64,000 nucleotides of DNA from Mobula birostris (taxonomy: Eukaryota): contig NC_092396.1 of assembly GCF_030028105.1 (NCBI RefSeq), positions 27,593,474-27,657,473 of the forward strand. Direction: 5' to 3'. Below are positions 1 to 64,000 of this stretch, in pieces. A model generated the notes under the pieces. That model worked only from the letters and a program-made list of their open reading frames with translations. It was not told the DNA's origin and made no database searches. Position numbers and translations under genes: made by a program. Within the stretch, counting starts at the first letter, position 1. Every line of letters begins with the position of its first letter.

Positions 1-129
1 ATTCTTCAACTTCATGAAATATGCTCTGTCATCATTTCCTGTTATCATGCTTACCTCACTTTCTTACCTGTTTTCTTTTAGATGCCTTGCTAATAGTCAG
101 TACTCATCTTTATCACCTGATCTGTCTTA

Positions 130-310
130 CTCCTCACTCCTCCCACTTCCCTTTCCCTTAACTCTCACCTTTCTGAGTCCCTGCTTTGTGAACTGAAAAC
201 TCTCCACTCTTCTCCTGGTTCTGAGGAAGGATTGCTGACAGGTTTCATTTTCCACAGATGCTGCTTGAATGCCAAGTTCCTTCAGCATTTCTGTTTTTGT
301 TGCAAAATAC
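130..310 (+). mobile_element. Degenerate Penelope-like element terminal fragment
   Basis: ctgaggaagg...cacagatgctgcttgaatgccaagttccttcagcatttctgtt resembles the better-preserved termini at 39136-39276 and 40946-41070. Confidence 0.55.
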
Positions 311-344
311 TGCAAATGCCATTCTATTGCCTACTGAGACATGG

Positions 345-596
345 CACGAAATAGGCTCTCCCAGCCCTTTGAGCCATGTCACCCAGCAATCCCACAATTT
401 AATCCTAGCCTAATCATGGAACTATTTACAATAACCAATTAACCTACCAACTGGTACATCTTTGGACGGTGGGAGGACACTGAAACCCTCGCAGTCACGG
501 GGCGAACGTACAATCTCCTTACAGGCAGTGGCGGGAATTGAATTAGGGTTGTTGGTACTGTAAAACGTTGTGCTAACTGCTACACTACCATGCCAT
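345..596 (-). mobile_element. tRNA-derived SINE, V-SINE/HE1-like
   Basis: The minus strand starts ggcatggtagtgtagcagttagcac (box A-like) ... ttcaattccc (box B-like), followed by a V-domain-like body and a LINE-like tail. Confidence 0.7.
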
Positions 597-3190
597 CCAT
601 GCTGGAAATCTTAAAACAGAAAATATTGGAAGATTGGCCCAAGTGTGCCCAGCACTTTCAATTTATAGTTCTTTCCAAGCAGAGTTCTATTTTCACTTTT
701 GCGCTGGTTGCAAAAGTGGCAGCAGAAGGATGTAGTAACCTAACCCAAGTTATAGCATGAAGATACTTCATAATGTTTCACACCTATATATTAAATTAGT
801 CTATAAGTATCTAGAGACACCTTATAAATTTTTGAAAATGTAGGTTAACTTATTTAAACAAAATTACCACATGGATATTCCAAAAGAGCACTTTTAACAC
901 ATTCAGAAGTTTCTCTTGGCTGTGATAGCTGCATTTACGGGTAGATAAAATGAGCAAAGTTTTGCTGTAGCAACAATGCTTTCTGAGGTTGGCAGTGAAT
1001 GACTGCAGAAGCACATTTTAGCAGCTTTTTTTACTGAATGAATGTTACTGGTAATTTTGCTTTAATTGTGCTTGTATACATTTGAAGAAATTTGTGTAAG
1101 AGCAGAGTTACAACTAGTGAAACATCAGCATCAAATTAGAAAATGATAAATTGTTAAACCTAAAAAGTGAAATTCAGAGGAATCCAGGCGGGGGCATTAT
1201 TATTGACCATTTTGCTCGTCATAGTCCATTATCCTGCTAATTCTATCAGGCTCACGAATGCCAAAACAGTATTTGTGCATGGCAGTAAGGTGAACACAGC
1301 ACTCATTACACAAACCCCTTGTATGAACCATTGTTCAAGGATTTAAAAAAAAGTCATGCTGCAAGCCAATCCTTCCTGCTATAAATTGATGATTAAAGCA
1401 CAAATAACATTCTCAAATTACTGTGTCTATGAGAAACATGGTGCTTCGCTAGTTAGTTTCTGAATATGAGACCGTCCCTTAGTTTCAGACCACTCATTTT
1501 GATATGGCAAAATATTTTGCCTTTTTTCACATTTGAGAATACCTGGGTTTTGTGTGATTGTGGTGATTACAGGTATTAATGCATTTCTGCAGCCAGTGGA
1601 ATTCTTCAGCAGATTAATGTGAATTTATTTTTAAACCATCACATTGCTTCGAACTATTAGTGAATTGATGATATGTCATTGAGTTCATTCAGTTGCAGGA
1701 AAGCCATAATTCTATCTCAAGCGAGTCAAATATATTATGGCATTTTGTTCTGACAGCAGAGAGCTGGGTTATTTGCCATCATCTCAACATACAATGAATA
1801 GAAAATGAAAGAACAATGGCAAGATAAACTAAACTAGCAAATTTATAGTTCAAGTCTTAAGTTGCTTCCTTGAAGTGGTGGCTTCGAAGCACTTATAAGA
1901 CCACGTTAAAGAAGAATGATAAAGAAAATTCCATTTTGCCCATTGAGTCTGCTCCACCATTCTATCACGGCTGATTTATTATCCCTTGCTACCTATTCTC
2001 CTGCCTTCTCCCCATAATGCTTGATACCCTGCTCAATCAAGAACCCATCAACCTCCACCTTAAATACACTCAATGACTTGACCTGTCAGCTGTCTGTGGC
2101 AATGAATTCTACAGGTTCATCACCCTCGAACTAAAGAAAAATTTCCACACCCCTGTTCCAAATGGATGTTCCTCTATTCTTAGGCTGTGTCCTCTGGTCC
2201 TGGACTTACCCACTATAGGAAACATCCTCTACACATCCACTCTATCTCGGCCATTCACCATTCAATTGGTTTCAATGAGATCCCTCCCTATTCTTCTAAA
2301 CTCCAGAGAGTACAAGCCCAGAGCCATCAAACATGGCTTATTAGTTAATACTTTCATTCTGGAGATCATTCTCATGAACCTTCACTTGACCCTCTCCAAT
2401 GCTAGCATTTCTTTTCTTTTCTTAGATAAGGGGCTCAAAACTGCTCACAACCCTCCAAGAGCAGTTTGACCAATGCCTTAAAAAGCCTCAGCATTACTTC
2501 CTTGCTTTTGTACTTCAGTCCTCTTGAAATGAAGGTCTAATGTTGCATTTGCCTCCCTACCACTGACTCAACCTGCAAGTTATCCTTTAAGGAATCCTGT
2601 ATGAAGACTCCTTTGCACTTCTGATTTTTTAATTTTCTCCCCATTTAGAAAATAGTCCACACTTTTATTCCTTCTACCAAAGTACATGACCATCAACACT
2701 CTTACACTTCTGCTGCTTCTTTGTCATTCTCCCAATCTGTCCCAAGTCTTTCTGCAGATAACCTGCTTCCTCTACACTACCTGACCTTTCATCTATCTTC
2801 ATATCCTTCACAAATCTGGCCCCAAATACATCAATTCCATTAACAAAATCATTGACAAATGACATGAAAAGAAGAGGTCCCAACACTGACTCCTGCGACA
2901 TATCACGAATCACCAGCAGCCAACCAGAAAAGGCCCTGTTTATTCCAACTCTTTGCCTACTGCCAATCAGCTAATCTTTTATCCATGCTAGTATCTTTCC
3001 TGTAATACCTTGGGCTCTTATCTTGTTAAGCAGTCTCATGTGCAGCACCTTGTTAAAAGCCTTCTGAAATCCTTAATAATAAACTAACACCTTTCTAACC
3101 GCAAAAGCCAGGATAACTGGTCTATAATTTCCTTTATCCTCCCTCCCTCCCTTCTTAAATGGTGGAGTGGCATTTGTGATTTTCCAGTCC

Positions 3191-4026
3191 CAGACATCCC
3201 ACCCTGCAAAAACTCATATCAGGGAGGTAGCACCATCAATTTGCGGGAGACTTCCAGGAGAGGTGGGATGTCTGCAATAGCGTAGCTCCTTAGCAGCTGG
3301 CCAACTAGTTTAAATAACATTATCTATGCTAATGAACGAATGACACCTGTTAAACTCACCTCAACACGTCTTTTACAGTCTTAACCCACCATGGGCAATA
3401 GAAAAGTCACTGTTGCAAACAGTGCAGCGAGCAACACTGTCATTATTTTGACCCCTATAAGGCAGGGGTACACTTCAGTGTAGTCTGGGGTGACATATGC
3501 TTTATATATTTTTTTGGAACACTCTACCACTCTGACTTTTTTTGGAACTCCCTCGCTCTCTCGCTCGTGGTTGCTCTCACTCACGCTAGCTCTCTTGTGC
3601 TTGCTTTCTCGCTCTCTTGCGCGCGCTTGCTTTCTCACTCTCGCACTTGCTTTCTCGCTGTCGTTCTCTCTCGCACTTGCTTTCTCGCTCTCACTCTCTC
3701 GCGCTTGCTTTCTCGCTCTTGCTCTCGCTCTCTCGCTTGCTTTCTCACTCTTGCTCTCACTCTCTCGCGCTTGCTTTCTCGCTCTCACTCTCTCGCACAT
3801 GCTTTCTCGCTCTCACTCTCTCTCGCACTTGTTTTCTCGCTCTCTCATGGTCGTTCTCACTCACGCTTGCTTTCTTGCTCCTGTGTTCGCTCTCTCGCAC
3901 GCGTTCTCTCATGCTCGCTCTCAAAAAAATCAATTTCCGGGACATTGTATATAATTTGCGGGCATCAGGGAGCCACTATTAATTTGCAGGAGACTCCCAG
4001 AACTTCCGGGAGAGGTGGGATGTCTG
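3191..4026. mobile_element. Non-autonomous DNA transposon, 836 bp, 13-bp TIR CAGACATCCCACC, 6-bp TSD CAGTCC (hAT-like)
   Basis: TSD copies at 3185-3190 and 4027-4032; removing the element restores the CR1 sequence ttttccagtcctctggaacc. Confidence 0.85.
3551..3921. repeat. Compound CT-rich micro/minisatellite (ctctcgc(a/g)cttgctttctcg units)
   Basis: Directly visible tandem array inside the 3191-4026 element. Confidence 0.95.
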
Positions 4027-7000
4027 CAGTCCTCTGGAACCATTCCAGAATCTAGTGATTCTTGAAAGATCATTACTAATGCCTCCACAATCTCTCCAGC
4101 TACCTCTTTCAGAACCCTGGGGTGTAGTCCACCTGACTCAGGTGACCTACCTATCTTCAGACTTTTCAGCTTCCTAAGCACCTTCTCCTTAGTAACACAG
4201 CAAAGGCACTCACTTCTGCCCCCAACACTTGAATTTCTGGCAAAATGGCTCATGTCTTTGACAGTGAAGACTGATACAAAATACTTAAGTTTGTCCCACA
4301 TTACTACCATTCCAGCGTCATTTTCCAGCAGTCCGATATCCTCTTGTCTCTCTTTTACTCTTCATATATCTGAAAAAACCTTACCTTCTTTTATATTGTT
4401 AGCTAGTTTACCTTTGTATTTCATCTTTTCTCTCTTAATGGATTTTTAGTTTCCTTCCATTGGTTTCTAAAAGCTTCCCAATTCTCTACCTTCCCACTAT
4501 TTCAGGTGAGTTGCTAAATTTATTACATGAAAAGAATTAAATAAACAGGTTTTTGTACCATTTAGAAAAGTCTCTTCTAATGCGTTTCTGCTACTAGAAG
4601 AGATATTCTAAGATAGTTATTTGTGTACAAATTTAAAAATAAACAGTGAGAAAAAAAGTACAAAGATAAAAATTTCATCAAGCATTCTTACAAAAGCAGT
4701 ACTTTGAACACCCATCCACTGCTGCGCAGCAAAATGGTGCATGCCTATTAGAAAAAAACTGGCATTTTCACTGCAATCCAATACTTTCAATCATTTTTTC
4801 AGGCAGGTTGAACAAGGCAACATTCTCCTGTGCTGCAATGAATGATAGACAATAAATTTGCAATTTGTTGTTTTTGTCCTAATACAATTTATTCAAAGAA
4901 TAATGAATTCTATGTGCCTCATTTTGGGAAACTTTCCACTGACCAAATAACAGCAAAAAGAAAATGGTTTTATTTGGGCAGGTAATTCATTATATATGTA
5001 AAAATGAAATGTAGCCAGTTTCAGAATCAACTGGGCAGAAGTAATTATGTAGCTTCAGAAAGTACATGTGAGATTCATGTTACAATAGAGATTTATCTGC
5101 TCAACTGCATGTCTAACAAAGAATAATACTATTTCCTAATGTGTGTCAGTGTTGTATGCTTGCTCACACTGGTATGGCTTTTCTGTACCGTAGGGCTTTT
5201 ATTTGAATTTTTTTTCCCACAAAAGTTAATGTCTACTGGATAATAGGATATTTAGGGAAATTCTTATTATAATGTAATTAATTCCATTTAAATTTGCTCA
5301 TCACCCCGAAATTTGTCTTTATATAACATTTTTAATATTGCAATACAGCTCAAAGAAGTAGGTATAGACAAGCATCTAGATAGAGAAAGCAGAGAGGGAG
5401 GTGAAGAAATCCAGACAAAATTCAAACGCTTTGTCAGCTGTAGTCCAGGCCAGCAATGATTCAACAATTAAAACTGAGAGTACACAAGATCAGAGTTGGA
5501 AGAAGGCAGATGTACCTCAAATTATGGGTGAACAGAATTTGATGTGAAGTGGTCGGTAGTGAGCAGAATTTTCAATGACTTCAAGTTTACAGAGGGCAGA
5601 AAGTTGGATGTGAACTAGAACTTTCATAATCTAGAAGTAGCAAAGACAGGGATGAGAATTTTAGCAGAAGGTATGCTGAAGTAGAGTTAAACTGAACAAA
5701 ACAGTGCAACCAGCAGCTTGTACATACATTTCAGCCAGTGGTATTAATACAACATGATAATTACAACAAAGTCAGGTACACTCAGGACTGTTTTCATTTT
5801 CATCTAATACCAGGTTAAAATGTATTGCTTACCTCCCTCATGATTTACTATGAGCTGTGATGTCATTTCTTATAAATAAAGCCATTGTTGCTTAATACGT
5901 GAAAACTCACTGTAATGAATCACCCTAGTTTAAAGAAGCTGAAGGGGGTTGTACACTACAGTGGTTCCCAAGGGTCATTCAGTTCAACATTAAAAACTAT
6001 AAAGAATACAAGCCAATTTTCATGCAGGTGTCTGCAAGATGAGCACAGTCCAAACTGGAGTAGAATACCTCTTAAATACAAACGTTTGTACGTCACATGC
6101 AAGAAGCAGGGTCAAATCAAACTCTCGTACACCCAGCTGCAGAACTCATGTGTTCATATACAAATCAAAGATGCGTACCTACAGTACATCTAGTCCACAA
6201 CAACAACTGGAGGCACACCCGTTCTCAAAAATGCTCTCAAGGATACTCTCTCTTTTCTACACATTGGTCACCTTTCTCTTAGCATTGAGACTTTGATTAA
6301 TCCACTAATTACCAATGCCAAATCCTGTATCAAAATGCATTGTTAAGGCAGGAAAAAGTAAAATTGGTGTATTTGCACCTAGCTGTAGTTGTTAACAAAA
6401 AAAAACTGAGTAATTCCCAACCATTTTAGTTAGCATTACTATTAAATACCCGGATATTTTTTAAGAGTGTGCATTCGAGAACAATCTAACTATAATAATT
6501 CTCCCTTGGGTCGAGATACTTAGGAGACACAGTGAAAAGTACATGAACACATAAAAGCAAACATCACACTCCATATCACCTCTGCATAAGCATTCAAATA
6601 GGTGATCTTGTCTGTGTACCTCAAATAATGATGGGTCCTTGTATGAATTGACGTGCAAAATCAAATTCTCAGAAAAAGAAAAAAGGGAAAATAAAAAACT
6701 TAAATCAACATAAAATCACATATTCTAAAAGAGAAATGCATTTAAAATAATTCAACCACTTTAATTCTACAGTGAATATGAGATAAAATAAATAAATAGC
6801 ATGCTACCTTTCTTCACAGGATTGCAGCAAAATTTTGTGTTTATTCTTATAGCAGAACTATTCCTCTGAATCTGGTATTAATAAGTGATTTATTTTGCAC
6901 TGTATTACATTCAAAATTAATGGCCTAGCATGATATGTTAACATAATCAATTTCACATACAAGTGAAATTTAAAGAATACATTTTATACCACGAGTGGGG

Positions 7001-7489
7001 ATGTTAATGCTGGATAATCCAGTCTTTTGAACTCCTGTCAAAGAGGAAATAGTAATTATCCAGGCAGCCTCAATCCTGGGTCATGTACAGGATACAAGTT
7101 ATTATCGTGAAAACATGGCCTCCATTCTGGGTCAATCATAGCCCATCAGTCATTACCCAACAGCATAGCTTAAATGCCAACAAGCTTGTAATTAGCCTGA
7201 CAACACAGCCTAGATTCTATGCAGAATCACAAATCATTGTCAGTCTCAAGTCAGCTTTTGGACCACTGTTATTATTCTTACAAGACAGCTAAAATTGAGA
7301 TTAGTTTCATACAGCTCATCTGTTATGCTGACAAAATCTTAATCCATGGAAATGCACCAGACACTCATTATCCTCACAGTGTAGCTGTCACCCACTTCAA
7401 ACAGGAACCTAATTATTTTGCCAACATTGCCTCAATCGCTTGAGAAATAACCCAAGTAACCAGAATATAAGCTAATGTATTCTTTCAAC

Positions 7490-7695
7490 TTGGCAACTCA
7501 CACAAAATGCTGGAGGTCAGGCAGCATTTATGAAAGTGAATAAACAGTCAATGTTTCAGGCCGAGATCCTTTATCAGGACTGGAGAGGAAAGGAGAAGAT
7601 TCCAGAATAAAAAGGTGGGCAGAGAGGAAGGAGGACAAACTAGAAGGTGATAGGTGAAACCAGGCGGGTGCGAAAGGTAAAGGGCTGGAAAGGAA
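7490..7695 (-). mobile_element. Penelope-like element terminal fragment with hammerhead-like motif (7545-7582)
   Basis: The minus strand reads cagtc-ctgataa-aggatctcggcct-gaaa-cat-t-gactg, followed by the shared atgctgcctgacc...ccagcattttgtg tail. Confidence 0.8.
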
Positions 7696-8455
7696 CTTTA
7701 CATTTAGCTTGTTCTTCTCTATCGCTAAATGCATCGAAGGCACAAATCAACAAGTTATCTCATTTATACAACTGTTCTTCATTTACAAGCGGAGATCACC
7801 AATAGCAGTGGGATGTTTTCCATGCAGGGTATCACCAGCTTCTGAATTCACCCAAAGTGAATTGCCCATAATTTTCAGGAGGTGGAGGAAATCTCTGATT
7901 CCTGTTCTGATCAACAAAGCCAATGGCAGCATTCCAGGAAAAACTGTAGTTCCCAACACAAATCCCAACTTCTAGAAATCAACATTTCAAACAAACCCAT
8001 ATGTGGATTTAATCATCTAACAGTGCCCAAACTTAACAAAATCAAAAATCAGTCCCAACTTTTGAATCCATACTATTATACTTACAAAACATTGAGTTCC
8101 CAATTAAGTCTATACAACTCAATAGCTATGCTCCACCAGCCTTTGTAAGTGAAGGAAGGAAAACGATTCCAAATTATAAATTTAGTAACTTTGAAGTTTC
8201 TCGTACACAAATCTCATCTTGATCATGACTCCACCTTACCTCAACTAATTCTTCAGACATGTCTCAGCTAATCTTTTCAGCCCTTCAATACCAGACGATG
8301 CACTTCCTTTTCCCACTGCACTACCAGTTGCTTTTTTATACTTTCCCAAACCACTGTTGTGCTCCTTTTTCTCAGCCTTGAAAAGTTCTCAGAATATATA
8401 TTTGTAACACTAATTTCAGACATTATATTTAATGCAATCTTCATTTTCATAGCTA

Positions 8456-9918
8456 CAGTGCCTATAAAAAGTATTCATCCCCTTGGAAGTTTTTCAAGTT
8501 TTATTCTTTCACAACATTTAATCACAGTGGATTTACTTTGTCATTTTTGTAACTGATCAACAGAGGAAAGGCTCATGTCAAAGTGAAAACAGATCTCTAC
8601 AAAGTGAACTAAATTAATTACAAATATAAAACACAAAATAATTGATTGCATCAGTATTCACCCTCCTTTAATAAGACACACCAAATCATCACTGGTGCAG
8701 CCAACTGGTTTTAGAAGTCACATAACTAGTTAAATGGAAATCTTTTTTGGAGACCTGGGTGCAGTCAAGGTGTTCCAATTGACAAGTAAAAATACACCTG
8801 TATCTGGAAGGTCCAATTGCTGATGAGTCAGTATCCTGGCAAAAACTACAACATGAAGACAAAAGAACACTCCAAGCAATTCCGCGAAAAGGTTATTGAA
8901 AAGCACCAGTCAGGAGATGGATACAAGACAATTTCCAAGTCAATGAAAATTAAGTCAATCATCAAGAAATGGAAAGAATATGCCACAACTGTAAATCTGC
9001 CCAGAGCAGGCCATCCTCAAACACTGAGTGACCATGCAAGAAGGGGACTAGTGAGGGAGGCCAACAAGAGACCTATGACAACTCTGGAGGAGTTACAAGC
9101 TCAGTAGCTGAGATGGGAGAGACTTCATATACAACCGTTGCCCGGGTGCTTCACCAGTCACAGATTTATGGCAGAGTAGCAAAGAGAAAGCCACTACTGA
9201 AAAAGACTATCAGACTAAACGTGTTAGCCAAACACTGCACATCATCAAAAATACACCACTCCTACCCTGAAGCATGGTGGTGGTTGCATCATGCTGTGGG
9301 GATGCTTCACTGCAGCAGGCCCTGAAAAGCTTGTAAAGGTAGGGGAATGCAGCAAAATACACGGAAATCCTGGAGAAAAACCTGATGCAGTCTGCAAGAG
9401 AACTGCGACTTGGGAGATTTCTTTTCCAGCAAGACAAAGACCCTAAGCATAAAGCCAAAGCTACATACAAATGGTTTAGAAATGGCAGTTAATGTCCTGG
9501 AGTGGCTAAGTCAGAGTCCAGACCTCAATTCAATTGAGAATTTGTGGCTGGACATGAAAAGGGCTGTTCACTCATGATATCCATACAATCTGACAGAGCT
9601 TGAGCAATTTTGTAAAGAAGAAATGGGGAAAAATGCAGTGTTTAGATATGCAAAGCTGATAGAGACCTATGTACACAGACTCAAGGCTGTAATTGCTGCC
9701 ACAGGTGCACCTACTAAATAGTGACTTGAAGGTGGTGAACATTACGTAATTATTTTGTGTTTTATATTTGTAATTAATTTCGATCTCTTTGACACGAAAG
9801 AGTCTTTTCCTGTTGATCAGTGTCAAAAAAAGCTAAATTTAATCCACTCTGATTCAATGTTGTAAAACAATAAAACATGAAAACTTCCAAGGGGCTTGAA
9901 TACTTTTTATAGGCACTG
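8456..9918 (+). mobile_element. Tc1-family (DD34E, IR/DR type) transposon, defective
   Basis: TA|cagtgcctataaaaagtattca ... tgaatactttttataggcactg; TIRs of about 200 bp; transposase relic MKTKEHSKQFREKVIEKHQSGDGYKTISK...QQDKDPKH...SQSPDLNSIENLW with frameshifts and a deletion. Confidence 0.93.
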
Positions 9919-10218
9919 GATAGGTTCAATTTAAGACTACTATTCAGTGCATGGACCATCAAAATGTTGAAGATTCAGAGGTGGCTTGGCAAGTTCAACC
10001 TATAGTGATTGTGACGAAAAACTACTCTACAGCCTCACGCATTGTGTTCCATTTCAAAACACTTGACTCCTTTCATAATGAGCTGAGGGATATGTCCAGA
10101 ACATAAAAGGCATTAAATTAAATGAGGAAAACTGGCTAACAAAAATTAGAAAAAGGAAAACTTTTTTTTTGTACCAGCTTAGTCAGAAAGAAATGAATAT
10201 TGGAATTTTTTTTTCTAC

Positions 10219-10401
10219 CTTGTTTCGTAGCGAGAATGTCCCAGGCGACCTAGCAAACAAGAATCGGTTCTTCACTTTTAGTTTACCAAGGTTTGCCACA
10301 ATCAGCTGGTTCGATTTGGAGCTTTCTGGAATCAGGAGAACTGGTGCACCAGCCTCGATGTCAAGCAGGATTCGAGAGCCCCTCTGTGCCTTATCTCGCA
10401 C
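10219..10401 (-). CDS. VPS13D: VPS13D coding exon (approx. exon 25), 183 nt, phase 0/0
   Basis: atctag|GTG ... AAG|gtagaa; encodes VRDKAQRGSRILLDIEAGAPVLLIPESSKSNQLIVANLGKLKVKNRFLFARSPGTFSLRNK. Confidence 0.95.
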
Positions 10402-10552
10402 CTAGATTCCTCAAAGCAAGAAGGGACGGAGAAGAAAATAATTAGTGACTGCTTGAAACAAACACTTAAAATACCGCAAATTTAGATTAGTAAGTGCCTT
10501 GGAAAAGGAAAGACAAGTTTGCATTCTAGGTATAAGCCTTTATAATAAATTC

Positions 10553-10650
10553 TAATGTATTTCTGTATTTTCCTGCAAGAAAATGAATCTCAGGGTATTA
10601 TATGGCAATATATACACAGTTTAATAATAAATTTACTTTAACTTTGAACC
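10553..10650 (+). mobile_element. LINE 3'-end fragment (Rex1-like subfamily)
   Basis: gcaagaaaatgaatctcaggg...aataaatttactttaactttgaac, a short-repeat tail. Confidence 0.5.
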
Positions 10651-11104
10651 TTACAATCAGCAAGACCTATGATTAGATTTCAAATACCTTGATGTAAGAG
10701 GTCCGAACTACAAACTGTTCTTGCCACTGTCGCATTTTTACAGAATGTCTAAAACCTGCTTAAGGCCTCTTATTTGTCTTGGATCTTCCTCATTTTTACT
10801 GGCTTTTCAAGACCTATATCTCAGCAAGGAATTCTATTGCTTTCCTCTATTGGCAGGCCATGTTGAAACAAAGAAGCCCAACGCCCCACCCCTATCATTT
10901 TACTTGTAGTAGTGTGATCACTCGAGTTGAGTATAATGTTTTTATAAGGAGTTGTCTACTGGTGAGAAAAAAAGAACTCTTGATGGAATACTTTACAATG
11001 ACTTTCTTAATCTTGTAAAGACTCATTTCAGTATCCATTTCTCCTCTAGACAGCTTCAGACTTTTTGACTTTATTTGCTCAATTATAAATGTAGTCAAGT
11101 ATAT

Positions 11105-11866
11105 GGTCATTCATTTTTGTAGAAGGAATAAAAGCACACACTATTTTCTAAATGGGCAGTGAATTCAGAAATTGGAGGTGCAAAGGGACTTAGGAGCCCG
11201 AGTGCAGAATTGCCTAAAGGTTAAATTGCAGGTTGAGTCAGTAATAAGGAAGACAAATGCAATGTTTCTAGAAGAGTAAAATATAAAAGGAGGATGCAAT
11301 GCTGAGGCTTTATAATGCATTGTTCAGTCAGTCTTTGAAGTATTGTTAGCAGTTTAGGGCACCTGATGTATGAAAGGATGTTTTGGCATGAAAAAGGGTC
11401 CAGAGGAGGTTTACAAGAATAATCCTGAGAATGAAAGAGTTTATATATGAAGAGTATTTGATGCTCTCGGCCTGTACTCACTAGAATTTAGACGATTAAG
11501 GGGGAATCTCATTGAAGCCAACAGAATATTGAAATACCTACACAGACAGGAAGTGGAGAGGATGTTTCCTTATCATGGGAGAGTCTTGGACCGGGAGCAC
11601 AGCCTCAGAATAGAAGGATGTCTCTTTAGAATAGCTATGTGGAAGAATTTCTTTAGCCAGAGGGTTTTGAATCTGTGGAATTCATTGCCAGAGAAATTAT
11701 GGAGGCTAAGTCATTAGATATAGTTGATAGTAAGGGTGTCAAAGGTTGCAGGAAGAAGCCAGGAGAATGGGGTTGACAGGGAAAATACAATAGCCATAAT
11801 CAAATGGCCTAGCAGTCTCAATGGACCAAATGGCCTAATTCTGCTCCCATGTCTTACGTTCTTATG
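11105..11866 (+). mobile_element. CR1-like LINE 3' fragment
   Basis: FFSQRVLNLWNSLP motif and tail ggcctaattctgctcccatgtcttacgttcttatgg. Confidence 0.9.
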
Positions 11867-11884
11867 GAATTTGCTGCTGTCATA

Positions 11885-13040
11885 AAAACAGAAAAAAAAA
11901 ACAGAAGATTACGGAAATATCCAGGACAGACAGCAACTGAGGACACAAACAGAGTTGCAATTTCATATCAATAATCTTTCATCAGAATTCGGAAAAGTTA
12001 GAAATCAAAGATGTTTTGAGTTGCATGGTGGTGAGAATGAAGGCAATATTTATAATAAGGAGATTAACTGACCAGCAGTAGTAGAGCAGCCAAGGCAGAG
12101 AAAGTGGGTCTCTTGTAGTTGACCTCTGAGGCACAGTGCTAACAAAGCAATGCTGGAACTATGCTGTATATTCTATATCTCTATAACTGGAAGATACAAA
12201 ACACTACAACTGCTTTAATGAAATAAAAGTTAATGTTGGTGTACCAAGCAGGCCAAACAACATTTGTAGAGAGAGAAAAGCAGAGTTGATATATGTTGAT
12301 GATCTTCTGTCATCAGAAGCAACTAGCTCTGATTCAAACAAGAAAAGTCGGCCGTTTGAATTCAATGTTTATTCTCGAGGCATGCCAGAATCCACATTCA
12401 ATGCATCATCCGTCTTCATTTCCTGCAACTGATAATGCAATGCCACCATGAGGCAACTGTCCCTCCCCTCTCACTTGAGCATTTCAAAATGTCTTAACCT
12501 TCTGCTATTCTGCTGTTCACCATCAACCGTTCACCTTGTTATGGTACCTCATCATGTAAGAGATATCCTTTTATTTCCTTTCCCAACATCTAGGAATCTC
12601 CAGCATAAGAAACATTACTTCACTCAGGTTGCTTCAATTTAGTGCATTTAATCTTCCACAATGGGAAAACCACAACATTTCATTCAACGATGAAGAACAA
12701 TCTTGATCTCCTAGCTGCCGCCTGACACTAAGTCTCCATTGCACATCCACTTTGATTTCCTTTGTCCTTGCCTTCTTACACAGGTAGAAAATAAACATTA
12801 AAAACACCAGAGCATCTTCCGACTTCTGTGACTAAAACGGCTTCACTACCATTCTTCAGCTGACACATATACCCGCCTCGGTCTCCACCTATGATATACA
12901 CTCTCCCATTTCCCTCTTCACCTCAATCTAAAACATGTTTAATTTCTAACTCTTCCAAACTCAGGTGATGAATAATTAATCTACACACCTGATGCCTGAC
13001 CTACTGAGTAATTCAAGCATTTTCTGCTTTTATTTCAGAC
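11885..13040. mobile_element. Old, highly decayed Penelope-like element cluster (two minus-strand terminal copies, then a plus-strand body and terminus)
   Basis: Hammerhead-like motifs on the minus strand at 11952-11990 and about 12281-12320; plus-strand tail gatgcctgacctactgagtaattcaagcattttctg at about 12990-13040. Confidence 0.45.
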
Positions 13041-14349
13041 TCTCTTTGGCGCTCACATAGGAATTGCTCTTAATGACAGTACATTTTAAATTATGCTGAA
13101 TTAGTTGTTTTCTTGTTGCTATACATAGTCATATAATTATGTTACACAAGAAAATGTATTGCTCATTATGATTACCAGTCTCTAGAAGCATTTCTGGACC
13201 AAAATTGTAACTTGTAAAAGAGCAGATGGTTCAGTGTTGGAGACAACGTCAAGTCACTTTCATTGCAACTCTGCTCCTGTATCCTATTTATGAATGGCCA
13301 GAACCAACATAGAAAAACTTCAGGCGTTGCCCTTTGGGTCATGGCTCAAAGGCACCACCTGTGGCTGTTTAAGCAACATGACTCATTCTGTAGTTGCAGT
13401 TTTTCATTCTATATTGTTCAATAGCGGAGATACAAGACTTGACAATATAGAGAAAACTTCACCTTGAATTCAGTACATTTTAAGCAGAGACATGGTTGGT
13501 GAAGATGATCAGATTATGCATCTCTTTTGACTGGCTATGATTGCTCTTCAAATTCTGTAGGCGCTCTAGCCAATAAGTTCACAGATAACCTCACAACAGA
13601 TGGGTGTACATGCCAAAAATACTAACTGACTACACAGCTGAAACTAGAATGTGTTGCAAAGCAGTTGAAGCATAAATGGCTGTGACAACATAAATTGAGC
13701 CACAGGTTCCCTCCCTCCACCCCCCCCCCCCCCACAAGGAGATTGTTCAGAATAATTTTTATTCAACGCCAACAGCTGAACATGAACTGGTATTTTCAAT
13801 TTCACCTTTATTGTTGCTCTTTTTCCAACTATAATAAAATTTGTTTAAGAATAGCTTTGTGGATTTATCTGTAGGTTTAAACATTTTATTCTGAATATGC
13901 CTTTGTTATATCAACAAAGACATAAATCATTTTCTGCTTACACTGTGTGCTTCTGTACTATTCATCTCTATATTTCTGATTTCTGAACATTATCACTCAC
14001 TTTAAGGTCCTCCTAGATATGAATTTCAAACTTACTATCCTGCATGCAAACTCATTTAAAATAATGAAAAACAAGCAATGAATTTCAAATACATTCAAAT
14101 GTTTCTACACTCAAATTCAATTAATTGTAACAGTCAATTACCACCTCTCTATTCAAGATCTTCATTTTCCCTCACACTGCATACCAAGTCTCCTTTCCCA
14201 TTAATCGTATATGTTGCAAAAAGTATAAGGCAAAACATACCATTAAAAAATTAGCTTGAAACATTTTTATTGAAAATTGCTTCAGAGTACTAACCCATAA
14301 AAAAATGAAAATGCTAGAAAAGCATTCAAACAAAATTAATGTTTTTGTA

Positions 14350-17302
14350 GTAAAAATAAATTATAAATTCTACCAATGGAACCTTTCACTAAAGGATTCA
14401 TATTCAAAATAGTATCCAAGAAATCAGATTCTTGCATATATGGAAACTTAGATAAGTATTTTTGTAAAAAATATCTAACCTGAAGATATTGCAGTAAGTG
14501 TGTCTGAGAGCGAGAATATTTGCTAATTAACTCTTCAAAAGTCATCAATCAACCATCACAAAATAAATCTACAAAAAAACAGATCCCCTTATTTCTCCAT
14601 AAGAGAAAAATGGGATTGATTATTGAAGGTTTAAATAGAAAATTTCGATATAAAGAGCTAGACAATTTAAATAGTTTAAAATTAAAAGAGTTGTGAAACT
14701 GAAACCAAATCCGTAAGGACTGTTTAATAACAGAGTAGAAATTTAAATTTGGAATCTTAGCAAGTTGTAAAGGTAATGGAGCTCCTAATAATGAAGTTAA
14801 ATGAAATTGTTTGATAGCTTTTAACTCCAAATCAATCCAAGCTGGTTTTTGGCTCTTGTCGAGCCAATATAGCCTAAAACATAATTGTCGAATATTAACA
14901 GCCCAATAATACAATTTTAAAATCGGTAGTGCAAGTCCACCATCTTTTTTAGATTTTTGCAAATGATACTTATTAATTCTTGGTTTTTTATTATTCCAAA
15001 TAAAGGACAAAATAATAGAATCAATTTGATCAAAATTTTTTTTCGTTAAAAAGATAGATATATTTTGAAAACTATATAAAAATCTAGGTAAAATCATCAT
15101 TTTCACGGCTTGAATACGACCTATTAAAGAAAGTGTAAGTGGGTTCCATCTAGAAAATAATTGTTTCATAGAGTCCATTAAAGGAACTACATTAGCTTTA
15201 TAAAGATCTTTATATTTTTAGTAATGATAATACCTAAATATTTAAAAGAATTCACAATTCTAAATGGAATATTGTTATATATAAAAACAGGAGCATTTAA
15301 CGGGAACAATTCACTTTTATTTAAATTAAGTTTATATCCTGAAATTTTCCAATATCATTTAATATTTCCAAAAGATTAGGAATAGATTCTTCAGGGTTCG
15401 AAATATAAACCAAAAGATCAACTGCATAAAGAGAAATCTTATGTATGGTCCCATTTATAGATACCATGAATATTTTTAGCTTCACGAAGTATTATAGCCA
15501 AAGGCTCCAATACAGGATTAAATAATAAAGGACTTAATGGACATTCCTGACTAGTACCTCCTGAGAGCGACAAAAAAAGGGGACCTGAAATTATTAATAA
15601 TAACAGTAGCAATAAGATTCTTATAGATCATTTGAATCCACTTATTAAAATTATTACCAAAGCCAAATTTTTCTAATACATTAAACAGATATGTCCATTC
15701 AACTCTGTCAAATGCCTTTTCTGCATCAAAAGAAATAACACATTGGGGTACCTCGGATAGTGATGAGTATATAATGTTCATCAATCTCCGAACATTGGAG
15801 AAAGAGTAATGGCCTTTAATAAAGCCTGTTTGATCCGTAGAGATGAGTTTAGTTAAAATATTTTCCAAACAGTTAGCCATTATCTTAGAAAGAATTTTTG
15901 CATCCACATTTAATAACGAAATAGGTCTATATGATGAACATTCAGTAGGATCTTTATCTTTCTTAAGAATTAAGGAAACAGAAACTTCATAAAAAGGAGG
16001 TAAATTACTCTTCTCAAAAGAATCATGAAATATTTCCAAAAGATATGGAGAAAGTATTTTAAAAAATTTTTTGTAAAATCCTACTGAGTAACCATCAAGT
16101 CCAGGAGCTTTACCTGATTGTATTGACAACATAGCTTTCTGAATTTCATGCTCAGTAACTGGAGCATCAAGGATCTGTTGATCTTCAACAGTAATTTGAG
16201 GAAATTTAATCTTATGTAAAAAAGCCTTAATTTTGGAGGAATCTGCAGGAAATTAAGATTTATAAAGATCAGAATAAAAATCCTCAAAAATATTATTAAT
16301 GTCTTCATGATTACTTACTATATCATGAAGATAACCTCTCACTAAAGATTAAACAAGATTGGGAGAGAGAACTTAATATGACCTTTGTTAATGAAGATTG
16401 GTTGCGAGTTCTGAAAATGGTCAGTTCTTCTTCGATATGTGCCAATCACTGTTTAATTCAATTTAAAATTGTTCACCGTTATTATTTAACAAAGAGACTA
16501 TCCAAAATATTTCCTAATATAGACAACTATTGTGATAGGTGTAAAACTGAAGTAGCTATTTTGTCACATATCTTTTGGTCATGTTCTTCATTAAAATCTT
16601 TTTGGAAATCTTTATTTTCTACAATTTCTAAAGCTCTGTAAATTAATTTACAACCTAATACATTGACTTCTCTATTTGGAATAGTTCCGCATCACATTCA
16701 GGGTATTTCATCTTCAGACCAACATGTAATTGCATTTGTTACATTGTTAGCAAGAAGGGCTATTTTATTGAAATGGAAAGATACCTCTGTCTCTACATTA
16801 ATTCAATGGTTTTCTCAAGTAATGTTATGTCTTAGTTTGGAAAAAATTTGAAGTAGAACTTTTGATACTCGATTTGATTTTGAAAGAAGATGGGGCTCTT
16901 TTGCCAAATATTATCATTTAATTTGAATTAATTTATATGGTTTCCTTCCAATCTTATTTTATATAAATGTGAATTGGCGGTTGACGATTTTTCTTCTTTA
17001 TATATATAGATGACTGTAAGACGTATTGCTCCAGGAGTTGGTTCCTAATGGGTTTTCCCCCCTCTTTCTTTCTTTTTACTTTCTCTTGTAGTTAGTGGGT
17101 TTTTTTTCTTTTAGTTAGTTAGGGTTCTCCTTTTTCCTTTTCTTTATAAAAAATATTTTTTTTCATTATCATATATTATTCTTTTTTGATAGTTTTTTTC
17201 TTCAGCTTTATTAACTGTACATATATCAATCAATTTGTTGAAGTCTTGTATCATTTTATAGCTGTAGAAGATTATGTATCAATAAAAAGATTTTAAAAAT
17301 GA
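14350..17302. mobile_element. L1-clade LINE, 5'-truncated with 5' inversion (14350-16323 minus, 16324-17302 plus), 12-bp TSD
   Basis: Minus strand: KAPGLDG, YRPISLLNVDAKIL, DQTGFI, DAEKAFDRVEW. Plus strand: CDRC...HIFWSC zinc-binding region, 3' UTR and AATAAA. TSD aatgtttttgta at 14338-14349 and 17303-17314. Confidence 0.93.
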
Positions 17303-17534
17303 AATGTTTTTGTATTCAGAATGTCAAAATATACACTTCCTTCAGAGACTCAAACTGATGTTCTGATTTTTTTGTGCAAACAATGTACATTTCACCTACA
17401 CTAGAGGCAAACTAGTAGCTTAAAAGACATTCTCATCTACTTTTTCCACAATTTGAAATTGATGACTTAGGAACAAGAAAAAGGAGGAGTAAGCCTGCTT
17501 CTTCATTTAATGAGTTCATTGCTGATCAGTATCC

Positions 17535-17962
17535 ATTGAGAGTTCTGCTGTCAGAACTCGGAGGCCAATGTTAGGTTGTCTTTAAAGAAGGTGAACCCTC
17601 GCAAGGTGGAAGGCCCCGAGGGAGTACCTGGTAAGGCTCTGAAAACTTGAGACAACCAACTGGCAGGAGTATTCAAGGACATTTTCAACTTCTCACTTCT
17701 ACGGGTGGAAGTTCCCACTTGCTTCAAAAAGACAATAATTATACCAGTGCCTACGAAGAATAAAGTGAGTTGCCTTAATGACTATCACCCTGTAGCACTC
17801 ACATCTACAGTGATGAAATGCTTTGAGAGGTTGGTCATGACTAGACTGAACTCCTGCCCCAACAAGGAACTGGACCCACTGAAATTTGCCTGTCGCTACA
17901 ACAGGTCAACGGCAGACGTAACCTCAATGGCTATTCACACAGCCTTAGGTCACCTGGACAAT
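17535..17962 (+). mobile_element. Rex1/Babar-like LINE internal RT fragment
   Basis: VPTCFKKTIIIPVP...[21 protein letters not shown]. Confidence 0.85.
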
Positions 17963-18054
17963 GATCCTGATTCTCATCCTGATCCAACCTTGGCCTCAAA
18001 ACTACTTTTCCACTTTCTCCCCAGACTTGCGCACTCCCTTATAGTTTAAGTAAT

Positions 18055-18187
18055 AAGCACAAGAGATTCTGCAGATCTGGAAATCCAGAGAACTGCACAC
18101 AAAAATGCTGGAGGTACTCGCAGGTCAAGTAGCATCTAAAGAAACAAACAGTTGGTGTTTTGGGCCGAGACCTTTCAGCAAGACTAG
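18055..18187 (-). mobile_element. Short Penelope-like terminal copy beginning at a degenerate hammerhead motif (18149-18186)
   Basis: The minus strand reads tagtc-ttgctga-aaggtctcggccc-aaaa-cac-c-aactg, followed by the family tail. Confidence 0.75.
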
Positions 18188-19389
18188 TACTTTAAATAAC
18201 TGTTAATTCTTTGAATATATTTGATTATGCACAATGCAGCTAATAGAGGTGCTACTTTAATGCACCAGAGACCTGGGTTCAATCTTGAACTATCCCACTA
18301 ATCACTCCAGTGAACACTGCCTGCATCACCATCAATGCAAGCTCTTCCTGCTTTAAGTATAGAGACTCAGAAGGATGCATTGGTTGGTTCTCATGATTGC
18401 TTTGTAAAGTTACATCATACCTCTCACAACAAAGGACAACATCTCCATATCCTTCCTAGTTATTTTCAGTACTTGCCCACTAACTTTCTGCGATTCATGT
18501 ACTTGGTACCCTATTTCATTTAAATAGTAACTTGTTTTTTTTCAATTTCTTTCCAAAGTGGATAACCTCTCACTTTCTCATATTTTGTTCCATCTGGCGA
18601 CTTCATCTTCCTCAGCTTCATCTACCATACATCTCCTTCCAGACTCTGGGCAATCCTCAATTTGTTAACTCACCTATCTTGCATAATCAGCAAATGCAGC
18701 TACAGCTCATTCAATCCCTTCGTCCAAGATTATAAATAGCTGAGGCCACATCTCTGACTGCCATTAGGAGTTAAAACAGAAGTTATCTATGCATGAGTCA
18801 CTGATGCAGCTCTGTACTTTCAAATGTTGTCAAGTGGAGTACATAGGGATGAATCCAATACTAGCTGGTTACTGTTTGATCAACAACACATTAGCATTTT
18901 AAACAGCTGAGCAGGAAATCAAACAGACAAGCGACTGCAACTTGCCAAAAAACTCAACATTTTAAAATCATCACAGCTTTTCAATTTAGCACCATTTTAA
19001 GTGTTACTTTTAATTAACAGTAAAGTCTGCTAAGCAATTATGTTGGCTGATTTTTACTGTATATGGCCAGACACAATAACTGAATGTACTAGTACAAATT
19101 ACAATATGGTAGCTTTACACACAGGCTAATTTAAAAGGACTATTCAGAGTCCAGAGAGCACAAGCAGCATAATACAGCACATCAGAATGCTGATTACCTT
19201 TGGCTTCACCATGAAAACCTCTCAAGAATGTAAGGGCATCTACTTTGATGCATAACATAGAAAATCAAGTGTGTTTTTTAAAATGGTGGCAGATTAGGGA
19301 ATGTTGATGTTAAGCACACAACTGGACTGAAAGCTAACATACAGGTGCAACAAGGAATGAGTTGCAATTGAATTTTGTTACAGAGTAAA

Positions 19390-19582
19390 GAGGTCGCCAG
19401 CCGCACCAGACTTTGAGGCAAGAGGTATAGGGTCCAAATCCAGTCGGCTCCTTACGCGCTTTCCATCTGTGCTGGGTCGAGTGTTGAGCTAGTAACTTGG
19501 CCTCATAAAAAAAAACAAAGATGCGAAAGAAACGGACAAGGTTGCCACCCGATGCGTCACATGGTGCAGAAAGGAACAACAG
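19390..19582 (+). mobile_element. tRNA-derived SINE, second copy of the 21584 family, 5'-decayed
   Basis: Shares gactttgagg...caaatcc.gtcg.ctcctt...ctttccatc.gtgctgggt.gag with 21584-21770. Confidence 0.75.
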
Positions 19583-19821
19583 TAAAGAGGTTACGACATT
19601 ATAAGCCATTAGTGAGACAGAACCTGCGAGCATTTTGTAGAGTTTTAGTCAGCTTTCTTTTTAAAAAAAGTATGCATTTATTATAGGAGTGGAGCAAAGG
19701 TCTTCCTAGACAGAATCCAGGGATGGTGGGATTACTGGATGAGGAGAATGCACATATACTAATCCTGTATTTAAGAGTTTAGAAAACAGGGTAGATGCAG
19801 GGAGGTTCTTCCCCAGCGTAG

Positions 19822-19964
19822 NNNNNNNNNNNNNNNNNNNNNNNNNNNNNNNNNNNNNNNNNNNNNNNNNNNNNNNNNNNNNNNNNNNNNNNNNNNNNNN
19901 NNNNNNNNNNNNNNNNNNNNNNNNNNNNNNNNNNNNNNNNNNNNNNNNNNNNNNNNNNNNNNNN
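19822..19964. other. Assembly gap (143 N)
   Basis: Run of n characters. Confidence 1.
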
Positions 19965-20319
19965 ATTGGCAGAAGTCTGGTTTCTGTGATAGTGGGGGAA
20001 TTGCAAAAGGATAACGAGATGGATCACCATCTCAGCACTTCTAGGTGAACATGGATATGAATGCTTTAATCTTGTCTCTGCCACTGCCAGTCTTGAGAAT
20101 TTGTTAGTGTTGAAATGTCCACCACCAAGCGTAACTAGATGAGGCAGGTCTTTAGAGCTTTGATGTAATCTTTGGCAATGGGATTACTAGTTGTAATTCC
20201 ATACTTTTTGCCGTTTAGCATTCATGCTGCAACATCACCAGGTCAACACCTCATTGTTAAGTGTGCTTGGAGCTGCTCCTGGCATGCCCTTCTGAACTCC
20301 TCAAAGAACCCATTAAATT

Positions 20320-20550
20320 GTTGATGAGTCACTGCACCAGAACATCAGAGATGATTCCCATGTCTCCTTTTGAAAAGGATGATGAGATATTTTATACCTG
20401 AGAATTCAGATTGTGTCTCAGGTCAATGTCTCATCCTAAAGATGTGCAGCACTCTTCAGTGACTCGGTGTAGAGTTAACCTAAATTTTATTGCTCAAGTC
20501 TCTGGTGTGGAACTTGAATCTACAGCCTTCTAACTGAGCAAGAGCCCTAC
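20320..20550 (-). mobile_element. Decayed DeuSINE/SacSINE1-like SINE, head region
   Basis: gtgcagcactcttcagt...tgctcaagtctctggtgtggaacttgaatctacagccttctaactgag resembles the recalled elasmobranch DeuSINE head and the copy at 56500-56585. Confidence 0.55.
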
Positions 20551-21583
20551 ATCATGGTTACACTGCACTGTTGTTCGTTTTAATAAAGGATACAATAGCA
20601 AGAAAATCTGATTGTTCTATTAGTTTCAACAATCTTCAATAACTTTATGTGCAGCCAGAATTTAATTACATCAATCTCAAAGAACATTGTAGTAAGCTGT
20701 GAACATCAAAATGAAATGACAAGAAAAAGAGATTAAAAGTGTTTTACACTTAGGAAGCAGCTTTTATTAGATAATAAATTGAAGCCATTATCCTGAAGTT
20801 CCAAAAGCAGAAAGAGCTTTTCCTTATCCACAGAGAGTTAGTTCACAGGTAGCAATTAGGCTCAAATGTCTTTGTTCTAGTTTGGATTATTTCTGTGCAT
20901 TAGCCAAGACATTTATCAATCACTCAAGTCTTAAATATAATGGTTGAAACACAAACTATTTAAACCCTCTTTCCTTCATATTGCCTCAAAACTACTTCAT
21001 AGACAAATTGTTTCAGGCAGCTTCACGTATGAGGAAAAAAGCCAAGACAGTAAAATATAAAGGAATTTACTTCCAAATTTTTAAATGAACTAGCATGGTA
21101 TGTTCTTTCCATGACAACACCTAAGTTTGTATTGGTTGGCCTGTCTCATCTAATAACTTTTCTATAGCCTATGTGCTTAAATAGGCCTGCTCACTTGCTT
21201 ATACATTTGTCGTTCCATCATAACAATGAAATTCAAGGCCGGTTTAATCTCTGCTCATTGAAAACCAAAAGCAAATCTCAACAATATATTGTGTACTAAC
21301 GGCCTGTCATTTGTCCTGCTTTCTGAGAATGACATAGAACATTTCCAGAACATCTTTGCCTATGGTGTATCCTTTCTTGGGCTCTGCTGCCATAAAAAGT
21401 ACGCATCTGATGGAAAAATTCAGTCATCTCTCACAACAGAAATAAAAATGAAAAGTAGCCAGTCAAGCAATGTTAAGTCACTCGGCTATCTCAGGAACAT
21501 AATTACCATTGATACCAGAACTGACAAAAAACTGTTTTGCCAGTTTTGCCAGTATGCATAAAGTCAGCTCTTTAATATTCTCT

Positions 21584-21770
21584 AGCCGGCCGGTGGCGTA
21601 GCGGCATCCAGACTGGACTTTGAGGTGAGTAGTCCCGGGTTCAAATCCGGTCGACTCCTTGCATGCTTTCCATCCGTGCTGGGTTGAGCATTGAGCGTGC
21701 AGCTCAGCCTCGTAAACAACAGACAAAATGCAAAAGAAGTGGCGAGTTTGTCAGCCGAGGAACCACAAGG
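21584..21770 (+). mobile_element. tRNA-derived SINE with intact Pol III box A (TGGCGTAGCGG) and box B (GGTTCAAATCC)
   Basis: Both boxes are visible; a non-tRNA body follows; a second copy lies at 19390. Confidence 0.8.
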
Positions 21771-21844
21771 TTGCCACCTGTGCTCTGAAATACGAAAGAA
21801 AACTAGTCGATAATATAAATTTAGGATACTAGAAGTTTTTTCAG

Positions 21845-23637
21845 TTATATAAAGAATAAAAGGGAGGTGAGAGTTGATATTGGACCACTGGAAAATGATG
21901 CTGGTGAGAATATAATGGGGTAAAAGAAATGGCAGATGAATTTAATGGGTACTTTGCATTTGTCTTCACTGTGGAAGACACTAGCAGAGTGCCAAGAAGC
22001 AGGAGTGAGTACCACTGTTATTACAAAGGAAAAAGTGTGAGGCAAACTCAAAAGTCTTAAAGTGGATAAATCACTTGGACCAGATGGACTACATCCCAGA
22101 GTCCTAAGAGAAGTTACAGAAGAAATAACAGATGCATTGGTCACGAGCTTTCAAGAGTCACTTGGTTCTGGCATAGCCCCAGAGGACTGTAAAATTGCAA
22201 ATGTCAATCCACTCCTTAAGAAGGAAGGAAGACAAAAGAAGAAATTATAGGCCAGTTAGCCTAACCTCAGTGGTTGGGAAAGTGTTGGAGTCTATTATTA
22301 AGGACAAGGTTTTGTGGTATTTGGAGACTAATGATAAAATAAATCAAAGTCAGCATTGTTTCTGTAAAGGGAACTCTTGCTTGGGATCTATTAGAATTCT
22401 TTCAGGAAGTAACAAGCAGGGTGGACAAAGGAGAGGCAGTGGATGTCATTTACTTAGATTTTCAGAAGGCATTTGATAAGGTGCCTCACATGAGGCTGCT
22501 TAATAAGATAAAATCCTATGGCGTTAAGGGAAATATACTGGCATGGATAAAGGAATAGCTGACAGGCAGGAGGCAGCGAGTGGGAATAAGGGGAGCTTTT
22601 TCTAGTTGGCTGCCAGTGAATAGTGGTGTTCTTCAGGGTTCAGTGTTGGGGCCGCTACTTTTCACATTGTCGTTAATAATTTAGATAGTGGAATTGATAA
22701 TTTTGTGGTAAAGTTTGTGGGTGATATGAAGGTAGGTGGAGGAGTAGATAGTGCTGAGGAAGCAATGTGATTGCAGCAGGACTTAGACAAATTGGAAGTA
22801 TGGGCAAAAAAGTGACGGATGGAATATATTGTTAGGAAATGTATGATAATGCATTTTTGTAAAAGGAACAATAGTGTGGACTATTATCCAACTGGGGAGA
22901 AGGTTCAAACATCAGAGGTGCAGCGGGACTTGGAAGTCCTCATGTAAAACTCCCAAAATGTTAATTTACAGGTTGAGTCTGTGGTAAAGAAGTCAAGTGC
23001 AACAATGGCATTAATTTCAAGGGAATAGAATATAAAAGCAAGGAGATAATGCTGAGCCTTTATAACACACTAGACAGCCACACTTGGGAGTATTGTCAAC
23101 AGTTTTGGGCCCCTTATCTCAGAAAGGATGTGTTGTCATTGGAGAGAGTACAGAGGAGGTTCACGAGGATGATTCCAGGGATGAAGGAGTTAATATATGA
23201 GGAGTATTTGACAGTTTTGGATCTGTACTCACTGGAATTTAGAAGAATATGTGGGGATCTCATTGAAACCTACTGAATGTTGGAAGGACTAGATAAGGTG
23301 GATGAGGAGAGGCTGTTTCCTCTGGTGGGTGCATTCAAAACTAGAGGAAACAGCCTCAAAATTGAGGGGCGACCTTTTAGAACGGCAGTAAAGAGGAATT
23401 TTTTTTTAGCCAAAGAATGGTGAATCTGCGGAATGCTCTGCCACAACTGTGATGGAGGCCAAGTCCATCGGTATATTTAAAACGGAAGTTGATCAATTCC
23501 TGATTGGTCGGGGCATCAAGGGATACGATGAGAGGGCAGGTGCATGGGGTTGAATGGGATCCAGGATCAGCCATAATGAAAGGGTGAATGGACTTGATAG
23601 GCTGAATGGCCTAATTCTGCTCCTATGTCTTTTGGCT
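21845..23637 (+). mobile_element. CR1/HER1-like LINE, 5'-truncated, decayed ORF2
   Basis: GPDGLHPRVLREV, NYRPVSLTSVVGKVLE, LERVQRRFTRMIPGM; CR1 tail at about 23610-23637. Confidence 0.92.
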
Positions 23638-23751
23638 CAGGCATGGAAAGAAGCAAGAACTTTAGCATTCTCTATATAAAAAGGTAAAAACAAGAAATGT
23701 GGATGGGAAAATTTTAAATGCCTACAATATATACAAAATACCGATCTCACA

Positions 23752-24468
23752 TGTGAGGGGTTTCTTCTTTTATGTTACTGTGAAGACTAACAAAATGGCT
23801 TCTTTGTTATGTTATAATAAAAATGGCTTTTCTGTAATAATAACTGCGATGTAAGGAGTTCTCTCTCTCTCTCTGCTTGTTTGGATTATATTATTGATAA
23901 GAGAGGGAACGAACCAACTGGGATAGATGTTATTCTTTCTTGTGTGTCTGTAAGCTATTGTTTTTCGCAGGCTTTGGGGCAGAAGGCACAATGGGGACAG
24001 GGAGATGAGATGCGATGCTGTAAGCTGGGCGGCGAAACGGACCCTGAGCGGGAGTCCAAGGCCCAGGGTCCTCGGCGAGGTAAGGAGACGAAGACAGACT
24101 CGTGTGGAGCGTCTAGTCGACCACCGTGGATGGTCTCAGGTGGCGGGTCGAGGAGGCTGGAGGGGATTGAATGGTGGAAAGAAGACTCCGTTAATTGAGC
24201 TCCAACTGTGTGCACGGTGGTTGAACTTTGATAAGTTTGGCGCCTTTTACTTTCCTTTTATATTTTATCTCCATTAATTACTTAGTTCCAGCAATATCTA
24301 TGAAGAGTAATCACTTAATCGCATATGGTGTATTGTCTGTTATTTGGCGGGGTGGGGTACATCACACAGCATCCACGCAAACTTGATTACCTAGTTTGGC
24401 AGGGCCGAAGGCTGCTCCCCCTAGATGGAAGCGAGTTGAGAGAGCCTGAGGCTTACCAGGGGGCTACA
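23752..24468. mobile_element. Solo LTR (717 bp, TGT...ACA, 4-bp TSD CACA; Gypsy- or ERV-type)
   Basis: caca|tgtgagggg ... gggctaca|caca; CpG-rich; no internal coding region. Confidence 0.8.
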
Positions 24469-24671
24469 CACAGAATAGTAGTAATGTCTAACCTCTGATA
24501 ATTATCAGATATCTGCTCTCTTTATTGTCATTATATGTACAACCTTAACTGTCTGAAAATACTTGAAATGCCTGATTCTGCTTCAGCTCCGCTGAGGGGT
24601 TATCAATATGAAGCGTTAACTCTAATTTTATTCCCAAAGATACAGCTGCGTATTTCCAGCATCCACAGTTT

Positions 24672-25135
24672 ATCACAAACAAGAGAAAATCTGTAGATGC
24701 TGGAAATCCAAGCAACACACACAAAATGCTGAAGGAACTCAATAGGCCAGACAGCGTCTATGGAAAATGTACACTTGACGTTTTGGGCCGAGACCCTTTG
24801 ACAGGACCGGAGAAAAAATGCTGAGGAGTATATTTAAAAGGTGGGGGGAGGGGAGAGAGAAACACAAGGTGATAGGTGAAACCTGTAGGGGGAGGGATGA
24901 AGTAAAGAGGTGAGAAGTTGATTGGTGAAATGGTAGTGAGGTCCCAAACAGTCCTTCCAGATGAGGTGACACTTCACCTGTGAGGCTGTTGGGGTCATAT
25001 ACCGTGTCTGGTGCTCCCAGTGTGGCCTCCTGTATATCGGTGAGAGCTGACATAGATCAGGAGACTGCTTCGCCGAGCACCTATGCTCTGTCCTCCAGAA
25101 AAAAAAACAGGATCTCCCAGTGGCCACAGACTTCT
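24672..25135. mobile_element. Penelope-like element with an inverted terminus (24672 to about 24935, minus) joined to a GIY-YIG fragment (about 24940-25135, plus)
   Basis: Minus-strand tail and hammerhead-like motif at 24772-24809; the plus-strand part translates to PKQSFQMR*HFTCEAVGVIYRVWCSQCGLLYIGE. Confidence 0.8.
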
Positions 25136-28100
25136 CATTCCCGAAGCTTTTTAATGTCGAGTCAGAAATAAGGAATTAAGTTTCAGAAAATGTTTGCTTA
25201 ATAATTTGAATCCATGGCAACTGGCAGAATAAATTCTTCTTAAAGAATATCTGCTTGTATCTTCTTGACCTAATCTCATAATGGAATTTAATTCCTTCAT
25301 CTACCCAAAACAACCAGACATTATATGAAAGAAAACATGCATTTGTATAGTGCCATCATGCTCTAAGCAGATCCCAAAGCATTTTGTAAAAAATTGTCTT
25401 TATGGAATAAAAATTAAGTTAACGCAACAATGAATGTACAGACATTAGTAAAGTACAGACAATAGGTAAACTTAAGAAATATTACTGGTTGTTTTGAAAT
25501 ATTACTCATATAAAACACAGTATAAAGATTGTAAAGCGTACAGAGCCAACTAAGTATATACTAGTTAAATAACAGTTGAATTATTGGTATTGGCATTGTG
25601 AGAAATTAGAGATTTTGGAAGCAGTATTTATTTCTGTTGCCATAGCTGGGTAAACTTGATGTAGACCGGTGCTACAAGGTTTTGGTTAACATCCCCCAAA
25701 TCCACCCAACTCCAGTCTCCCACCTAAACTAGGGGCAACTTACAATCACCAATTAACCTAGGCAGCACATGTTCAGGAAGAAACAAGGGTACCAGAGGGA
25801 AGCCTCTAAGCATAAGAAGAAAAATTTGAAATGATATTATCAATAGTACAGGAGTCAAAATCAAACCCAAGCCACAGAAATCTATGAGACAGCAGCACTA
25901 CCTAGTTATTCAATAGGGAAAGTGTTGAAATACTTCACGTTTTCATTAACTTCATTTTTTGCACAGAGGTGGAATTATGAGCAGCATCACTTGAAAAATT
26001 CAATGATTTTGTGATTGATCACAAAGTTTTCTGCCAAATCCAGCACATCAGTAGAAGGCTCAGACACATATTTGTGATAATGTACAAAGATACTACCACG
26101 TTGACTGGCAAACTTCACAATCAACCAGCTAAGTAAAGAAATTAAAACAGAAAATGCTGAATATAAATAAGATTTACCAACATTTGAAAAAAAAACAGCA
26201 ATTTTTTTGAGCAGAAACTCTGTCTGAATTTTTAATCACAACATGCCAAGATAGAATGGAAAAGGAAACTAGTAAATATTTGGTTAAAAAAAATGCTTTG
26301 CTATTCAGTAGCTTTGCACATGAAACTCCATGGTTCAAATTGTACAGAAACTTAATTGATGATTTATAAATTCTTATTTTAAAGAATAAAGTAAATACAT
26401 AAAATTACACAAGGGGCTTAAATGAAATGGTCATTTAAACATCCTGTCAAGTGTTAGTGCCTAAGTAAAGGGCTGGAAATGTAAACTCTGGCATTACAGC
26501 CCAACTTCACCTCATGTTGCCAGCTCAAGATCAGAATCAGGTTTAACATCACTGGCATATGTTGTGAGGTTTGCCAATACACATGATCTGAGATTGAATG
26601 CCAAGAAAAAAGCTTTGTTTCCCTTATGCACAAGGAAAAACCTTGCCAGGCCAACCACAGAATTTCACTAGAAAGCAAGCAGCATAGAATTAGAACTAAT
26701 AATTCCCATGGCCAATGGTTCACATCAAAGCTTTATAGTCCTACTACACCTGGCTGAGCCTGGTGGTGGATAATTCAACACTAACAAGAAGAGGTAATTC
26801 CAAGAGCATCCTTATTTCAAGACTGGCAATGTCCAGCAAATGAGTGGCAGAGAGGACTGAAACATTCATATCCATTCATCTTCCTTTAGTTCCTCTCAAT
26901 TTTCACCATTATCTCTGCCTCTGCTCAATTCCCTTATTTTGGCCTGTAAGTGCTTCAGTATACCAGTACATGGACAAAATTAAGACTAAAGTAATAAAAG
27001 ATGCCATATAGAAAGCAACAAATCAAGAATTAATGGGCAGTAACAATAGTTCTGTCGCAACATAAAATGTTGCAAGTCAATAGCATATCCACCAGTAACA
27101 ATGAAGAGCTTCAATATCCAAGCTGTATTTCCATCATTAGAATTTCACTGTGTTGATGCTAGGGTTTCAGTTTAGTGTAATGATGGATACATACATTTTT
27201 ACTGCCTGCTTAGATTAAATGAGACAAACATCTAGCACTACAATTACAGATACTGGTATAAAAATTGATGATTAAAGGCATGTCAAGAAGCACCCCAGAG
27301 AATAGTTATAGTCTCAAAGAACAATTTGGCTGTTCTTTGGTAAATCTGGTAAAAGAAATGCAGGTGGAATATCAGCACTTAAGGTTGAAGCTATGTCAGC
27401 TAGCTATAGCCCTGAGGGGTCGGAACAAAATGTTAGACCCAGGCCTTCCAATTTGGGTGTGTCTACAGAATACATCTAGTCCTACATATCACCAGTGGAA
27501 TGGATTTTAATCCCAGAAAGAGTAAACTGACAATTTAACATTTAGCCAACAGATCAACTCATCCAGTGATCATAATGTGTAACCTTTTAAATATGGCAAT
27601 ACATTAAATACTTGACATTTCCTTTTATCTTCAATATTTTCACTCTTTTATCAGTTCAACAGTACAATAGCGTAATTTACACAGACTGTCTTTAAGATAT
27701 AATCCCCCGATTTTCCAGTTTCACTTAGCTAATATTAGATAGAGACCACCTGCCTAAGTTTTGTGATACAAAACTAAGCTGAATAGCTTTCTAAAGGCTT
27801 CTGTATTATGAAAGAGACATGCTGACTTTTTGTTTCAATCAATTAAATGGAGAGCTGTCTGATGGGGTGCTGGATAAAAAGGTAACCAGATAAATATGAA
27901 GCAGAAAAGCTGAAGAGATACAGAATTATTTGAACTGCTGGTCAAAATGGCTGGTGCAGACTCAACAAACTTAATGATCTCCTTTTATGCTATACATTCT
28001 ATGTATTTAAATATTCAACCAGTAGCTTCTACAGTATACTTAAATTTAACTGTCCAGTACAGATTTCCAGAATTAATATACTCCATTATAATATATAATG

Positions 28101-28388
28101 CATCCAGAGTACTTAGAGAGTGTAACATTGTGAAAACTACAAAAAGCAGGACTCCAGCTCTTAAATAATGTCTTATTTGGTAAAGACAGTATGCACTGAG
28201 CCACATGGATGAGAAAAATCATTCTGTGGTGAGTTAATCAATTTGAACTGGAAGAGCTCATGAATAACTGCAACTGGCTTGAGTACTCTTAATCCAGCTT
28301 TCTTGTTTCAAAAAGTAATTCTACAATAGCATTACATTTCTTGAATGCTTATCTTTGCCGTACACTATTGGGAAAGTAAACATCTTAC

Positions 28389-28569
28389 CGCTTGCCCCTC
28401 TACGGCTGCCCTCTGTCTCCCCAGTACATCCTGCAGTTGCGTGAAGTGCTGTACAAATGCCACCACCTCGGCCTGGAAGCGTTGGGTGTGCACATATTGC
28501 ACCGATGCCATTTGGAAACTCACTCTCATGTCACAATCTCGGTGCAGCAATGGATCTGCTCGGCCATAC
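28389..28569 (-). CDS. VPS13D: VPS13D coding exon (approx. exon 24), 181 nt, phase 2/0
   Basis: aaatcag|G ... GCG|gtaaga; encodes YGRADPLLHRDCDMRVSFQMASVQYVHTQRFQAEVVAFVQHFTQLQDVLGRQRAAVEGQA. Confidence 0.95.
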
Positions 28570-28852
28570 CTGATTTTAAGTTTTTAAAAATGTTATGTTC
28601 AGCAACTTTCACTTAAACAACATCTTTAATGCTGATGTTAATGTTCACTGCTAATGTCATGAGCTGTGCCTCAATGGAGAAAAGAAAGTGAGTGGTGAAA
28701 AGGCTTAGAAGTGGTAGTTCATTAACATGTGCAAAGGTACTATAAACACATTGAACAATTGCAGTGTAGAACAAGCGGAATGCTATGGATGACATAATGA
28801 AAGAAACTGAATTTTCAAAAGTACCTTGTAAATTATCCTGAGATGGTATAGG

Positions 28853-28932
28853 ATGGGATTCCCAACTTCTTTTATGCCATGGGCACCTACCATTAACTGA
28901 GGAGTCTGTGGACCCCACGTTGGGAACCCCTG
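28853..28932. mobile_element. Small hAT-type MITE relic
   Basis: gggattcccaac ... gttgggaacccctg inverted ends; same family as 58905-58962. Confidence 0.55.
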
Positions 28933-30182
28933 GCGTAATGTGAATGGAGGAATATGAATTTTAAATCCAAGTTGTTTAGAACCACCATTCCTCTCTAACA
29001 AGGGTAATAAGACATAGCTGGGTAAACTTTATATTGATTGATGCTATGGGATTTTTTCGGACCTGATGATGAAGAAAATAAGTGCTGTCATAACTAAATT
29101 CTCTGAGAAAAGTGGTTCTCAAGGTTTTAGTGGTATGCATGCTAAGATCTTTGCAAAAATATGTAGTGTTACACAGTGGGAGCAGTAGTGAATTAGTAGG
29201 AAAAAAGATCAAAGCGCAAGTTTAATAATTAATTTTCAGATATAAAAATACTATAAATATTTGCAGAAATCTATTAAAATTTTGTCATATAATTTGATTA
29301 GGTGCACCAGGATGACTATGCTTTTAAAACTATCTGAATAACATGCATACATAGCCTCCATAAGACATCAAACTACTGATACTCTAGCATAAATATATTG
29401 GTGCACAAACAAGGTATAGCATATGGTTGCAATTTCCTCTGTCCTTGTTTTAAAGGTGTTTCTAGTAGAACCTAAGTATTTACTAAAAAAAACACCATTA
29501 GAAATACTGCAAGTTGCTGCAGTCTTCACAAACTTTCAGCTACAAATTTGAATGGAGAGGACTGTGAGGGAGGGAGAGGTGGCAAGAGACAGATCCTGCT
29601 TCACATATTTTTCACTGATACATAGATGCATAAGGTGTGGAAAACAGAAAAAGTGTTTTTTCTTAGTACTAATGGAACGTGAGGCTCCCTGCCAACTGTA
29701 CTGAACATATTTTACTTCAGGCAAAAGAAACTTTTTAAGATCAGTAGCAGTTTCTTTGATTTACAGTGTCAATCAAGATTTAATAGCAACTGTAGTTTAC
29801 TCCCTCAAGCACCCATGCTCATTACAATCCCAACACCTGCAATTTTCTTTTTATTTTTTTTCAGCATAGTTCTGGTGCAGATTACTTTGAAATACAATAG
29901 GGGGAGAATTTCATTAGCAGAAATATGCTTTTTAAACACCCAGTAACTAGAATTTATTGCAGAAACAGAAGAAACCTTCTAGGATCCTGTGATACTGAGG
30001 ATCTCATACAATAATAATTCAATGACCAATGCAAGCATTCTGTCACTTTGTGATTTTATACTACATAGATAAATGCGCTAAACTCAACCTGAAAAGGTTT
30101 ACTTCCAAAGTTCTCGCAAACAGCTTTTATAACATTGCAAAGATAATGTAAAACTTAATCGTTTAAATAAAAACACACACAC

Positions 30183-30309
30183 TTGTAAATGTTGAACACT
30201 AGTGCCTCTTTGCCACTGGTGGTGAAACGCTCCCTATACAGCTCTCCATGAGATGTCAAATCACTTAATGAAAGGCTGCCAAGACTGCCTTGCAAAGCGA
30301 AGTCTCTGT
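30183..30309 (-). CDS. VPS13D: VPS13D coding exon (approx. exon 23), 127 nt, phase 1/2; absent from the ORF track
   Basis: ctgcag|AC ... AA|gtgtgt; manual translation DRDFALQGSLGSLSLSDLTSHGELYRERFTTSGKEALVFNIY(K). Confidence 0.94.
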
Positions 30310-30979
30310 CTGCAGAATACAAGAGGTGAATCTCAGTTAGCGCAGCAGAGATAGGGACATGCAGGTCGACGGGTAGAACAGTTCAATGCCTTTACAAAAT
30401 GTTAACAATTTCACAAGTTTTCAAACAGCATTACCATAACCTATTTTTGAGCATTATCAAAATCTATTTTCAACATCTATTAATCTTTTATAAATCTGTA
30501 TTAAAGGAGATCTAAACAAACCATCAGACCAGGAATATAGATTTACTCAGCTGCCATGCCAAAAATATACAAAACCTTTCACTTATTTTGTTTTTAAATT
30601 GAAAGTATGCTCTATTCTCTCACGGTATGAGTAGAAGCTTTAACTGTAGGGAGAAAACCTTGCCAAAACTCAAGAGCATTCCAAAGAAACTGGGAACTTA
30701 AAAGAGCATTTGGATGGGTGCCCTACCATTTTGTGGTGTTGTTCATGGGTACTTAGATTGATTGCACTATGAGGTGCCTATCAATAATGTACTACAGATT
30801 AAATATCAGAATATAAGAACCAATTTGAGAACAAAAGGAGCAGGCCAGGGGATGAGTTAGCTTGACTTTAACATCTATTATTTCTTGATAGGTGAACAGC
30901 TTTTGTGCTTAAAGACTAGGGATCAAGTTTTAACATCTGTACACACACTCCAAGGCTGGGAGCCCTCAATATTTTGTTT

Positions 30980-31026
30980 TGCATTGCGATCATGGACTGC
31001 ATTGCGATCATGGACTGCACCGCGAT
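30980..31026. repeat. 18-bp tandem duplication (tgcattgcgatcatggac x2.6)
   Basis: Two perfect copies plus a partial third. Confidence 0.9.
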
Positions 31027-31497
31027 TCTTAGCAAAAGTCAGTTAGTTCACAAAATAATTATAGATTTTTGGATGGCTGCTGTTGGATAGGTCAACCTTT
31101 AATTATGTACCTGAGCTAACCTCTGATTAAGTAAAACTTTGGCAAAATTACTTGCTTAACTATTTTGACAAATGCAATAATTTTCAGTCCAACACATTGC
31201 AAAGACACAGCATTGAAAAAAGAAATTACCTTTTTTTAGGTTTTTACAATTAATCATCTTTTTAACTCCAGATTATACACGTTCATTAAAAAAATTGTCA
31301 GATTAGTTTAAAGTACAATAAATTTTTCAATAAAAATTCAGCCATGACTAACAATTTTACACGCTTTCATAAACCAATAACTGAACTTTAGAGTAAACCT
31401 TTATTACCAAAGCATTTTGGGGAATTCTCAGTGTAAATAAGGAGCATTTTTTTCATTTTACCATATTATGTTCTTTGTTGAAGTTCTAACAGAGGTT

Positions 31498-31525
31498 CAG
31501 TGACATCTAGTGGTGGGACATTACT
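31498..31525 (-). promoter_or_regulatory. Candidate CTCF binding site (core plus upstream-like motif)
   Basis: The minus strand reads agtaatgtcccaCCACTAGATGTCACTG, a close match to the CTCF core CCACYAGRKGGCRCT. Confidence 0.55.
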
Positions 31526-32699
31526 TTTCAAAATTGAGTACAGTATACAATACTGCTAAAATATGGAGCCACAACACATGAAGGCCGTATGATGTCTCTT
31601 AAAGACGTATCCAAAATAACTGAATACCTGTCACAAAAGATTATTTGTTACATTATGTAGAATGGAGAGATGATTTTAAAAAATGGTTAAATATTTTAAT
31701 GGATATGGGTCAGGATGATCATGTTGCAGACATGTTTATCCTTCAGGCAATAGTTTAGGACAGGTGTTACTTGAACTTTCCGGAATGGGTGTGAAGAGAT
31801 TCTATAATTTGTCATGTTTGAGTGAAGGCCAACCATCACTCATTCTGATTAGGATACAAAAATGTCCTGGACATGGCTTGTAGGGAAAGATGTGTCTGCC
31901 ACCAGGAGAGATGGTAGTGAGTTTAACAGTGTAAATATAAATTTAACAAAATAAAAGAGATCATTAAAATTGCACATAGTGTAGCAATTATGAGATAATG
32001 ATTGAACGTGCTAATATTACAATATCTTTGCTCCTAATTATAAAAGCCAGATTCTGTTGTCTTTTTTTTGATGTTCCATACACCGGTACCTGTCCTTACA
32101 TTCACGGATTTATAAATCATCTTTGGGTCAGCTTGCTAACAAATAAGATTTAGCCCATTCCCATCATGTGTATAATAGACTTTATTTTCTGCTCCTAAAT
32201 TGTATTACTCGATGCAATTAATTACATCTGTCACTATTTTTTTTATATAGCCTAGGAAATCTTTGAAAATTCTTCTTGGTTTGCTCACTCCCAGTTCTGT
32301 GATACAAGAAAATTTCAGTGCTATTCCCTCCAAGTCTAAGTCATTAACCAAATTAAATCATTTAGTTCATGACCATATGCTAGTCTTTTACTTACACTGC
32401 TAGAAATGTTCTCATTAGAAGTATTATAGTATTTAGTCCATCAAGCCAGTGCTATATTTAGCATAATTCAATCCCTACCTGGGAGCCTGAAAATCAACCT
32501 CAAGTGTATGTTAATTTGCCTTTTAAAAGTTTCCTTGAAATTTAAATCCACCAACCTTTTAGGGACTGTTCTCTAATTCTTGACTACCTTCTGTGTGGAA
32601 GAAGCTTCACTTTTAGCAAATTGCTTTGAAATCATGATCATCTTGTCACTGAACCATTCGTCTGACTTCTTTTTCTGTTCATAACTACATTTTTTTTAG

Positions 32700-33430
32700 A
32701 ATGGGCACTGAGGAGTGTGGTACAACAAAGGGATCTGGGAATACAGGTCCATAATTCATTGTAAGTGGTATCACAGGTAGATAGAGTCGTAAAGAAAGCT
32801 TTTGGCACATTGGCCTTCATAAATCAATGTATTGGGTACAGGAGATGAGATGTTATGTTAAAGTTGTATAAGATGTTGGTGAGGCCTAATTTGGAGTACT
32901 GTGCGTAGTTTTGGTCACCTACCTACATGAAACAAGGTTGAAGGAGTACAGAGAAATTTACAAGGATGTTGCCAGATCTAGAAGACCCGAGTTATAAGAA
33001 AACATTGAATAGGTTAGGGCTGTATTCTTTGGAATGCAGAAGGTTGAGAGGAGATTTGATAGACATATACAACATTGAGGGGTAAAAATAGGGTAAATGC
33101 AAACAGGCTTTTTCCACTGAGGTTGGGTGGGATGACAACTGAGGTCATGGGTTAAGGGTGGAAGGTGAGAAATTTAAGGGGAACATGAGGGGAAACGTTT
33201 TCACTCAGAGAGTTGTGAGAATGTGGAATGAGCTGTCAGCAGAAGTTCATGCTAGCTTGATTTCAACATTTAAGAAAAGTTTGGATAGGTACATAGATGG
33301 AAGGGGTATGGAGGGCTATGGTCCCAGTGCAGGTCAATGAGAGTAGGCAGCCTAAATAGTTTCGGCATGAACTAGATGGGCCAAAGGGCCTGTTTCAGTG
33401 CTGTCCTGCTCTGCGACTTTGTAACGCTAT
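32700..33430 (+). mobile_element. CR1-like LINE 3' fragment (different subfamily)
   Basis: FTQRVVRMWNELS motif; tail gggccaaagggcctgtttcagtgctg. Confidence 0.88.
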
Positions 33431-33811
33431 AACAACCTTCTTTCAAACCATATACATTTAGTCTGCTACCTTATTTTTATAAATACTAGATTTTCTTCAA
33501 AATTAACAATTTTAAATGAAGCCCTGCACAGCTCCACATAATCATGAATTTGACCTTAACCTTTTTATTTTAAATGCTCTTCTTCAACTGACAATGGACT
33601 AACCAGCCCAAAGTTAGCAAGGCTATCCTTCTTTTTCCTTCCTGAACACTGATTCTACATAGAAATGATAGGCAGGAAGATCACTTTCTTACTGCTGATC
33701 CACATGAACTATCATAATTCATTGTGGATATATTTATTCACTTGGTTAATTACTTGATGAAAGAATAGGCTGAAAAGTGGGTATGATTCTCTGACTCAAA
33801 GATGAAAGCAG

Positions 33812-35378
33812 ATCAGAATCAGAATCAGGTTTATGATCACCGGCACGTGACATGAAATTTGTTAACTTAGCAGCAGCAGTTCAATGCAATATATAATCCA
33901 GCAGAGAGAAAAAAAAATAAATTTTAAAAAAATAATAATAAATAACAAGTAAATCAATTACATGTATTGAGTAGAATGAAGAAACATGCAAAAATAGAAA
34001 TACTGTATATTAAAAAAAAGTGAGGTAGTGTTCAAAGATTCAATGTCCATTTAGGAATTCGATGGCAGAGGGGAAGAAGCTGTTCCTGAATTGCTGAATG
34101 TGTGCCTCTGGGCTTCTATACCTCTTACCTGATGGTAACAGTGAGAAAAGGGCATGCCCTGGGCACTGGAGGTCTCTAATAGTGGACGCTACCTTTCTGA
34201 GACACTGCTCCCGTAGATGTCCTGGGTACTTTGTAGGCTCATACCCAAGATGGAGCTGACTAGATTTACAACCTTCTGCAGCTTCTTTTGGTCCTGTGCA
34301 GTAGCCCCTCCATACTAGATAGTGATGCAGTCTGTCAGAATGCTCTCCACAGTACAACTATGGAAGTTTTTGAGTGTATTTGTTGACATGCCAAATCTCT
34401 TCAAACTCCAAATAAACTATAGCTGCTATCTTGCCTTCTTTATAACTACATCAATATGGTGGGACCAGGTTAGAACCTCAGAGATCTTGACACCCAGGAA
34501 CTTGAAGATGCTCACTCTCTCCACTTCTGATCTCTCTATGATGATTGGTATGTGTTCCTTCATCTTATCCTTCCTGAAGTCCACAATCAACTCTTTTGTC
34601 TTACTGATGTTGAGTGCCAGGTTGTTGCTGCGACACCATTCCATTAGTTGACATGTCTCACTCCTGTACGCCCTTTTGTCGCCACCTGAGATCCTACCAA
34701 CAATGGTTGTATCGTCAGCAAATTTATAGATGGTATTTGAGCTATGCCTAGCCACACAGTTATGTGTATCTGAAGAGTAGAGCAGTGGGCTAAGCACACA
34801 CCCCTGAGGTGCGCCAGTGTTGCTCATTAGCAAGGAGGATATATTATCACCAATCTGCACAGATTGTGGTCTTCCGGTTAGGAAGTTGAGAATCCATTTG
34901 CAGAGGGAGGTACAGAGGCCCAGATTCTGCCACTTCTCAATCAGGATTGTGGGAATGATGGTATTAAATGCTGAGCTGTAGTCGATGAACAGCATCCTGA
35001 CATAGGTGTTTGTGTTGTCCAGGTGGTCTAAAGCCTTGTGGAGAGCCATTGAGATTGCGTCTGCCGTTGACCTATTGTGGCGACAGGCAAAGTGCAATGG
35101 GTTCAGGTCCTTGTTGAGGCAGGAGTTCAGTCTAGTCATGACCAATCTCTCAAAGCATTTCAACACTGTCGATGCAAGTGCTACTGGGTGAAAGTCATTA
35201 AGGCAGCCCACATTATTATTCTTAGGCACTGGTAAAAATTGTTGCCTTCTTGAAGCAAGTGGGAACTCCCGCCCGTAGCAGTGAGAGGTTGAAAATGTCC
35301 TTGAATACTCCCGCTAGTTGGCTGGCACAGGTTTTCAGAGCCTTACCAGGTACTCCATTGGGACCTTCTGCCTTGCAG
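33812..35378 (-). mobile_element. Rex1/Babar-like LINE, 5'-truncated, with (CTGATT)n 3' tail
   Basis: 267-aa RT ORF with [30 protein letters not shown]; tail atcagaatcagaatcagg at 33812. Confidence 0.92.
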
Positions 35379-35524
35379 GATATAAGATTAGCAACCAACC
35401 AAATTCAATCTTCTTTGGTACTTAATCACATCTGCAATGACCTAGCAATCTAACTTTCCTCACAGTACTTAACACATTTGACCTAGAAATTACATAACAT
35501 ACTAGTACAGTATTCAAAACTTAC

Positions 35525-35615
35525 CTATCAATGCAAGATGTGCCACCAGTTTGGACACATTGGCTTTGGCAAGTTCATTTGTCTTCTTATTTAACACCAG
35601 AGACAGCGAGTGAAC
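35525..35615 (-). CDS. VPS13D: VPS13D coding exon (approx. exon 22), 91 nt, phase 0/1; absent from the ORF track
   Basis: Manual translation VHSLSLVLNKKTNELAKANVSKLVAHLALI; acceptor ttttccccctctgag|GTT, donor ATAG|gtaagt. Confidence 0.93.
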
Positions 35616-36374
35616 CTCAGAGGGGGAAAAACAATTAGCAAGCTCCTTCCATATACAACTACACGATATCCATGTTTTTTGAACCTTTCTGAATTGTGAA
35701 TGAATACTTTAATTATACCAGCTCAGACTGATTCACTGGAATCGGATTTATCAGTTAACTGCATTAAACAGTATTCTTTTCAAACGTGCAAACTTACTAA
35801 AAGTCAACCAGCAATGAGAAGAAATTTTTAAAAAACACTATTAAGACCTAAGCTGCCAAGACATAAAGAACATCAAATTGGACACCAGTGATTCAGTGAA
35901 TCAAGAGTTAAGGACCCCAAACAAATGACACTGAATAAATGGTAGAATCACTAGCTTTAAGGGCTTAACTAGCCAGATTCTGCAATATAAGTAAACAAAT
36001 ATGTGAATCATTGCATTAATTTACTGAAATCAGACTTGACTAAGTAAAATCCATGGCATTCTTGGTTACCCTAGTCTCTTTTGTACCTGCCAACCCTGAA
36101 AATTCTTGAAACATTTTCATGAAATTACAGAAGACACAGGGATGATTAATTTATCAAGGTGTAAGATTCAGGCAATTAGCATATTACAACTATTTGCATG
36201 GAAACATCAGCTGGGTAAGCATACTTTTGACTTTCTGAGCAGGCTGCTCATGCAGTCAGACAACTCTGATGTTAAAATGAAAACTTGCTTGGTACGACAC
36301 ATTTAAAAAAAAGTCCTACAGTAATAATCCCTCCACCTCCGATTACTACTTACTTACATCTCAGAAAGAAAAAA

Positions 36375-36845
36375 ACCATAAGACCATAAGGTTTAGGAGC
36401 AGAAGTAGGCCATTCGGCCCATCAAGTCTGCTCCACCACTCAATCATGGGCTGATCCACTTCATCCATTCATCCCCACACCCCTGCTTTCATCCCATACC
36501 CTCTGATGCCCTGGCTAATCAAGAACCTATTTATCTCTGTCTTAAATACACCCAATGACTTGGTCTCCACAATCGCTCGTGGCAACAAATTCCACAGATT
36601 TACCACCTTCTGTCTAAAGTAATTTCTCTGCATCTCAGTTCTAAAAGGACATCCTTCAATCCTGAAGTCGTGCCCTCTTGTCCTAGAATCCCCTACCATG
36701 GGAAATAACTTTACCATGTCTAATCTGTTCAGGCCTTTTAACATTTGGAATGTTTCTATGAGATCCCCCCTCATTCTCCTGAACTCCAGGGAATACAACC
36801 CAAGAGCTGCCAGACATTCCTCATACGGTGAACCTCGCATTCCTG
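36375..36845 (-). mobile_element. CR1-like LINE 3' fragment, about 40 bp downstream of the VPS13D exon donor at 36886
   Basis: LGLYSLEFRRMRGDLIETF...VVNLWNLLP; (cttatggt)n tail. Confidence 0.92.
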
Positions 36846-36885
36846 AATATAATACAAATCTATAGAACAGTATAAATCAAAATAC

Positions 36886-37923
36886 CTTCAGATCTAACTT
36901 TGTGTTTACTGGCTCCTGGCCAGCATCAGATGACACATCTGTTTCATCAGGTCTTGCCTGAGGTTGAAGTTCTTCCACAGGGGGTTTCAAGCCATGATTG
37001 GTGGCTGTTGATCCAATCCCAAAAAAATCCAAAATCATTACCCAGGTCTGAAGTGTAATCAGCACATCCAGGCAGTTGAAGTCCACATCCAAATTCCTGT
37101 TGACCTTATTGTAACGTGTGGAAAATTCAGGATGTTTCTTATCCACAAGAAAAATATTAATATGCACTAATGAATCATCAAAATTTGTTCTGGTACAGCA
37201 TGCCTTAGAGCTTTTCAATCTTGGGGATGGTGGAGGGGTCCGAAGGCATTCTGAATCTTTGTCTTCTTTATGTTTTTTTTGTGTAGAGGATGGCCGTTGG
37301 TAAAACTGGAACACATTCTGTGCCTCTTCCATGTGGGCTGGGAGGGATCGTGGCATCTCAGGATACTCTACATTGGAGATAGAAGGACAAGACTGGGACA
37401 AGTATTCCTTTTGTGTAAAACTGGAAGGCTTGGGTGCTCCTCTGGACACCATTAAATGCTTGTACTTAGAGTCTGTCTTTTTTTCCAGTAAATCTTCCAT
37501 CAGTAGTGACCGCAAAGCTACCTGAATAGACAGAGTATGAGGCTGGTCTTTACTGAATTCAACTTCAAAGTCTTTAAACTTTAAACTAACCAATCCTTGC
37601 GCTTCCAGTGTAAGATCACCACACAACTGAATCTGTAACTCAGAGATGCAGAAATTAGCTTGAATTTGAGTGAATGATTTTGACTCTGGAATTGGAAAGG
37701 AATCAACGGGAGTGGATGGATAGCTCACTCGGCCAAAAAGACCACTCTCTTTCCATTCTCGTTGAAGATCAGAGATCTTAAGGCTTCTCAGCGGTGAAGG
37801 AACATTATGGTGGTCTGACACATCAGCAGTTGAACTATGTGAGATTTTGCTGAGGTCCTCGCTGTACGTCAGGTTATCCAGTGTCTGTAGGACCTGTTCA
37901 TAAACATGCTTCGCTAATGTTAC
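36886..37923 (-). CDS. VPS13D: VPS13D coding exon (approx. exon 21), 1038 nt, phase 0/0
   Basis: Lies within the 350-aa ORF; gtgcag|GTA ... AAG|gtattt; encodes VTLAKHVYEQVLQTLDNL...DVDFNCLDVLITLQTWVMILDFFGIGSTA...VNTKLDLK. Confidence 0.96.
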
Positions 37924-38223
37924 CTGCACAATAAGGAAACAAATTAAAGGCTATTCCAAACTCCTGCTACAAGCATAGATTATTTCAAAATACTTCCAAC
38001 TAACCAACTAATTCTGAGAATAAGTATTTTTGACATGCAGGCACACATCAAAACCATTTTTCTCGCTTTAGGAAAATCTGCCCAACTTGTTCATTGTTTC
38101 CAGTAGTTTATGCTTTATTAGAGGTTTTAAGAATCCACAGATGGGGTTTGATGGCAAAAGACAAATAATAAGGTGACACAATAGACATGAAGTAAATGTG
38201 CAAGGAAATTGATAAATATTTAC

Positions 38224-39276
38224 ATATCCTCTCACCCCATCCTCCCACCACCCAACCAGGGATAGGGTTCGTCTTGTCCTCACCTACCACCCCAGCAGCC
38301 TCTACATCCAGCCCATAATTCTCTGCAATTTTTGCCATCTCCATCAGGATCCAATGACCAAGCACATCTTTGCATCCCCCCTCCCCACTTCCTGCAGGGA
38401 TCGCTCCCTCTGGGACTCCCTTGTCCGTTCGTCCTTCCCCACTGATCTCCCTTCTGGCACTTATCCTTGCGAGTGGAACAAGTCCTATGCCTGCCCCTGC
38501 ACCACCTCCCTCACTACCATTCAGGGCCCCAAACAGTCCCTGCCAGTGAGGCGACGCTTCACCTGTGAGTCTGTTGGGGTCATCTACTGTATCTGGTGCT
38601 CCTGATCTGGCCTCCTGTATGGCAGTGAGACCCGATGCTGACTGAGAGACCACTTTGTTGAGCCCCTATGCTCCATCCACCAGAAAAAGCAGGATCTTCC
38701 AGTGGACACTCATGTTAATTCCACTTCCTATTCCCATTCCGACAGTCAATCCATGGCCTCCTCTACTGTGGCGATGGGGCCACAAAGGTTGGAGGGGCAA
38801 CAACTTGTATTCCGTCTGGGTAGCCTCCAACCAAATGGCAGGAACATTGATTTCTCGAACTTCCAGTAATGCCCCACACCCCTCTCCTTCACCATTCCCA
38901 TCTCACCTTATCTCCTTTCCTGCCTATCATTTCCCTCTGGTGCTTCTCCCCTTTTTTTTTTCTTTCTTGGCCTTCTGTCCTCTCCTATCAGATTCCTCCT
39001 TCTCCAGCCCTGTATCTCTTTCACCAATCAACTTCCCAGCTCTTTACTTTAAACACTTCCAGCCCCAGGTTTCACCTATCACCTTTCTACCTCCACTCCC
39101 CCCACCTCCTAACTCTGACTCCTCATTTTTTTTCCCAGTCCTGATGAAGGGTCTCAGGCCAAAACATTGACTGTTTACTCTTTTCCATAGATGCTGTCTG
39201 GCCAGCTAAGTTCCTCCAGCTTTTTGTGTGTGTTGCTTGGATTTCCAGCATCTGCAGATCTTCTCTTGTTTGTGAT
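38224..39276 (+). mobile_element. Penelope-like retroelement 3' part: GIY-YIG endonuclease relic plus terminus with hammerhead-like motif (39136-39173)
   Basis: RVRLVLTYHP...GTYPCEWNKSYACPC...FTCESVGVIYCIWCS; then cagtc-ctgatga-agggtctcaggcc-aaaa-cat-t-gactg. Confidence 0.88.
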
Positions 39277-39760
39277 TAAACATTTATAAAACTTTGGTTC
39301 AGCAATAGTTGGAGTATTGTGCTCAGTTCTAGCATGTACAGGTAAAGGTAGAAAAGATTTACCAAAATAACTCCCCAAGGATGATGAGCTTAATCAAGTG
39401 TAAAAGTTAGAACTGATTGCAGAGCAGGTATCTCAGATTACTTACAACTTTGTAGGGTATAGGCAAAAATATTGTTTTAATTGGCAGAGGTGTGAGGAAC
39501 CAGTGGTGCAGAATGATGATGATTGGCAAAAAGAACCAAAACTAATGCAAAATAACATTTTTACACAGCAATGATTATGATCTGCGCAGTTGTGAAGACA
39601 GATTCAATCACAGTGTACAAAGGCTATCTGAAAGGGAAGAATTTGCAGAGGTATTAGGGGAGGGAAGCAGAGTGAGATAACAGCATTGCTCTAATACAGG
39701 GCTGCTACAAGCTTGATGGGTTAAAGGTCTTCCATATGTGCAGTAGCTATTCATACACCC

Positions 39761-41070
39761 ATGCTGAGCTCGTCAAGATCATCAACTTTGCTTCCAACTT
39801 CTACCTTGCTTGTAACTTCAATCAGGCCATTTCTGAAACCTCCCTCCCCTTCCTTGATCTCTGGAGACAAACTGTCAACCAACATCTTTTATAAATTTAC
39901 CGATTCCCACAGTTATCTTGACTATACCTCTTTTCCCAACCTATCTCCTGTAAAAATGCTATTCCTTTTTCTCAATTCCTTTGCCTCTGCTGCATCTGTT
40001 ACCAGGATGTGGCTTTCCTTTCCTGTACGTGTGAGATGTCCTCCTGCTTCAAAGAATAGGGTTTCCCTTCCTCCACTATTGATGCTGCCCTCACCCACAT
40101 CTCCTCCATTTCCTGAACATCCACACTTACCACATCTTCACACTGTCACACCAGTGATAGAGTTCCATGTGCCCCATGAACATCACATCATCCTCTGCAA
40201 TTTCCACCATCTCCAAAGGGATCCTACCACTAAACGCACTTTTACCTCCACTCCCTCACTCCGCTTTCTCCAGGAATTGCTCCCTCCGTGATTCCTTTAT
40301 CCCAGTACTTACCCCTGCAAGTCGTCCAAGTGCTACACCTGCCATTCACCTCCTCTCTTACTTCCATTCAGGGCGTCAAACAATTCTTCCAGGTGAGGCA
40401 ACACTTCACCCACAAATCTGCTGGGGTTGTCTACTGTACCTAGTGCTCCCGATGCGACCTCCTCGATATTGATGAGACCTGTCCTAAATTGGGGGACCCC
40501 TTTGTCGAGCACCTCCACTAATCAGACAAAAACAAAACTTCCTGGTGGCCAAACTTTTTAATTCCAATTCCCATTTTGACATGGCACTCTGTGGCCATCT
40601 CATGTGCCTGGATAGGATCACCCTCAAGATGAAGGCGAACCACCTTATATTCCATCTGGTGGGCACCTTGTATTCCAACTTGATGGCATGAATATTGATT
40701 TCTCCTTCCACTTAAAAAAAAATCCCACCCCTCCTCTTTTCTATTCCCCACTCTGGTCTTTGACCTCTTCTCACCTGCCTATCACTTCCACTCGGCCCCC
40801 TTCTTCTTGCCTATCTCCTATGGTCTGCTTTCCTCTCCTATCAGATTTCTTCTTCTCCAGCCCTTTACCTTTCCCACTTGCACTTGGCTTCAACAATCAC
40901 CTTCTAGATCTCTCTTTCCTCTCCCCCTACTTTTCCCTTCCTTTTCAGTCCTGAAGGAGGATTTCCACCCAAAACGTCAACTCCATAGATGCTGCCTGAC
41001 CTGCTGAGTTTCTCCAGTATTTTGTGTCTGTTGTTTTGGATTACCAGCATTGGCAGACTTTCTCATGTTT
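39761..41070 (+). mobile_element. Penelope-like retroelement: RT C-terminal part, GIY-YIG relic and terminus
   Basis: FYKFTDSHSYLDYTS, HIILCNFHHLQRDPTTK; degenerate hammerhead at 40946-40982. Confidence 0.85.
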
Positions 41071-41504
41071 ATATTCTGTGGTTCATGTTATTTTAGTCAA
41101 TCCCAGATATTAGTGAGAGAAAAACAATTCTGTTCTTGCCTCACTAGTTATGGTCATTTTGTCTAATAATCTTCGATAAGAGCAAACAAGGAATATCCAA
41201 ATTAAATTGCATGTGTTATTATTACAACCCACAGCTACATTCATGTGATAAAATATTTGTCTGAATATAAGCCATGGCCAACATTTAAAGGAATGACAAG
41301 CAACAATATTGAAGAGAATATCAGAGGAAGGCTAAATTTTTATGCAGTCAAGGAGAACAGTGACAGATTCACATTATATAATCAATAGAGCCTCTAATTA
41401 CACAAAAACAGGAAAAGGCCATTCAATATTATCTTGTTAATGTGTTTCTATATTATATGCTTAAATCACAAGTACAACTCATGTTGGTGCAATCGGTCTT
41501 ATAC

Positions 41505-41662
41505 CTTCAAAGGATTGACAAATTTTCCTTCTATCTTCATTTTATTGGTTATTTCAAAGGAATCTGAAGAATTTACAGCTGGAAATGATAACCCTGGATC
41601 TGTGTCGACTGGAATTTTCTCTAGAACGAACTGGATTGTGGTGTCATTCAGGATATGAAAGG
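41505..41662 (-). CDS. VPS13D: VPS13D coding exon (approx. exon 20), 158 nt, phase 1/0
   Basis: ttccccag|CC ... AAG|gtataa; encodes AFHILNDTTIQFVLEKIP...MKIEGKFVNPLK. Confidence 0.94.
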
Positions 41663-42159
41663 CTGGGGAAAAAATAAGAAATGAGAGTACAACTTCTGCC
41701 AAGTGATACAATGATATTTGACTAAGATGAACACTGATTAGAATCAAATGATTAAGTGTTTCTTTTCTAAAAGCAAATCCAAAATTTCCTTCCATGTTTA
41801 TTTGGGAGGATTATTCTCTGCAGATAACTGAACCAAGCAGCCGTTCCTCACTTCCAAATGATAGGGAAGAAGAAATGAGCACCCCATGTTCATACTGAAA
41901 GGCTGGGTATACTAGGCTTGAGAAGCCAGGTGGCCGACTCCTGCTCTTATTTTCTGCTGTTTTATATTAGATAAAGTAAATATTTGCTTCATAGATCACA
42001 TCAATAATGACTTCCTCTTGTCAGCTAATAATCACACACAAGCCAAGGATTAAACCTGGCATCTTTAACAGCTGCAAAGTTTACTTACAGACTAGGCAGT
42101 GGATTGCTTATCAAAACAATGCAAAATTGCATTAATTCAAAAGTGTTCTTTGAACTGAC

Positions 42160-44394
42160 CTTGACCCTTGTGCACGGAATCAAAGAAATTTTGTCGTGTG
42201 AAATGCATTTCTTCCTGACTGGAGGTGCTAGCAGCACCAGAAGCTGACTGAGGAGATTCACTGGCATCAGTCTTGGAACAGGGCACGCTGTTATTGAGGG
42301 AGTACATTTTGATATCTTTAATTTCCACTTGTAGTCGGTCCCTCCCAGAATCATCTTCACCAGTTACAAAATTCTGGATTGAAGTCCGGCCCAAGTGTCC
42401 AACCAATAGCTCACAGCTTCCAGGCTTCCGTGGGACTGCAACCACAGGTGACTCAATGTTAATGTTCAAGATTAATTTCACTGGGTTATGCTCACGAGCT
42501 TCCATCCCAGCATTAACATCATCATCAAGCTCAAACATATCCCTTGACTTACGTGGCTTTTCAAAAAGTAAAACCATCTCACTGTACTCAGCTGTTTTGT
42601 TTACCAGGACAGTGGAGACTTTGGAAGCTGCACTCTTTAGCATATTTTGGAAGTTATCTTCAAGTTCATCCATGGATAAGGAAAGTTCCTTAAGAAATTT
42701 TGGTGAATGGTTATAATGTAATGATGCCATGTGCAGACTCAACATAAACTCCTCTTGTGATTTTTCAATGAATGTAAAGCTCAAAGCTTCACTACGATTC
42801 ATCTCAGTTTCAGACCTCATGATAGACTGAAAGAACCCAAAATCACTAACTGTTTCATATGCTTCTGTATTTCCAATGCTTACTACAAAATGATTTTTTA
42901 TTTCATCTTGTGTCAAGTCCAGTAACTGAAGGCAACCAAGAGATCCATTCATTTCAAATCGACTGCCCATTGAAACATTTACCTTGGTGCCATTGATACT
43001 AGCTGTAGCAATTTTTCTTCCCAGTTTCTCCCCACTTGTTAGCCTAACAGTCCGAAGAAGTAACACATTTAACCGATGGATTTCTACTGCCACTTGTGTA
43101 TTTTGATCGTAGGTAGACTGAATAGACTCTCCATCTTCAAAACTCATTGCTGGATCAATAAGTGGAGACTCTGGAGTTGCATCTTCTTTGGCCTTTGGAA
43201 AGGACTTCTGTAGAAAGCCAATGAGTTCAACCATAGTTTCTGGATTAAGGATAATATCCAGATTGTTGACCTGCAAAGTCATGACTTGCAAAGAGCTATC
43301 CAAATTCATAGAAGGGCAATTGGAGCTCACAAATTGATATTCCAGTTTAATCAGGACATCCTGGTCCTGAGCAGTAGATGATGGAGGTACTTGCTCATCC
43401 AGTGCTGCTGAGTTGCTCAATGTGATTTTATTTTTAACTAGTGAGATATCATTATTGACCAGTGAAGTGACAGTAGGGTGAGGAAAGATTGGAGACTGGG
43501 CTCCACTATCACGAAGACTTCCTGTGGGAATGTCAAAGCTCAAGTTTTTGTGAGATGCCATCAGCAAATCAAAGTCAGTCCCATATGTCTGTACCGTGTC
43601 CACCAACAGCAAACCATGTACAGACAGTGTCACCTCACTATCATAAGGCCTCTTCACAAAGTTGGAATTAATGCCAAAAACTTTTAGCACAGATATGTAA
43701 CGTCCACAACTCTCCACCCCTAACTGCATGTAATTAATTTTGAACTCTGCAATGAGCAGCTTTGACTCAACCAGAACCTCACGGGTATGTTGCTCAAGTG
43801 ACATCACACTCTGTGTTAGACTCATCTTTGAATCCAGTAGCTTGCTCCGGCTATCCACTTTATTGAAGATTTTTTCTCGCCGCAATGACTGCTGCTCACA
43901 TGATAGCTGCTGATTCTCGGAAGTGGTTATCCTTGACAAAAAATTGCGCAATGCCATGATTTTATCCTCATTTACATGTATTTTAAGTTCAGGCAGAGTG
44001 CCACAAAGCATGGCTCCAGGACGATTTGGGTCAGAGGTGTACATTAATCGTCGCTCCAATTGTAGCAGCACATTAAATTTCTCAACAACATGTGTTGGCC
44101 CAACTTCACTATCCTGAGCATGCTTCCAGTTATCCATGACCCGCCCAACCATAATCTGCATATCCATGAAGGACAGTGAGTATTTCTCATAAAGCTTATT
44201 GTTAATAAAGTGTTGCTGCAGCTGCTCCTCAGTAAATCCTAAACCAAGGAATTCTGTAGATTTTGTCCCAGCATCAGAGCTGGGCTCTGGAGGTGGTGTG
44301 TTGGGTGGTGTGGCTAGTGGTGTCTTGTATTCATCATCACTGAGTTCCTCCTCTGGAACAGAAAGTCTGACGCTGACTCTGCTCTTGGGCTCAT
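42160..44394 (-). CDS. VPS13D: VPS13D large coding exon (approx. exon 19), 2235 nt, phase 1/1
   Basis: Lies within the 763-aa ORF; tttacag|AT ... CAAG|gtcagt; contains SDDEYKTPLATPPNTPPP, GPTHVVEKFNVLLQLERRL and GSLGCLQLLDLT. Confidence 0.96.
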
Positions 44395-45534
44395 CTGTAA
44401 ATACAAAGAGTGATGTTAAGGATGGCAAAAGATCTCATGGTAAATTAATAGGAGTTTTCTGAACAGTGAATGTTCACCAACTGTATATTCTCACATAGGT
44501 TTGATAAGTTTTGTCAAATTTCACAATGCAAATGAGCTAACTGCTGTAATTAGCGTCAGCAAACCACAGCCTATTAACTGGATAACTTGCTTTATTCCTA
44601 GTTTTGAGAAATCCAATAGCAGTCTTTATTTAACCACAAATTTCTACAAGTTTATATTTCTCATTTCAGCATTACAACCTTTGTTTTCCCTAACAACTTA
44701 GCCAATGAAATTCTAGAATCTATGAAATACCTAATAGGAGCAGGAAGCCTCATGGTCAATTCCTGTCATATTTCAAGTCAGCCAATCTCAATTTTGATAG
44801 GAAAATGTAAACACAGACAGAACAAGAAATTCTGTTCTGTCACCACTATCCACAGATGACAATCAATATCTACAGAATGAATGTGCTTCTAAGGAAAATT
44901 AATTGAGAAGGGCAATATAACAGGCAAAACAAAAGCTAGCCTGTGCTTTATGACATCTGATTCAAGGTACAAAGCATTCAATCAACTCATTTATCTCCAA
45001 ATAACACAAAGGGTGGTTAGAATTGTTTTCAACACTGCCGCGTGTTAAATACTTCAGAGAAAAACTTCAACTGCTGTGAGAAAATGAACAATCCACAGAA
45101 AAACAGTAAAAGAAAAATCAAGACTTATTCATCTCCTTTAAACATTACCAGAAATAGAAAATGGGAAATATAGAGGGAAAAAAATGAAAAATAGTTTGAA
45201 AACAGATCGTTGAAATATCCTAAATAAAGCTGAAAATATCCTAAACGCACAACAGAACAGCAACTCAAAGGTTAATACTTCAGGCATCATCTTGAATAAA
45301 TCAATCCTCATAAAGATTAATTCACCCAGGTCTTTCACAGTGTTGGCTTGTTCCAACATTTGTGCTGTTGCTAAACATAACAATCTTCAATTAATGTAAA
45401 AATGACATTGGTAAGGTTATGCAGTTTCAATGGAGACTGCCTACTGAAGCCAAAGAAACTTCTGAACTCAGTAATTGTGCAGGCAATTTAAACAGAACAT
45501 CATTAAAGAGAGTGACTAGCTCAAAAGCAATTAC

Positions 45535-45667
45535 CTCGAAAATTTGTTAGCAGAATTCGACCCAGATCCACAACTACCAGCAAGGAATCTGCAGATTTGA
45601 AATCATCTGGAAAAATAACTTGAGGAGCAGAAATATCTAAATTCATCATCCAACGTTTATCATTTTC
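45535..45667 (-). CDS. VPS13D: VPS13D coding exon (approx. exon 18), 133 nt, phase 0/1
   Basis: ttaccag|GAA ... CGAG|gtaatt; encodes ENDKRWMMNLDISAPQVIFPDDFKSADSLLVVVDLGRILLTNFR, with the VPS13-type LDISAP and DLG motifs. Confidence 0.95.
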
Positions 45668-46474
45668 CTGGTAATAGAAACATAAATTCGGCATATTCAC
45701 TTCTTCAGTAATGGCAGATGTTAATGATTTAATACTCAATTGCATATTTGCAAGCAGTCCATTTACTATTGCCAATAATCAGCTCATGCAGTTACAGAAA
45801 TTTAGCAGACAGAAAGTAGTCATTTTATACATTTTGTTCATGCCAGACAATAGAAGGTTGTTCTGACTAATCAGGCTTGTCCCAGGGAATTGGAGGTTAT
45901 GCTAGATACAAATGCTCATCCTGGTTCTTTAAAGTATGAGGGTTTCTTCCTCCATCTACCTTTCAAGTACCATCTTCCAAAATTTACATTTTCCCCCAAC
46001 TTCCATTAATTCTTCTGACCATTATCTCAAATCTCTGCGCTAAGTCTTTGATTTCACTGCAGGAGAAAGAGGTACTTCGCATCTTGGTCTCACATAACTT
46101 TATACATCTCAGTTAATCCCAACTCAGTCTCCTCTGAATTAATGAAAACTTCATTCTGGTCAATCCTTTATCACTGTTGAAATTCTGAAGCCAGGATGAC
46201 GTCCTAATACATTTCCAAAAGCTTTCTATCAGAATCAGAATCAGGTCTTTATGGGTTGAGTTGAGAAATGGCAAGGATAAGAGAACCCCCATGGCTATTG
46301 TATACAGGCTTCCAAACAGTAGTCGGGATGTGGATTACAAATGACAGCAGTAGATAGAAAAGGTGTGTCAGAAAGGCAATGTCATGATAATCGTCGGGGA
46401 TTTTAACATGAAAGTGGATTGGGAAAACCAGGTCAGTACTGCACCTCGAGAGAGAGAATTTGTAGAACGTCTAA

Positions 46475-47320
46475 GGCTACATCTGCACTAGACCAGATAA
46501 TTTTGAAAACACCAGATTCGTGTAAAAACGACAGGCGTCCACACTAGGCATTTTTGAAAATACCTCTGTCCACATTAAAGTGGATATTTGGGCGAATCTC
46601 CTCCTACTGGGCATGCGCAGGACACACAGAAAACAAGCGAACAGGAAATGGTATACTTGGTGCACGTTTGTCCAGTTACAGATTAGAAAAACTTAAAAGG
46701 AAATTGCCAAAGAACTTGGTGTGCATTTGTCCAGAAACATTTCCTACAGCCATAGTCTCTTCACCGATTAAAGGGATGACAGCTATAACTAAATGCTTGT
46801 AACTGGGAAAAAGTGAAATTTGCTGTTACCTCATTTGCTTGCCATGTCTTTGTGAATTATTTTGCTGTCTTTAACTTGTGCAATAAAATGAGTTACTGGG
46901 CAAAAGTGACAATTGCATCTATTGAATGTTTGCACAAGCAATACATTAATAAAGCTCCTTGTTAAATGTATAGAACATGTCTGCATCAGTGTTATCTTGT
47001 ATTTCCATACAATGTTACATTAGGCTGTTACACATCTATTGCCAGATATTGTTGTGGTGTTGGAGGTTGCGTTCAATGAAATGCCGCACTGCTGCCACCA
47101 TTTGCTCCGGCACATCATGACAGCGGTTTTAAAAATAGCCGGTTACCCCGTACACACTATGCCGGATATTAGGCGTTTTCAGATTTATTCACTCTGGAGA
47201 GCGTTTCTGAAAAGTTCTGTTTTTGGGGGAGGAAAATGCCGTTTCATTGTGGACGGAGGGTCAAAACGAAGAGAAAAAAACTTCGGTTACAGATTTATCC
47301 AGTCTAGTGTGAACGTAGCC
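46475..47320. mobile_element. PIF/Harbinger-type non-autonomous element, 846 bp, TAA TSD
   Basis: taa|ggctacatctgcactagaccagataa ... ttatccagtctagtgtgaacgtagcc|taa (TIRs match at 20/26). Confidence 0.82.
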
Positions 47321-49138
47321 TAAAGGATGGCTTTTTAGAACAGCTTGTTGTTGAGCCCACTAGGGGATCGGCTGTGCTGGATTGGCTGTCTTGCAATGAT
47401 CCGGAGGCGATAAGAGAGCTTAAGATTAAGGAACTCTTAGGGAACAGTGATCACAATATGATCGAGTTCACATTGAAATCTGAGAGGGAAAAATAAAACC
47501 CAATGTGTCAGTATTTCAGTGGAATAAAGGAAATTACAATGGCATGAGAGGGGAACTGGCCAAAGTTAAATGGAAAGAGACATTTGCAGGAAGGACAGCA
47601 GCAACAATGGTTGAAGTTTCTGCAAAAAATGGTGGAAGTACAAGACAGATATATTCCAAATAAGAAGAAATTTTCAAAGGGAAGAAAGACACTACTGTGG
47701 TTGGCAAGTGAAGTTAGATCCAAAGTAAAAGCAGAAGCAAGGGCATACAAGTAAGTCAGAGCCAGTGGGAAGATAGAGGATTGGGAAGCTTTGAAAAACT
47801 TGCAGAAAGAAACTAAGAAGGTCATTAGGTAGGAAAAGATGAAATATGAAAGGAAACTGGCGCCTAATCTCAAAGAAGATACTAAAGGCTTTTTTTTTTA
47901 AAGTATATAGAGGGGAAAAGAGAGCCGAGGGTAGATACAGGACCAATAGAAAATGACGCTGGAAATATTGTAATGAGAGATGCAGAGATGGCAGAGGAAC
48001 TGAATGCATATTTTGCATCAGTCTTCAGAGTGGAAGACATCTGAGGTATACCGGACATTCAAGAGTGTCAGGGAAGTGAAGTTTGTGCAGTGAAAATTAT
48101 GACTGCGAAGGTGCTCAGGAAGCTTAATATTCTGAGGGTGGATAAATCTCCTGGACCTGATGGAATGCACCCTCAGGTTCTGAAGGAGGTAGCTAGAGAG
48201 ATTGCGGAGGCATTAACGATGATCTTCTAAGAATCGACAGACTCTGGCATTGTACCAGATGACTGGAAAATTGCAAATGTTACTCTGCTATTTAAGAAAG
48301 GTGGGAGGTAGCAGAAAGGAAACTACAGACCTGTTAGTCGGACATCAGTGGTTGGGAAGTTGTTGGAATCGATTGTTAGGGATGAGATTACGTTGTACCT
48401 GGAGGCACATGACAAGATAGGCCAGAGCCAGCATGGTTTCCTGAAAGGAAAATCCTGCCTGACAAACCTACTGTAATTCTTTGAGGAAATTACAAGCAGG
48501 GTAGACAAAGAAGATGCAGTAGCCATGGTGTACTTGGATTTTCAGAAGGCCTTTGACAAGATGCCGCATATAAGGCTGCTTAGCAAGCTAAGAGCCCATG
48601 GAATTACAGGGAAGTTACTAGCGTGGGTGGAGCACTGGCTGGTGGGCAGAAAACAGAGATTGGGAATAAGGGGATCCTATTCTGCCTGGTTGCTGGTTGC
48701 CAGTGGAGTTCCACAGGGGTCGGTGTTGGGACTGCTGTTTTTTACGACGTATGTCAATGATTTGGACTATGATATTAATGGATTTGTGGCTAAATTTGAT
48801 GATGATACAAGGAGGAGCCGGTAGTGTTGAGGAAACAGAGAGCCTGCAGAGACTTAGATAGTTTAGGGAAATGGACAAAGAAGCGGCAAACAAAATACAT
48901 TGTTGGAAAGTGTATAGTCATGCACTTGGTGGAAGAAATAAACGGGCAGGCTATTATTTAGATGGGGAGAAAATTCAAAATGCAGAGATGCAAAGGGACT
49001 TGGGAGTCTTTCTGCAAGGTACCCTAAAGGTTAACCTCCAGGTTGAGTCAGTTGTGAAGGAGGAGAATGCAATGTTGGCATTCATTTCTAAAGGTATAGA
49101 ATATAAGAGCAGGGATGTGATGTTGAGGCTCTATAGGG

Positions 49139-50342
49139 CAGCGGTCCCCAACCACCGGGCCGCGGACCGGTACCAGGCCGCAAAGTATGTGCTACTGGGC
49201 CGCGAGGAAACGATATGATTTGGTGATATGAGTCAGCTGCACCTTTCCTCATTCCCTGTCACGGCCACTGTTGAGCTTGAACGCACGCGAGGTCATTACC
49301 CGCGCATCATCCATGTCAGCGCAGGAAGAAGATCAACTCCTCGAGCTTGCAAATGATGGCGGGCTGAAAAGTATGTTTGACATAACATCTCTGCCGGCAT
49401 TCTGGATCAAAGTCAAGGCTAAATATCCTGAGATAGCCACGAAAGCACTGAAAACGTTGCTTCCATTTCCAACATATCTTTGCAATGAATGCAACGAAAA
49501 CTAAATTGCAGAATAGACTGGACATAAGGAGTCCCCTTCGAGTATCGCCGTCTCTCACCACCTCTCGATAGGACCGTGTTGTTGCAGGGAAACAAGCCCA
49601 GGGCTCCCACTGGTTCAGCGATATTGGTGTGTTGCAATGGTTTTATATGTTCATACAGGGAAAATATGTGCTGTGTGTTTAATATCCAAACGTTACTTAA
49701 AATGTTATGATGCTATTGACTTATAAGTGACCTATATAACCATATAACAATTACAGCACGGAAATAGGCCATCTTGGCCCTTTTAGTCCGTGCCGAACGC
49801 TATTCTCACCTAGTCCCACGGACCTGCATTCAGTCCATAACCCTCCATTCCTTTCCCGTCCATATACCTATCCAAGTTTTCTTTAAATGATAATATCGAA
49901 CCTGCCTCTACCACTTGTACTGGAAGTTCGTTCAACACTTACTTCAAGCTCCGCTGTCCTCCCCTGATAATTGACTTATCACTATATTCATGTGAGGAAA
50001 ATATGCGCTGTGTGTTTAATATTAAAATCGTTAGATAAACCCTTTTAGAAATGAAATTGAGTGTATTAGTCACTTACCACTTATATTCCAGTCGTGATTA
50101 ACAACTCCGCCCAACAGAATCGCCAAAAATGGTTTGTAGAAAAAAATCAGCACGTACACGTATGCGCACACAGGTGCCCGCGCATTGTAGTCTTTCTCGG
50201 GGCAAACCCAACGTATTTGACTGCTACTCTTGTCCGTTGGCAACCCTACCCGCCCCCCCCCCCCCACCCCCGGTCGGCAGGTCTGCAAGAATATTGTCAA
50301 TATTAAACCGGTCCACAGTGCAAAAAAGGTTGGGGGCACCTG
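49139..50342 (+). mobile_element. hAT (Buster/Charlie-type) deletion derivative, 8-bp TSD CTATAGGG
   Basis: Perfect TSD at 49131-49138 and 50343-50350 with central TA; TIR cagcggtccccaacc; C-terminal transposase relic LPAFWIKVKAKYPEIATKALKTLLPFPTYLC...KQAQGSH. Confidence 0.92.
49738..49937 (-). mobile_element. CR1-like 3'-end fragment embedded in the hAT element
   Basis: acagcacggaaataggccatcttggccc...catatacctatccaag...cctgcctctaccac is the reverse complement of a CR1 tail. Confidence 0.75.
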
Positions 50343-50415
50343 CTATAGGGCACTCGTGAGACCACATTTGGAGCATTGTGTGCAGTTTTGGGCTCCTTAT
50401 TTTAGAAAGGATATA

Positions 50416-52304
50416 CAGGATTCCCCCGCTATCCGAAGGTACAGCGTTCCTATCAAACGGTTCGTAAGCCGGAATGTCGTAAAGTGAATAAGCAATTACC
50501 ATTTATTAATATGGGAAAAATTTTTGAGCGTTCCCAGACCCAAAAAATAACCTACAAAATCATGCCAAATAACACATAAAACCTAAAATAACAGTAACAT
50601 ATAGTAAAAGCAGGAATGATATGATAAATACACAGCCTATATAAAGTAGAAATACTTTTCTGCACTGACTAGCACAGCAAAAATCTCATGGCAGCACTCT
50701 CAGCAGAAACACGGCGCAAGCACTCTTGGCAGAAACGCTCTCTCCAGTAACCTTTAAGCTATGAAGCTGCCAAATCATACCAAATAACACATAAAAATAC
50801 ACAGCTTATATAAAGTAGAAATAATGTATATACAGTAGCCAGTCTTACTATTGCCGTATTTATTGTTGATGGTTTGAAGCCTTTAAAATCGTTCACTACT
50901 TAGGGACACAGTTTCCTCCAAACGCCATTTCTCATCAAGACTGTTAGCCTATTGACAGCATCTCTAATGTTGGCGATTGCCAATCTTATATTGTATTCTT
51001 TCCAGATCTCTCGCAAAGACGCTTTGGAGTTGCCCTCTCTGTCGATGGTACTTACAATAAAACGCATCACATTTTGCGTATAGTAAGCCTCAATTGCAGC
51101 TATTAGGCCTTGGTCACACGGCTGCAGCAACGATGTCGTATTCGACGGTGAGAACGCAACACGAATGTTACCGCCATACTCGGTAACGTCTGGTGGATGA
51201 GCAGCACAATTATCGCCAATCACAAGACACCTATTATCGAGGTTATTTTCTCTACAGTATTTTTCAGCAAAAGGACTAACATATCCACTCATGTACTCAG
51301 AAAAAAGCACTTGGATACTTCAACCACTTGGATGTGAACAGAACACAACGGGAAGTGTTTTATCAACGCCTTTAAGTGCCTTCGTATTTTCTGAATGGTA
51401 CACTAGTAGAAGCTTAAGGACAGCATCACCAGTGGTGTTAATAATAGGCATTAGGGTAAACCTGTCCTTCGATGCCTTGTGTCCCCTAGCCTGCTTTTCT
51501 TCTATCGATTTTTTTTCCAATAAATTGCAGTTTCATCTCAGTTAAGCACTTGCTTATACGAATAACCACCTTCTGTAATTATTTTCTTCAGTTCTGCTGG
51601 GAACTTTTCGGCAGCTTCAATATCAGCTGAAGCACTCTCTCCAGTAAACGCTAAACTATGAAGCTGCCCTCGCCTCAGAAACCCATCAAACCACCCATGA
51701 CTACCTTTAAATTCCACTTTCGCAACACTTTCATCACCATCGTCCACAGCTTTCTGTTTCAGCTTATTAAAAAGACTGACTGATTTCTCCTTAAGTATAA
51801 GAAAACTTAACGGAACACCACGCTTTGTACACCCATCAATCCACTCAAGCAATAGACTTTCCATTTTATCCATTATTGGATGCCGACTAAGAGAGACCAC
51901 TTTGCTACGAGCAGAACCAACAGTAACATCGGCAGCTTTCAAAATTCTTTCTTTCTGCATATAAATAGTGCGAATGGTGGATGCAGGGAAGTTCAACGTG
52001 CAGACAATGTTCACCACGACTGAAACGCTTAATTATGTCTAGTTTTACGCTAAGTGTAACACCCTTACGAGCTCTTTAAGGCTTTTCTGATACCTTAGAA
52101 CTCATCTTGCTAACAGATGCACAAAATAAATTGAGATAAAGCACGTGTTTAAGCAATGCCGGCTAGAATGCAGTTCCAGGGGAGGAGCTGCCTTTTTTCG
52201 TAACAGTGAAAACACCTTCTGTTAGCAAAAACAGGTAACTAATGTAGGTCTTTCGTAACAGCAAGGTGTCATAAAGCGAACGCTCGGAAAACGGGGGCCA
52301 CCTG
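50416..52304 (-). mobile_element. pogo/Tigger-family transposon, defective
   Basis: TA|caggattcccccgct ... acgggggccacctg; CENP-B-like HTH (FKGSHGWF) and DDE relic (KASKDRFT, DNCAAHP, NTTSLLQPCDQG). Confidence 0.92.
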
Positions 52305-55300
52305 TGCCGACACTGGAGAGGGTTCAGAGAAGATTCACAAGAATGATTCCAGGGATGAAAGGGTCACCATATGAAGAATGTCTGGGAGCTCTTGGGCTGT
52401 ATTCCTAGAGTTCAGGAGAATGGGGGGGGGGGGGGGGGAATCTCAAAGAAACATTCTAAATGTTAAAAGGCCTGAACATATTAGATATGTCAAAATTATT
52501 TCCCATGTTAGGGGCGTCTAGGACAAGAGGGCACGACTTCAGGATTGAAGGTCATCCGTTTAGAACTGCGATGCAGAGAAATTATTTTAGTCAGAGGATG
52601 GTAAATCTGTGGAATTTGTTGCCACGAGCGGCCGTGGAGGCCAAGTCATCGGTTGTATTTAAGGCAGAGATAGATAGGTTCTTGATTAGCCAGGGCATCA
52701 AAGGCAGGGGAGTGGGGATGACTGGAAGAATTGGATCAGCCCATGATTGAATGGCCAAGCAGACTTGATGGGCAGAATGACCTACTTCTGCTCCTATATC
52801 TTATGGTCTCATGGTTCAATATCCATTTAGGAATCGGATGGCAGAGAGGAAGAAGCTGTTCCTGAATCGCTGAGTGTGTGCCCTCAGGCTTCTGTACCTC
52901 CTACCCAACGGGAAGGGCATGCCCTGGGTGCTAGAGGACCTTAATACTGGATGCTACCTTTCTGAGACACCACTCCTTGAAGATGTCCTAGGTACTCAAA
53001 ATGGAGCCGACTAAATTTACAATCCTCTGCAGCTTCTTTCCATCCTGTGCAGTGCCCTCTCCATACCAGACAGAATGCTCTCCACGGTACAACTCTAGAA
53101 GTTTTTGAGTATTTGTTGACATACCAAATCTCTTCAAATTCCTAATGAAGCATAGCTGCTGTCTTGCCTTCTTTATAACTCGATATGTTGGGACCAGGTT
53201 AGATCCTCAGAGATCTTGACTCCCAGGAACTTGAAACTGCTCACTCTCTCCACTTCTGATCCCTCTATGAAGATTGGTATGTGTTCCTTCATCTTACCCT
53301 TCCAGAAGTCTGAAATCAGCTCTTTCGTCTTACTGATGTTGAGTGCCAGATTGTTGCTGTGACACCACTCCACCAGTTTGCACATCTTACTCCTGTACAC
53401 TCTCTCGTAACCACCTGAAATTCTACCAACAATTGTTGTATTGTCTGCAAATTTATAGATGATATTTGAGCTATGCCTAGCCACACAGTCATGGATATAT
53501 AGAGAGTAGAGCAGTGGGCTAAGCACATAGCCCCGAGGTACACCAGTGTTGATCGTCAGTGAGGAGGAGATGTTATCACCAATCCACACAGAATGTGGTA
53601 TTCCAGTTAGGAAGTCAAGGATCCAATTGCAGAGGGAGGTACGGAGGCCTTGGTTCTGCAACTTCTCAATCAGGATTGTGGGAATGATGGTATTAAATAT
53701 TGAGCTATAGTCAATGAACAGCATCCAGATATAGGTGTTTGTGTTGTCCAGATGGTCTAAAGCCGTGTGAAGAGCCATTGAGATTGCATCTGCTGTTGAC
53801 CTATTGTGGCGATAGGCAAATTGCAATGGGTCCAGGTCCTTACTGAGGCAGGAGTCCAATCTAGTCATGACCAACCTCTCAAAGCATTTCATCACTGTAG
53901 ATCTAAGTACTACCAGGTGATAGTTATTAAGGCAACTCACATTATTCTTCTTAGGCACTGGTATAATTGTTGCCTTTTTGAAGCAGCAGGAACTTCCACC
54001 CGTAGCAGTGAGAAGTTGAAAACGTCCTTGAATACTCCCACTAATTGGTTGGCCAGGTTATCAGAGCCATCCGGACCTTCTGCATTGCGAGGGTTCACTC
54101 TCTTTAAAGACAGCCTAACATCAGCCTCTGAGACAGAGATCACAGTGTCATCAGGTGCAGTAGGGATCTTCACAGCTGTAGTTGTATTCTCCCTTTCAAA
54201 GCGGGCATAGAAGACGTTGAGTTCATCAGGTAGTGAAGTATCGCTGCTATTTATGCTATTGGGTTTCTCTTCGTAGGAAGTAAGAGCTTGCAAATCCTAC
54301 CAGAGCTGTCAGGCATCCGATGTCGCCTCCAACCTTGTTCGAAATTGTCTCTTCACCTTTGAAATCGCCCTCCGCAAATCATACCTGATTTTCTGGTACA
54401 GACCTGGGTCGCTAGACTTGAATGTCACAGATCTAGCCTTCAGCAGATGATGTACCTCTTGGTTCATCCATGGCTTTTGATTTAGGAATGTACAGTAAGT
54501 CTTTGAAGACGCACACTCATCCACACAGGTTTTAATGAAGGCGGTAACAAATGCAGCATACTCATCCAAGTTCGAAGATGAGTCCCTGAATAGTCCAGTC
54601 GACCGATTCAAAGCAGTCCTGTAGGTGCTCCTGTGCTTCCCTTGTCCATACCTTCTAGGTCCTCACTACTGGTGTTGCAGTCTTCGGTCTCTGCCTATAC
54701 TTAGGGAGTAGAAGTACAGCCAGGTGATCAAACTTCCTGAAATGAGGGCGTGGAATAGCACGGTTGGCATTCTTGATGGTGGTGTAGCAATGGTCCAGTG
54801 TGTTGTTTCTTCTGGTATTGCAAGTGATCTGTTGATGGTAATTGCTTAGTGATTTTTTTCAAACTGACCTGGTTAAAATCTCCAAAAACAATGGTGAGGG
54901 CATTAGGGTGCGCTATTTCGTGCATATTGATTCCATTGCTTAGATCATCTAAAGCCTGATTGACATCAGCCTGAGGTGGAATGTATACTGCTACCAAAAT
55001 GACCCTGGGAAACTCTCGTGGTAGGTAAAAAGCCATCACAGCTTCCATTTTTCAATACTCTAGCTGTAGCACGAGCATGATCTCCCTCCCTTATGTTCAG
55101 TACTTCGACAATAAAGGGAAGTATTCATAGTGATTTCTTTAACTTTCCTATTGCCAAGGAAATGTTGACATATATTACAGGATCACTGTCTTCCTCTGTC
55201 CTTATCAGTATTTTACCATTTACGGGGTAGCTGAATGTCTTGTCTGCTTTCAACTAATGTATTACTTCACATTTGTCTAGATTAAATATAATTTAGAATT

Positions 55301-56184
55301 TTTCTTCCTATTTTTCCATCTAGTTCACTTTTCGGATAATAGTTTGATATCCAATTAATTATTAACAATTAAACTGGTTCAGAATTATTATTTTAAATTT
55401 GGGCCATTTGAGAACTAGGAGCCAGCATAATTTAGCAAGGAACTGATTGTGGCAAAAGGCAATCAATACACAAAATACATGAGAGTTTTGGATGAGATAA
55501 AGTTCAAGTGGGTGAGAGGTAAGACAATGGCAAGAAGAACTTGATATTATTGCATTCGGAGCCAGCACGCTCCTTAATTTGGTTCACAATAGCAGATGAG
55601 CCAAGACACAGGGAAGAGACTTTAGGAAGGTGGGCTATGCATCTTGCTAAAGGCAAATAGAACAGCACTGTAGCCAATGGCATGCTCTGGGCAAAGGGGC
55701 AGAAGTAGTACTAGCAACATTAATCTTTTCCTGCATATGAGCAAAAACATTAAGCATAGAATTCACAGTTATGAATGTCTGATACTGAAAGAAAATGCTC
55801 AGGTGTTCAACCCAATTTGTTCTGATGTGCAATCAACACTGTCATTTAGAATACAAAACTGTGGGTCAATAAGGCCAAAGCATTTAAAAACTGTAGATGT
55901 CATTGTGTTGTTATACTTCAGTATGGAATCTGCAAGAATACTCAAACAGACTGACAATACTAATTACTTTGATTACAAAAATAACATTTAAAAAAAACAC
56001 TAAACAGAACGCTAAGACTGAAAGAGCAGAGTATTGTCAGGGTTGAAAAGAGCGAAAAAAATAAGTAAATTGGTAAGCAAGCAAACTCAGTTTGGGTTTA
56101 AAATCCTGTAACCTTATAGAAAGAAAGCAAAAGAGATAAATAAATTCACTTTTTGAGGTTGTTGGAAATCCTGCCTGACAGGTA

Positions 56185-56585
56185 TGCATTTTAAAGAAAG
56201 ATGTGGATGTAATTAGTGCACCTCACTTCCCTTTTAGAGTATTCCAAGGTGTTTTGCAAGCCATGACTCCTGGGTGTAGTCACTGCGGTTACAGGAGAAA
56301 TACAGCTGCCAATTTGCATACAACACACTCCATTAAAACACGTTTTAACAATAACAAGACATGGTACTTGTTGATTAATACTAAGAAATGAATAACTATT
56401 AGTCAAGAGACGAGAGTTAACTACATACTTATTTTTTTTTCAAAATCACAGATTTCAAGTGCCTAAAGAAAAGATAGATTGAATCTCTGTTTAAAGACAT
56501 GCCTGACAATGCAACAGTCCCTCGGTTCAGCAATGGAGTATAATCTTAGATTTGTGCTCAATCTCTGGAGTGAGATTTTAATCTA
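56185..56585 (-). mobile_element. Decayed DeuSINE/SacSINE1-like SINE
   Basis: gtgtagtcactg...cagctgccaatttgcatacaac body and cctgacaatgcaacagtccctc...tgtgctcaatctctggagtg head, matching the recalled consensus. Confidence 0.55.
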
Positions 56586-56884
56586 GAATTGAAATGCAGC
56601 TAAAATTCAGAACAATTTAGAAAATCTAAATACTGCTATCAAGATCGATTAATCCACAGCACAAATTTCATCCATTCATACAAATGAGTAATTCTGAATA
56701 TTTATTTCTACTGAAGCTTTCTGCAAGATTTATCTCACCACGAGGCTGTTAAAGTTTGTGACATAGTGTATTTACAGTAGTGATGCAATTGATCGCTTAT
56801 GACACATAACCATTGAGAATTAATGGCGCAAATGTCAGAAAATCGTATGATCTGGCTCAATATAGAAACCGGTATCAGACTTAC

Positions 56885-57015
56885 AATGAATTCTCCCACC
56901 AACAGCTGATCGATGGTTTGCCTGATCTCCACCTTCGTTTGCATCTTGAGCTTATTGTATTGTCTTCTAGCAGCTTCTGCCACGCGTAGCTCTAGTTGTG
57001 ATTGGTAACCAAAGC
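56885..57015 (-). CDS. VPS13D: VPS13D coding exon (approx. exon 17), 131 nt, phase 1/0
   Basis: ttttggtag|GC ... ATT|gtaagt; encodes GFGYQSQLELRVAEAARRQYNKLKMQTKVEIRQTIDQLLVGEFI; phases match both neighbours. Confidence 0.95.
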
Positions 57016-57134
57016 CTACCAAAATGGATGAAAAATTCCACACAATTTTTCAAAAGCAGAAATCTGTAGGCACCTGAGTCCTAGATCTAGATCCTATACA
57101 TTTTCCAAAAAGAACTAACTTACTTTTGCAAGTA

Positions 57135-57915
57135 CTGGTTGAGTACCTATAATCCAAAATGCTTGGGGCCAGAAGCATTTTAGATTTTGGAATATATAAT
57201 AAGATAACTTGGGATCACCATCATTTAAAACTCTGAAATTTACGTGCTACCAGTACACAATCTTTGTCTCACCCTTACTCATCACACATATGAACTTAAC
57301 AGTAAACATTACATACTATGAATATAATGAAAATGTGTGTGCAGGGTAACAAAAAGCAGCACAGCAGCATCAGGAGAATACTTGATCAGTTGTTGAACAA
57401 CATACAAACAATGGCAGGCTTTCATTCTCCACCTTTTGATTAAAAGCCATTACACTGTATTTGAATTTTTTTTTAAGGATTGTAGACTTGTTCTGGTGTT
57501 AGATTTTCATTAGTGGCTCTTTAAAAAAATTATTGTCATGTCTTTTCTTAAATTTCTGCATCCAGACTGCTGAATATACACAATTACCTACAATTTTAAG
57601 TTCCTCATGATAGATCATTGCTTGTTTCATGATCAACATACCATTAAGAAGTACATGTTCACTCTGACGATACATGATTGAGATCTTCATTTTTCACTTT
57701 ATGCAGTGTTTTTCTATTTTTCATTAACTTCTGTTCAAACTTACGTGAAGTCATTTCTCAGATCTGTCTGCGATGCGCAGAGACCTGTGCATCACCTGGG
57801 AACCTTCCCAGCACCCTGTGGAATTTTCGATTTGTGAAGTTATGTCATCACTCAAAAAATTTGGATTTCAGAGGCTTTTGGATTTTGGAATTTCAGATAA
57901 GGGGTACTCAACCTG
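57135..57915 (-). mobile_element. Tigger4/Zombi (MER46)-like pogo deletion derivative
   Basis: TA|ctggttgagtacc ... ggtactcaacctg TIRs; relic peptide SEHVLLNGMLIMKQAMIYHEELKIVGNCVYSAVWMQKFKKRH. Confidence 0.85.
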
Positions 57916-57944
57916 TGTTAATGCTATCCTATGTGACCACACAG

Positions 57945-57978
57945 TAAGAATTGCTTACATATAAGAATTGCTTACATA
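57945..57978. repeat. 17-bp perfect tandem duplication (taagaattgcttacata x2)
   Basis: Directly visible. Confidence 0.9.
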
Positions 57979-58904
57979 TAACAAAAGTTGTTAAACATCG
58001 CTTAGGATATTCAAATAATACTTGCATTTATAAGGTTTTTTTTAACATGTTTTAAAGACCACAGTAACAGAATACCACAAAAGACACTCCAAGGAAGCAA
58101 GGAAAATCAAACAAAGGAAACTTTGATCAAAGAAACTGTTTTTAAGCGGAGTCTTAATCTAAGGAATTTCATGGTGCGGGTTCTGAAGCAATTGAAATGC
58201 AGCAAAGACTGAAGTAACTAAGTCCACATTGAAGAGGCTGAGGAGATTACAGTAACAGGAATTTAAAGGGGAGGATGAGGTTGAAGTTTGAAGATGGGTT
58301 CAAATTAGATGAACTATAGCTAACAGGCCAGTGAAAACTGGATGAAGGAGGAAACCAAGAGAGTGTTATTAATGAGCTGCAATTAGTAGAGGGTGGAAAC
58401 TTACAAGAACAGCTCAAATTATTGAAAGAATCAATAACAGTATCAACAGGAATTGGGATGAAGTCAGGGCTGGAGACATTATAGAAGTGAAAATATACAG
58501 TATGATTTGTGCATTGAGCAAATATGCAATTGAAAATGATATTCATGCTCAAGTCAGCAAGGCTGTCAAAAGTCTGGTTTAGTCAAAGTGGTTGGTGGGA
58601 AGATATAAAATACTGCCAAGTGTAAAGAATTTGTGACTATGACTAATAGTAATGGTTTTGATCTTAGCCACTTTTGCAGAGGAGAAGTTTGTAGCTCAAA
58701 ACTAAGAATCAGATTACAATCATAAGTGTCTATACAGATGGTGTTGGGAACGGGGAAGAGAGAGAGCTGAATATTAGTACCATACAATGAAATACACATA
58801 AAACTCAGTGTTGCCTTTGTGTAAGAGTAGATTAGTGGGAACCATTATAGCTTTGACATCAATCCTGTTGTGCCAACATTTCAGTTGATACTAATGTTCT
58901 CCTG

Positions 58905-58962
58905 CAGGGGTATCCAACCTGGGGTCCATAGACCATGGTATAATAAATGTTGGGAACCCCTG
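58905..58962. mobile_element. 58-bp hAT-type MITE relic
   Basis: caggggtatccaac ... gttgggaacccctg; flanks ttctcctg and gtctactg (6/8 match, decayed TSD). Confidence 0.6.
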
Positions 58963-59329
58963 GTCTACTGCAATATTGATGGATACAATAGTATGGATAT
59001 ATGGTAGTTGATCCAGCAGACATTGGTTTGTTACGGACATCTTCACAATCCCTTGCTTGGGAATTACATAATCTAATGGGTGCCAGAGAAGACAGCGTTC
59101 CTCTTCAGGTTTCCCATCAGTCAGTACTTAGTAGTTCTTTAAAATGGCCAACTTCTGCCTGTTGCATCTCATAGCAAGTGAACATCAGTGTCAAGGTGCT
59201 CCAGCTCCTGAATTATGAAATTCGACAGGCAAATGTTAGATTCTTTGTTGATGGAATGGTTCACAAGGCATCTAGCACGAGTTATGCGTGGGCTTAAGCA
59301 AAATAGCTTTTGTCCATTACCCTTCCTAA

Positions 59330-60165
59330 GTAAATTTATTATCAAAGTACCTTGAGAATTATTTTCTTACAGGAAAATGAAAAAATACAATAGAATTTGT
59401 GGAAAAACTATAAATAAATAAAGTTTGACAAACAACTAATGCACAAAAGACCATTTGTGCAATACTGAAAACATGAGTTGCAGAGTCCTTGAAAGTGAAT
59501 CTGCAGGTTGTGGATTCGAAGTCGTGGTGGGTGAAGTTATCCACAACAATTCAGGGCCATGATAATTTTAGGGTAATAACTGGTCCTAAACCTGGTGGCG
59601 TGTGACTTTAGACTCCTGTACCTCCTACTTGATGGTAATAGCGAGAAAAGAAAATGGTGGGGGTCCTTGATGCTGCTTTCTTGTGGCAGCACTCCTTGTA
59701 AATGCACTCAGTGGTAGGTGGGCTTTGTGTATGACGGACTAGGCTGTACCACTTCCTGTAGATTTTTCCATTCCTGGTAATTGGTATTTCCATACCAGGC
59801 TGTGATGCAATCAGTTAGGATACCACTGTACACCTATAGAAGCTAGTCAAAGTTTTAAGTGACATACTGAATCGAAGCAAATTTCAAAGAAAGTAGTGGT
59901 GCTGCTATGCCTTCTTTCAGAGGGCAGTTAAGTGCTGCTCAGGACAGATCACCTGATAATAATGATGCCAAGTTACTGACCCTCTCTATCTGCGATCCCT
60001 AATGTGGACTGACTCATAGACCTTTGGCTTCTTCTTCCTGTAGTCAATAATCAGCTCTTGTTTTGCTGAAGTTGAGTGACAGAATGTTGTTATAGCAACA
60101 TTCAACCAGAGTTTCAATCTCTCTCCATTATGCAGATTCATCACCACCTTTGATTCAGCCAATGG
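59330..60165 (-). mobile_element. Older Rex1/Babar-like LINE 3' fragment
   Basis: Decayed but collinear with 34050-34700 (ELIIDYRKK; gactcctgtacctcctacttgatggtaa). Confidence 0.7.
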
Positions 60166-60261
60166 TTCCATCTGTATTTTGGCCCATAATCCTGAAGTAC
60201 ACTTTAACTTAACCTCCACTGGCTAATGAATGATTACTTTTAAATTTACTTTTCTACGAAC

Positions 60262-60441
60262 CTGAGGTATGCACTTTGCCCTTGTAGAAAAAATCAGCAA
60301 CTTTCTTGATCACTAAAGGGTTATAGATGATGTTGAGGGGTCGAGTGCTGACTTCCAATCTTCTCTCATAGTTACTGCATACTGGATTTTTCTCATAGAT
60401 CATTTCAAATACTGGTGGCAACTTACATGGAGAATAAAAAG
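60262..60441 (-). CDS. VPS13D: VPS13D internal coding exon (approx. human exon 16), 180 nt, phase 1/1
   Basis: Acceptor ttcacag|CT, donor TCAG|gttcgt; encodes PPVFEMIYEKNPVCSNYERRLEVSTRPLNIIYNPLVIKKVADFFYKGKVHTS, recognisable as VPS13D. The 5' boundary is slightly less certain than the 3'. Confidence 0.9.
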
Positions 60442-60589
60442 CTGTGAAGTACAATAAACAAAATTAGATTAATTAAAAATGTATTTTCTGGTAATATGTC
60501 ACTCATAATTTTCCTCTAGCATCAGTGCTTTCTCATCATTGAATATGAGTATATGTCCTTACTGAATAGCAAGATACAAAATTCTGAAG

Positions 60590-60912
60590 GAAAGAAAAGA
60601 ATCTGCAAAAGCAGACATCTGGAACAAAATACAGAATGCTGCAAGTCAGTGGATCAAGTAGCATCAACAGAGGCAAAAGGTTTAAGTCAAAGTTTGGGTG
60701 GAGACTCTGTATCAGAATTGAGAGGGAAAAGGATAGGCAGATTAAAGCAGTATGGGGAAAGGGTAGGACAGAGACTGGAAACCACATGGGGAAGGGACAA
60801 TGGGAAGATGAAAACAGGTGGAGGGGCATGTGTTAACTGAAATTGGATGGGTCAATGCTCATACCATTGCTTTCGAGTTACCAAAATAGAATACAAGATA
60901 TTGTCCCTTCAG
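60590..60912 (-). mobile_element. Decayed Penelope-like terminal fragment
   Basis: The minus strand reads ctgatacagagtctccacccaaactttgac, followed by the family tail. Confidence 0.55.
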
Positions 60913-60913
60913 T

Positions 60914-63900
60914 TTATAAGACCATAAGAAATAGGAAGCAGAAACAAGCCACTTGGCCCATTGAGTTTGCTCTGCCATTTCATCATGGCTGTTTCATTAT
61001 CCCCCTCAACCCCATTCTCCTGCCTTCTCCCCATAATCTTTTGACGCCCTGCCTAATCAAGAATCTATCAACCTCCATTTTAAATATACCCAATGACTTG
61101 TTCCCACAGCTGTCCATGGCAACAAATTCCACAGATTCACAACACCCTGGCTAAATAAAAATCCTCATCTGTCCTAAACTGATGTCCCTCAATTCTGAGG
61201 CTGTATCCTCTGGTCCTAGACTCCCAACGATAGGAAGCATCTGCTCCACATCCACTCTATCTAGGTCTTTCAATATTCGATAGGTGTCAATGAGACTCTC
61301 CCTCATTCTTCTAAACTCCAGTGAGAACAGGCCCAGAGCTATCAAACAGTCCTCATATGTTAACCCTTTCACTCCTGGAATCATTCTTGTGAACCTCCTC
61401 TGGACTGTCCCCAGTGCCAGCACATCTTTTCTTAGATAAAGGACCCAGAACTGCTCACAATACTGCAGGTATGGTCTGACAAATCCTTATAAAGTCTCAG
61501 CATCACATTCTTGCTCTTATATTCAAATCCTCTCTAAATGAATGCTAACATTGCATTTGCCTTCCTTGCCACTAATTCTACCTGCAAGTTAACCTTGAGG
61601 AAATCATGCATTAGTACTTCCAAGTCCCTTTGCATTTCTGATTTTTGAATTTTCTCCCCATTCAGAAAATAGTGTACGCATTTATTCCATCTGTCAAAGT
61701 GCATGACCATACCCTTCCCCACACTATATTCCACCTGTCACTTCTTTGCCCATCTCACAATCTGTCCAAATCCTTCTGCAGGGTTCCTGCTTCCTCAACA
61801 CTACCTGCCCCCTCCACCTATCTTTGTATCCTCTGCAAACCTGGCCACAAAGCCTTCAATCCTGTCATCCAAATTACTGACATATAATATCAACGAAGCA
61901 ATACCAAACCCTGCGGAAAACCAATAGTCACCGACAGCCAAATAGAACAGACCCCCTTTATTCCAAATCTTTGCTCCTGCCAGTCAGCCAACCTTCTATC
62001 TATGCTCGTATCTTTCCTGGAATATCAGGAGCTCTTATCTTGTGAAGCAACCTGAAGTACAGACCTTATAAGAGGGCTACTGAAAATGCAAGTAAACAAT
62101 ATCCTATGACTTCCTTTGCCTTAAGCTGCCTAATGAAATATGGTTCATTACACAACACCCAATCCAGAATTGCCTTTACTCTAGCGGGTTCTAAAAAACC
62201 ATCTCAGAGGCATTCTACAAATTCCCTTTCTTGGTTTTCCCAATCTACCTGCATTTTGAAACCCCCCATGACTATTATAATGTTGTTCTTATTACATACC
62301 TTTTCATTTTCCATTCTAATTTATATCCACATCTTGGCTATTGTTTGGGGGCCAGAATATAACTAACATCCATCAGGGTCTTTTTACCCTTACAGTTTCT
62401 ACCCACAGGGATTCTACATCTTCTGATCCTATGTCACCTCTTTCTAAGGACCTGATTTCATTTTTTAACCAACAAAGGCACCCCACCCTCTCTGCCTACC
62501 CTTTTGGTACAAAGTGTATCCTTGGATAGTAAGCCTCCAAACTATGATCTTCTTTCAGCCATACGTCATACGCCATCCCACGTCATACCTACCAATCTCT
62601 AACTGTGACACAAGATCATCTACCTTACTCCATATATGGCGTGCATTCCAATATAACACCTTTAGTCCTGTATTCATCACTCTTTTCGATTTTGCCCCTG
62701 TGTTAACTTCAACTCATTCCACTGACTGCAATTTTGCCCTATTATCTGCCTGTCCTTCCTCACAGTCTCACTACACTTGTATACCATTTGCTCCATCTTC
62801 AGCCTAACATTCTGGTTCCCATCCCTCTGCCAAATTAGTTTAAACCCTCCCGTACAGCTTTAACAAACCTGCACACAAGGATATTGGTCCCTTTGGTTTC
62901 AGGTGTAATCCATCCTTTTTCTACAGGTCATACCAGAAGAGATCCCCATGATCCAGAAATCTGAAACCATACCCCCTGTATCACTTCCTCAGCCACTCAT
63001 TCTTCTGTACTATCATCCTATTCCTGCTCTGATTAGCACATAGTACCAGCAATAACACAGTATTTACTACCTTGGAGGTCCTGGTCTTCATCCTCTTCCT
63101 CAACCTCCTACACTCACTGTGCAAAATCTCCTCCCCCTTTCTAACTGTCATTGGTACCAATGTGCATCATGACTTCTGGCTGCTCATCCTCCCTCTGAAG
63201 AATCTACTGCAGCTGGTCTGAGATATACTGGACCTAGCACCTGGGAGGCAACACACTTCCCTGGCTTCTCTTTAATGGCTACAGAATCTGCTGTAGGTCT
63301 CCTTTTACTATCATTCTGCCTGATTTTTCCCTTCCCTGCTGAGCTCAGAGCCAGCCACAGTGCCACTACCTGACTGTACCCTTCCCTGCTGAGCTCAGAG
63401 CCAGCCCCAGTGCCACTACCTGACTTTTCCCTCCCCTGCTGAGCTCACAGCCAGCCCCAGTGCCACTACCTGACTTTTCCCTCCCCTGCTGAGCTCAGAG
63501 CCAGCCCCAGTGCCACTACCTGACTTTTCCCTCCCCTGCTGAGCTCACAGCCAGCCCCAGTGCCACTACCTGACTTTTCCCTCCCCTGCTGAGCTCAGAG
63601 CCAGCCCCAGTGCCACTACCTGACTTTTCCCTTCCCTGTTGAGCTCAGAGCCAGCCACAGTGCCACTACCTGGCTGCTGCTGTGCCCCGGTCCTCCACAC
63701 CCCCAACAGTATCCAAAGGGGTATACTTGCTGCTGAGGGATGGCCAAGGGGAGCCCTGAATTAACTGCTTATTCCCCTTACTTCTCCTGGTGGTCACCCA
63801 TCTACAATCTGAAGTCTGCACTCTGAATGTGACCACTTCAATAAAAGTCTCATCAATAACGTTTCCAGCCTCCCAGATGGTCCTATGTACATCCAGCTCC

Positions 63901-64000
63901 AGTTCCTTGACCATGTCAGCCAGGAGCTGAAGCTTTGTACACTTCCTGAAGATGCAGTCATCAAGGAGACCATAAGGTACCCTGAAATCTCACAGGAGGG
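60914..64000 (-). mobile_element. CR1-like LINE with internal deletions, including an ORF1 SGNH-esterase-like relic; runs off the window edge
   Basis: VQRRFTRMIPG in ORF2; VCCLPGAR...QPEVMMHIGTND at about 63145-63260; tail ataagaccataag at 60916. Confidence 0.88.
63319..63672. repeat. 50-bp minisatellite, about 7 copies, inside the CR1 5' region
   Basis: Unit tgccactacctgacttttccctcccctgctgagctca(g/c)agccagccccag, in register at 63361, 63411, 63461, 63511, 63561 and 63611. Confidence 0.97.

What the first reader, a model, noticed from the sequence alone, without database searches (positions are those of the whole stretch)
57135..57915. Tigger4/Zombi-like transposon relic very close to the mammalian element: candidate horizontal transfer
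Seen: TIRs c(t/a)ggttgagtacc, a TA on the left flank, and a transposase relic. Recalled knowledge: human Tigger4/MER46 begins CAGGTTGAGTATCCCTTATCC.AAATGCTTGGGACCAGAAG and encodes ...RRSEHMPLNGMLIMKQAKIYH.ELKIEGNCEYSTGWLQKFKKRHG. The minus strand here reads gaacagaagttaatgaaaaatagaaaaacactgcataaag and SEHVLLNGMLIMKQAMIYHEELKIVGNCVYSAVWMQKFKKRH. The non-coding subterminal DNA also appears alignable. Inference: such similarity in neutral, non-coding TE DNA is hard to reconcile with vertical descent since the chondrichthyan-osteichthyan split. It suggests that the same pogo lineage invaded both elasmobranchs and eutherians. The match is from memory and has not been computed.
Basis: partly seen in the sequence, partly recalled or inferred. 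Interest (0 to 1): 0.7.

Follow-up and report, generated by a model that had tools for sequence, protein, structure and literature searches.

The report
Ray relic of mammal-type Tigger transposon
A dead, internally deleted copy of a cut-and-paste jumping gene sits in an intron of the VPS13D gene of what is likely a ray; its family is so close to a transposon fossilised in primates and rodents (93% protein identity, with an estimated low divergence at silent and non-coding positions) that the same element likely invaded both lineages separately rather than being inherited from their common ancestor.

Summary
Observation confirmed. Window 57135-57915 (minus strand) is a non-autonomous pogo/Tigger deletion derivative in a VPS13D intron: ~24-bp terminal inverted repeats, TA on one flank, TG on the other, a broken DNA-binding-domain relic. 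It is one of thousands of old copies (median 11% from consensus). The family's consensus transposase is 93% identical (136/147 aa) to a human transposon-derived ORF (LIPT2-AS1), 84-91% to Glires ORFs, 88-89% to Anolis; host VPS13D is 64% identical to a newt's. Protein identity alone is weak (a sister family with saturated silent sites is still 82% identical), but two indirect DNA tests point to low divergence: translated 5' leader 11/15 identical to primate ORF extensions; an off-frame tail of an unnamed mammal-type copy 34/50 identical (simulated dS at most about 0.5). No mammalian Tigger4 DNA could be fetched, so dS and the name 'Tigger4' are not directly tested. Best reading: independent horizontal invasions, probably via third hosts (0.8). 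A younger sister family also pairs ray, mammals and lobster. Tigger transfers between eutherians and sharks are in print for other Tigger families; this scan earlier noted ray-mammal MER2 cases on other DNA.

The parts
57135..57915 (-). Non-autonomous Tigger/pogo element (subfamily A of own-genome family X), 781 bp, K2P 0.123 from its ~860-bp subfamily consensus
57892..57915 (-). 5' terminal inverted repeat (~24 bp)
57742..57915 (-). 5' TIR plus subterminal non-coding region, 86% to the 5' end of longer family-X copies; the rest of the leader and codons 1-72 are deleted
57518..57737 (-). Broken transposase relic, codons ~73-152 (second helix-turn-helix, HTH_Tnp_Tc5), with an internal deletion and frameshift
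57476..57515 (-). Second transposase scrap, codons ~176-189; the DDE catalytic domain is deleted
57135..57475 (-). 3' non-coding part and subterminal repeats shared with other family-X copies
57135..57158 (+). 3' terminal inverted repeat (~24 bp)
57133..57134 (.). TA target-site duplication, intact side
57916..57917 (.). TG, likely the decayed other copy of the TA duplication
   Evidence: 3 of the other 17 copies also show TG at this side
56885..57016 (-). VPS13D exon (aa 654-697 of newt VPS13D, 93% identical), 118 bp downstream of the element in the direction of transcription
60260..60415 (-). Preceding VPS13D exon (aa 603-654); the element lies in the intron between the two, on the gene's strand

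Best explanation
The stretch is a dead, non-autonomous deletion derivative of a pogo-superfamily Tigger transposon inserted at a TA in a VPS13D intron, and its parent element likely entered this cartilaginous-fish lineage by horizontal transfer, separately from the closely related element (probably Tigger4/Zombi) that invaded placental mammals. Shown: anatomy, copy family, age class (median 11% from consensus), protein closeness to eutherian, anole and electric-ray sequences. Inferred from established pogo biology: the full-length transposase (CENP-B_N + HTH_Tnp_Tc5 + DD32D) bound the TIRs and moved deleted copies in trans by cut-and-paste, duplicating TA; then the family died and decayed. Inferred from indirect tests: silent and non-coding divergence between the ray and mammal elements is far below that expected after ~470 My. 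Inferred and untested: the route ran through one or more third hosts (invertebrates or parasites) rather than directly ray to mammal.
For: Ray consensus vs human LIPT2-AS1 ORF 136/147 aa, squirrel 135/148, rabbit 131/146, Anolis 129-130/146, against VPS13D ray vs newt 988/1532 = 64%. Last 15 codons of the non-coding leader, read in frame, match the N-terminal extensions of all 7 primate proteins tested at 11/15; local score 61 reached by 0 of 2000 shuffles; simulation gives P(>=11) 0.12 at 25% and 0.003 at 40% base divergence; a family-Y copy scores 3/15. The frameshifted tail of P0037 (unnamed NCBI record, eutherian-type residue T136, groups with eutherian ORFs) matches the ray consensus read in frame +1 at 34/50, versus 20/50 for family Y and 47-48% for the saturated X-vs-Y control; simulations reach >=34 in 27-59% of runs at dS 0.05-0.2, 3% at 0.5, 0% at >=1. 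Two more unnamed mammal-type tails give 12/18 and 12/17. Copies decay near-neutrally in the host (pN/pS 0.65 for X, 0.82 for Y). The sister family Y is 87% identical to an American lobster protein over 388 aa, more than to skates (78-80%), so this clade crosses phyla. DNA transposons evolve neutrally within vertebrate genomes and under purifying selection across transfers; mean synonymous rate ~3.1e-9 (PMC7070016, abstract and passages).
Against: No mammalian Tigger4 DNA was obtained, so dS is simulated, from one 50-codon tail of an unnamed record. Protein identity is weak evidence here: families X and Y have saturated silent sites (pS 0.75) yet 80-82% protein identity. The named eutherian proteins are probably domesticated ORFs under selection. 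The 45 bp before the start codon may be functionally constrained. Inside family X the tree is unresolved and is not shown to conflict with the host tree. Absence from other vertebrates was not tested; protein searches see only annotated ORFs. pN/pS 0.65 is below 1. Elasmobranch clocks are slow (own knowledge).
Confidence: 0.8

Rival explanations
1. Vertical descent: an active Tigger lineage persisted since the jawed-vertebrate ancestor, its protein held by purifying selection on master copies, with separate late bursts in rays and mammals and loss elsewhere.
For: All named family-X relatives but one (Trichuris, a long branch) are vertebrates; the tree inside X is unresolved; saturated silent sites are compatible with 82% protein identity; pN/pS 0.65 among X copies.
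Against: Leader 11/15 and off-frame 34/50 need low silent and non-coding divergence; 93% versus 64% for the host gene; about 2.9 synonymous changes per site would be expected from the rate and 473-My split used in PMC7070016 (my arithmetic), and well over 1 even with a three-fold slower ray clock.
Confidence: 0.08
2. One direct transfer between an early placental mammal and a ray (either direction), with no third host.
For: Eutherian ORFs are the closest named sequences to the ray consensus (93%, ahead of the electric-ray fusion at 88%); copy divergences are of like size (ray 11%; human Tigger4 family 14-15%, PMC1914374 passage).
Against: The same lineage is in Anolis, a frog and a whipworm; Anolis shares the mammal-type residues A26/M52, and the electric-ray protein is intermediate between ray and mammal types; unnamed metagenomic members (P0103) are 91% identical. 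Equal divergence is not equal age when clocks differ.
Confidence: 0.1
3. Artefact: mammalian contamination or mis-assembly.
For: None beyond the similarity itself.
Against: Thousands of diverged copies on chromosome-sized contigs with their own subfamilies and TA duplications; ray-type diagnostic residues absent from mammals; the 3.5-kb stretch is held at 0.90-0.92 of words by 4 runs of organism A (one sample, possibly the source) and 0.35-0.39 by 4 runs of organism B.
Confidence: 0.01

Closest known systems
Tigger4 / Zombi and its non-autonomous MER46A/B (Tigger4a/b) of placental mammals (listed in PMC5753468, passages; 14-15% divergence in human, PMC1914374, passages)
   Same: TA duplication; TIR of the same type (19 of 20 bases match the anole TcMar-N17 TIR that PMC3014272 calls similar to marsupial Tigger4 ends); transposase 84-93% identical to eutherian ORFs of this lineage. 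That those ORFs derive from Tigger4 is recalled, not shown by a call.
   Different: Ray-specific deletion subfamilies (~690, ~860, ~880 and ~1100 bp); shorter leader than the primate one appears to be (only the ~70 bases before the start codon align); 12 of 168 residues differ from the eutherian majority.
LIPT2-AS1 / LOC100287896 ORF of primates and the SMIM8-locus ORF of rodents and lagomorphs
   Same: Same transposase N-terminus (CENP-B_N + HTH_Tnp_Tc5). PMC12679747 (passages) calls LIPT2-AS1 a co-opted transposon ORF and notes similar proteins in rabbit, beaver, anole and bamboo shark.
   Different: Those are open, conserved ORFs; the window copy is broken. That paper does not discuss transfer in the passages seen.
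Tigger transfers between Eutheria and Chondrichthyes reported by Diaby et al. 2022 (PMC9219625; parts 2-3 of 7 read, supplement searched)
   Same: Same kind of event, same transposon family at large.
   Different: Their three shark elements have other TIRs (CAGTA-type); neither TIR motif of the ray families occurs in their supplement as held; no batoid seen in the rows looked up; their cut-off was 70% identity.
Anolis TcMar-N17 (PMC3014272, passages and table)
   Same: TA duplication, 26-bp TIR nearly identical at the 20 bases printed; old (17% from consensus).
   Different: 356-bp element in a lizard; no autonomous partner was found by those authors.

Membership tests
pogo superfamily, Tigger family (Gao et al. 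2020, PMC7386202; Diaby 2022) | TA target-site duplication | tested here: met
   13 of 18 copies TA on both sides; this copy TA/TG
pogo superfamily, Tigger family | Short TIRs (8-33 bp) | tested here: met
   ~24 bp, 23/24 in consensus
pogo superfamily, Tigger family | CENP-B_N + HTH_Tnp_Tc5 DNA-binding domain | tested here: met
   Relatives at 83-93% identity carry PF04218 + PF03221; the window fragment alone hits PF03221 below cut-off
pogo superfamily, Tigger family | DDE_1 catalytic domain with DD29-36D spacing | tested here: met
   Family consensus shows DD32D, but from only 2 copies in that part; deleted in the window copy, as expected of a non-autonomous element
Tigger4 / Zombi | DNA identity of about 80% or more over most of the Tigger4 consensus | not testable with these tools
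   No Dfam/Repbase; scans for mammalian DNA empty; supplements of two Tigger surveys lack the TIR motif (cells cut at 400 characters)
Tigger4 / Zombi | Tigger4-type TIR | tested here: met
   Indirect: 19/20 to anole TcMar-N17 TIR, described as similar to marsupial Tigger4 ends
Tigger4 / Zombi | Transposase nearest to the eutherian Tigger4 transposase | tested here: inconclusive
   Nearest named proteins are eutherian ORFs at 84-93%; their origin from Tigger4 is recalled
Horizontal transposon transfer | TE synonymous divergence below host-gene divergence | tested here: inconclusive
   Indirect tests point to dS at most about 0.5 and leader divergence at most about 25-30%; no direct dS for TE or host gene
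Horizontal transposon transfer | Patchy distribution | tested here: inconclusive
   Named hits in Euarchontoglires, Anolis, a frog, batoids, bamboo shark, whipworm, lobster, crayfish, none in teleosts, birds, turtles; annotation-limited, not proof of absence
Horizontal transposon transfer | TE tree incongruent with host tree | tested here: inconclusive
   All-chondrichthyan and all-mammal clades rejected (AU 3e-5, 1e-8, groups named after the first tree), but that only shows two lineages X and Y; inside X unresolved; lobster falls among vertebrate Y sequences

The most novel reading that the evidence does not exclude
Two sister Tigger lineages each jumped repeatedly among rays, placental mammals, lizards, frogs, a whipworm and decapods, reaching rays in the opposite order to mammals: the Tigger4-type family X is old in this ray (11%) and the sister family Y young (4%), whereas in human the Y-like MER46C (assignment recalled) is older (24.9%) than Tigger4 (14-15%). 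The ray's family Y would then be a near-intact image of the missing autonomous parent of MER46C, and this one clade would have been domesticated at least four times (primate LIPT2-AS1, Glires SMIM8-locus ORF, a full-length Euarchontoglires 'jerky-like' gene, a batoid GTF2IRD2-like fusion).
Probability: 0.35. Interest if true: 0.68.

Novelty: new member of a known kind. Interest (0 to 1): 0.5.

Why it matters
[quoted passage not shown] A batoid family nearly identical to a common human repeat lineage gives a dated second landing of the same element, a way to triangulate the reservoir host, and the ancestral state of a transposase piece that primates and rodents appear to have kept as genes. The single copy itself is a dead intronic relic with no sign of function.

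Tried and rejected
Smit and Riggs 1996 and Pace and Feschotte 2007 were not held. Supplements of Gao 2020 (file 3 of 8) and Diaby 2022 hold no element with this TIR; cells are cut at 400 characters. A full-text search for the TIR motifs gave 20 listings unrelated by title. Searches for a prior report found only Diaby 2022; subscription papers and Dfam/Repbase notes are outside that library. No read-level check of the orthologous site in related species was obtained, so presence or an empty site in organisms B and C is open; organism C's 0.06-0.07 share is not used. Whole-protein search with the Narcine fusion was swamped by hAT relics. Protein identity as sufficient proof of transfer was rejected after the X-vs-Y control. 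One-clade tests (20 of 41 rows kept, long, unnamed and redundant rows dropped) were not counted as proof. Orthology of locus L061 with the Narcine fusion exon was considered and left open. A full-length intact family-X copy was not found among scored hits.

Full report
OBSERVATION. The element runs from 57135 to 57915 on the minus strand. It is flanked by TA on the left and TG on the right; its ends pair at 12 of 13 and 18 of 24 bases. It lies in an intron of VPS13D, on the gene's strand, 118 bp before the exon at 57016-56885; the gene was named by tblastn with the top representative hit P0132, newt VPS13D. The host genome has 4.0 Gb; GTF2I-like exons are 65-96% identical to the electric ray Narcine, so the host is likely a batoid, not Narcine itself; this is inference, since organism names are coded.

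THE FAMILY IN ITS GENOME. A DNA search gave 3062 first-look candidates, 40 scored. From 23 of the 30 fetched loci I built an 861-bp consensus (subfamily A) with a 24-bp TIR; copies are a mean 0.138 K2P from it, this copy 0.123. Searches with neighbouring pieces gave subfamilies B (694 bp) and C (883 bp), 13-14% from their consensus, and longer copies with the N-terminus or part of the DDE domain. A codon-mapped consensus from 73 loci covers about the first 295 codons well to thinly and shows DD32D from 2 copies. No intact full-length copy turned up among scored hits. The window copy keeps the 5' end, codons ~73-152 and ~176-189 with a deletion and frameshift, and the 3' end. It cannot make a transposase; by established pogo biology it was moved in trans by cut-and-paste. 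I call this family X. A sister family Y (34 loci) has a different TIR, is 76% identical in DNA to X, and is much younger: median K2P 0.040 against 0.114.

RELATIVES. The 46-aa open fragment's only longer hit was a pika protein at 80%. Searching on gave 53 and 26 proteins, named further by cluster look-up. Lineage X holds the primate LIPT2-AS1/LOC100287896 ORF, a Glires ORF annotated at SMIM8, two Anolis proteins, a frog (Pseudophryne), a whipworm (Trichuris suis), the N-terminus of a Narcine GTF2IRD2-like protein and unnamed metagenomic proteins. Lineage Y holds an intact ~545-aa 'jerky-like' gene of beaver, squirrel, cavy, rabbit, tree shrew and sifaka, two skates, bamboo shark, lobster and crayfish. 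Over residues 18-165 the ray X consensus is identical to human at 136/147, marmoset 136/148, lemur 133/147, squirrel 135/148, rabbit 131/146, pocket mouse 124/147, Anolis 129-130/146, Narcine 116/132, frog 83/102, skates 105/148 and 109/147, ray Y 122/148. Against a majority of three eutherian groups, 12 of 168 residues differ, 11 of them by one base from the ray codon. Host control: VPS13D ray vs newt 988/1532 (64%), exon range 47-93%.

WHY PROTEIN IDENTITY IS NOT ENOUGH, AND THE INDIRECT DNA TESTS. X and Y in the same genome have saturated silent sites (pS 0.75, dN 0.12) yet 80-82% protein identity. So 93% needs support from silent or non-coding sites. No mammalian DNA could be fetched. Two substitutes were used. 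First, primate ORFs are annotated with 41-43 extra N-terminal residues that translate the element's leader. The last 15 match the ray leader read in frame at 11/15 in 7 of 7 proteins tested (these are orthologs, one observation); 0 of 2000 shuffles reach the score; a family-Y copy gives 3/15; simulation puts base divergence near 10-20% and makes 40% unlikely (P=0.003). Caveat: 45 bases beside a start codon may be constrained. Second, frameshifted proteins read the transposase off-frame, where silent positions count. P0037, an unnamed NCBI record that carries the eutherian-type T136 and groups with eutherian ORFs, matches ray X off-frame at 34/50, ray Y at 20/50; the X-vs-Y off-frame control is 47-48% before any neutral decay. 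Simulations conditioned on its in-frame identity (96/138) reach 34 or more in 59%, 49%, 27%, 10%, 3%, 0.4% and 0% of runs at dS 0.05, 0.1, 0.2, 0.3, 0.5, 0.75 and 1 or more. Two other unnamed mammal-type tails give 12/18 and 12/17. Caveat: the taxon of these records is not shown. With the rate (3.1e-9 per site per year) and the 473-My split in PMC7070016 (passages and supplement tree) vertical descent predicts dS near 2.9, and well above 1 with a much slower ray clock (my arithmetic).

TREES. With 41 rows, eutherian X ORFs, Anolis and three unnamed rows form a clade (96/91), lineage Y another (99/93), and ray X, Narcine, frog, whipworm and two metagenomic rows are unresolved at the base, ray X on a short branch (0.03). 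With 20 rows, single clades of all chondrichthyan or all mammal rows are rejected, which only shows two lineages. Inside X, incongruence is not shown. In Y, lobster is 337/388 identical to the ray consensus, more than skates (429/535, 420/537), and mammals 81-83% over ~537 aa: a cross-phylum pattern hard to explain vertically.

MECHANISM. Shown: dead TA-inserted deletion derivative of an old burst. Inferred: trans-mobilisation by a now extinct autonomous element; entry by horizontal transfer, separately from the eutherian invasion (0.8), probably via third hosts, because the lineage also sits in lizards, a frog and a whipworm and its sister in decapods. Rivals: vertical descent 0.08, direct ray-mammal transfer 0.1, artefact 0.01.

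WHAT IS KNOWN. The name Tigger4/Zombi rests on recall plus one paper link: anole TcMar-N17, whose printed TIR matches 19/20, is described as similar to marsupial Tigger4 ends (PMC3014272, passages and table). Human Tigger4 elements are 14-15% diverged and MER46c 24.9%, probably from another, earlier Tigger (PMC1914374, passages); that family Y corresponds to MER46C is my recall of its ends, untested. Diaby et al. 2022 report Tigger transfers between Eutheria and two sharks, for elements with other TIRs (PMC9219625, parts 2-3 and supplement). Gao et al. 2020 list one whale-shark Tigger, also another TIR (PMC7386202, passages and supplement 3). PMC12679747 (passages) treats LIPT2-AS1 as a co-opted transposon ORF with similar proteins in anole and bamboo shark. 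Searches found no report of this family in batoids; subscription papers, bioRxiv supplements and Dfam/Repbase annotations were out of reach and may already record it. Earlier notes of this scan describe parallel ray-mammal cases for MER2 on other DNA (unchecked AI notes); none on Tigger4.

VERDICT. Real feature; a new member of a known kind (horizontal transfer of Tigger elements among vertebrates), with good but indirect support. Interest 0.5; the wider two-lineage, repeated-domestication reading would merit about 0.68 at probability 0.35.

Noticed in passing
G000 family Y, e.g. L107, L120, L128 (G000:C37:26886024-26889968): A younger sister Tigger family (median 4% from consensus, near full-length copies, ~2.5 kb) 87% identical in protein to a lobster protein and 81-83% to an intact Euarchontoglires 'jerky-like' gene; its ends recall human MER46C (recalled, untested)..
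   Followed up: partly
L061 / L194 (G000:C29:44702443 onward) and L196-L197: The best-scoring family-X N-terminal ORF in the genome (194 open codons) lies ~23 kb upstream of, and on the same strand as, GTF2I-like exons; the Narcine GTF2IRD2-like protein is annotated with a family-X DNA-binding domain at its N-terminus. L061 and Narcine are only 80.5% identical and share no evident derived residues: one old domestication, two convergent ones, or chance..
   Followed up: partly
proteins P0054, P0056, P0059-P0061, P0063-P0065, P0118: An intact 500-570-aa transposase-derived gene in rodents, rabbit, tree shrew and sifaka (truncated in great apes, P0105) that is not obviously one of the 12 domesticated pogo genes named in the Gao 2020 abstract; not checked against them.
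   Followed up: no
proteins P0003-P0013, P0018, P0089: A ~305-aa family-X ORF conserved across rodents and lagomorphs, annotated as an SMIM8 isoform; P0002 is a spliced fusion of this domain to SMIM8-like sequence.
   Followed up: no
window 50300-52300 (minus strand): A second, unrelated pogo relic (HTH_Tnp_Tc5 and DDE_1 hits), ~89% identical to copies at G000:C29:44.706 and 44.723 Mb.
   Followed up: partly
window 8790-9450: Tc1-like transposase relic by eye from the ORF list; many CR1/L2-type reverse-transcriptase fragments elsewhere in the window.
   Followed up: no
protein P0085: A 76-aa piece of the human LIPT2-AS1 ORF annotated as a Helicobacter pylori hypothetical protein on a 538-bp contig: likely contamination.
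   Followed up: no
window 57945-57978: Perfect 17-bp tandem duplication just outside the element.
   Followed up: no
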